A DNA stretch of 64,000 nt, from contig NW_018407191.1 in assembly GCF_002113885.1 (NCBI RefSeq), positions 458,744 through 522,743 of the forward strand, given 5' to 3'. A program made the translations under genes and the position numbers. Positions 1 to 64,000 of this stretch are shown here, one piece after another (the stretch's first letter is position 1; every line of letters begins with the position of its first letter). A model generated the notes under the pieces. It did no database searches, was not told the origin of the DNA, and saw only the letters and a list, made by a program, of their open reading frames with translations. Source of the stretch: Mizuhopecten yessoensis. Taxonomy: Eukaryota.

Positions 1-12933: not shown

Positions 12934-15900
12934 ATGAACAGTGTGAAACAAAGACAGCAAGCAATATAGATGTTCAAGGATTTGACAAACTAAGTTATTT
13001 CAATTAAACGCACTTTAATAACAAACTTATTCAGAACAAATTTAATTGAAAACCATGTTTAATAAAAAGAAACAATGCCATATTTTTATCTATGCTTACA
13101 TGAATGGATATAATTGAAAACAATGATTAAGTCAAAAGAAAATATAAGCTTTGCTTAAACGTAAATTATTTCACTATGTGTAAGCCTACAATATTACCGT
13201 ATCAAACCAACTTCCTTCCCTATCAGGACGTTGTATGTAAATTGCCTGGAAAATGTATAGTTCCGTGCGTAACTAGATGAGTTTGACGATATATTGATAT
13301 TACTGAAACACGGTATACATTTCGTTAAAAGTGCTCTTCATTTTAAAATGATGTATGTATATCACGTATTTAATGTCATGATTTCAAATTGAAAGTGCAA
13401 GTAATTCTTGTGAAACGTGTTATTCCCAGTATATCGATCTGATTACCAGACTATAGAAGAAAGAAGAAACTAATAACATCCGTACTCAAATTGTGATAGT
13501 GCAGGCGATTGCGGAAGAAAACAAATATAATGATCTGGTAATGGCCCATCACATTGATACATACATTTGATTTACGTCCGTTTGTAACATAAATGACGAA
13601 AACTCTACCACATGTATCATCTGTATAATACAAAAACAATATTGTTATATAAGACTATTTTGCGAATCTATGAATGCCTGCCTATTTGGGGAATTTACGG
13701 ACGGAAGTGACGTCATTGGTAAGGATGAGAATGCTAAACAGAACAGTAAAATGGATTCATAGAATGAATTCGTTTAAAAAATCTTATGTCTTGCAATGAC
13801 ATGACCGTAAATGGTTTGTTTACATACTTACAATTGGCTATTTATAGCAAGTCATTCGTAAAATTCCTCTCCTCGGTCACATTTCAGTACAATGCATTAT
13901 ACTATTTTATTCCCATATGTGCATGATTTGTAACAAACATAATTGATAAAATATGTATGCATCAACTAGTATTCATTCGATAACAAATAGTTAACTTACC
14001 CTACTGTACACAACGACTACAGGTTTCTTTATTCGTTCTGTTCAAATTAATTATCTATATTACTAATATAACAGTATGCACTTTCGTTTTGAGCTCTCGT
14101 TTAACATGTTTGCGGATACACATACAGCACATAAAGAACGTCAATAAAGAGAGACGAATACCTGAGCAAATAAACTCTTATTAACAAAGAAGAGTTCAGG
14201 TGAGAAGAAAATTTGTTAGCCTTCCACCTCTATATCGCTTTCAATAATTCTAAAAAAGAAATGAGAATTTACAGTTAACACCCAAAACTTCTGCATGTGA
14301 TGTTGTTAGATAGTTGTCCAAAAAACAGTTGAGCAGGATAGTTTATGCTTTCAAACAATCTGCTGTTCATTAATAAGTGCATTAATTTTGTACAAACTAT
14401 AAATAGTTCGCAATTCACAATGTCAGAAAACATTCACTCTTGCTTATGATCAATATGGTTACACAAGATACCAATTTTTTCCCCGAAGTAGCGAATACAT
14501 GATTCAGTTTTAAACAACATCTTGATATCTTGGCTGTTAAAGTGTTTTCATATACACTTTTATTTACGCTGTGTGACAGTTTTAATTATATTGACAAGCG
14601 CATATAGGCATATATAGTCAACATAGTGGTCTCTGGCACTTTTATGATTAGCATGATGCCATACAGGCATTTTTACAAGGCGTGAAATAGTTTTAAAAAC
14701 AAGAATAAACACTAACACTTGGTCGATACATTGCACGAGCTCACACATTTTCTCAAATAAACAGAAAGGAAGTTCATGTGAGAAATGATAACAATACATG
14801 GCCAAAGTAATTGTCGATTCATCAGCTAGTGCTAAACTAATGTCAACTGCTGTCTTATTCAATTATATATGGGACACAGTCGCATTTTGCCAGATAGTTA
14901 TTCTTGCAGTGTGAGGCTATCACGATATGACTGGACAAAGAAGACAGAAATATAAACTACTACGTTATTTAAAATTTAAAATTGTAGTCTAAAGTTACTA
15001 CCATACTTGGCCAATTTTGAGTGAACAATGAAACGATAATTGTATTATGCTCCAATTACACGCTAACTACTCAGCTTACTCATATCTATTTTACACTTAC
15101 AATATGATGTTTCCCCTTTAGCCTCCTATGTAAATTTGAAAATTATCATTTATTCTTTGTGTAGTTGTCATGCCCTAGTTTGAAATGTATTTTAATGTAA
15201 AGCAGCTTTTTAGGTGATGGTATATACTTGTGCTTTGTACAATACATACAGACGAATTTGTTTAGTGTCAAAATGTTCTTTAAATATTTCTTTATATTCT
15301 GGTTAATCAGATAACAGAGTGGACATATCTGCTTAAGAGCAAATTAAACGCGATAACAAACATAAAAATACACATAGCATGTTCCACATGAAAGGCACAG
15401 ACCGGAAGTCAAGGTTGATGAGGAAAGACAACAGGAACTGAGGACACAGGATTGCGACTAGCAACAACAGGCCGGATTCGAAACTAGTTGCTTGTCATGA
15501 TGTCTTCAATCAAATCTAGGAAAATAAGAGAGTCACCAACGATCCAAGTTGATTTTTCCATCAAAATTTCTACGACGTCCTTTTGGTCTTGTCTGCGAAT
15601 AGTGACGTCACTATATAATTACGATGCGACAACCATTTCTATTGATTGCAAAAGGTAACAATCCCAATGCATTTCAAGAAACAAAAATCTTCAAAATGTA
15701 TTTCACTGAAAGTATGTTTAACATCTATTATAAATACAAAAACAATGGAAACACACTTAAATACATTTTAATGGGATGGCTTGTATATAAACATAGTAGT
15801 CAAATTAAATCACAGTGTGTTAAAGCATAACACTTTTAGATTGTCTTTCTCCCCATTAATTTCCCCAAGTAATCTGTACAAATACAAAAAAATGTAGGGG

Positions 15901-17469
15901 TATTACAACATTTAAAAGACTTTGTACAAATACACATGCGTAAACATACCAAATGCAGTCCTGATAAAGTTTTCCAATCTATCAATGTTCAACAAGCCCC
16001 TAAATCATGGTATGCTCACTCAAAATTTCAATCCCTGATAAGTCATATTTAAAGACACAATTAAACATCAGGAAACTAATATTGATGTAAATTGGATATA
16101 TTAAACTTTTAGTTTAGTTATTAAAATGATACATAACGACAATTCCGTTACCAATAATGAAGCATTAAGGCCAATGTCTTCACAAATATAGTTCACCAAA
16201 TATATATAAAAACATGTCAGACTCTTTTGCTACCAAATTTAATATTACGAAACTATCTAAAGGTGTTATATATATATGCCTCGGTCATGCGGATCTTAAT
16301 TTCCCTCATACCAGCTTACTAGAGGCAAACCGGTTTCAAACCAAAATGGCTGTGGCTTCGAATAAAATCATGTTCTGGTAAGCTATTTTACTGGTAAAAA
16401 TATACAAAACCAAGGGCCATGTGTGACCATGCTAAAAATGAACTTCATATAGGAATCATTTTTGTAATATTTAGCATCGCTATTTAGATGTGTTATGAAC
16501 GTTATAGTGCTTCCATTCACAATGTTTATTACATGACTACTTATTTTTAACACCACTGAATGTTATGAAATGGCATATCATGTCAAGTTCATTTATAAAT
16601 CTAAGTCACTAAGCATTCGTGTATATATTGCATATTTACCATGAGAGGATATATTCCAGCTACAAAGTTACAGCAATCCTCAGGGACAAATAGCCCACCA
16701 CTTAAACGTGACGTAACTTAATCACTAAGAATACAAAACAAGGAAGCGCCGAATTACAATTAACAAATGTGCAAGAAGTCAAACAAAGTAACCATTTGCT
16801 TCGTCATATCATCATGTCATTCATTAAATGGTACTAAAAATCAAATGAATAAAACAAAATGCCATGTCCATAGTGTTCTAAAAACCGCCAAAAGGAAAAG
16901 TGCCAATGAAATCAATACAATGTTAACAAATAACAACTTTTAATATTGTATTTTAAACTAGTATTTCATGTAAACCGTGTTAGAATGAATCAGAACTACA
17001 AAAACATGGCCAGCATATATATAAGGGACTGATAGTCCACCAGGAAAGTCAACCACACTTTGATGTAAAATCATCGCTAGCTATTACGAAGTAAACACCT
17101 ATTTTAAAGAATTATGAAGTCGATGCAGAAAGACACCAATGTTAACAAATACTGACAAATTAGCCATTGCGTCCGCTTAAGACTTCCTGATGATAATAAT
17201 GATAAAAAAACCAACATGACTACAGTGTACTGAAACTCTTATTAGAATGATGGACACACTCTTAAAGTATATTCGATCAAGCTTGATCTTGTTTTTGCCA
17301 ATTGTCGAGTGTAAGCTTCCCATAAGTTTCTTGAAATTCACTTTCATTTTATTCTAGGAATCTCTCTTGGTATACTTTGAATCCGTATTATATATAATAA
17401 GCATGTTATTTTATTAATTGTATTTAAAGAAGTTGAAGCGTTCATGAAATATATTTTACAGGTCGGTCG

Positions 17470-19495
17470 TGGGATCAAGTGAGCTTGGCATTGTTTGAAC
17501 CCCGGTTTGCCAGTAGACGTATACTTGATTCCTGGTAGTGTTGGCGACAACAGTGTCGAATTAAGTTATCTTAATGTTTTGCATTTGTTCACTCCTCAAA
17601 GGAAATAAAGGCGTAGTCATAGAGATGATCAAAATTACATTAGCCCACCTGAATGCAATGTTACGTCTAAAAACCTGATGGAAACTCCAGAGAAAACATT
17701 TGGTGTTCTACTTGTCTGAACCATCCTGTATTTGCTTCCTCTATGTATTAAGAACTTTACAAAAAGATTTTACTAACACTATTCCTGTTGACATTTGGAA
17801 ACTAGTTTGGAGACTTCATAAAGTATTTGTTGTTGTGGCTCAATTGCGAAGATTTAAACCTGTTCGTATGGACAGTAACAACTCTTCGGTAACGCGTGAA
17901 TTCGTGAACGTCGAATTTTCCAACAATGGGACATTTCTTCCAAGCTTTTCAACTATAAGAAAACGCTACACAACAGCTGAATGCAGATGCTCTTAGAATA
18001 ACTCCTTCTTCAGAATGTTCTTTGCTTAACATCCCCAAGAATATACTATATAATAAGTGGCGATCTAAACACAATTATCCGTAATGCAAAGCTTTTTCAT
18101 GAAGGATCCAAAGTGTCGAGAGACCCTTGCTATCAACTGAATTTTAATTCCAAGATATTGATGGATTATGCGGAAGACTCCGTCTACACTGAGCAAAACG
18201 CAATCATGCTGTTTTGGATTTATCAGGTCCATCATTCAAACAACAAGTCTTTTTGTTTATCCTATGTCAAAGACAAACGCAATGATATACATGATAGGTA
18301 GGTAGTTGTGTATACAGCCATTAAATATATTTACTTAATATTTGTCTTGCTAAAAGAATTAGACTTGCTTGATAACCAAGGAAACCCTACCTATACTTTC
18401 TCCATTTTGTCGAAAGACAACATAAAAGCTAATCACGCTTCTGTGTGATAATGATAATGATACGGAACTACCTCGTTGATATTGGATTATGAAATTTCAC
18501 AATAATCCGTATTAACAACATTTTATCGCCGGCGCTGCTAGTTGCGTTTCCAAGTAATTATCCAAACTTTTCACTACTAGTTTTAGTGCCATTAAATCAG
18601 GGTAACATTCGTATCGTGACATAGGATACTCGATGAGTTGAATAAATGGAATGTGAATTTTGAAGAATTCAAAATAACTTTGTTTTAATCTTAAATATCC
18701 CTTTCCCAAAAAACGTTTGTCCTATCAAAACCTTTGACCTTTCGACTCTTTATGTAATCTTACATTATACCAAACTGAAGGCACGCCTTCGCGAAATGTA
18801 ATGGTGATGAAATTGTGATAATCAAATGGTGAGCTTGTCGGGAGTGGCAGCAAACAACTTTCAGATATATCGACGATGTGCTGTTTATAAATAACAAGAA
18901 ATGAATTGACCACGTCGATCGTATATACTCTCCTGAGCTTGAAGGACACTAGACTCCTCCTATTAGTCCATTTGTTCGAGGTTTACTTATAACAAGATCA
19001 ACAAAGACGACTTGATGTTATGCTCTATGATAAGCGGGACGAATTTGACGTTTCGATCGTGAACTTTACCTTTCTTTACAGCTGCACAAATGTTTCCCCT
19101 ACCTACGCAGATGATGCGGTATTCAAGAGCTTTCTCCGAGTACCATAGTTTTATGGTCTCATAGAGAAATACAATATATTTTTTGCTGTGATATGAAGGC
19201 CTATATTTTTAATTCAGCTCATTAGTGTGCCTAGTGATTTGATTGTCATGAACTGAGTTCTCGTTGTGAGGACGTGACATTACCTTGATTTATCATTGAT
19301 AAATATTGCAGGTGTCGTCGATGAAGCTAAAAAGGTTTTCCCTTATGGAATACCTGGTAATATTTTTCTTTTACTCTTTCAAGGGTCTCCACGTAAGTCT
19401 GAATTTTGTTCATGTTTTGCATTTGTTTTATCTTTTTTTTGAGTTCTAATTGTAGTTTTGTTGACACTTTGGTATTCTCTTTTCGTTTTTTCTAA
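17470..19495 (+). mobile_element. Decayed, internally deleted Penelope-like retroelement (probably Naiad clade)
   Basis: Ordered remnants: ECRCS..SGDL (17980-18066), YWIMKFHNNPY..FIAGAASC (18480-18545), ILKNSK (18657-18674), RT catalytic FRYIDDV (18860-18880), LYDKRDEF..IVNF (19020-19066), then a conserved 3' terminal segment. No GIY-YIG remnant after the RT. Confidence 0.8.
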
Positions 19496-22239
19496 ACAAC
19501 GTCTTTAAAGAATTTTAGAGAAATTGTTTATAAAGGACCAAGCGAAAATAACGACTGTCCATGTCATCTTTTAGTTACTTATTTAATATGCAAATTATAT
19601 TTTTAAACACTGTTTAGTATTTTGTAGATTTTCAACAAAAGAACGTCTCTTTGCATACATGTTTTTTACTGTCGTTAAAGACGTGACGTAATGTTTTAAG
19701 TGAGCAGGCAATTAATCTGCCTCCCTCATCACCATGATGCATCTAAAAAAGATCGCAATTCTATAATACACTTCCATACCAGATTTGTGTAATGTCGGGC
19801 AAAATCTAAATTAGGACCAGTCACAAGCATGTTCATTTAAGGCAGACGTTTTGTCTCATTGTAAAGCAGACCCCGCATCAATGTCAGCAGTAACCGTTGT
19901 ACACCTAAATACCATTTGAGCAAAATCGGACATTATCTTAGTTTCGACCTGCCAGAAGCCATTATATGGGGGCCATTTTGTCCAATCACAGCACTACATT
20001 AGTGTTAATCAGTAGCCTGCTCGCATCGGCCATCTTGTCGAAAATATCATCTTTGTTTTTCAAAGGGTATTGTCTAAACATCTTTTCCACAAATTTTAAG
20101 TATATTGTATAAAATAGAACAAATGTTAAAGCCCATTGTGTCTCAGCCAATGAAATCCACCTCGGCCATATTTGATGCCATATCAGTAAAATGAAACGCG
20201 TTATGCACATCTACATCTATAAATGCTCGAATAAGTTTAAGCAGTAAGCTGAATCTGAGCAGCAAATGCAAGAAGTCACCCACTTTGTTTGGATGACTTG
20301 ATTATATCATTGTTATCATTGTTATCAAAGCTTAGCAAAGGGTAATATGAAATTTTGAAATTAATGGACTTAAATCTTTATTTTAATGTCTGCTAAAGAT
20401 CTCCTTCCTTAAGGAATGATTTAACGTCAAACATGCAATGGGACATTTCTATCCTACATAATTACATAGTATAACAATATTTTCTTACACTCCTTTCAAA
20501 TTTATTTGATTGAGATATTTAGCCGCCATCTTGTAACAAAATATCAACTTCTTTAATTCTGAACCAATTCTAAAATTTTGCATACGACTAGAAAGAGCGA
20601 GCTACATTTTATTTTATGCTGAAAGTATACACAGTATAAACTTCAAATGATAAATTACTTGAACTGAATAATTCAGAAAAATAGATTAAAATGTCGTCAA
20701 ACATGCCGCGTAATGACGTCATCACATTGTTCTTGAATTGTGAAGTCATGCCTATGTAAGACAGATTGATCTTGGCTTTCCAACATGGGAAACCTTTATC
20801 TTAATATGGCCGGCTAAGTAAAAATACCACTGCATATATGGTAAGTATCTCAAGAGATCAGTTTTTTTGTAATAAGGTAAATTGACAATCACTAATAGAA
20901 TTCATTGTTTAAAACAAGATATATGTGCAGGAATGCGATTTTGTGCCCAAGGCTGATCGTCCCTACCGTTTTATTCTATACATTATCATCAATTATTTTC
21001 TATAGAATATATATTGAATGCTGTTCAAGAATGGAAGTTAGGAGGATAATTAATTAAGTCGAGACAAAACCTTTATAAATGGTCATGAGTAATTTGTGCA
21101 GATTGAGTTGTCTGGATAACACTCTTGTTTTATTACTGAAGTAAGCTATGTTTTTTTATACTCAGTTGTTATAATTCAGTGTAATAATGATATTATAATG
21201 TTGGAGTTTTAGATACGCAGTTGATTCAAACGTTAATCTCATTTTCAGCTCATTTCTTTATCCACTTTGATTAAAAATTCGTATCTGTTGCGGACCTTCT
21301 ATTGTTTTGCAGGTAGTCATGTCGACATGGTCGAAAGACACCATGCGATGTCAGTGATGTCTTCATGTAAACTCCTTTCTTTAATGCTTGTATGACTCCG
21401 CTCGGATTGGTAACCTTGATTACCACAACTTTCTCTTTTGAGTAGTGGTATAGTTAATTATTGACTCTTTATAGATTATTTAATTAAACAATAATCAGTA
21501 CTCCCCTAGATATTGAAATTCATAAATAAAGGAGCTTTACGCACTTTCCCCTCTGTTTTCAACTGTAGTTCAGGCGATTTGTATGTCCAACCTTTAGGCC
21601 CCTTGCATCACCAATTAGTCCTAGAAGGATGACACCACACCCATACATACTGTTTGGAAAGAGAGAAACAAAAAAGAAGAATGCTGACTTGATTAATGAA
21701 GTTCGACTGTAAAGACACATGGTCCAGATGTATCATTGAGAGATACATAGATAATAAAATCTGAAAAGGGTCACATGATCAATTTTCTACAACAACACGA
21801 ATCAAGTGTAATTGAGGCGTGCGGTTTATGAAATGTGTTGAACCGGAAGTAAAACGGAAACGGTACGTGTCGGGCGAATATGGCGCTTGCGGACGGATAT
21901 GGTCGGTCCAGTATAAGGCCTATGTGCAGCTAGTAGTAGTGTACAACACATACAAAACAACTCATGTCTCAGACTAGTATATGTTTAAAGAGTTACAATA
22001 TAACATACATTTATCTCCTATAAATAGGTCCAACGACCTATACATTTTAAACGAACTTGCAGTTTTGTCGTTATGCAAACATAGTTTATGATGTACCAGA
22101 GGTCTTAGCTGTAATTCTTTCATTCAATTTTAACTGTAACAAAAACCCCAAACAAATAGAACGATTGGGGGGGTAAACAAAGAGCAAACGATCGAGCATC
22201 TGGAGGAGATAAAGGCAAATACTGTCATCCTATGACCAG

Positions 22240-22790
22240 CAATGATGTCTTATCTAGTCTGTACGATGAGCATGACGATTTCAATTATTCGTTCGTGAAG
22301 ATTCCCTTTTTTGATAGTAACATCAACAATACATTTCCCAACTAAGGTTTTTCTATATAGAAGTTGAATCGGTATCAAAGCACTAAATTACTCCAAATGT
22401 CATGTTGTTCGAGGCAGATGTCGACCTGCAGACGGAACAAAACATAAAACGCTGGGTTTCAAGAGATGCTGGGTAATAAAGTTTACGAGTAAGATTTATG
22501 GTCATCATCATGCTCACATAGACAAATATGCTATTTGTTTGTGCGATGTCAACGTTGATGTCTTTGTTTATGAGCATTGGTGAACCTTGTTATTCTTTTG
22601 TCACTACTACGGATTTCGTTTTGAGGTCGTGACCCTACTTATATTTGACCTAGTTTAATATGATAGATGAAGTAGTTTGATTGTCCCTGTACTTTTTAAG
22701 GGTTTGCTAGTGAATATTGCCTTCTTTACAGTGCCCTAATTTTATCTATTTTAGGTTCGAAATACGGTTTGTTGACACTTTCGATTTCTC
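22240..22790 (+). mobile_element. Penelope-like RT C-terminal fragment plus 3' end
   Basis: LYDEHDDFNYSFVKIPFFDSNI at 22259-22324; the 3' segment resembles 19370-19480. Confidence 0.65.
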
Positions 22791-23859
22791 GATAAGACCA
22801 TGGCAAACTGATGCTCTCAATTGATTATTTTTTTTGTCTAAATGTTTCAAAAGGTATCATGTTTAAAAGTTTCCCTAAATATGGAATGGCAGATAACATA
22901 ATGTAGAGATTGTATTAAAAGACTTATGTAGGTACCCTATATAATCCATGTATTTTTTTCTCTTTAGCCCATTCATTTTGGAACAACGAGGTAACTGAAA
23001 TTGATCTTCAGTCCCTATTGTAACATTTTATGTCTTTTATCCCGTCTATGGCATCTTTCGGTGATACTGCATATAGCTAGCCTGTTATCATAAAAAAATG
23101 TCCGGAAGATATTATTCCGTATTTATCCTCAGGAGTCAGCGTTGTTTTATGTCACAAGTTTCCAACACACATACCTTGTGTTATAGTAGTCTGACCATTC
23201 CTGCTACATTCTGGCTTTGGTCAAAATTGATGACCCGTTAATTTACGAAAACAATATGAAATGCACCCTTGATCTAAGTAGTATAGTGATACTAACAGTC
23301 GATTACGTCATCGAAATGAGACAGCGACGACCGTATGTCTTCCCCAGAAATCACTTAAAGGATATGGATGTGGTCTTCCGATGATCTTAGGAAGCAACTA
23401 ATTTGGGACCTCCTGCACGAATTAATCGTGCTTTGTTTTCTTAAATTAGCGGAATCGCTGTACTTTATTTTAAGCATTAGCGCAAATATAGTTTTCTGCA
23501 ATATAATTCAACATTAATGGGGTGTACTGCGGTTGTATGGAAATAAAGCATGTAGAAAGGTGATTTAAATATATCGAATGATTAACTTTGAACAAAATGT
23601 ACGTATGTATTCAAGTGAGTTGTTCGCATTTACTCTTCCATGAAAACATGCTTTTTAAGGTTTTGATCAACTGTGATAGTGCTAAATGATCTAATTTCAG
23701 CGGTGGACATGAATTAGAGACAACACGTAGTGCAAAAGCCGCTAAAATTAAATCACCGCAAAAAATTAGTACGCTTTCAATTATATGATTGATTGAGTGT
23801 AATATGTCTCTGTACTGACTATGAAATTTCGGTGAGTTACCAATCATCTGTAGACTTAT

Positions 23860-24332
23860 AGAATCTGCCCCTGCCATGAAGATGTGACAGAGAAATTTCC
23901 AACCAGAGGTATACTAATCTTGGTTGTCTTACCCGCGGCTATGTCGAGGGTAAGACCTTCGAGACTATCAACCCGAGGGTTGGAGATTTCTCGGTCACAC
24001 CCTCAAAGTAGGGGATGAATGTTTTTCTCCCATCCCGTTTCACTCTCAAATTTGGCGGCAAAAGCGGTGATTACATGAAATATAAGCGTTGATTGAATGT
24101 TTTTCCAGCAAATCCGTAGTTGTCTTCCATGGTCTGTTACTGTTGACGTGCCATCAATGCATTGATTTCGTGACGTCATACTATTGTTATGACTCAAATC
24201 GCACCATTCTGCACGAGGCTATCTCTTTCCTAGGGAGTGACAAGCTGATCTTTTCCGGCTTAAAAGGGAGACACACCTGAGAAGGGTGGGAGAAACCGTC
24301 GTCAAATAGCGCTTGTTGTCACAGAGAAGAAA
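23860..24332. mobile_element. Non-autonomous element with nested internal inverted repeats (Crypton-like architecture)
   Basis: 21-bp inverted pair 23884-23904 / 23978-23998 (2 mismatches), inner pair TCTTACCC/GGGTAAGA, second pair TTTCTCCCATCC (~24023) / GGGTGGGAGAAA (~24284). The family assignment is inference. Confidence 0.5.
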
Positions 24333-26569
24333 TAACAAACAAGCATTCAATCATCTCCACAAGACATGGGACTGGTAGACTACCTCCTTTTATCATTCAA
24401 CAATCCTACAGAAGATCACCAAACTTTCTTCAAAATAAAACAATTTAACAAATGATGTCGTACATATATAAATATTCCATAAATATGTTTCCTTTTTGTT
24501 TTGGTCGAGTAAATAAACTTTTACTATCTCATATAATTCATTTCTCGCGCTACGCACTTGAAGTCAATCATAAGATTCTGAACTGGAGGTAAAGTGCTTT
24601 AATCGTACGGATGTTTGTTTCTATTGTCATTTTATTTCTTTTGACACATTACTTATACTTTTATGTCTTGATGAAATTGCTGATATGAATCACACACCGA
24701 AAACACGGAATACTGTCTACACATCCTTTTAATTTCTTATAGACTCATTTACCCTCGATCCTTTTCATGCTCGTAGAAAACTAATTTGCCTGCTGTGTCC
24801 CACTGCATGATCTCATGAAACGCATTTTATGGTTTGTGTTTTTGTTGTCGTGGTCGTCTTAGGTTCATACATTGCAAATAGCTTTTAATTATTAATTTGT
24901 TTTCCTTTCTTACACAATTTATATTCTTCGCTGTGTTGCTTGGCATGTTTAACAATTCTCAATCTCTGTAGCGCTGTACGACCTTACTGTTCAGATAAGA
25001 CGCTAGAGTGTAGAAATACAAATATTCGCTTATGTTCATTTATGTTGCTTTTCTTTGTAAGAATTAGAAGACCCCACTTCTTTCAACGCACAAGAATCTT
25101 TTTTTTTGCCTTTTCATCAGTGGTTTGCAATATACACCTTGTTAGGTTCAATAAAATCATTATTTAGCAATATCTGTCTTAATAAATTAACTCCAACGGA
25201 GGCTAAGCGGCCTACCTCGACCTGTTGTTTCACTGAGCGTTATATAAAACATTAAAACCGTCCAAGAAAAACTCTCACATATTTCATGTTAAAGAGGACA
25301 CGACCTTCGTGTGTAACATGCCTTTAATGAAACTGTTCATACAAGTTAAATGTATTGATGTCTGTGCATTTATTGGTGTATTACTCTCAAGATTACAATT
25401 TATCAGTTTCTTCTAAGAATCCCTGTCCCGATGTACAGTATTTATTCCTTTATACCGGACTTCCCCTTAACTTCCGCTTAGATGTAACTGTGGCACAGTT
25501 TTTCCGGGATACTTCCTTTGACAAGGTACCTAAATAGGTTAAAGCGATATTACAACAATCTGAAGTCGATCCCAATCTAGCCCCGTTAATGTGTACATTC
25601 AGAAAACTGTTTTTGGCTATATTTTGTTTATTTCATCTTTATTTGTTCTCATTAAATTCCCACAAAGTATTTTTTTCTTTTCAGAAATGATTTATCAAAG
25701 CAAAATAGTAATGCTGGCAAAAATATTTTCCAATATTTAGTGACAGTTTTTGGTTCGGTGATATTTAACCTTTTCGTTTTTACCATCGCTATTCATGGAC
25801 CTAACAGTTACATCTGAAGAAAGCGTTGAAATTACAACATATACTCATGCATGACATTATGCAATTTTGTACGATTTTTATTGGTTAGTAATATATAACA
25901 TCCCACATTTAAGTTTTTTTATACTTGCTGATTAGTCATGTATTTAGATTGTATATTGAGATGAAAGAAACTATGACAAAGGGAACATACAGATACATAT
26001 ATTTAAGCAATTAATCGTATAGTAAATGTTGTTATGGTCTTATGACACACATTGGCACCAACACCGGCAGGTGTGTCAGCAATAGAAATGTGTGATATAC
26101 AAATTGTAGGGCCATAACAATATTTGCTAAAATATTCATATATATTTACATTTTGATAGAGTAGTTACGCTTTATTTAGTTATTTCCAACAGTACTTTGA
26201 ACAGGAAATTAAGTCTTGAGAACAATAAAATTGATGATGTCACAAATGGAGATTGATGACGTTACAATAGCAAACGTTTCATAACAACCTTTGCCTTATC
26301 GATGCCTTGCAATGGAAGGATGAAGAGCAAATGTAAATATACGTAGATACTCAGATTTTATTCTGACCATGATACTGGAAACTTCTCTGCTGTAAGCTCG
26401 GTGAACGTTAAACCAAATATGTAATTATATCATAATTATGACATCATCATTGACATATCACATCAGTAGTGATTCTGAATGACAAATTATAATTTGGATG
26501 CATATTAAGTGCAAGTTTTGCCATTAAAAGTCATTGCGTGTGTTCTTAACTTTTAAATACATATTCAAA

Positions 26570-29500
26570 TCATATATGTAACTACAGGTGGATTAGCATT
26601 GGTTCCCTTTAATTGTAGCGTATCGGTTGGTTCCTCCAGTGATGGTCGAGGCAATGTTCTAATGATTTAACAGTTTGATGCCAGATGGAAGACTGTTCCA
26701 AGTGTCAACAGTTCTGAGACGAATTGAGTGAATTGAGTTTCTCCTTGTGTTAAGGCGCATTCTCTGTTTGTATAGTTTGAACTCTTGACCCGTTGTTGCT
26801 GTATTATTCTTATTGCATGTAATGAAAATGGTTACCTCAGGATGATATTTTCCTGTCATGATTTTAAAATGTTTGATGATGTCTTCTCTGACAGCTAATG
26901 TTTTTAGCTGCAAGAGTTAAAGTCTCTCTCTTGAAAGGACATGTCTGCAATTCCCTGTATTAATTTAGTGGCTATTTCCTGGACGTTTTCAATTGCATAT
27001 GTATGTTTTATTAGATTCGGGCTCCAAACTCGATTGCCATCTTTTAGATGAGGTCTTAAAAATCCCTTTTATAGAGCCTTAAAATGTATTACTGTATATT
27101 TCATCGTTCTTATAATCACTCCCATATTTGAATTGGCTTTACATTTTTTTTTTGCAGAAATATGAGCATTCCATCAATGTTTGTTATCAATAGCTTCATC
27201 TGAGTCTGTTTCATAATTTGTAAACAGAAGTTCCTGTCTATCATCCAACTGTAGTGTAGTCAATACCTTCTGTTTTCCCTATTCTTATTGCTATACATTT
27301 GTCTGGGCTGAAGTGTAGAAGTGTAGACGCCACTTGTTATTCCATTATTGGGCTTTGAGCAGGTCTCTCTGTAGAGCCTCACAGTCCGCAATGCTCGCTA
27401 TTGCCCGCTAGAATTTTGTATCTGTGCCTTTACTCGCTTCTTCCGGTAGTTCGTTAATGTATAACACAAATAGGGCTCGTCCAAGGACAGACCCCTGTGG
27501 GATACCACCACTTTCTTCCTTCTAAACTGACATATCTCCATTACCACCTACCCGTTGTTCCACCTAGTAACATGACCCGTGAATCCATACATACTCATTT
27601 TATGTACAAGTCTGTGATGGGGGACCTTATCAAAAGCCTTCTTAAAGTCGCAGTAGAACACATCAACGTATTTCCCCTCATCAAGTAGTCCCATCCAGTC
27701 ATCAATCACTTGTATCAATTGTATCCTTAAATAAATCCAAATTGCTTTGTACTGAAGAGCTTATTTTGTTCATGTGGTTGGTAATTGTCTTTGGCACAAT
27801 AGTTTCCAATACTTTGCAGCACATGCCTGTTTAGTGAATAGGTTTATAAATGCTCGTTAATGTACTGTCTCTTTTTTTGAAAATTGCTGTAAGATTTGCT
27901 TGCTTCCAATCCTCAGGTATCGATCCTGTTGTTAGAGAAGTATTAGATATAATGGACAACGGTTTTCTTAGGACGGAACTTAATTCTTTTGATACATGCG
28001 GTTAAAGATTATCTGGGCCTGGGGATTTCGATGTTTAAGCGTTTCCAAGGATTTTAGGGCAATGTTGGAATCAGATTTGAGATTGTTTATTATATTATCC
28101 GTTATATGGTCTATGGGATTTTGTCATTGGACTTTGCAATTCGTTTGAGGTGTGCTTCTAGTGCTTCTTTGTTGCTTTCCTGGGCATTTGTATTACCTGA
28201 CTCTGTACTTGATAATATTCTTGGTATGTTTCACTGCTCCCTGTATTTAGGAATTTTGTTCATAGCCATAGTTTCCGCTTTACTTAAGGAAAGGTTTTTC
28301 TGTCCTTTTGTGGAACTGTTCTTGACCAGCGTTCTTGGATTTACATATCAATACCGTTTTAAGCTTTTCTCTAAAATGTGGCCTTTGCGAATTTACGTCG
28401 CCAGTTAGTGGTTCAAGCTCTTATTACCAGGTATACGGTCCAATTTTCCTCAATCGTATACATCACTTGTTTTTAACATTTTTTTCTCTGCTGTAGTATA
28501 AACATTGAGGCTGCATTTTATCACAGAGTGGTTACTTTTACCTAATCGCGCATGAATATCTATACCACTGACCATCGCTTGCTCATTAGACAAGCTAAGG
28601 TCCAATACTATTGGCGTACCATGTTCTCTTCCTCTAGTGGGGGTCCTCATATGTTGGTGTAGAAAGCAGTCTTGGCGGTTTCAATAAATTTAAATTCATA
28701 ACTTTGGAATCCCGCAGTGCTATTTGGAATCCTTTATTTGCACCTATACGTAGTTTATCTGCTTTACCTCACACAATATACTCTTGGGAGGTTTGTCATA
28801 TATCGCGTTATAGATTCATTGATCATTCTTCTTCTAGGTGTGTTCTTTATTATTTTAAGATATATACTATCATACCCTTCACGGTTGTAGTTAGAAGGCG
28901 TTATGTTTCTTTCCAATGATCAAGTTTTAACCCTCTGAACAAGAATTGTCAAAGGTGTATTATCCTTTCCTTGAAGTCTGAATTCCTGTAACTTTACTTG
29001 GATTGATAAATCAGCATTTGTAACCATACAGTAAAATTCCTTAAAACTGTTTTTTGTGATTTTCCTTTCGGGTTTGTTCTAGGTTCTCCAATGTTTTGTT
29101 TTTGTTTTTTGGCAATCTTTACTTTCCTTCTTGACCACGATGGGCGTCGGACGTTGTATGTGTATTTCCCTGATTCTTGACTCCTCTTCCCAGCCTCCTT
29201 CCAACGCTGATTCTTGTTATCGTTCTTGTTTGATGATATCATTGTTTATTATGATAAGTTTGTACCTGAGTTGCTTGTGTATTTCACTTATGTATTTTAG
29301 AAGGTTTTTCTTGATTTCTGTCGTACCGAATAATGCAAGCATAGGTATTTGTTTAATTTACACGCCTTCTGTCTTTTTCTCAAACTTACAAAGTCTTGTA
29401 ACATCTATTACATTATCATCCTTGAATGCAATCTTGCATGTTTTCAGCAAACGCTTAAGTTCCTTCGCGTCTGACGTCTTCCTGACTTTTCTCTTTATAT

Positions 29501-30290
29501 GCTCTTGTTCATTAATCCTGAAAACGATCATATTGCTTTCTCTCCTTTTCCTCTCGTTGCTTTCTGAGATGACAGTCTGAGACTAATGTGCGTGGTCCCG
29601 CTCGGAGCGCTCAGGCGGCTATCTTTTGGGTGTTTTTGTCAATTCCTCGTTGACTGTGCTCCGAACTGTAGACTCGTCAAAGTTGCTAATGTTTTTCTTC
29701 AATTCTCGTATCATTGTGTTTAAAATTTTCCATTATCTCTGCATTTTTTTGCTCAATCTTGAGTTCCTAGAAAAAGGTTTCTCTCGATTATGACTCATGC
29801 ATGGTGCACATAGCCACATTAGTGAAAGGAAGCGTTCAGTGCTGCGTGTTCATTGTCTCCAATATCGATATGTTGCAGACAGTAGTTATCCCGGTATCTT
29901 TTACATTAGATCCGTTTTGTGTTGGACTCGGTCACCAATCGGTTACAGATGTTATATGACCAGCATTACTCTCCTTTCAAAGGAGGAGAAAATGGCGTAC
30001 ATTTTCAGACTGTTTCGCCACCATACTGCCTCTGGAACGGGACTCCCTCACAGGCCGGGTACCGCCTTACGTTTTATTTATGTCGCAATGATCGCTGTTG
30101 CCTCCGCCATGATGCTTCAGAAAATGATATCGGCGTTCACCCAGAACCGTGTAATAGCTCGGCTTGGAGCTTAGAAATGTCGTTTTACACTTATTTTCCA
30201 AACTATGCAATAATCAGGTGCATCTAAACTTTTGTATACTTTTGTTTTTTTGTCTCAGACTTGCCGTAGCCGAGAAAAAAAGTATCCGTT
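26570..30290 (-). mobile_element. Decayed near-full-length CR1-clade LINE (ORF1 plus APE-RT ORF2)
   Basis: Minus-strand remnants: GIPQGSVLG (~27480-27508), PEDWKQANLTAIFKK (~27875-27918), LDLSLSN..GKSNHSVI endonuclease end (28515-28610), RERRESNMIVFRI of ORF1 (~29515-29560) and RTVDTWNSLP C-terminus (~26685-26720). Many stops and frameshifts. Confidence 0.88.
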
Positions 30291-30377
30291 GCCATCGATG
30301 ACGTCACAGAAGTGCTAAACAGTTTTCCAACAATGTGCCGAATTTAATCAAAAGGAAATTAAAAGGTGAATTAACGT

Positions 30378-31332
30378 ACAGTTGTGGGATCGCACAACGT
30401 TACACGATGTGCGGTGTGCGCACGATGTGTGCACGAAGTGCAAAGGAATAAAAAAATGAACTATCATTGTTTGCGCACATTTGTGCGGACGATCGATTAA
30501 CGTTGTGATAACAATCGCGGTTGGTGTAAATTGAGGAATGGCTTAACAGTATATACGGTTTCGTGTTTAAACATATAAACTTGATTTTTTTTAGTTGTTT
30601 CCATATTCTAGCTACAACTATAAGCTTATCTTTCTGTCTATACCTTCTTAAATTAAGAAATGGTGCTTTCGGTGTGTTTTAAACGACCTTAATCGACACA
30701 TGAAAAATTACAACACAGTCTCGGCAACACAGGTAAACATAGCCACTTTGTACCTGGACCGTAGTTTTTCCCCGCTTGAGGCACTTACGTAACTCGCCAA
30801 GGTGTGAAAACCAGGTGAAGGGGGGCTATCTACCAAGACATATGCAAATAACAAATACTAAACGTCCAGTTGTGTTTTCATAACGGTCATACGGTATCAC
30901 GTAGCAGCTCTTTGTGTCAGGCACAGGCCAGGTAAAACTCCGGTCACTCATTAAATTGTTATTTACCTGTTCTGTTACCTACATGTAGCTAGGAGCCAAA
31001 TCCATTCTTGACAATCTAACGGTCACTGTTTACTATGTTACACGCATTGTAAAATTGTACATAATCTTAATTATTGTGATGAGAAATTACAGTGATATAT
31101 ACAGTGTACATTATTGTACACGAGCCTTCCGTATTTTTTTCATTCCGTAATATTGATAAACAAAGTGCACCAAATCGCACAGTTGTGCGGAGAGAAGCGC
31201 ACAACGGGGCGAACGATTGTTAAATCGCCCAGTTGTGCGCACCATGCGTGAACGATGTGCGGACGGTGTGTGAACGATGTATGCACGGTGTGCGCACGGT
31301 ATTTTCGGTGCGTTGTGCGGTCACACAACTGT
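30378..31332. repeat. Inverted pair of GC-rich blocks with 11-bp subrepeats (probable MITE remnants)
   Basis: ACAGTTGTGGGATCGCACAACG (30378-30399) is near-complementary to CGTTGTGCGGTCACACAACTGT (31311-31332). ACGATGTGCGC-type units occur in both blocks. Confidence 0.5.
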
Positions 31333-31595
31333 ATTTCCAAATGGGAAAGGAACATAGCGTGTTGCAAATATTGCACATTATTGCATGCGTCTCTTATGGT
31401 TTGAATTTGAAGTTGCGTTAAGTAGTCTCTCTAATATCATGTAAATAAAATGATGTCTTGTGTAAGACAACACCTTTTTCATATCAACTCGCATTTAAAT
31501 AGAAACGTTAGAGATGTCTTATCTTACCAAATGTTGAGTTCACACTAACGGCTACCGGGGACATACCATTTGTAATAGATTCAAGAAACTAAAAC

Positions 31596-31750
31596 ATGTC
31601 TGCTGTTCTGTTGTTGTTGATTGGAATAATACTTACAGGTGTGTCAGATGCATGGAAGAGTGCAGAAGAACTGCATAAGTTGCAGACGAAACTCGAGGGG
31701 ATCAGCCAACTCACACTGCTGGTTACCGTCAACGATACCTGGAACCCGAG
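31596..31750 (+). CDS. Secreted protein coding exon 1 (signal peptide)
   Basis: MSAVLLLLIGIILTGVSDAWKSAEELHKLQTKLEGISQLTLLVTVNDTWNP; donor AG|GTAATC. Confidence 0.82.
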
Positions 31751-34700
31751 GTAATCAAAGTGCTTACTTTTACATTAACGTGCTATCAAATATATTGATA
31801 TATTCACCATCTCATGGTGGCATTCATATTGGCTATGAATGTCATACACCGACTGTTGACGTCATCATTATTATGACGTCATAATTGTTACGTTATATAC
31901 CACTAGCCCCTTCTTGGCGATGGCTGTTCTATTTACTGAACAAGCATACACAACACATACATTATTTGAACTAAATGCTGAATGATACTAAGTGTAATTG
32001 AATTTTCTATGAGATTAACAGAATCCAAAAATGGTAAATATAAATATTGAACTGCTAGCGTACTTCATTGAATTTGCCTTTGTCAAGTCGGTATTCATAT
32101 TTCCTATGAATGCTAACTGAAAGTAGTTCAATATATATTCATATTTTTATATCCCGCATCGAAGGTTATTAAGACTGGACAATGATTCTACTTTTGAATT
32201 GAACCAACAGAGCTATCTAGATATGTAAATAAGCTGTGACTGTAACAAATGTTGTACTCGCATGGATAGATTGGTAATATTTGGGAATTCATCTTTTTAT
32301 TCTGTCTTTTTATAGAGCCATTATATAAATGTATTCCGTGAAGGTTCGGTAAAATTACATTTGATTCATGTGCAACATCGCTAACTGTCAACATAGTTCA
32401 AAGCCCTCTCCAAATTTTGTAATACAGAAAATGTAGGGAAAACACTAGGATTAGAATGTTTAACTTTACTCAGTGCAGGTAGGTAGATATTTGCCAATAT
32501 ATATCGTTAAACTTGCAATATCCTATATAAAACATCAATATATATGTGAAGCAGGTTTTCGCTGCATACTTCTTTGATGGGTTCATTTCACATGAATGAT
32601 TCTTGCTGTTATCAGCTTTTGATTCACTTGAGTTGTGCGGCAATGCACATAGGCCTTATTTCCATTACCCAATAGATAAATATTTAATGCACTTTTGTTT
32701 TTAAATTGCAGCGGGTGCATTCAAACGATAAAAACTCCACTCTTGACTCTAGGGAAACGCTTTAGCCAGATCGAGGTGGGGACTTGTGACTATGGAGCAA
32801 TTACTGTCAGAATGGTAAAGGCAGGCAATGGACGAGATGCTATGGTAGGTTTTGTGCTTCTAGGTAGCAGTGTACAGTATAATTGGCCCGACTCTGATAA
32901 ACAAGGCACATGTCGAGGAAATGTAAACACAGCGGATTTACCCTACACAACACATGTATACATGTATATATATTTGTAAACTGCATTACATTTACAATAC
33001 ATATAAAGTACTGAGAAGTGTATAAACCTCTTTTTTCTATGTATGTCACTTGTGTGAAAACCATGGTTACCACATCAAAAATTACCAAAAAATGCNAAAG
33101 TTGTAAAACTTTATTTTTTTGCAATTTTGCGTCGTGTGCTGTTGTCAAACTTTTACCTCCTGTAAAGCTAGCTTTTCATGTGTACGCACCCTTTCGGATT
33201 ATGGCCAAAATTTTATTCTCGAACCAAAAAAATCTTCTTTCTTTTTTAACAATGTGAAGCTCACATAGCCCACTTCATCATGCTTATACCAATTTTAGTA
33301 CAGTTTTATTTTTATATATTTTTTTACACATCATTATACAGGGGTTAGCCACTTAACAAAAATATCACCCATGGCCACAACCCTCTACTGTACACTGCTA
33401 CCCTAAAAATGATATAGCTTAATAAGAACAACTACCAAATTTCCATTGGATAAGTAGCTGATATATTCCCTTGTGAAGTTGTGTTTGATTTGAATTGATT
33501 ACTGTGAAAACAATTATACATTATTATCATTTTTGCATGGTGTGTGTTATAATGATATGACTCTTTAAGAGTATTTCATTTTATAACAAAGAAAGACTGA
33601 TTCATGTAGTGAACACATTGCATTTGAAAGAAAAAACAAAATAATGCACGCACCCCTTCCCACACACACAATTTCAACAAAGAGGACAAAACCAAACATT
33701 TACACGAAAAGGCAGGAACAGAATCTGAGGAGGCACTAGACGAAATAGATTTTAAGACCAGATTTAAAAAATATATATATAAAAACAAAATCTGAAGAAC
33801 ATATATTAAAATCAATTAAAGTTGAGTTATTCCTGTGTATCTTATTTTGGTGTTAAAAAATAAAATAAAAGAAACGTCTATGAACGAAATCGGAACACGA
33901 TCATGAACTTATCTCAATTATTACAATTAAAAGTCGAGATTCGAAATGTTTCCATCAATCACTTATGTGTAATAATGTTTTGAACATATGTCACGATATA
34001 CACATTGAGGTGAACTTTACTGTATCTAATTGAATTGATTTGTGTATCTTCGTTTCATCCAAATTCTACAACACTAAAATGATGAACCGAATTCCAAACA
34101 AAGCTGTTAATGTAAATTTTGATTGTGCAGTGTTTTCCTAGGAGGCTGACATCCACCTGTATTCAACATCAACAATAAACTCTCGACTACCCCAACGTAG
34201 TCCTCCTCATTCAACGGAATTATATCCTTGATAATCATAATAGATAATGCGACTTTTGAAAAATGTAATAAAAAGACAAATTGAGGAGAAATATAAAGTC
34301 ATTGCAATGAAATTAACGACAAGCTTAACAACGTTGTACCTTAATATATTTGCATGTAAAATATACGAAACAAAGAACAGGTTTATATCTTTCCTTTTGT
34401 TTCACGCTTGACGAACGTCCGAAAAAAAGTTCTACTATACTAATACTGTGGTTGTATTTTTGTGATTTGGGTAAAGAAAAAAGAGTAAAGACGTTTTTGA
34501 ATATGTCATTACATGATATAAGCTCTTTACACGACATCTTGCGGATGATACAAGTAGACTAGTCTGATGTCTTTGATGACGATGAAAAGAATCAAGCGCC
34601 AGCGTAACGGCACAATCAACAGGCTTTGAAGATTGGTGTAACTCTTTTGTAATCTTCAAAAGGAAATGTATCAGCCTGGTAATTGGTCAGGGTTTCATTC

Positions 34701-35692
34701 CTGATTGGTGTTTTATTCCTGAAACCAATCAAATAGCTCATCGCGAGCCTTCGATTTTGTCATGACATATTCAAGGGGTGCAGAACATATATTTGTATGT
34801 AGAACGGGGTCCATGGATTTCGAGAATTGTGATAAGACATAAACAGCCATTTAACTCAATAAAAAGTAGGCGCTACTGAGGACCAAGCGTTTTCTCCACA
34901 ATGTATGATTCCCTCATTTCGAATCCAGGAACACGTGTAAAATTCAAATTTTGTGGTCAACAGTATGTTTTCATCTTCGAACAGGAATTTGCGATTAATT
35001 TTTATCCTATTATATAATTAGGCTAAAGCATTTTATCGCAATAAAAACTCAAAAGTGCAATGCACACTTCAGCACAAAAACTGGTTTATGAGATTGTCGT
35101 CTGTGGTCTAAGTGTCTGTGACAATATTACATAAAATTGATATATAAACAACGAAGTAATAACGATTGTGCAGACAATGAAATTTGTCAAATTTCCCAGG
35201 CGATTCGTCCTTTGTCAGGAATCAAACATCGAACAATTAAATAGCACGAAAGAAAAGACAAGAAACAATTATGAAAGAGTTATTGATTATATTTATAATA
35301 AACAGTCCACCTTTAAATTGAATACTAAAGTTAGATATTAAAATTTCTTGACAAAATGTAAACCTTCATGCTACCCTGTCCAGACTGAGATATCAGTGAG
35401 ATGACACTGTAAAATGGATCCATTAACTGAGGACCATAGTTTTGTGATGACGCCACTTGATTAACATATATTGTTTTTTGTTTTATAGAGTTTGGATGTC
35501 ATGTTCGAATCACACGTGATTGTGGACGCCTCCCACCCAGAATGTCACTTTAACTGGAACGGATCATACCTTGTACCAACAGCTGAAAACCCTAAGAAAT
35601 CCCTACTTCCGGGTTGTTTTGTAATGGATTCTCGTGAGGGATATCACATGACATACTACTGGTTTCATCTGCTGGACTGGCATTTTGGTTAA
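31596..35692 (+). CDS. Uncharacterised secreted protein, 163 aa, 3 coding exons: join(31596..31750,32712..32844,35489..35692)
   Basis: AAAC-ATG start; signal peptide MSAVLLLLIGIILTGVSDA; both introns GT-AG with matching phases (2, then 0); pyrimidine tracts at both acceptors; TAA at 35690-35692; AATAAA at 35792-35797. Confidence 0.85.
32712..32844 (+). CDS. Secreted protein coding exon 2
   Basis: Acceptor TTGCAG|; (S)GCIQTIKTPLLTLGKRFSQIEVGTCDYGAITVRMVKAGNGRDAM; donor ATG|GTAGGT. Confidence 0.82.
32863..33402. mobile_element. Non-autonomous DNA transposon (MITE) with perfect 17-bp TIRs
   Basis: GGTAGCAGTGTACAGTA (32863-32879) / TACTGTACACTGCTACC (33386-33402); CTA on both flanks as a candidate 3-bp TSD; internal n at 33096. 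Confidence 0.8.
35489..35692 (+). CDS. Secreted protein terminal coding exon
   Basis: Acceptor TTTTTTGTTTTATAG|; SLDVMFESHVIVDASHPECHFNWNGSYLVPTAENPKKSLLPGCFVMDSREGYHMTYYWFHLLDWHFG*. Confidence 0.82.
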   Translation, partial: SLDVMFESHVIVDASHPECHFNWNGSYLVPTAENPKKSLLPGCFVMDSREGYHMTYYWFHLLDWHFG

Positions 35693-36079
35693 AAGATCAC
35701 TGCATTTGTTAACAATACAACTATTTACAAATTAGATGATTTTATTTATTCAATTCATTATCTAAGGCAATTCTTTATTAACAAATCTGTTAATAAAAGG
35801 AAATATCAGAAAGCAATGTTCTTAATCATCCCTAATGAAAAATTAGCACAGTGAAGAAACTTGATGTTCCATATTAGAAATTAACTAAATATGCAATGCA
35901 GTGACGTCAAACTTACGAATTCATCATGATAGCGCTAGATTTTAAATATTATTAAAATATTCCATGTACAATTTTTGGGAGAAGTCCTAGTAAGTCGTAA
36001 CAACTTGTGCCCAATCCCTTTAATTGTTTAATGTCAGTAGAATAGGTTAAATATAACCATTTACTATATCAATAATTCC

Positions 36080-36560
36080 ATAGCTATGCGTATGATAACA
36101 CCAACAAGAAAAATCTGTAAATGGCAATGGGACAAAAAGATTTTAGATGTTACGTCTAAAGAAGAAGACTTGAAATCCAACATTCTAAATATTATCAGAT
36201 ACCTGTTGAATCCTTCTACAGTTCTACAGTCAATTTTAGACCATGTTATACAAAGGTCTGTATTCATGCTGATACAATCCAAAAATGTTAAGAGCAAGCC
36301 TTTTTGTATTAGGTTCGAGCCATCGGTTGTTATTTATCTATCAATTGAATGAATACAACGAAAACAACTTTCTTGATATTTTGAGCCGATTAATGCTGCC
36401 GTTAAGTGAAGTTTTCATTCTACTAACGACGTCTTTGTGTCTGTCTTCGTTGTTCAGCGGGAAGCAAATACAAAATGTACACATTTAACTGAAATCAAAA
36501 GTCAAGTGAATAAATTTCGATTATTATAAAGAGAAGTGAATGTAATTCTTTGCATTTGTT
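36080..36560 (+). mobile_element. Possible L1/Tx1-type LINE ORF2 C-terminal remnant
   Basis: PTRKICKWQW...KPFC...FILL pattern loosely resembles the Cys-rich Tx1 C-terminus; highly decayed. Confidence 0.3.
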
Positions 36561-37684
36561 TTTAACATTTTAAGCCTGCTTTTCTGTCTGTTATTTATAT
36601 AACAAGTTGTTTCTACTTTTTCTTCGTGGTCAACTTGTGTTATCATTCATAAGTTGATATCATATAAAAAAATGTTCAATATGTTGACAGTAATAATTCA
36701 TAAAAAGACCAATTTTCAAATCCAGTCTGTCGATAAAAAACATTTTTTTTCTATGATGCAGGTTTTCCATTCTTTAGCTGTTCTGATAATAACACAATTT
36801 AGAACAGCACACAGATTTTGACGAAACCTTCCGTCAACACTGGCTCCTAGGTTTGACTGGTTCGGTTACAAAATAAAACAAAATTGTCGATTTCGATATA
36901 TATGCCGATTCGTGCAAAGATATTCTTAATATACTACAATGGAATCGTTTATTTTTTCATTGCTAAGGTAATTTAACTTTTGCGGAGTTTACAAATGCAT
37001 TTAAGAGACAGTGGGGTTATATCTTCCCGAGCTTAATAAGCGTTGTTCAATTGACGTCATAAAATATTATCCCGGTGCCATGTGGTAAAAAAAAAAACAA
37101 GTGGTGCAAGACAGATTCTACAAATATCATTTTCATTTGATATTTCTACTATACCCTACGGTAAAAGTACCTTAACCTTGACTTCTGATGAGGAACATGC
37201 TTGTTGATTTGGTTGGCCTATCTATGTAGTGGAATGATGATTTCCAGTGAAATTTTATACCTAAAGATTGAACGAATTATGATAACTTTTTTTTTTTTTT
37301 TTAAAGTATTGAAAAGTTCGTTTAATGGGCGTGAACATTGAACCTACACCTTTTTGCTCTTCAAATGATAGGGCATTGTCGATAAACGCTCCCATGTCAT
37401 TTTGAATCTCAGAACCATTCGTCTTCAATTCGGAAAATCTTTTCATAACCGTTCTGAGAGCGTCTTATAACTTCGAGCCCACGCATCACTCTGCACATTT
37501 CAGTATCACCAGCAAAACGTATCCGGAAGAGTTGACAATATCTGGAAGATGTATGATATTACAAAGAGAGTGGGTCCCAGGACGGTCCTTGGGGTGACTT
37601 TGGGGTCTTAAAGTGAAACATGATCTCATCAAAAATGTTGTGAAATCTTAAAAACACGGAATGTAAAGATACATGTAGATATAA

Positions 37685-37921
37685 ATAAACTTTATTTATT
37701 TTACAACAATTTAAAACACCTAATTTCAACTTGTATCAACCACTCTTGTTGGCCAGGATATTTGTACGCGGAGGGTCTTAGTGTAGGAGGAAACCTGAGT
37801 ACCCGGGGAAAACCCACGTGGTCGGGCAGGTGACCCCATACCTTTTCACGTCCTATCGGAGCATCGAACCCCGGCCGCGTTGGTGAAAGGCAAGTGCGCT
37901 ATCCTATGCGCCACCCTACCA
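37685..37921 (-). mobile_element. tRNA-derived V-domain SINE
   Basis: Same family as 3880-4083 (GTGTAGGAGGAAACC..GGAAAACCCAC..CCTTTTCACGTCC..TCGAACCCCGGCCG on the plus strand). Confidence 0.8.
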
Positions 37922-40900
37922 CTGTAAAGCAATTTCACGATCGCTGCTTACCATTGAGATGTTTTTAGATGGAGTCGACGTTATATTATTCTATTTGGTA
38001 AATCAGGCAATTTTGATAGATTATCATCACGTTAACAACTATTTCATCGCTCTGCCAGAGTGTTTTGGACAGATATTCATAAAATCAAAACTCTACTTTT
38101 AAAGTCAACCAATTACAACCATTTAAATAATGTATTTGCAATATATTTCATTTACATGATATCCCGTGAAATACTGAAAGCGTATTTGTTTTACATTGTA
38201 GCGCACTCAATTTTTCTCAGGAAGAAGAGGGTAAGACGGACAAGCGGACTCTTCAATTTGCGGATTCGCAGTACCCAAGTTAAGGAATTAACGCAAATGT
38301 CTTTTTCTGTGATATATTATAACATATACTTGCTGAACATCGGGTATTAGGGCGTCCAACTTACAGAATGACTAGCCAATTAAATGGTGTGAGCACCTTA
38401 AAACAAATTAAAGCTTTTCTTTCATGTTTGTATGTTAATGAATTGCTCTCCCGTGAAATTTTGCATTTCATGGTGTGGGTAGGCTGAGTCATATGGTCTC
38501 ATTTCAGCGGTGGAAATGAAATAGAGGACGAAACAAAACGCGGAAGTTGCTAAAAAATAAAATACCGCTAATTATGATAACTTAGCAAAAATAATTCTGC
38601 AACTATCAGAAATACGTTAAAATATCTTAGAAACACACAAAAAGTTCCTCAATGACGGAATAAAAGAAATACACAATCGGAGATTTTTTTTTCTAAATTT
38701 GAAAAATAGTCAGTAAACATGCTGTTGTTTACAGTATATAGTTGGAACACACTTCATACATATAAAATAATAAATAGACATTTATACTTTGTTTTACTTT
38801 TTGAATTTTCACATAGGTGCTCACTTGCTTACTGCCTTAACGTGTGATTTCTTAAACGAAACACTGCTTAAGAATATCCTTTTACAAATAGATTCTTTAG
38901 AAAATATTCAACGTATTATCAGTTAAATATCAGTTAATAGTTATTCATGGTTTTCTTTCGAAACACATTTCCGTTGACTCGAGAATAATGCAGAAAGAGC
39001 GTGCGGATTTTACACATCATCAACTCCAACTCATGAACATCTATTAAATGAAATCTACCACGTTAAAAACACCTTAACTGTTTGCATGTTTTTCCCTATT
39101 GTGGTATATTTCTGCCACCTGTTAATATCTCCAAAAAAATCTCGCTAGACGACTTGTCATGATATTTTAATCAATTAATCGTGATCATTATCATGATAGC
39201 GAGATAAATCTGCCGACATAATTATGTCGACTCAAAATAACTGGTGTCAGGAATATGCCACCATAGATTCTCAGAAGAAACTGAAATAGTTTTTTCATTT
39301 TGTATGATTTTTCGAAGGCGGAGGTTTACTTTACAGAGAAAAGTTAAATTGCATCATATACCAATTGAAAACCTAGTGTATTCATGCTAGTTCAGATATT
39401 TAGTGTAAACAATGTTACAGAACTATACAAAACGGGAAATATGTTAATTTGGCATTCAGGATAAGAAAAAAATTAAACTGATGAGCCAATTATGACACTG
39501 TTTCATTGAAGCATGTAAACACTCCATTATGATTCACTCTCCGTTTGTTTATATATATTGTACATAGTTATGGGGAAAGTTGCCTATAGTATCTTATATA
39601 ATTTTACGAAAGGGTAACAAGTAGAAATTAAGAATACACAATACTTCATATAACATTGAATTTAAATTCGTATGTTTCATAATTTGCTTTTAAACAAAAT
39701 ATGCACTAAAATGCAGTTTGAAATGTGTTCCGTCTATGAGACGTGAGGTACGTACGTATGCGTCGTAGCAACTAAGCATAACAAAATCACGTAAGCATTT
39801 CTCCCTGTATTACTAACCGGTATATGTAAACGGAAAAACAATAAAAACAATGTTTACATCGTGCTGAACAAAAAACACCCAACAACAACAAAATAAAAAA
39901 CTGTAGCCCTTGCATGGTTACAAAAAAGCAGACGATACACTTTTGAATAATAAATGATCTATTAGTTGTACCCCATTAACCCATAGGAAAATATATGCTA
40001 TATTGAATTGATAATTAAATAAGGTGATTTTCGATAGCATAACATACCACAATGGGATTCCTATCGTGCGATGGTACATATGCTAGGGTTTAATAATTAA
40101 ATTTTAATTTCAACTTTGACGTCGTTATCGGCCCCGTCTGAGGAAGCACAGTCTGGCTTAACTGTGGTTCACTTTTTTGCCGTGTCTCACCTCCTTTGAT
40201 CGCTACACCTTGTCAGATACGCATACCTTTCTCTTCAGTAAATAATTCAAACAACAAGATTTGATAAAGGTGATTGAGCGCTGGTAAAATAATTGAATTA
40301 TTCGATGGATGGGTAGTTAAACTTTGAATACAGTTGAAAACATCCAGAATTCCACCATCCCATCGTTGTATATATATACATTATGAATAAGGTAATGTTT
40401 TGACCCAGTGGACCATGCTCAACTTACAAGATACTTGATGTTTAGTGTTGAATTAAAACAAATTGGGGTATGACCTTGTAGTACTAACTATTTATTGTGT
40501 GTGAAAAATAATAAACCACAATTCCAGAGTAGACTTTTTCATTTCAAATATATTTTATTGATTAAACAAAAGGATACAGCAACAGGCTTTGCCTATATAA
40601 GCTCTCTCCATGGCTTCCAGCATACTTTTGATATTTGAAGGCATTGAATACAATATTTACATACATACATTTTATTTCAACTCATCTCATGAAACATGGA
40701 TACATTTATTGCTAGGTAATATACTTTTAATTAGGCTGGCTTAATATTTTCATGTTTCTACAGAAAAAAAAAAAAGAAAAAAAATCCTTGGAGAAAAAGA
40801 AAAAAAAATATTTTGCGATATAAATGTTTAATATAGTTGTAAAATTTGTGTCAAGAAGAATTAAATATACCGTTATGAATTTACACAGTATTCAAATCGA

Positions 40901-41195
40901 ATTAAATATATGGATTACGTCTTGACCTTAAGCAACTTAAATTTGCTACGGCAACATGAAATAAAGCAAAACTGATACATGCATGAGTAGACTTTCGGTT
41001 GGCTACTACCTAAATCAAAATACAAATGATTTGTATACATGTAGAAGTAAGCCCCCTAAATTTTGTTTAATCGCCCTTATCTAATAGTTGAAAATTAAAT
41101 GTTTACCATTTATTTGTGTTAAATTGAATTCACCAACTCCAAATACCATTCCTAAACTAAATTTCAGAGGGACCTCTTCTAGCAAGGAGATTCCA

Positions 41196-41600
41196 GTCAC
41201 AGCTAGTTTGGTAGTATACATTCTTAAGTCTCCATGTCACAGCTAGTGAGGTAGTCTACATCATTAAGTCTCCATGGTACAGCTAGTGAGGTAGCATACA
41301 TCCTTCAGTCTACATGGCACAGCTAGTGAGGTAGCATACCTCTTTAAGTCTCCATGTCATAACTAATAAGGTAGCATACATCAATAAGTCTCCATGTCAC
41401 AGCTAGTGAGGTAGCCTACATCATTTAGTCTCTATGTCACAGCTAATAAGGTAGCCTACATCATTTAGTCTCTATGTTACAGCTAATAAGGTAGCATACA
41501 TCAATAAGTATTCATGTCACAGCTAGTGAGGAAGTATACATCCTTAGGTCCCAATGGCACAGCTAGTGAGGTAGTATATATCCTTAAGTCTTCATGTCAC
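41196..41600 (+). repeat. 40-bp minisatellite, 10 copies
   Basis: Consensus close to GTCACAGCTAGTGAGGTAGCATACATCATTAAGTCTCCAT, with exact 40-bp period. Confidence 0.95.
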
Positions 41601-42527
41601 GGTAAGGTATCATTTTAGTTTGGAAAGAGAATTAGTCTAAAATGTATATCTTTTACTATTCTACAGTTCTTAAAACAGCAATTTGTCATTTGTTCTTTTA
41701 ATAGGAGAGAACGTCATAATCAAGAAAAAATATAGGTTTCTCCTCTTGTTGTTTAAAATGTTTACAATGCTGCACGTCATGTATAAGGTTAAAATGACGA
41801 AATTTATGTTTCATTCGTTCCGAAATTTATGCGAAAAAATATACAACACGCACTAATTCTTGTAAATGATTTTTTGATTAATCATGTGTTGTAACAGCTG
41901 AAATAAGCATTCAATATTCATTTGTATTAAACAATTATTGCATTCTTAAACAACAATAATGAAAAAATAAACATTTAAAAAAAGTTATACTTAAAAACAA
42001 AGGAAGATGTACCCACTATACCGAAATTCAAATGAGGCTGCGAAAAACCTCCATAGAAAAGCACTTTTGAATTTTGTTTTATTATTACAAAACTATATAT
42101 CAAAAACTATCTTTAGGTAGTTATAATTATTGTAATATGAACGCAAGACACACCCATGTGATTGTACATATACAAATTGGTTTTTGATACAGCATGCAGA
42201 AGAACCATACAGCAGTATTTGTCGTCCTTCTATGGGGCACCGGTGATGCTATGGGAAAAAAGGTAGAAATCCCAATTGGTCTAAAGTTATCTTGGAAACA
42301 GAAGAGGAGGTACGTACAACGACTTAATTTTATGAATTTCAAAAAATAAGAGGAACCTCTCATGAATATGCAGTATGGATGCTGCTGATTGAGTAGTAGT
42401 GGTCAATGGTCGCAATTGTACGTTATTGATTGGGTTATCTGTAAAAAAAGATCTGCAGGCTGAATTACAAAAGTGTACCGCGATACAGAAACGAAGTATA
42501 AATGTTTCGTTTGTCTACCATACAAAG

Positions 42528-42722
42528 GACCACGCGTAGACATGGATGTGTGGACCAAAGCTGCTGTGACAGCCTATCCGCATCTGAGGTGCAGGCCGAC
42601 CTTGGGGCGTGACCTGGACGGGCCTATGGGACTCTTTGAATCTAAGAAGGTCTGCTAAGCGGCAACTTACCCCCTCCTGTCAGCCGATCACAGACTACCG
42701 TCAGAGAAAGAACCAACCAACC
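42528..42722 (+). mobile_element. Probable SINE/LINE 3' fragment ending in (AACC)n
   Basis: GC-rich island in AT-rich context ending AACCAACCAACC; family not identified. Confidence 0.35.
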
Positions 42723-44328
42723 ATACACAAGTGTATCGTGGTATATACCAAAAGTATCATCTTGAAATGCAAAGGCAACGTTTTTAATAAGATGTGAAAA
42801 GATCATCGTCGTATACAATAGGTTTTGTGCTGAAGCCGATTTTATTCAAAACCTATAAGTTAAAGAAATGGTAATGTTCACTTGAAATATATATTTCGAA
42901 AACAACGATAATTTTAAATTATTCTGCTAGCCACTATTTTTGTATTTTATCAAATAAACGTAAATCAGAGTGAAGCAGCATTGACATTTTGAGACAACAT
43001 GAATGACCTTTACCAAGTTCTGTTCTACCATTGCGCTTATTAGTTTCCTTTAAACAAATATACACTTAGAAATTGATGTTTAAAACGAATATGCCTCAAA
43101 GCATCGTATATAAGTTTGTAAAACGACGTAAATGTATGAATCGATAATAATGAAATAAGATCATTATAGTATGCATTTCTTACCTAGCTAAGGTACAGAA
43201 AAGAGTCGATCGTGAGGGACTGTAACAGCGAAACCAATTTTAGATATCTATGACGCATTACCATCGCGAATATTAATGACACTTAGTTCTTTTTTACGGA
43301 GAATGTAGAAACTATAAAGCAATATATATACCGATTCCGAAATGTTGTTGATGTTATCGACAGGATAAGGGGTGCATTTAACTCCCGGATGGCATCGTCC
43401 TTGCAGAGCACGCTTATGCTATCCCATAGATTAATGCTCTCCTTAATATGCTCCCAAAACGAAGTTTGGGGGCTAATTGGGTTCACCCCGTTTATGGCTT
43501 CTCATTGGCTCAAATATGAACGTTATCACGTGACATACGTGTGCAACTCAGCACATGCGAACCACCTGACAGAACGCAGACTAACATAACAAACAAGACC
43601 ACAGTGTAAACGGATACGATACACTACTTTTTACATTGACATTTCTAAGAAACTCACGCACGCACACTTGTTTCATATGTTACCGGTAGGAACGAACTTC
43701 ATGTCATCATGCATGCCTTTACATGGTAGGATTGTTTCGAACCAATGCTTATGATATAGTCAGGATTTTATTTCAATAATTTGGGAGACTTCAGGCACCA
43801 AGTTATCTAGAACATACCAACATGAAATGTTCTTAAAATGAATGTTTAACCATTTAAAAATAGTGTTTAATAGAGAAATAAAAAAGAAATGTAAGAAGAA
43901 ACTTGTATGCAATGGTTTTAAGTGGTTTTTAAAACATTCCAATGGTCTATGTCATGACGCCTACTTACTTACATTCATCAGAAACAGAAGTCCTGACAAC
44001 TGCCATTTGTACCTCTTTTGGTTGAACTTTTTGTTTTTTAAGAACGCGGGAAGATTTCGCAACACCCGTATTTGCCCAGATTAAAATTTGAACCATGGCA
44101 AGATCATTCATTAACCTCTGGCTCTTTAATTGTAGGTTTTTATATGCTTCCAAATTTTGAATGAAATACAAAAAAAAACACGTCTTAAAGATAAAGGAGC
44201 TGAGAATAATCTTAGGCATTTTCAAAATCTGGCGAGGAACTGTTTAAGTTCTGTATGCACAATAACCTATGTTGATTTTGGACCAATGGGCGTGACCCCT
44301 TTAATGCCCTATCATACAGATATGCTAC

Positions 44329-44842
44329 AATATGATACAAACAAATTAGAAATACAACCAATATGATAAAAACAAATCAGAAATACAAGCAATCTGGTAC
44401 AAACAGATCAATAATACAAGAAAAATAATACACACAAATCAGAAATACTAGCACTATGTTACAAACTAATAAGAAATACAAGCAATCTGATACTAACAAA
44501 TCATAAATACAACCAATATGATACTATCAAATCGGAAATGCAAGTAGTCTGACACAAACAAATCGGAAATACAAGCAATATGATACTAACAAATCGGAAA
44601 TACAAGTATTCTGATACAAACAAATGTGAAAAACAAGCAATATGATACAATCAAATCAGAAGTACAACCAATATGAAACTTACAAATCGGAAATGCAAGT
44701 AATCTGATACAAACAAATCGGAAAAAAGCAATATGAGGCAAACAAATCAGAAATACAAGCAATATGATACAAACAAATGGTAAATACAAGCAGAATGAAG
44801 CAAACAAATGGGAAATACAACCTATATGATACAAACAAATCA
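44329..44842 (+). repeat. About 31-bp minisatellite, about 16 copies
   Basis: Consensus close to AATATGATACAAACAAATCGGAAATACAAGC. Confidence 0.95.
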
Positions 44843-46799
44843 AAAATATATCTGACGTCTATCCCTATATATATGGAAAGTCAATTGAAAGACGTAAGAC
44901 TTAAGGAAACGTTTATAAAAGCCCTTTATCATAGTAGATTGTTTTGATTGTTGACCACTATTTGTAGCCCATTTATAGTTCCAGGATCCAATATAAACAA
45001 AATCAGAAGTAAAGAATTCGGCTGTATTACAATATACTTGAAGTACCATCACTACGAAAACTTAAGGACTTGGAATAAAACTGTAAAATCCGAGTAAAAA
45101 TTGTACCCAGGTTGCCCTAGTTCTGTTCATTACAGTTTAAATAGTTGATGGAAATACATGTAGTTGATACAGAACAGACCCATATATTATGTAACTCCAG
45201 GGAGCCCATATCAAATCACACCTTTGCCACAACATATTTCAAAGAAAAAATAACTAATTATCATCATAATAGATCTGATTTTCATTACGTTACAAAAAGA
45301 TATGATCTTTTATATGACCGATATTCTTTGTTATATGTATGGCCCAGTTTATATTAAATATGAGACGCCTTTTAACTGTCCCACCATCCGTGAAGTCGTG
45401 TATATACAGCTGTTTACATATCTATGAAAGCAGATTATTTGACCCAGAAAACACATTTGTTACACATGAAAGCAATACATTTCTATTTCGCAATAGTGGC
45501 GTGCATTAGGCACATTACCAGTTGTATATTGAATGGGCTACACGACTGGAATTAAGATTAGGAAAACTATTCTTGCCGAACATCAACAACTTTTTGCCAG
45601 CGATGTATGCACAACATTTGTAGTAAGTTGATGAAAACTTGTAAAGTAAAAATTGCCAGAAAAATTGACACAGTACCTAAGTCAAAGCTCACCTTTGACC
45701 TCTCAATAACCAGAAGCAAACAATTTACGTTAGCCAACATCGATCCAACTAATATGAGCAGTATTTTATAAATGCTTAAAAGAAAGAGCTATGGTGGGTT
45801 GCTATGCCTATTTCCCAAAAGTTATGACCCGCTAGTGCGCGCGTCCAACCGTGCACTGTTATGACATGTCCTCGGGTATTTGTACACAGGTAGCTCTATC
45901 GGAATCCCGTGTCTAAGAATAGACTAGTGTAAACAGATGGAGTTAAGGCCATGGCTATTGATACATGCTTTTCACGATAAAGACTCAACAAAATGCTTAT
46001 TTTGCCAGATGTTGTATGAAAAACAAGATCGTACAATTATTACCAACTTTGAAAGGATCTTATTATTATTACTACTGCATATGTCATGCCGTTATCTGTT
46101 TTCTTAAAAAAACACACACCTTGTTTTCGTTCTTCCTTCATCTTGGAATGTTAAATTACATATTCACTTTTCGAATATCATGCCTTACACGTGTATTGCG
46201 CTCCTTACTTTGTGCTGCAGCCTTCCTGCATTTACAACAAATGAAACTGTTCTCGACAATGAATTTTCTCGTATTTTCGGTAATACATTTGCGATAATAT
46301 TAGTTCATTTTCTTTTCTTTGCCTTTTTTTATTCCGACGCTCTAATCCTACATTTTTTGTGTATTTCGGAATTATTTGTTTGTGTTTAAAAGATTTGTGT
46401 TCAAAGATTTGAGAAACTTAATAAACCCTGTTTTTTATTATTTAGAGCACTTTCCCAAAGGGGGACCACTTTTCCGTCATACGATTTGTTTTTGCATATT
46501 ACATCACGGAATCAAAAAGTGTATTCAAAAGTTGGTTCTCGGATGGGAAAGTATTGAAATTTTTGTTTAAGTCTGGAAACCCCGCCCTTTTCATAGATAT
46601 AGCGAATATGGCTATATTTGCAGTATTATATTAACGATACCGAATATCTTAACAGTTCAAAAAATCATATTCAATTGGTTTTATATCTCTTTCATACATT
46701 TTTGCTATTTAACGTTATTTACTTGTTGAATGCAGGGGTCATGGTTGTGATCTTTGAACGATAACCACACTTTATGAGGGCCACAACATCATTATTGCG

Positions 46800-46960
46800 T
46801 TTGTTTGTTTGTTTTTGACGTGTTTTAAGGACGTGTCAGGTTTTGGTGTTGGAGGAAAGCCGGAGTACCCGGAGAAAAAACAATCGACCTGCGGACCTTT
46901 GCAACTGCCTCACGAAGGCCTCGAACCCGCGACGCCTTAACCACTCGGCCGACGCGGCCC
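46800..46960 (-). mobile_element. tRNA-derived V-domain SINE (family of 6955-7177), internally deleted
   Basis: Plus strand GGAGGAAAGCCGGAGTACCCGGAGAAAA..TCGAACCCGC..TTAACCACTCGGCC, with a (TTTG)n tail. Confidence 0.75.
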
Positions 46961-49900
46961 CAAATTATTTTGATTATTTTGTATCAAATAAGGTAAAAAT
47001 CTGGTAAGGATCAAGAATTTTTATTTTATTCTCTTTATTTATTTTAACATAATATTTATGAACATTGGCGTTGGAAAATTTAAAAGAGAAACTGTTTTAT
47101 TCAGTTCCTATTATAGCCCTTGATAAGTTTTCGTCCTTGGCGAAGCCCTAGCGAAATGGAGAGTGTTTATACTTACAATGGTAATTTGAAAATTAAACCA
47201 AAGACTGAAAAGATGTTTTCACTGATTTAAAGAAAATTAATTTCAAAGTCTATAACATGGCAAGGAATGCGCCATAGATATTAGCTTATTTATCACATCA
47301 TGTTTGATTTTGATCGAGTTAACTAACAAAATCGGTTTATATACTTGTATTTACATCGGGTTGCGGGCAACTTATTAGATATCAACATATTTGGTGGGAA
47401 TCTAGGAAATCCTATTGTTTTTAACAGATTTGTCAGCATTGATAGATGTCTGCAATAAAATACATGTGGGTTGGAATTAAATTAAGATAAAAATCACAAA
47501 CAAATATTGTTTTACAAAGACTTTCGGTATGTTTAAGCAGAAATTAAATAATTCTTCATAACCAGCCTTTTACATATTTTGGTAATCTAATGAGCTGCAG
47601 AAATAATCTGAAAAGTTTATTGTGGTTTAACTAAATGAAGCATGCCATTAGGGACACTTTCTGAGTCTGACACTTTTATATTATCATATCACGATATAAA
47701 ATGTCTTGTACTGGTTGTATTTCTTTAAAGTTCACAATTTCTTTGATACTGGGTTTAACAACCAGAACGAAATAATTATCTTTATAGTGAAGGTTTGCTT
47801 CACATCAGAGGAAATGTATTTACTTTAGAAGACAGTATTCGCCTTAGCGTCTCTATTGACATAATAAATGACACACATTTGATGAAAATAATGTCTGCAT
47901 AGTCTAGTGATTTTATTCAACCTTGTATTTCCCATTATTATTATCTAAAGTATGCCTTTCATGCTACGTGGTTTAAGTATGATATCAATCTTCATTGCCT
48001 TTGAAAATGTTTTTGTTTAAGTAGAAGTAGATACTCATGTAGATATGGCTGATGGATCAAACAGTGCGTCAGCGGATCTTCATGCAAATAAAAGTTGGAT
48101 AATGATATGATGTGCATTGTAAGCATTTTGATGTCAGTTTTCAATCTGTACGTACATAAAATAACATTAGTGTAACCGACACGACAAATTGATGACGTCG
48201 TTCAATTGTGGATACACAAAAATATGTTACTATAGTGTTAGCGTGATACATCATGTCTGGTTTTGAATGCATCATCCGTCCACGTGATTATATCTAAGGC
48301 AATTTGATTAGTTATCAGCAAGGCCAAGACAAACGGTCATGGAAAATACGAATATCTATGGTTACTGATTTGCCAGTGTCTCTTGTGTTCTCATGGAATT
48401 CTTGCAAGGTGAAAGCAATTTTTGTCAGTAGGAAAACAACCACAGCCCAAAGAAGTGATCTTCTTTCCGATTATTGAAAAGGAAAGAAGAAAATCAGCAA
48501 AACAGCAAATAAATAAAATAAATAAAATAAAAATCGAAACAAACATGACAACACATATTAACGATGAATGTAACACACACAGGTGACTGTGCCTTTCAAA
48601 ATTGATACTATACACAGTATGACATATAAACTAATTACACTGCACCATACAGCTGTTTCTATAGCTCATCGGACAATTAGAACAAAACACTTCATCTTCA
48701 ATATCAATTCGTCTGGCGGAATATTTTTTCTTAAACTACAACAATCAACCTCTTTGGATGCAAATAAACACCCTGTCGAATTGTGTGCGACGAGGTATGT
48801 CGCCGAGACCGTACAAGATGCAGCTATATTGACGGTTAACAAAACAGGGTTGATTTATTTGACATTTAATAGCATTTGCATAACACACTTTTTCGTATAG
48901 ACACGCAAGGATGCAAATATATAGGTTGTTATTTTCAGTCATCAAACAACTGCGTCATTATGTGTTATATTTAGTTTAAAAAAAGAAATATATCATAGTA
49001 AAGATACTGTTCAGTTTGTCTGTCTGACGGTTATTTCTGCGATTCTCATGAATCTGCTTATATGTAACAATGGTAGATACAGATCGTGTAATTTTATCAG
49101 CTGACTTTGACATAAAAGGTATTTTTGTTTCAGCAATAATACTAGCCAGGTTAAGTTCAAAAACGTGTCCCACTGATCAATAATTTATGTGTCAGTAGTC
49201 GCGTTACCTATCATAGCGAAGTGAGCTTCATAGGTAACACGTTCAGGTAAAAGAAACCCCAGTCAAAACCAACCATGAAATCTCATAGATCTAGCAAGTC
49301 AATTCACTTGCGTAACTTGGGAAATTAAGTCTTATTATATAATTAGCTAAACGACAAGCAATATTATAATCTAGTATTATTCAAAATATTGAAATTCTAA
49401 ACCAAATCTGACTGTATCACAACTTAAAAATGAATATCTAGTGATAATATTAAGCACAAAAATATTTGTAAATTTTGACACAGTTTTAGAAAAACTAATT
49501 TTGAGTATTTGCGTCATTAAACTAATCATGCTATGAGCATGTATATTCCATTAAATTATATATTATACCAGTGGCTTTCAATACAAAATTGAACCTCTGT
49601 GTGCGATGCGATATTAACTTGAAATATAAATGCTTTCTCTAAAAAAATAATCAGGTGGTTACACTATTTAATTCAATAAATTAAAATGTATACAGTATAA
49701 TTGTTTTACATGTAAAGCGAGTATCAATTAGATATGCGCAATATGTTGCCATACAAAAATCAAAGTACTTAAAAGAACTTTGGAAATAACACGAACTATA
49801 AAGATGATTTTTTTTTTATTTACATAAGCATATGTAAATGACTTAATTAATATCTATATAACAGTCATTCTGGATTGATCGTATTCGAACTCCGACCGTT

Positions 49901-50779
49901 AAATCTTTGCAACATTTCTTTGAAGTTTCGTTCAAAGTTTGGATACGATCAATCCGGAATTGCTGTATCAACAGCTGGTCATAATATTATGTTAAAAAGG
50001 GCGATAATAACAGATATGCCACATGTGTTTCAACTATTAGCTTACAGTAGTCCTATCACAGACAGTAATTCTCCTACACAAAGGAAAACACTTTTTTCAC
50101 TGCCAGCTTCAACATATGTCATTTGATACCGAGATGAAATGATCGCCGTTTGGACGCTTTTAATTTAGTGCTAACGGATTTGCGAAAAGCATCTTTCGTT
50201 ATTTCAATTGATCTAAAATGTCTGCAAAACATTCGAGTAAATCTTTACCCGACAATATTAGAAGTTGTTCTAGGAGAGATCGATACGAACCAGAATAATA
50301 TGTCAAAAGACTGCACTTAGTTTTGCCAAAACAACGCACTTATGTTGATGTATAAAGAATGCTGTTTATTTAGCTTCAGATAAAACGCATATTACTTTTT
50401 TGTTATTGATTGCTTGTTAAGTCACCTGAGACAATGTTTTAGTTTTCCTTGATTGGTAACGAGTATGGGTCTCCCTGGGTATACAAAGCGCATTACCCGT
50501 CAAACCGGTTATCATTTGTTACTAAATGTATGTGCGCAAGTTGACACTACTATACTATAGATATATATAAATACATTATAACACTTTCACGATTTTTTAC
50601 TAACATTTTGTATCAGGTCAGATGAATAAAATTAAAATAGAACACGTCAAAGATAGATCTCAAAACCAGAAAAAAAAAGTTTGATTTTTTTTTTTTTAAA
50701 TCCCAATTGAAGGCTTTTTAACTTGTACTGTCGCCCTAAACTTCATCTTTTACAACAATTGTTAAGCAACCTTGCTGGC

Positions 50780-50935
50780 CTGATTTATTGGTGTTAAAAT
50801 TTTGGAGATAACTGGAGAACCCCGAAACCCCTAAGTAGTCGGGCAGGTGACCCCATACATTTTCACGTCCGAATGGAGAATCAAGCCCTGCCGCCTTCTT
50901 TGTGAAAAGCGAGTGGGTTATCGAATGTTCACCCG
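50780..50935 (-). mobile_element. Decayed V-domain SINE
   Basis: GTCGGGCAGGTGACCCCATAC..TTTTCACGTCCG is shared with 37685-37921. Confidence 0.7.
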
Positions 50936-52371
50936 ACAATAATTTTAGAGGGGGAAAATGTCAATGTCATTTTCTACAAAAACAATCAATCTTAATCACA
51001 TATTGTGATGCATTTACAGAAGTTATTCGAAATTTCATTTTTTCAACCTATAAAAAAATATTTGTGTTTTCATTTTTACTTAATCAGGAACACATGACCA
51101 GGGATTAAAGTGACGCTGTCTTTTTGCTGTGAAAACATTTACATTAAATGTATGAAGTTGTTTTAGTGACGCTGAACACCAGCTGGAACACATCAGTATT
51201 GCAATGGGGAAAACTGTACACCTCTTTCAGCTAATCTGTTTTGGAATCTTAATTCAGAAAAAAAGATACATGTATACTGCTATTAGTATAGGAATTGCAA
51301 CATCTTCTGGAGGATTTCTTCCCTTTTTATCAGCCAGTGCTTGAAATTAAATAAATTTCAGACTCGTCCTCATCTCCGTTTATCAATGCATGGCCTATGA
51401 AAAACATGTAACTTTAAGCGACCCTCTCCCCCGACTTTTATGCCAACACATAGTTTGTGGACAAGTTTGTTAGATCACTATTTTCTTAATGACTACGGAA
51501 TAATGCTCATGGGCAACGTGTTATCTGTTCGTGAATGTGTTTTAAGTTCACACCTTTTTGCAGTGACATAAAGAAAGAAACAGAAAAAATAGTGTTTTTT
51601 AAGAACGAAAACAGAAGGAATCGAGAAAAGCATATACTTTAAAAATGAAAAAGAAAACCGTCCGAATTACCTTTTTGGTGAAGTGTCTGCTATATCTTTG
51701 TTTTGACAAAATGTCCCATGTATAGACGTAGAAAATAAAAAAAAACACATGAAGGTCACCTTGTCGTGCCTGTTTTTACAGAAAATTATATCTGTTTTGT
51801 TAATATAATCAATATCAGTTGTCACGCATTACGAATAAACGTGAATATCACACAAAAACATTAAGGTATTGATGTCTTTTTAACTTGATCTCAATGTCCC
51901 ATCTCCATCTGACTTTATCTGTTGCGAGGACGTTAAACCCCAAAAAACAAAAATATTTCTGAATGGCTTGTTAAAGAAAACTATATCTGTAATATCATAT
52001 GAGTGCAAATTTTCTTCTGATCATTGATGCATGGCTGCGTAGATAAATGCCCTCTTCTTTTGGTTCAGAAGAAAACCCAGGTTAAAGTCATTATCCGACT
52101 GAAACCAGAGTGGTCCTTTGCTTATAACACCCGCCATGGTTCGTAGCCATATCCGATTTGTTAAATTATCATGTAAGATAGCATGATAAACACATGGTCA
52201 CCACGTTTTGAAGCATTCTTTTTAACACATGCCTGTTTCCGAAAAAAACGCCTCTACAATTCATCTTGTAATAGGTAGTGTTCTTTCCCTTCTTTATTTC
52301 TATGAATTATATTTATACACGTTTGTTTCCCCTGGTCGCTGCACTTTTCCGTGGTTGGGGGTTGAGTATCT

Positions 52372-52581
52372 CAACCTATCAATGTCATGGTTAGAACATG
52401 GGAAACCCCAACCTATCAATGTCATGGCTAGAACATGGGAAACCCCAACCTATCAATATCATGTCTAAAACATGGGAAACCTCAACCTATCATTACAACA
52501 TGGGAAACCTCAACCTATCAATGTCATGATTAGAACATGGGAAACCTCAACCTATCAATGTCATGGTTAGAACATATGAAA
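52372..52581 (+). repeat. 37-bp minisatellite, about 6 copies (one shortened), upstream of the ODC-like gene
   Basis: Unit CAACCTATCAATGTCATGGTTAGAACATGGGAAACC(C/T). Confidence 0.92.
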
Positions 52582-52644
52582 CGCATTCGCAGTATTAGTG
52601 TAACAGGCAATGCCTGTCTCTTGCTAGACACGTTTAAATGGAGT

Positions 52645-52785
52645 CATTTGATTGGTCGAAGACTTTCTGGATAATCGAAACTGTATTAATACCAAATTGC
52701 CACAGACTGCAACGCACTTACAAGGAATTCATCGTCTGACTGAATTGGTGGAGAAATCCATCGGACGAGAATAACACTGACTAAG
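52645..52785 (+). promoter_or_regulatory. Candidate promoter and first non-coding exon of the ODC-like gene
   Basis: Reverse CCAAT (ATTGG 52651-52655), TATA-like TATTAAT at ~52685, and consensus donor AAG|GTGAGT at 52785/52786. The TSS cannot be determined. Confidence 0.5.
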
Positions 52786-52990
52786 GTGAGTTGTTCTTAA
52801 AAGTTATTTTTATTGGAATGAAAATATCCACATTATGCAGCAGGAAGAACCAACGTATTTCCAAGTTTGTGTTACATTTTACCAATATTACTTTAGACAA
52901 CTAGTTTCTAGAATAATAACGTTATCTTAGTATCACGAATAGCATTATAGTACAAAATATTAATAATCTTAGGATTTTTTGTTATTTCAG

Positions 52991-53032
52991 CTATGCTATA
53001 TTTCCAAAATATTAGCTAGAACAGTTAACAAG
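52991..53032 (+). other. Candidate 42-nt 5' UTR exon carrying a uORF (MLYFQNIS*, 52993-53019)
   Basis: TTTTTTGTTATTTCAG| acceptor and AAG|GTAATT donor. Confidence 0.5.
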
Positions 53033-53815
53033 GTAATTGGGGAAAATGTAAACAACAGTTCATATATGTTTGATATGTGATTCTGATTAAATGAGGCATG
53101 TAGTTTTGTAAAGTCAAATAAAAGTCAAACGAGGGGAAATCCATTATTACACAACGTGTTGTTATATTGTCACACAAAACGAGAGGGTCTGTATGTTATG
53201 ATGTTTAAGTGATAGGTATATCCCTTAGGACTTGCATACTTCATTTTGAAAAATGAATAACGTTGCTCATATAATCCACCAATATCTACATAAGACTTTT
53301 GAATTATTTAGTGATGTGAAAAGATTTGGTGTATTTATCGGACAGCAAGTTGTTAGCATTTGCATGTATTGTGCTCATCTCCTTATCTGGTGATATATTT
53401 TAACATTAAAAACAAACAATGATACCAGTTTAGCATACCAGGTAGTAAAATTAAACAGTGCTATATATAGAGGTAGGTTATAAGCTGACACGCCGGTGTT
53501 ATGAATCTTCAGTATTGTTTGAATAATGCTGGCAGTCTTCAAGTTCGGCTTTACTGCATACGAGTTTTGTTTTTTTACAGGTTATTGCTTCAGCCAACCT
53601 ATTTCCATCCAGACACTTTGATAGTTTTGTTATTTTTTCCGCTCCTTTAATATTCCGATGACGACATTCAAGTCTACACTATTATGTACCACCATCCGTA
53701 CAGCATTTATCTATCTATTCACAAATAATTGCCACATTAAATTGAATACAGAAATAATTTATTAATTTTAAAGAAGACATTGTCTTTATTGGTTGTACAC
53801 TTTTTTTTAAAGAAA

Positions 53816-53902
53816 ATGACGGATAACGATATGCTGATTGTTGATGCAAGGCTTTCCCATTCAAACTACATCAAACGAGAGATTGCTTACCAGGCAGAAC
53901 TG
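53816..53902 (+). CDS. ODC-like coding exon 1
   Basis: AAA-ATG; MTDNDMLIVDARLSHSNYIKREIAYQAEL; donor CTG|GTAAGA. Confidence 0.75.
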
Positions 53903-56900
53903 GTAAGATTATCTAATTTTGAATGTTGTTGGCGATTCAACTTTCTAACAGACAAAACTTTTTGTCGAGAGCTTTCATGCCATCATAACGTGTAAAAAAT
54001 ATCAACATCCCTTTCTTCTCATTTCTTCTATTTTGATGTTTCCATCAATTAAGGCAATTTTTGCTGCACCATTTTGCAATATAAGCGTTTCACAAACACG
54101 TTTATGCTGTAATTTTTTCGTGGTTATTTGACATATATTTACCCATTCATTTATGATTTTAGTTTGGTGCTTTTACCTTATTACCATAACTAGACAGAAA
54201 ATAGAAATGTTGACCAAATCCTAACGGCTGCTTCATAGATATCATTGTACCTTAGATTCGTTCGTGTACTATTCGTATAAAATACATGATTTATTTAATA
54301 CAGGGTATAGACGATCCTCTGGTTATCGTTGATATTGACGAGGTGGTGGAGAGGTACAGAAAATGGTACCATTTGCTTCCAAGGGTAGTGCTATTCTATG
54401 TTAACGTTATATTTATCAATACCTGTTTCTTTATATTAAACATGTAATGCGAGTTTCGGCTTGTTTCTATTTTGAACATTTTTTTGACACATTTCCAACA
54501 AATTATTCATGATAGAAAACAGTTTTTCATATTACGCAAAATTTAATATTCCTACCAACGAGGCGAGCAATGGACATGTGGACTTTGCAGAAAGTCACAG
54601 CTGATTCGATATAATTTCCATGACAAGGAAATGTTATATGCGATTCTTTCAAAAACCCGTTTGTATTTCTATCCCAATAGCATTGAAGTGCAACAATGAT
54701 GAAAAAATAGTTGACGTCCTTGTAAGACTAGGGAGCAGTTTTGACTGTGCGAGCAAGGTATGCGCTTCTTCCAATCATCCTGTACAAAATACGAGTTCGA
54801 ATCGATCGTATTTGTATAAGTTCTTACAACCTAATCCAAATAATCCAGTCTTTTCTCAATCCCTTTTTTATGCAGATATGCTTAACATTGTTTCGACAGT
54901 TCCCTATACAAATTATCCCAGTCAGGCGATACTTAGGAACTAAGTGTTGGCAGGCATGAGAAGAATTAAGATAACACTCAGAAATTGGCGGTGTGATTCA
55001 TTCACAATTTCTAAAAAAATAAATATAAGTAAACTATCTTCATAACGCCACCGTCATTATTATTTCATTACTCTGAAGGAAAACAAATCAAAAGATAAGC
55101 GATAAGCAGTGATTCCATTTAAACTAAAATGTCATTTTTGAAAGGAAAAAGAAGCTTCGTTTAAATCGAGGTGATATATATATATATATATATATATATG
55201 TGAAATGATCATATCTTTTGTTCTTCCAAGTAGGCTGAAATAAAGCAGGTGTTAGACCTAGGAGTCGATCCGTCACGCATCATATACGCCAACCCATGTA
55301 AACAAAACGCACATCTTCCTTTCGCCAAGAAACACAATGTAGACCTGATGACCTTTGACAGCGAGGAGGAATTGATCAAGATCAAAATGTTGTATAGATC
55401 AGCAAGGTTAGTTTCATAAATGACATTGGTGAGGTACCGTCAGTGTGATTCTTTAAGGGAACTTAATTTTCGCAGTAAGGACAAGTCTGTTAATTCGACA
55501 ACAAAGCAGTCATTTGCAGTAATGAAATATCATCTATGATAATGAATGTATCAAGACTTCCATTTAAACACTTCATATGATTTCAAGGCATTCACGAAAC
55601 TAAAAATGCGCAAAATGAATAGTTGGGTGCGACATGTTAAATATCTATATATGGTATTAATCTTGAAGCCTGGCGTTATATTACAGATTACTGTTGAGAT
55701 TTAGGCCAAATCACATGTGTACCGTCATGTATGACCTAGGGAAGAAGTTCGGTTGTGTCTTTGTAGAGGCCCTGGATTTGTTTATATCGGCAAAGAACAA
55801 AGGGTTGAACGTCATTGGTGTGAGGTGAGAGATATAAATGCAAATTTGACAAGTTAAATCAAATATATCTTCAGACGTTATCATATAGAATAACTTGTTA
55901 AATAATTTACCTAAATTAGTCATTTAAATATGCCTGTCGGCAGTAGAACGCGAAGATTTAGAACGCTCCATATCTCAACATTATTTCGGAGAAATGTGAG
56001 ACAGTCAAAATTGTGACTAGTTCGTGTGTCGTTTTAGTTTCCATGTTGGAAGTGACTGTCTCAGTTCCGACGCATTTGCTTTTGCAATCAAAGAAGCACG
56101 GAGAATATTTGACATGGGACAACAGGTCGGATTTGATATGAACGTCCTTGACATTGGAGGTGGATACCGAGGCCGAGATGTTGATCATCCGACCATAGAA
56201 GAGGTATAGTCCTTGAACTCGTTGCAGAAATATATATTTGCTCATGGTAATATAATCGGAAAACTAATACTGGAAGCCAGGGTTTTTATTACTTAGTTGA
56301 CATTGTGTGTTTATTTTCATGTGTTTTATAGACAAGTCTTACTCAATAGATATTATTTTAATGTTTGGTTTCAAGAATGAACCTTTCCACAGTAATCTTT
56401 ACCTTAACTGTGCAAACCGTATAAAAGATTCCCAATAAAAAATAATAAGAACTTAACGATACAACTTTCTTGCACATGTAAACCCGCCTGATAACATGTT
56501 CATACTTGTCACACAGACACTGTATTTCCATTCATTTATCATCTTTACGTAAGAATGCAGACATCATAAACCAGTGCCTTGATGAGTATTTCCCTGCAGC
56601 AGAAGGAGTAAAAATAATCGCCGAACCAGGACGTTACCTTGTAGAAACTGCTGTCAGCGCTGCAGCCAATATCATAGGCCGGAGGTTTGTCTATGACCAG
56701 GGTATGTGTAGAGCATACAAATGTAAATGTGTTATACGTTTCGCAGATTAACACCGACTGTAAATCGAGTTGGAAATGTACGATTAAATGCGTTAGGACT
56801 AATGCGTTGTTAATGAACAGTTATATAAACGGAGATAATTAGTATTGGTAGTTATGGCAGAGAGCATAAAATCACCCCGAACAGCCTTTAAATGTCGTCT

Positions 56901-59746
56901 TGTGCTTACATCTTCCTCGAATGTATCTCTGGTAATTTAATATTCTGATTAAATTTGCTTTTGATTTCAGACAAAAAACGTATTGAACATGTTTTGTACA
57001 ACATAAATGATGGGATATATGGATCTGTGAGTAGAGTGAACGATGGCACAAAGGTACTCGTGATATCACCGGTTCTAAACAAGGTTTGTATACCGATCAT
57101 AGTAATCGTATATCATCTAACCCTAACCCTAACCCTAACACAGAATGTATTGCATAATATGAAAAGGCAAAGCCTTAAAAGAGCGTACCTTTTGTTGATC
57201 TCTGATATTTACTGATTCAGAATACAACTTTCAGAATAAGATAAGATAAACTTTATTTAAAGTCGGCTAGTCGAGGAATAACAATAAAACACAAGATCTA
57301 ATGAGATTAAGACCGAAATAACAATAGGGAGACCGGGGCAAGTTCGGCCTTTTTTGTTTGTTTATTAAATTCCGTTCTAGGAAGTATGGCAGCACGTCCG
57401 TTTTTGAACATTATTTAACGATAGGATGGCCGAACGAGCCCCGCCATGGGGTAAGTTCGGACAGGCATTCGGGTAAGTTCGGCCCCCATTGGAATCAGTT
57501 TAATTATGACGTCATAAACCATGCAACGTCGGACTTTGTATATGTTTTAAAACTACATGGGCCGACCTCGCAACGGTTTTATTAGTCGAACTTGTTCGGG
57601 CCCAAATTGATATTTCAGTAAATTCTTATCGTACAGCAGTATGGTAGCGTTTTTTCCGTCGTTGAATGCCCAGCCAACTAAACTGCTAAGATCCTTAAAC
57701 TTGTAAATATTAGCTCAAAAACAAAAAATATCAGGGATGGCAGAACTTGCCCCGGTCTCCCGTATGTAGATATTTTATAATATTGGTGATTGGAAAAAAA
57801 TATTCACAATATAATTTTGGCATCAATGACGCCATTTTCTTCCAGTCAAAGCTAAATTAGATATTTGTTCTTGTGCTTGGGCTTGGGTATGGGTCGGGCG
57901 GCGCAGTGGATAGCGCGCTCGTCTTCACCAAGATGGCCTGATTCCATCCCGGCCACCTGCCCGACCACGCGGGTTTTCTCCGATTACTCAAGCTTCCACC
58001 CATAATAAGAATAAAACCCTCTGCGTGCTTCCGTCAGGGCACAAAAAAGAATGATTGAGATAAGCTGGGGGGAAAACTGTTTGGTAATTGCTATAGAAAA
58101 AAGTGCATTTTTCATATTTGACGATTAGTCTAAGTAAATGTATAGAGATGTAAGTTAAAAATTTAAATTAAGAAAAGAAAACATTGTAATACTTTGATGT
58201 AACTGAAATTGTCTTGATATGGATATGTAGTCTCAATTACTGTTCCATCATGAAACACCGGATTGAATTTCAAATTTTGTAACTGTCACCGAGGTTTGAC
58301 AGGTAATGATGCCAAATAAAATTACAGTTTCTATCTGTAACTAGTTATTAATCGGCACGCGTTGTGAAAAAGTAATACGTTGCTGAAAAAGGGCGTTGCA
58401 TAAATGCATTTTACATTGCTTCTTTTATGAGTGGTGATGCATAAATAATGTAAAGACTATATCCGGTCTTTCAAAAATGTCAATAATTTCGTTCATATTC
58501 TCAACAAATGAAAATCAAAAGCTGAAAAAATTCGGCACCCGAGAGCTACGCTCTTATTAGATTATAAAAGTAATATTTTAGCAAAAGACTGTTACACTCC
58601 ATTCGTCATTACAAAAGGTTCTGGTATGCCCTGATATTACACTATTCAACCAAATTAAAAATGATTTAAAAATGATAACGTTTGATCATTTTCCATAAAG
58701 CATAGCAAAACATTATTATTTCATTTACAGGCTTAACTTAACATCAAATCTAATATTCATAATAATGATAATAAACATCATCATCGTCGTCGTTGTCGTT
58801 TCATGACGTATATTTCAACTAGATTGATAAACATCAAGTATCAATACATCAATATCTAGTGCATTATGACAGGTGCCAAATGTGATGTAGGAAAGTCTCA
58901 TCCTTCTGAAATATTTAATTTTTCAATCAGATGTTTTCTTGTACATTATATTTGTTAGATACGTTTTTCGGTTTTTGTTTTCTTCTTAGTTCCCAGTCTC
59001 TTCTAATAATTTTCATGCCCGATCTTCTGCTTGTTAAGCAAAACATGTTACTCAGTGTTTGACTTTAATAATCACATTAGTATTGCCTCGGATACGGTGT
59101 GCAGAATGTGGCAGTGTTGGTACTAGTGCTGAAATGTTATAAATACAAGAAGTACATAATGAAAAAAATATACGAAAAAGAAGTATATATTGACTTTGAT
59201 TTAAGAAGTTTATCAGAAAAAAACATCTATGACTTCGCAGAGAGATTCAGTTACGCTTTCCACTTGAAGAATTTGAAATGTTCGCTATTTTGTAAAGAAA
59301 GCGGAAAAGTAGACTGAGATAGTCACGGAAATAATATTACTACGGAAGTGACGATGTATCAAGTACTTCCTTTTTATCTCTAGGCGATGGCAGAAAAGCA
59401 CAACAGTACTCTGTGGGGGCCAACATGTGATTCCACGGATTGCCTAGCAACAGACATCCCTTTACCATTAATGGAGGTGGGAGAATGGGTACATATCAGT
59501 TATGTAGGAGCCTACTCGTTATGCCGGGCCACCAACTTTAACAGCATGCCACGACCAAAGCTGTATTACTTCTGTTCACGTCACACTTGGTATGTATTTC
59601 GTTTGCCCCAACTCAAATAGTTATTTTATATATTCGACAAATTTATAATTCAACTTCTTTAGCAGGAAAGGATTTCATTTTTCTATTGTTTATATGATAT
59701 CTTCATTCACTGCAGGGCATCCTTACAAAACCTGATGGATCATTGA
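53816..59746 (+). CDS. ODC1: Ornithine decarboxylase-like protein (PLP fold-type III decarboxylase), 411 aa, 10 coding exons: 53816-53902, 54304-54400, 54681-54757, 55234-55406, 55687-55824, 56038-56203, 56554-56701, 56971-57083, 59384-59589, 59716-59746
   Basis: Motifs FYALKCN (PLP Lys), FDCASK, IIYANPCK, MTFDSEEEL, KFG, SFHVGS, LDIGGG, AEPGRY, NDGIYGS, WGPTCD, GAY and FN. All intron phases agree. All introns are GT-AG except intron 2. Divergent paralogue, so orthology to ODC1 is not established. Confidence 0.93.
54304..54400 (+). CDS. ODC-like coding exon 2
   Basis: GIDDPLVIVDIDEVVERYRKWYHLLPRVVLFY+G; the donor is non-canonical (G|TTAAC). Confidence 0.85.
54681..54757 (+). CDS. ODC-like coding exon 3 (PLP-binding Lys)
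   Basis: (A)LKCNNDEKIVDVLVRLGSSFDCASK; donor AAG|GTATGC. Confidence 0.92.
55174..55199. repeat. (TA)n microsatellite in ODC-like intron 3
   Basis: About 13 AT units. Confidence 0.9.
55234..55406 (+). CDS. ODC-like coding exon 4
   Basis: AEIKQVLDLGVDPSRIIYANPCKQNAHLPFAKKHNVDLMTFDSEEELIKIKMLYRSA; donor AG|GTTAGT. Confidence 0.93.
55687..55824 (+). CDS. ODC-like coding exon 5
   Basis: (R)LLLRFRPNHMCTVMYDLGKKFGCVFVEALDLFISAKNKGLNVIGV(S); donor AG|GTGAGA. Confidence 0.92.
56038..56203 (+). CDS. ODC-like coding exon 6
   Basis: FHVGSDCLSS...LDIGGGYRGRDVDHPTIEE; donor GAG|GTATAG. Confidence 0.93.
56554..56701 (+). CDS. ODC-like coding exon 7
   Basis: NADIINQCLDEYFPAAEGVKIIAEPGRYLVETAVSAAANIIGRRFVYDQ; AAG acceptor; donor G|GTATGT. 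Confidence 0.88.
56971..57083 (+). CDS. ODC-like coding exon 8 (specificity element)
   Basis: (D)KKRIEHVLYNINDGIYGSVSRVNDGTKVLVISPVLNK; donor AAG|GTTTGT. Confidence 0.9.
57327..57761. mobile_element. Tc1/mariner-pogo-type MITE in ODC-like intron 8
   Basis: TIRs GGGAGACCGGGGCAAGTTC (57327-57345) / GAACTTGCCCCGGTCTCCC (57743-57761); TA on both sides (one extra G on the right); internal AAGTTCGG subrepeats. Confidence 0.85.
57891..58110 (+). mobile_element. Decayed V-domain SINE in ODC-like intron 8
   Basis: GGCGCAGTGGATAGCGCGCTCGTCTTCACCAAG head and CACCTGCCCGACCACGCGGGTTTTCTCCG core. Confidence 0.7.
59384..59589 (+). CDS. ODC-like coding exon 9 (catalytic Cys-Asp)
   Basis: AMAEKHNSTLWGPTCDSTDC...GAYSLCRATNFNSMPRPKLYYFCSRHT; donor TG|GTATGT. 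Confidence 0.93.
59716..59746 (+). CDS. ODC-like terminal coding exon
   Basis: TGCAG| acceptor in phase 2; (W)ASLQNLMDH*; AATAAA at 59824 and 59867. Confidence 0.75.
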
Positions 59747-59823
59747 ACTTGAGCTAGAACAGCCGTCATCAGATTAGAACAGTAAAACTTGTAAGTGTTC
59801 TTACTTTCTCAGACGATTAATGT

Positions 59824-59829
59824 AATAAA
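59824..59829 (+). terminator. Candidate polyadenylation signal of the ODC-like gene
   Basis: First AATAAA after the stop at 59744-59746. Confidence 0.45.
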
Positions 59830-60583
59830 GTGTACCATCAAATTTAAAAAATATTTTGTCGTTCTCAATAAAATGAATGACTATTTATAAGAATTTTTTT
59901 TTCACATGTTGTCATGCAATTACCGATGTAATAAAATTTCAAATATTATTATTGAAATCGAAAAGAGTATGCAAGGGTTCGAATTACAGTACCTAGCCTA
60001 CCATTAACCAATCTTACAGTGGTTACACAAGTTCAGCATCAGAACGAGTGCTCAATTTATGGGGCGCAGAGCATCTAAAACACTTCACCGGGTAGGTAAC
60101 TCTACGCTAGAAAAACAGCGTTTGGTTGTTTCGTCTTTTGTGGAGTAAAACAAAAACTCTATGTGAAACTCTTATTATGACTGATTCAGTGATACCATAG
60201 AAAGAAATTCTACAAATCTGTTGAATTTTAAAACGATAATGTTCATTATTTCTAACTATGGGTATCAATGATGAAGAAATGTAGGTGGTTGTGAGATCAT
60301 TGTGCATTTCATAAATTAGTTGCGTTAGCGCCTTTTTGTTCTTTCAGCAATATCCTTAGTCCCAGTCTCAAAATATAAAATAAATAATTAGTTGTATGAT
60401 GCAAATAGCGATATGAAATAATGCGGAAAGCTTCAAGTTAACTTAAAATTTCTTTTTATTTTATTTAGGTACATATGACCAGGGCTTACAATGCTGCCGT
60501 TTTGGTTTTGCGGAATGCTTTTCTTTAGGCTACATTGGTTTCAGCTTAATTTTTTAAGGGGTTCATATTTCTCCTTCTGTTTT

Positions 60584-60619
<36 letters not shown>

Positions 60620-62917
60620 NTTTTCTGTTCGTATCAACTTATGGTCTCATTTTGTCCTCCTGTGTTCGGTTTTTGCGATACATTACGATTCCATTTTTTT
60701 CATATAGTTTTGTAATGATGTGATCATTGTTGCCATACATTTGTAAATGTCAAGATATAGAACTGACTGTCTTATTGTCAAGGGGAAAATACCGCCATTA
60801 TGGAATCATTTAAGTAATATATGCGAACGCTAAATTAAAGTGTAGAGCAAGCATCTTACTGTAATCTTTATTAAAAATTGTATATTCAACTTATAAAAAT
60901 TCAAAATTATCATTACGAATTTTGTCAAGTACATGTAGCTGCTCAGTCATTCTAGAAAAAAATGTCAATGTGATCTCAGTAAATCATGTCTCAGATATAG
61001 CCTGTCTTTTGTACATTTAGATGCATGTGTAAGTGGTGTTTATTCTGAAATGCTCTCTGGCGTGTTTAAATATTTATCGACGACAAATAAAATGAAACAC
61101 ACATTTTTTGGCAACATTTCGACATTTTATTTTGACATGCTGGTGACATATTAAAGACAGGTAACAACATCACAATACACAGATATGTTAATAAAGATAT
61201 AGTCTTCACAACTGTTACTAGCCATCAATTGATTCACCAGGACTAGCCTAAAAATAATCATAACTTATTTCATATTCTGCCATTAAATTTTAGGAGGGAT
61301 TGCATAATTTAGACCGTTTTTATGTGAGCAAAACATTCATATAAAAGCAATACTGCATATCTTCGAACAGGTGTGTCATTCGCAGGTAAATTTGACCTAC
61401 GTGTGCGCATAGCTGTTTCATATCATATTTATTCGAAAAACACGATTCATGAGAATCTTTTGCGAACAGGAAAATAACATATTTACCTACAAGCATGGTC
61501 CAGTTAATAGCTACTAAATGCAAAGTCGCACTTTTTTGAAAGGGAAATAATTCTATTATACTTTCCTCAATTATACAACCTGTCAAATAAAAAAGCCATA
61601 TATGAAATATTTATCATCGGAATTGAAAATCATAATCAAATAATATTAAGTTCACACTCAATAATGTATTTTATATGATTAATTTTTTCATAATAATTCA
61701 CCATGTTTTAAATATTTAAATACCCGTGAAAAGAAATTAATATAAAACAAATCCAAAATTATACAGAATACAAAAGTGTGAAAATCATTTTACATCAATC
61801 TTATGGAACTATCTATGTAAAAGTTGCGTTAAAACAACAACTTGCCTGCTAAGTATTACTGAAATAATGTCACGAACTCTACAACCAGAACAAATATAAC
61901 AGGAATGTTATTCACTGGCGACAGTATGACGTCTATGTAACAGTTAAGTATACACTGCTCGGAGATGTTAACAACATTTTCGCAAGAAAACAATGAAGCA
62001 TAATAGGAGAGCATTTACACATTTTGATTGACAATCTCAACATGACAAGGAACAGTAATGGTAAGCATCTATATATTTATACATTTTCCACAAAGGATTA
62101 TAAACAATATAAGAATAATAAAATATATCAAAATGCATAGATGAAATGATTCCTTCAAAGCACTGATTTACTATATGTAGACAAACAACACGAGGAGAAT
62201 ATTGCATGTACAAACCAACACATAGTGAGCCTATCGATCAATACTTGTTCTCTCTCTGAATTTACATATTCTTTAATTTATTACAAAAAACAATCTATAA
62301 TTAGTAAAAGCTCGTTAATCAAGAAATTCTCCTCAGATAATGAATGTAAGCCATGATCCACAAAAGCCGTGTTTCGTTTATCTATAAATTAACTACAGAT
62401 TTTTTCGCTTGGAACCGGAGTGTCCAGATTAACCAAGTCCATCAGTATTCTATAAACAAAAGTACCAGCTATATACATGTGGTACAATGTTTTACGTATA
62501 TTTTCTTCACAAGCTGTTGTTGGTTTTCCTGATTGTATCTAATGTGATCGTTACGAGGTACGAGACAATTTCCACAATAATATTCAAATAATAACCTATT
62601 TTAAATATGGAAACTTAATATTTTATAAGTCAAGAAAACCTTTTGAATTCCATAATGTATCTATCGATATGTACCTACATATATTTTATGTTCATATCTT
62701 ATCATAAATTGTAACAGATTTTTTAACATACAATCAACAATATGTATAATAATTACTAAACAGACAACATCTTTAAATCACACATTCTTGGTTTTTTTCT
62801 TCATAAAAAGTATTTGCATTCGGAATTTCGTTAAGGATTTCTCATCCGGTAAAACCTTGATTTCATCTGGAACAGCCAACGACTTATTTTATTACAAAAC
62901 CCCGATGGCTAGCATGG

Positions 62918-62944
62918 CTATATATATATATATATATATATATA
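62918..62944. repeat. (TA)n microsatellite
   Basis: About 13 TA units. Confidence 0.9.
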
Positions 62945-63523
62945 GTGAAATAGTGCAGAGTGCATGACTACTTCTGGCTTTTTTAGTGCGTATTTCAATA
63001 ATATTGCGCAAATTTCAATTTTTGGAAGGATTAGGGATAACAATTAGCATACAAATGTTATTATACAACATTCTGATATGAAATTAAAGAATTACTTGCA
63101 TAATTCCTGCAAACCAAAAGAGGCACATGCATTATTCCTGCAAACCAAAAGAGGCGACTAAGTGTGGACCCCCTGCTGTGACTGTTAGATCCATCGCAGT
63201 ATTGAGAGGCGACTAATGAGATATTCCGTAGCAAATTGGAGATTTTTTCATATTTACCGGGCCAGATTTCCACAGGCACATGTTCCACGTTTTTGATATC
63301 TCTCGTTGACTCACTTTATATGACAGTGTATCTTGCGCAAGAATAGGTCCTCTACATCAGCGTTCCTTGTCTGCGATGCTCTCAGCTTAATTGCTGCCTT
63401 CGGCTGTCTTTAGCCGAGGGGACTTTTTTTATATATATAATAGCTATATTTTCAATTATAGTATATCATTTCTATCTTCTTTTAATATGATGTATATGTA
63501 CATGTAACTGTTCTGTTTCACTG

Positions 63524-63562
63524 TGTCTTGAAAAAGCAGCGGTACGCTCCGAAAATTTGACA
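63524..63562 (+). ncRNA. Minimal type I hammerhead-like motif of the Penelope pLTR kind
   Basis: TGTC-TTGAAAA-AGCAGCG GTA CGCTCC-GAAA-ATTT-GACA: stem I TGTC/GACA, U3/A8 core variant, stem II AGCG/CGCT, palindromic AAATTT. Confidence 0.5.
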
Positions 63563-63856
63563 ACCTAAACTTGTCCACACTGTTGGAATTACTTCTTTGC
63601 CCCTACGGACATACCTCCATTAGGATCCAGTGTTATATGGGATTTTTACCGTCTATATTACTTCTTTGACCCCAAACTGTTCATATATGTATATATATTA
63701 ATTATAATCAGAACAAAGATACATGAAGTGAACAAATTTCATTCCCAACAGAAACAGAACTAACTGTTGATCTGTAAACAAATCACTTTTACAACACAGT
63801 CCCTTTGTTCCATAATAACGCATTCACAGACCTGTGAAGATTGACCTAAATAAAGT

Positions 63857-64000
63857 GATAGAAAGATGAGCCAGGCTTCATCCAAAGAGATAGAAAGGGG
63901 GAGCCAGGCTTTGTCCAAAGAGTTGGAAAGGGGAGCCAGGCTTTACCAAAAGAGTTGGAAAGGGGCGCCATGCTTTGTCCAAAGAATTTGAAAGGGGAGC
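63857..64000 (+). repeat. About 32-bp minisatellite running off the window end
   Basis: Variants of GAGCCAGGCTTTGTCCAAAGAGTTGGAAAGGG, at least 4 copies. Confidence 0.9.

What the first reader, a model, noticed from the sequence alone, without database searches (positions are those of the whole stretch)
56971..59589. ODC-like enzyme with an intact catalytic core but a rebuilt substrate-specificity element
Seen: equivalents of human ODC K69 (ALKCN), R154, K169, H197, G235-237, E274/R277, C360/D361 and Y389 are present, so this does not look like a degenerate antizyme inhibitor. But the element that reads YGSFNCILYDH in ODC (D332 binds the distal amine of ornithine) reads YGSVSRVNDGT here. HVGSG becomes HVGSD, GGGFPG becomes GGGYRG, and GAYTVAAASTFNGF becomes GAYSLCRATNFNSM. 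Established: this element sets substrate choice across fold-III decarboxylases (ornithine, lysine, arginine, diaminopimelate, carboxynorspermidine). Inference: a neofunctionalised paralogue acting on another substrate. The new Arg residues near the pocket could suit an acidic or otherwise non-ornithine substrate.
Basis: partly seen in the sequence, partly recalled or inferred. Interest (0 to 1): 0.7.

Follow-up and report, generated by a model that had tools for sequence, protein, structure and literature searches.

The report
Scallop decarboxylase family with rebuilt pockets
This gene belongs to a scallop-specific, multi-copy family of ornithine-decarboxylase look-alikes that keep the catalytic residues but have changed the substrate-binding ones, so they likely act on some other amino acid; the copy sequenced here has a mutated splice site and likely makes no working enzyme.

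Summary
The motifs are real, but the gene is larger than stated: ten coding exons at 53816-59746, 411 codons. It keeps 19 of 20 residues critical for ornithine decarboxylase (ODC); D332 aligns to Gly. It is not a lone oddity. It belongs to a scallop-only clade (four species, 100/100 support) with a tandem array elsewhere in this genome, under purifying selection (dN/dS about 0.25 on this lineage). The genome also has an ordinary ODC. Across 14 clade proteins, 18 key residues are invariant, D332 is absent in all 14, D361 is kept in only 3, and variation concentrates in the specificity helix and catalytic-Cys loop. That favours a changed, probably non-diamine substrate. The nearest alternative splices truncate the protein, delete K69 or insert residues beside it. 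One public contig of this locus has GT, so this is likely a segregating null allele. RNA seen matched paralogues only. An acidic substrate is weakly supported for this copy, which keeps D361. Remodelled ODC paralogues are known in planarians, mouse and Xenopus; I found no paper on the scallop expansion.

The parts
53816..53902 (+). Coding exon 1 (ATG; residues 1-29)
   Evidence: matches the N-terminus of P0001 and P0151
54304..54400 (+). Coding exon 2 (ends LPRVVLFY, phase 1)
54401..54402 (+). Intron-2 donor reading TT instead of GT; likely a segregating null allele
   Evidence: GT in 9 of 9 paralogues with exon 2 located. An X15 contig matches the window over 54340-54712 with no difference. 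An X1 contig has G here, at depth 4
54681..54757 (+). Coding exon 3, with K69 and D88 equivalents (K64, D83)
   Evidence: skipped in the public model P0151
55234..55406 (+). Coding exon 4 (E94, antizyme-binding region, D134 equivalents)
55687..55824 (+). Coding exon 5 (R154, K169 equivalents; C164 replaced by Tyr)
56038..56203 (+). Coding exon 6 (HVGSD; GGGYRG)
56554..56701 (+). Coding exon 7 (EPGR: E274/R277 equivalents)
56971..57083 (+). Coding exon 8, with the rebuilt specificity helix (R317 on C328, D320 on Y331, G321 on D332)
57117..59306 (.). About 2.2 kb of repeat-rich sequence in intron 8, absent from the sister copy on C3147
   Evidence: Gap in the blastn alignment; very high depth in public contigs
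59384..59589 (+). Coding exon 9 (C360/D361, D364, G387, Y389, F397 equivalents)
59716..59746 (+). Coding exon 10 with stop codon
   Evidence: identical to the C3147 copy
49726..64000 (.). Segmental duplication shared with G000:C3147 (about 85% identity); runs about 3.7 kb past the window end

Best explanation
This is a dispersed duplicate in a scallop-specific family of ODC paralogues that likely work as PLP-dependent homodimeric decarboxylases of an amino acid other than ornithine, and the haplotype in this window carries a mutated splice donor that likely makes it a null allele. Shown: gene structure, family, conserved cofactor and catalytic residues, loss of D332, purifying selection, the TT donor. 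Inferred mechanism: K64 holds PLP, the substrate forms the external aldimine, CO2 leaves, and C348 of the partner subunit protonates the product, as in ODC. The two acids that grip the distal amine of ornithine are mostly gone (D332 in 0 of 14, D361 in 3 of 14). In most members the pocket gains bulky or apolar groups (C328W, C164Y, D332 to V/I/M/G). The likely family substrate is therefore a neutral, non-diamine L-amino acid giving a monoamine, and different copies may be tuned to different side chains. This copy and its sister form an Arg317 variant, probably suited to a more polar side chain. The substrate itself is not identified.
For: 18 of 20 key residues are invariant in 14 of 14 clade proteins. 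All 8 ODC-conserved columns in the specificity helix and Cys loop are lost in at least half the clade, against 49 of 171 elsewhere (p=7e-5). 7 of 8 carry four or more residue types, against 14 of 171 (p=8e-7). pN is 0.39 there and 0.10 elsewhere, with similar pS (0.47, 0.39). These two elements set specificity in this fold, and the Asp after the catalytic Cys binds the side-chain amine (PMC7857480). The AlphaFold model of the sister protein is ODC-like (pLDDT 93, TM 0.93). Its specificity helix is 3 residues long, against 7 in the canonical scallop ODC folded the same way. dN/dS is 0.18-0.47 in all 36 pairs; the window lineage has 20 synonymous and 18 non-synonymous changes, p=3e-5 against neutrality. 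A canonical ODC is present on C5561. Precedent: mouse Gm853 is a leucine decarboxylase (PMC6313458). Null allele.
Against: No activity was measured and no docking was possible. Pocket pN/pS is about 0.84, not above 1, so relaxed constraint on an unused pocket fits as well as diversifying selection. This copy keeps D361, and D320 could stand in for D332 if the helix shifts by one residue (HMMER register; pLDDT only 76-78 there). Entamoeba ODC has substitutions at both acids and is still weakly active on ornithine. Gm853 changed substrate without losing the key residues, so residue lists predict substrate poorly. The intact allele rests on one 179-base contig of depth 4. No transcript assignable to this copy was seen in the 6 RNA or RNA-guessed runs laid.
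Confidence: 0.55

Rival explanations
1. The family members are still ornithine or lysine decarboxylases with altered kinetics, using the D/E at position 320 in place of D332.
For: An acid lies at the Y331-aligned position in 10 of 14 proteins. HMMER aligns D320 with D332 of mammalian ODC. This copy keeps D361. Human D332E keeps most activity (PMC4139326). Entamoeba ODC is active with D332E and D361N. Xenopus ODC2 is a lysine/ornithine decarboxylase (PMC6738921).
Against: D361 is C, A or S in 11 of 14. Mollusc-level alignments are gap-free and put G/V/I/M on D332. The helix is predicted to be shortened. A canonical ODC already exists.
Confidence: 0.2
2. The family are non-catalytic regulators (antizyme inhibitors or ODC-binding partners) whose substrate pocket drifts because it is unused.
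For: This is the published default for ODC homologues with key-residue changes (Ivanov et al. 2010, seen only as cited in PMC5574924 and PMC3543441). Pocket pN/pS is near neutral. An antizyme gene is present and no separate AZIN-like gene appeared among 32 PF02784 matches.
Against: K69, C360, H197, S200, E274, R277, Y389 and F397 are invariant in 14 of 14. Human AZIN changes R277 and Y389 and Xenopus AZIN1 lacks K69 and C360. A many-copy array with differing pockets is not expected for a titrating protein (inference).
Confidence: 0.15
3. This copy is a fixed young pseudogene, and its private residues (D197, R381, D349, S116P, G142R) are early decay.
For: TT donor in the assembly and in an independent data set. 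The public model here is a 217-aa fragment lacking K69 and the C-terminal domain. No RNA assigned to it. 5 of 10 array copies modelled are damaged.
Against: No stop or frameshift in 411 codons. Lineage dN/dS about 0.25, like its expressed sister at 0.28. An X1 contig that is 176 of 179 identical to this locus, where the nearest paralogue is only 85% identical, has the GT donor. D197, R317 and R381 recur in Ylistrum P0011.
Confidence: 0.2
4. One reading: an enzyme for an acidic substrate, bound by the new Arg residues.
For: An Arg on the specificity helix binds the distal carboxylate in DAPDC and SbnH (PMC7857480). R317 together with loss of D361 (to Ala) occurs in P0001 and, apparently separately, in Ylistrum P0011. 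R235 is in 13 of 14.
Against: This copy pairs R317 with D349, D320 and D197. 11 of 14 have Trp at 317. The positions of R235 and R381 relative to the substrate were not tested, since no coordinates were available.
Confidence: 0.1

Closest known systems
Eukaryotic ornithine decarboxylase (PF02784 + PF00278; human/mouse 7ODC, 9B8M; scallop P0023)
   Same: Fold (TM 0.93), 19 of 20 key residues, shared exon boundaries for exons 4 and 6, about 44-46% identity to scallop ODC.
   Different: D332 lost; specificity helix resequenced and predicted shorter; C164Y, G201D/N, P239R, G399S; C-terminal tail about 40 residues shorter; multi-copy; D361 lost in most relatives.
Mouse Gm853/ODCrp leucine decarboxylase
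   Same: ODC paralogue with an intact catalytic set that does not use ornithine, does not bind antizyme, and makes a monoamine.
   Different: Gm853 is reported to keep all key residues including D332 and D361. It is a mammalian gene; its sequence was not compared here.
Lineage-specific ODC-like paralogues of invertebrates (planarian ODC2-6; Ivanov et al. 2010 set)
   Same: Repeated lineage-specific duplication next to one canonical ODC, with key-residue substitutions, including at the D332-type positions.
   Different: Planarian ODC5 and ODC6 lose C360 or K69. The scallop clade keeps both in 14 of 14, with change confined to the substrate-binding elements.
Antizyme inhibitors AZIN1/AZIN2
   Same: ODC fold; D332 and Y331 changed.
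   Different: AZINs change R277 and Y389 (human) or K69 and C360 (Xenopus); none is changed here. Search scores are higher for ODC than for AZIN1 (327 against 250 bits).
Bacterial alanine-racemase-fold decarboxylases with shifted specificity (FigC, SbnH, DAPDC, PBCV-1 ADC)
   Same: The same two elements, specificity helix and catalytic-Cys loop, are remodelled.
   Different: Distant in sequence. The scallop genes share intron positions with animal ODC, so they arose by duplication, not transfer (inference).

Membership tests
Fold-type III PLP decarboxylase, ODC-like | PLP-binding barrel plus C-terminal sheet domain | tested here: met
   Pfam hits on exons; model of the 92%-identical sister, TM 0.93 to human ODC
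Fold-type III PLP decarboxylase, ODC-like | Schiff-base Lys, PLP-binding residues and catalytic Cys | tested here: met
   Present in the exon model and in 14 of 14 clade proteins
Ornithine decarboxylase (EC 4.1.1.17) | D332 in an N-C-x-L-Y-D specificity helix | tested here: not met
   G321 aligns to D332; 0 of 14 keep Asp; one aligner shifts D320 onto it
Ornithine decarboxylase (EC 4.1.1.17) | D361 after the catalytic Cys | tested here: met
   D349 in this copy; only 3 of 14 in the clade
Ornithine decarboxylase (EC 4.1.1.17) | Converts ornithine to putrescine | not testable with these tools
   Needs an assay
Antizyme inhibitor | Loss of PLP-binding or catalytic residues (R277, Y389, K69, C360) | tested here: not met
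   All retained in 14 of 14
Antizyme inhibitor | Binds antizyme more tightly than ODC does | not tested
   No complex job run; ODC also binds antizyme, so a predicted complex would not separate the cases
Leucine decarboxylase (Gm853 type) | Orthology to Gm853 and leucine activity | not tested
   The Gm853 sequence was not in hand; the clade's close relatives are all scallop proteins
Pseudogene | Disabling lesion in the gene | tested here: met
   TT donor at intron 2 in this haplotype
Pseudogene | Lesion fixed and coding sequence evolving neutrally | tested here: not met
   dN/dS about 0.25; GT seen in one contig of this locus

The most novel reading that the evidence does not exclude
Scallops carry an undescribed, expanded battery of amine-forming enzymes built from ODC, each copy tuned to a different non-diamine amino acid. 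Mussels, gastropods, Solemya and freshwater mussels evolved the same switch independently through parallel changes (C164 to an aromatic residue, D361 to Cys/Ala, T390S, A393L). This would be a recurrent, unrecognised route to non-polyamine biogenic amines in molluscs, and a natural test of whether the 'inactive' ODC homologues of animals are enzymes.
Probability: 0.3. Interest if true: 0.7.

Novelty: new variant of a known kind. Interest (0 to 1): 0.4.

Why it matters
Many animal genomes hold ODC homologues with altered key residues. They are usually assumed to be inactive regulators, and few have been assayed. The scallop clade is a clean test set: catalytic residues invariant, substrate-binding elements hypervariable, at least six apparently intact genes in one genome, and a canonical ODC as control. 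One substrate screen would show whether such paralogues make new amines. The natural null allele gives a genetic handle. For annotation, the public 217-aa model at this locus probably reflects the broken donor.

Tried and rejected
No RNA holder was listed for the stretch; this is no evidence either way. Reads and contigs laid on exons carried paralogue bases: X7 5 of 5 for C3147 and 6 of 6 for g4; X24 2 of 2 for C3147; X19 was not assignable; none matched the window's base at those sites. X23 gave no reads on the stretch. Alternative splicing around the TT donor: of 21 donor-acceptor pairs, 15 stop by residue 73. The six in-frame ones delete K69 (five) or insert 8 residues before it (one). Assembly error as the cause of TT: rejected, because an X15 contig agrees with the window. 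Simple decay of the coding sequence: rejected. Horizontal or retrotransposed origin: rejected, given ten exons and boundaries shared with ODC. Residue-level superposition and docking were not possible, since the tools return no coordinates. No complex prediction was run, because a homodimer or antizyme complex would pass by likeness to solved structures. Four primary papers (Lee 2007, Deng 2010, Ivanov 2010; Lambertos 2018 was not requested) were not read; I rely on papers citing them. Searches of earlier scan findings returned nothing. A search for shorter homologues added only scallop fragments above 65% identity among named hits. A C-terminal-only tree weakly joined the mussel paralogue to the clade (78); the N-terminal tree placed it with mussel ODC (98), so I read the likeness as convergence, not proven.
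Full report
1. The observation. The region is a spliced animal gene. Exon boundaries were set by coordinates and give ten coding exons from 53816 to 59746, 1236 bases, 411 codons, with no internal stop. Five of eight frames tested hit the two ODC Pfam domains. The model differs at 33 of 411 positions from P0001, a named Mizuhopecten yessoensis ODC-like protein encoded on G000:C3147. Of the 20 residues listed as critical for ODC (PMC5518511, passages), it keeps 19; D332 is the exception.

2. Register of the specificity element. The helix in ODC is N-C-I-L-Y-D, and D332 anchors the side-chain amine (PMC11792860, section 11). Mollusc ODCs and the scallop paralogues align through this region without gaps: R317 on C328, D320 on Y331, G321 on D332 (MAFFT; hhalign). 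HMMER against mouse and human ODC, which are one residue longer, puts D320 on D332. AlphaFold models made from the same 73 sequences give a 7-residue helix in canonical scallop ODC and a 3-residue helix in P0001, which has the same RVNDGT, at pLDDT 76-78. The following strand falls at the same offset in both, which favours the gap-free register. The fold is otherwise ODC (TM 0.93). The window protein itself was not folded.

3. Eight of nine introns are GT-AG. Intron 2 starts TT at 54401, where 9 of 9 paralogues with exon 2 located have GT. Of 21 alternative donor-acceptor pairs, 15 stop by residue 73, five delete K69 and one inserts eight residues just before it. The public protein for this locus, P0151 (XP_021359308.1, 217 aa, on a contig of the same length), leaves exon 2 early, skips exons 3 and 5 and ends in exon 8 out of frame (mapping read by eye). 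A contig of run X15 matches the window without a difference across 54340-54712, so TT is not an assembly slip. A 179-base contig of run X1 differs at three places, one of them G at 54401; the nearest paralogue is only 85% identical over that stretch. This points to a segregating null allele. The caveats are depth 4, a single contig, and the possibility of an unassembled near-identical copy; a DNA search found no such copy among 10 matches in G000. That a G-to-T change at donor +1 usually abolishes splicing is general knowledge, not tested here.

4. The family. Exon 9 has 18 matches in G000, 14 of them on contig C3435. In C3435:140-480 kb I modelled ten multi-exon copies. Five look intact (g1, g2, g3, g6, g8) and five are damaged by a lost start, a broken exon, a stop or frameshifts. 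The window copy and C3147 are a dispersed pair in a segmental duplication of about 18 kb at about 85% identity, dS 0.16. Canonical ODC (P0023) lies on C5561 and shares at least two exon boundaries. Of the best 120 listed of 3922 hits, 15 are 61-100% identical to P0001, all from four scallops; the rest are at most 51%. A profile search of 1.84 billion representatives found no closer outside relative among the best 150. In a 43-row tree the 20 clade rows have 100/100 support on a long stem; fused or multi-repeat proteins P0014, P0050 and P0101 were left out. The sister group of the clade is unresolved.

5. Selection. Nei-Gojobori dN/dS is 0.18-0.47 in all 36 pairs of nine genes. Polarised with seven outgroups, the window lineage has 20 synonymous and 18 non-synonymous changes (omega about 0.25, p=3e-5 against neutral), C3147 has 14 and 14, and 5 are ambiguous. 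The coding sequence was under purifying selection until recently.

6. What changed. In 14 clade proteins, 18 of 20 key residues are invariant, D332 is kept in 0 and D361 in 3. Compared with 18 canonical mollusc ODCs, 8 of 8 conserved columns in the specificity helix and Cys loop are lost in at least half the clade (49 of 171 elsewhere), and 7 of 8 are hypervariable (14 of 171 elsewhere). The region was partly suggested by the finding itself, so the p-values are optimistic. In three disjoint gene pairs pN is 0.39 there against 0.10 elsewhere, with pS 0.47 and 0.39. Near-fixed clade changes include C164Y, P239R and G201N/D/E; C328 is Trp in 11 and Arg in 3. Both remodelled elements are the established specificity determinants (PMC7857480, passages and section 8). 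The window copy is atypical: R317, D349 (D361 kept or regained), D197, R381. Ylistrum P0011 also has R317, D197 and R381, with Ala at 349 like P0001, and does not group with them.

7. Mechanism. Most likely (0.55) the family are PLP-dependent dimeric decarboxylases of a non-diamine amino acid, and this haplotype is a null allele. The chemistry is inferred from conserved residues and the substrate class from the loss of the two acids; neither was tested. Rivals: altered ornithine/lysine decarboxylase (0.2), supported by Entamoeba ODC, which is weakly active with both acids changed (PMC3543441, passages), and by human D332E (PMC4139326, passages); non-catalytic regulator (0.15); acidic substrate (0.1), more plausible for P0001 and P0011 than for this copy. 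Separately, there is a 0.2 chance that this copy is a fixed pseudogene.

8. Expression. Spliced contigs in X7 carry C3147 and g4 bases, and X24 reads across intron 6 carry C3147 bases, so the family is transcribed. Nothing was assigned to the window copy. Only 18-24% of each raw run was read and tissues are unknown, so this is weak.

9. Known and new. Lineage-specific ODC paralogues with key-residue changes are known: six in planarians, and a survey of over 200 homologues cited there (PMC5574924, passages); mouse Gm853 leucine decarboxylase (PMC6313458, passages; PMC7671201, parts 1-3 of 4); Xenopus ODC2 (PMC6738921, passages). By a crude motif test, 81 of 143 further representatives lack the canonical helix or CD motif, fragments included, so the kind is common. 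Searches for the scallop case found nothing relevant in the listings; most subscription journals are not covered and no supplements were read. Other molluscs have their own remodelled copies, each grouping with its lineage's ODC in the N-terminal tree (SH-aLRT 97-99). They show parallel changes: C164 to Y/F in 4 of 6, D361 to A/C in 3 of 6, T390S in 4 of 6, A393L in 4 of 6.

10. Verdict. This is a new variant of a known kind, interest 0.4. The family is the interesting object; this copy is a probably disabled allele of an atypical member.

Noticed in passing
G000:C5349:114948-116249 (L054): A second, distant fold-III gene in pieces on a 666-kb scaffold (PF02784 hits). Its motifs look like diaminopimelate decarboxylase (label recalled, not tested), which would be unusual in an animal.
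   Followed up: no
G000:C2088, about 66.9-68.9 kb, minus strand (L053, L056): Antizyme gene (PF02100) with a TCC TGA site of the type used for +1 frameshifting (motif recalled).
   Followed up: partly
P0085, P0062, P0090, P0037, P0021, P0100: Mussel, Gigantopelta, Solemya, freshwater mussel and abalone ODC paralogues with remodelled pockets and changes parallel to the scallop clade; five of the six group with their own lineage's ODC, the abalone one is unresolved.
   Followed up: partly
G000:C3435:159045-462333: Tandem array of at least ten ODC-like copies in both orientations plus isolated exon 7-9 fragments; half are damaged.
   Followed up: partly
window 3-1270, minus strand: Retrotransposon-like remnant with a gag-polyprotein aspartyl protease match.
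   Followed up: partly
window 4684-5244, plus strand: 186-aa open frame resembling the end of a LINE reverse transcriptase (recalled; no Pfam hit).
   Followed up: partly
window 52370-52582 and 63734-64000: Minisatellite arrays (about 37-base and 32-base units by blastn offsets) flanking the gene, shared with the C3147 copy.
   Followed up: no
P0151 / XP_021359308.1: The public gene model of this locus is a 217-aa fragment that avoids the TT donor and lacks K69, R154, K169 and the C-terminal domain.
   Followed up: yes
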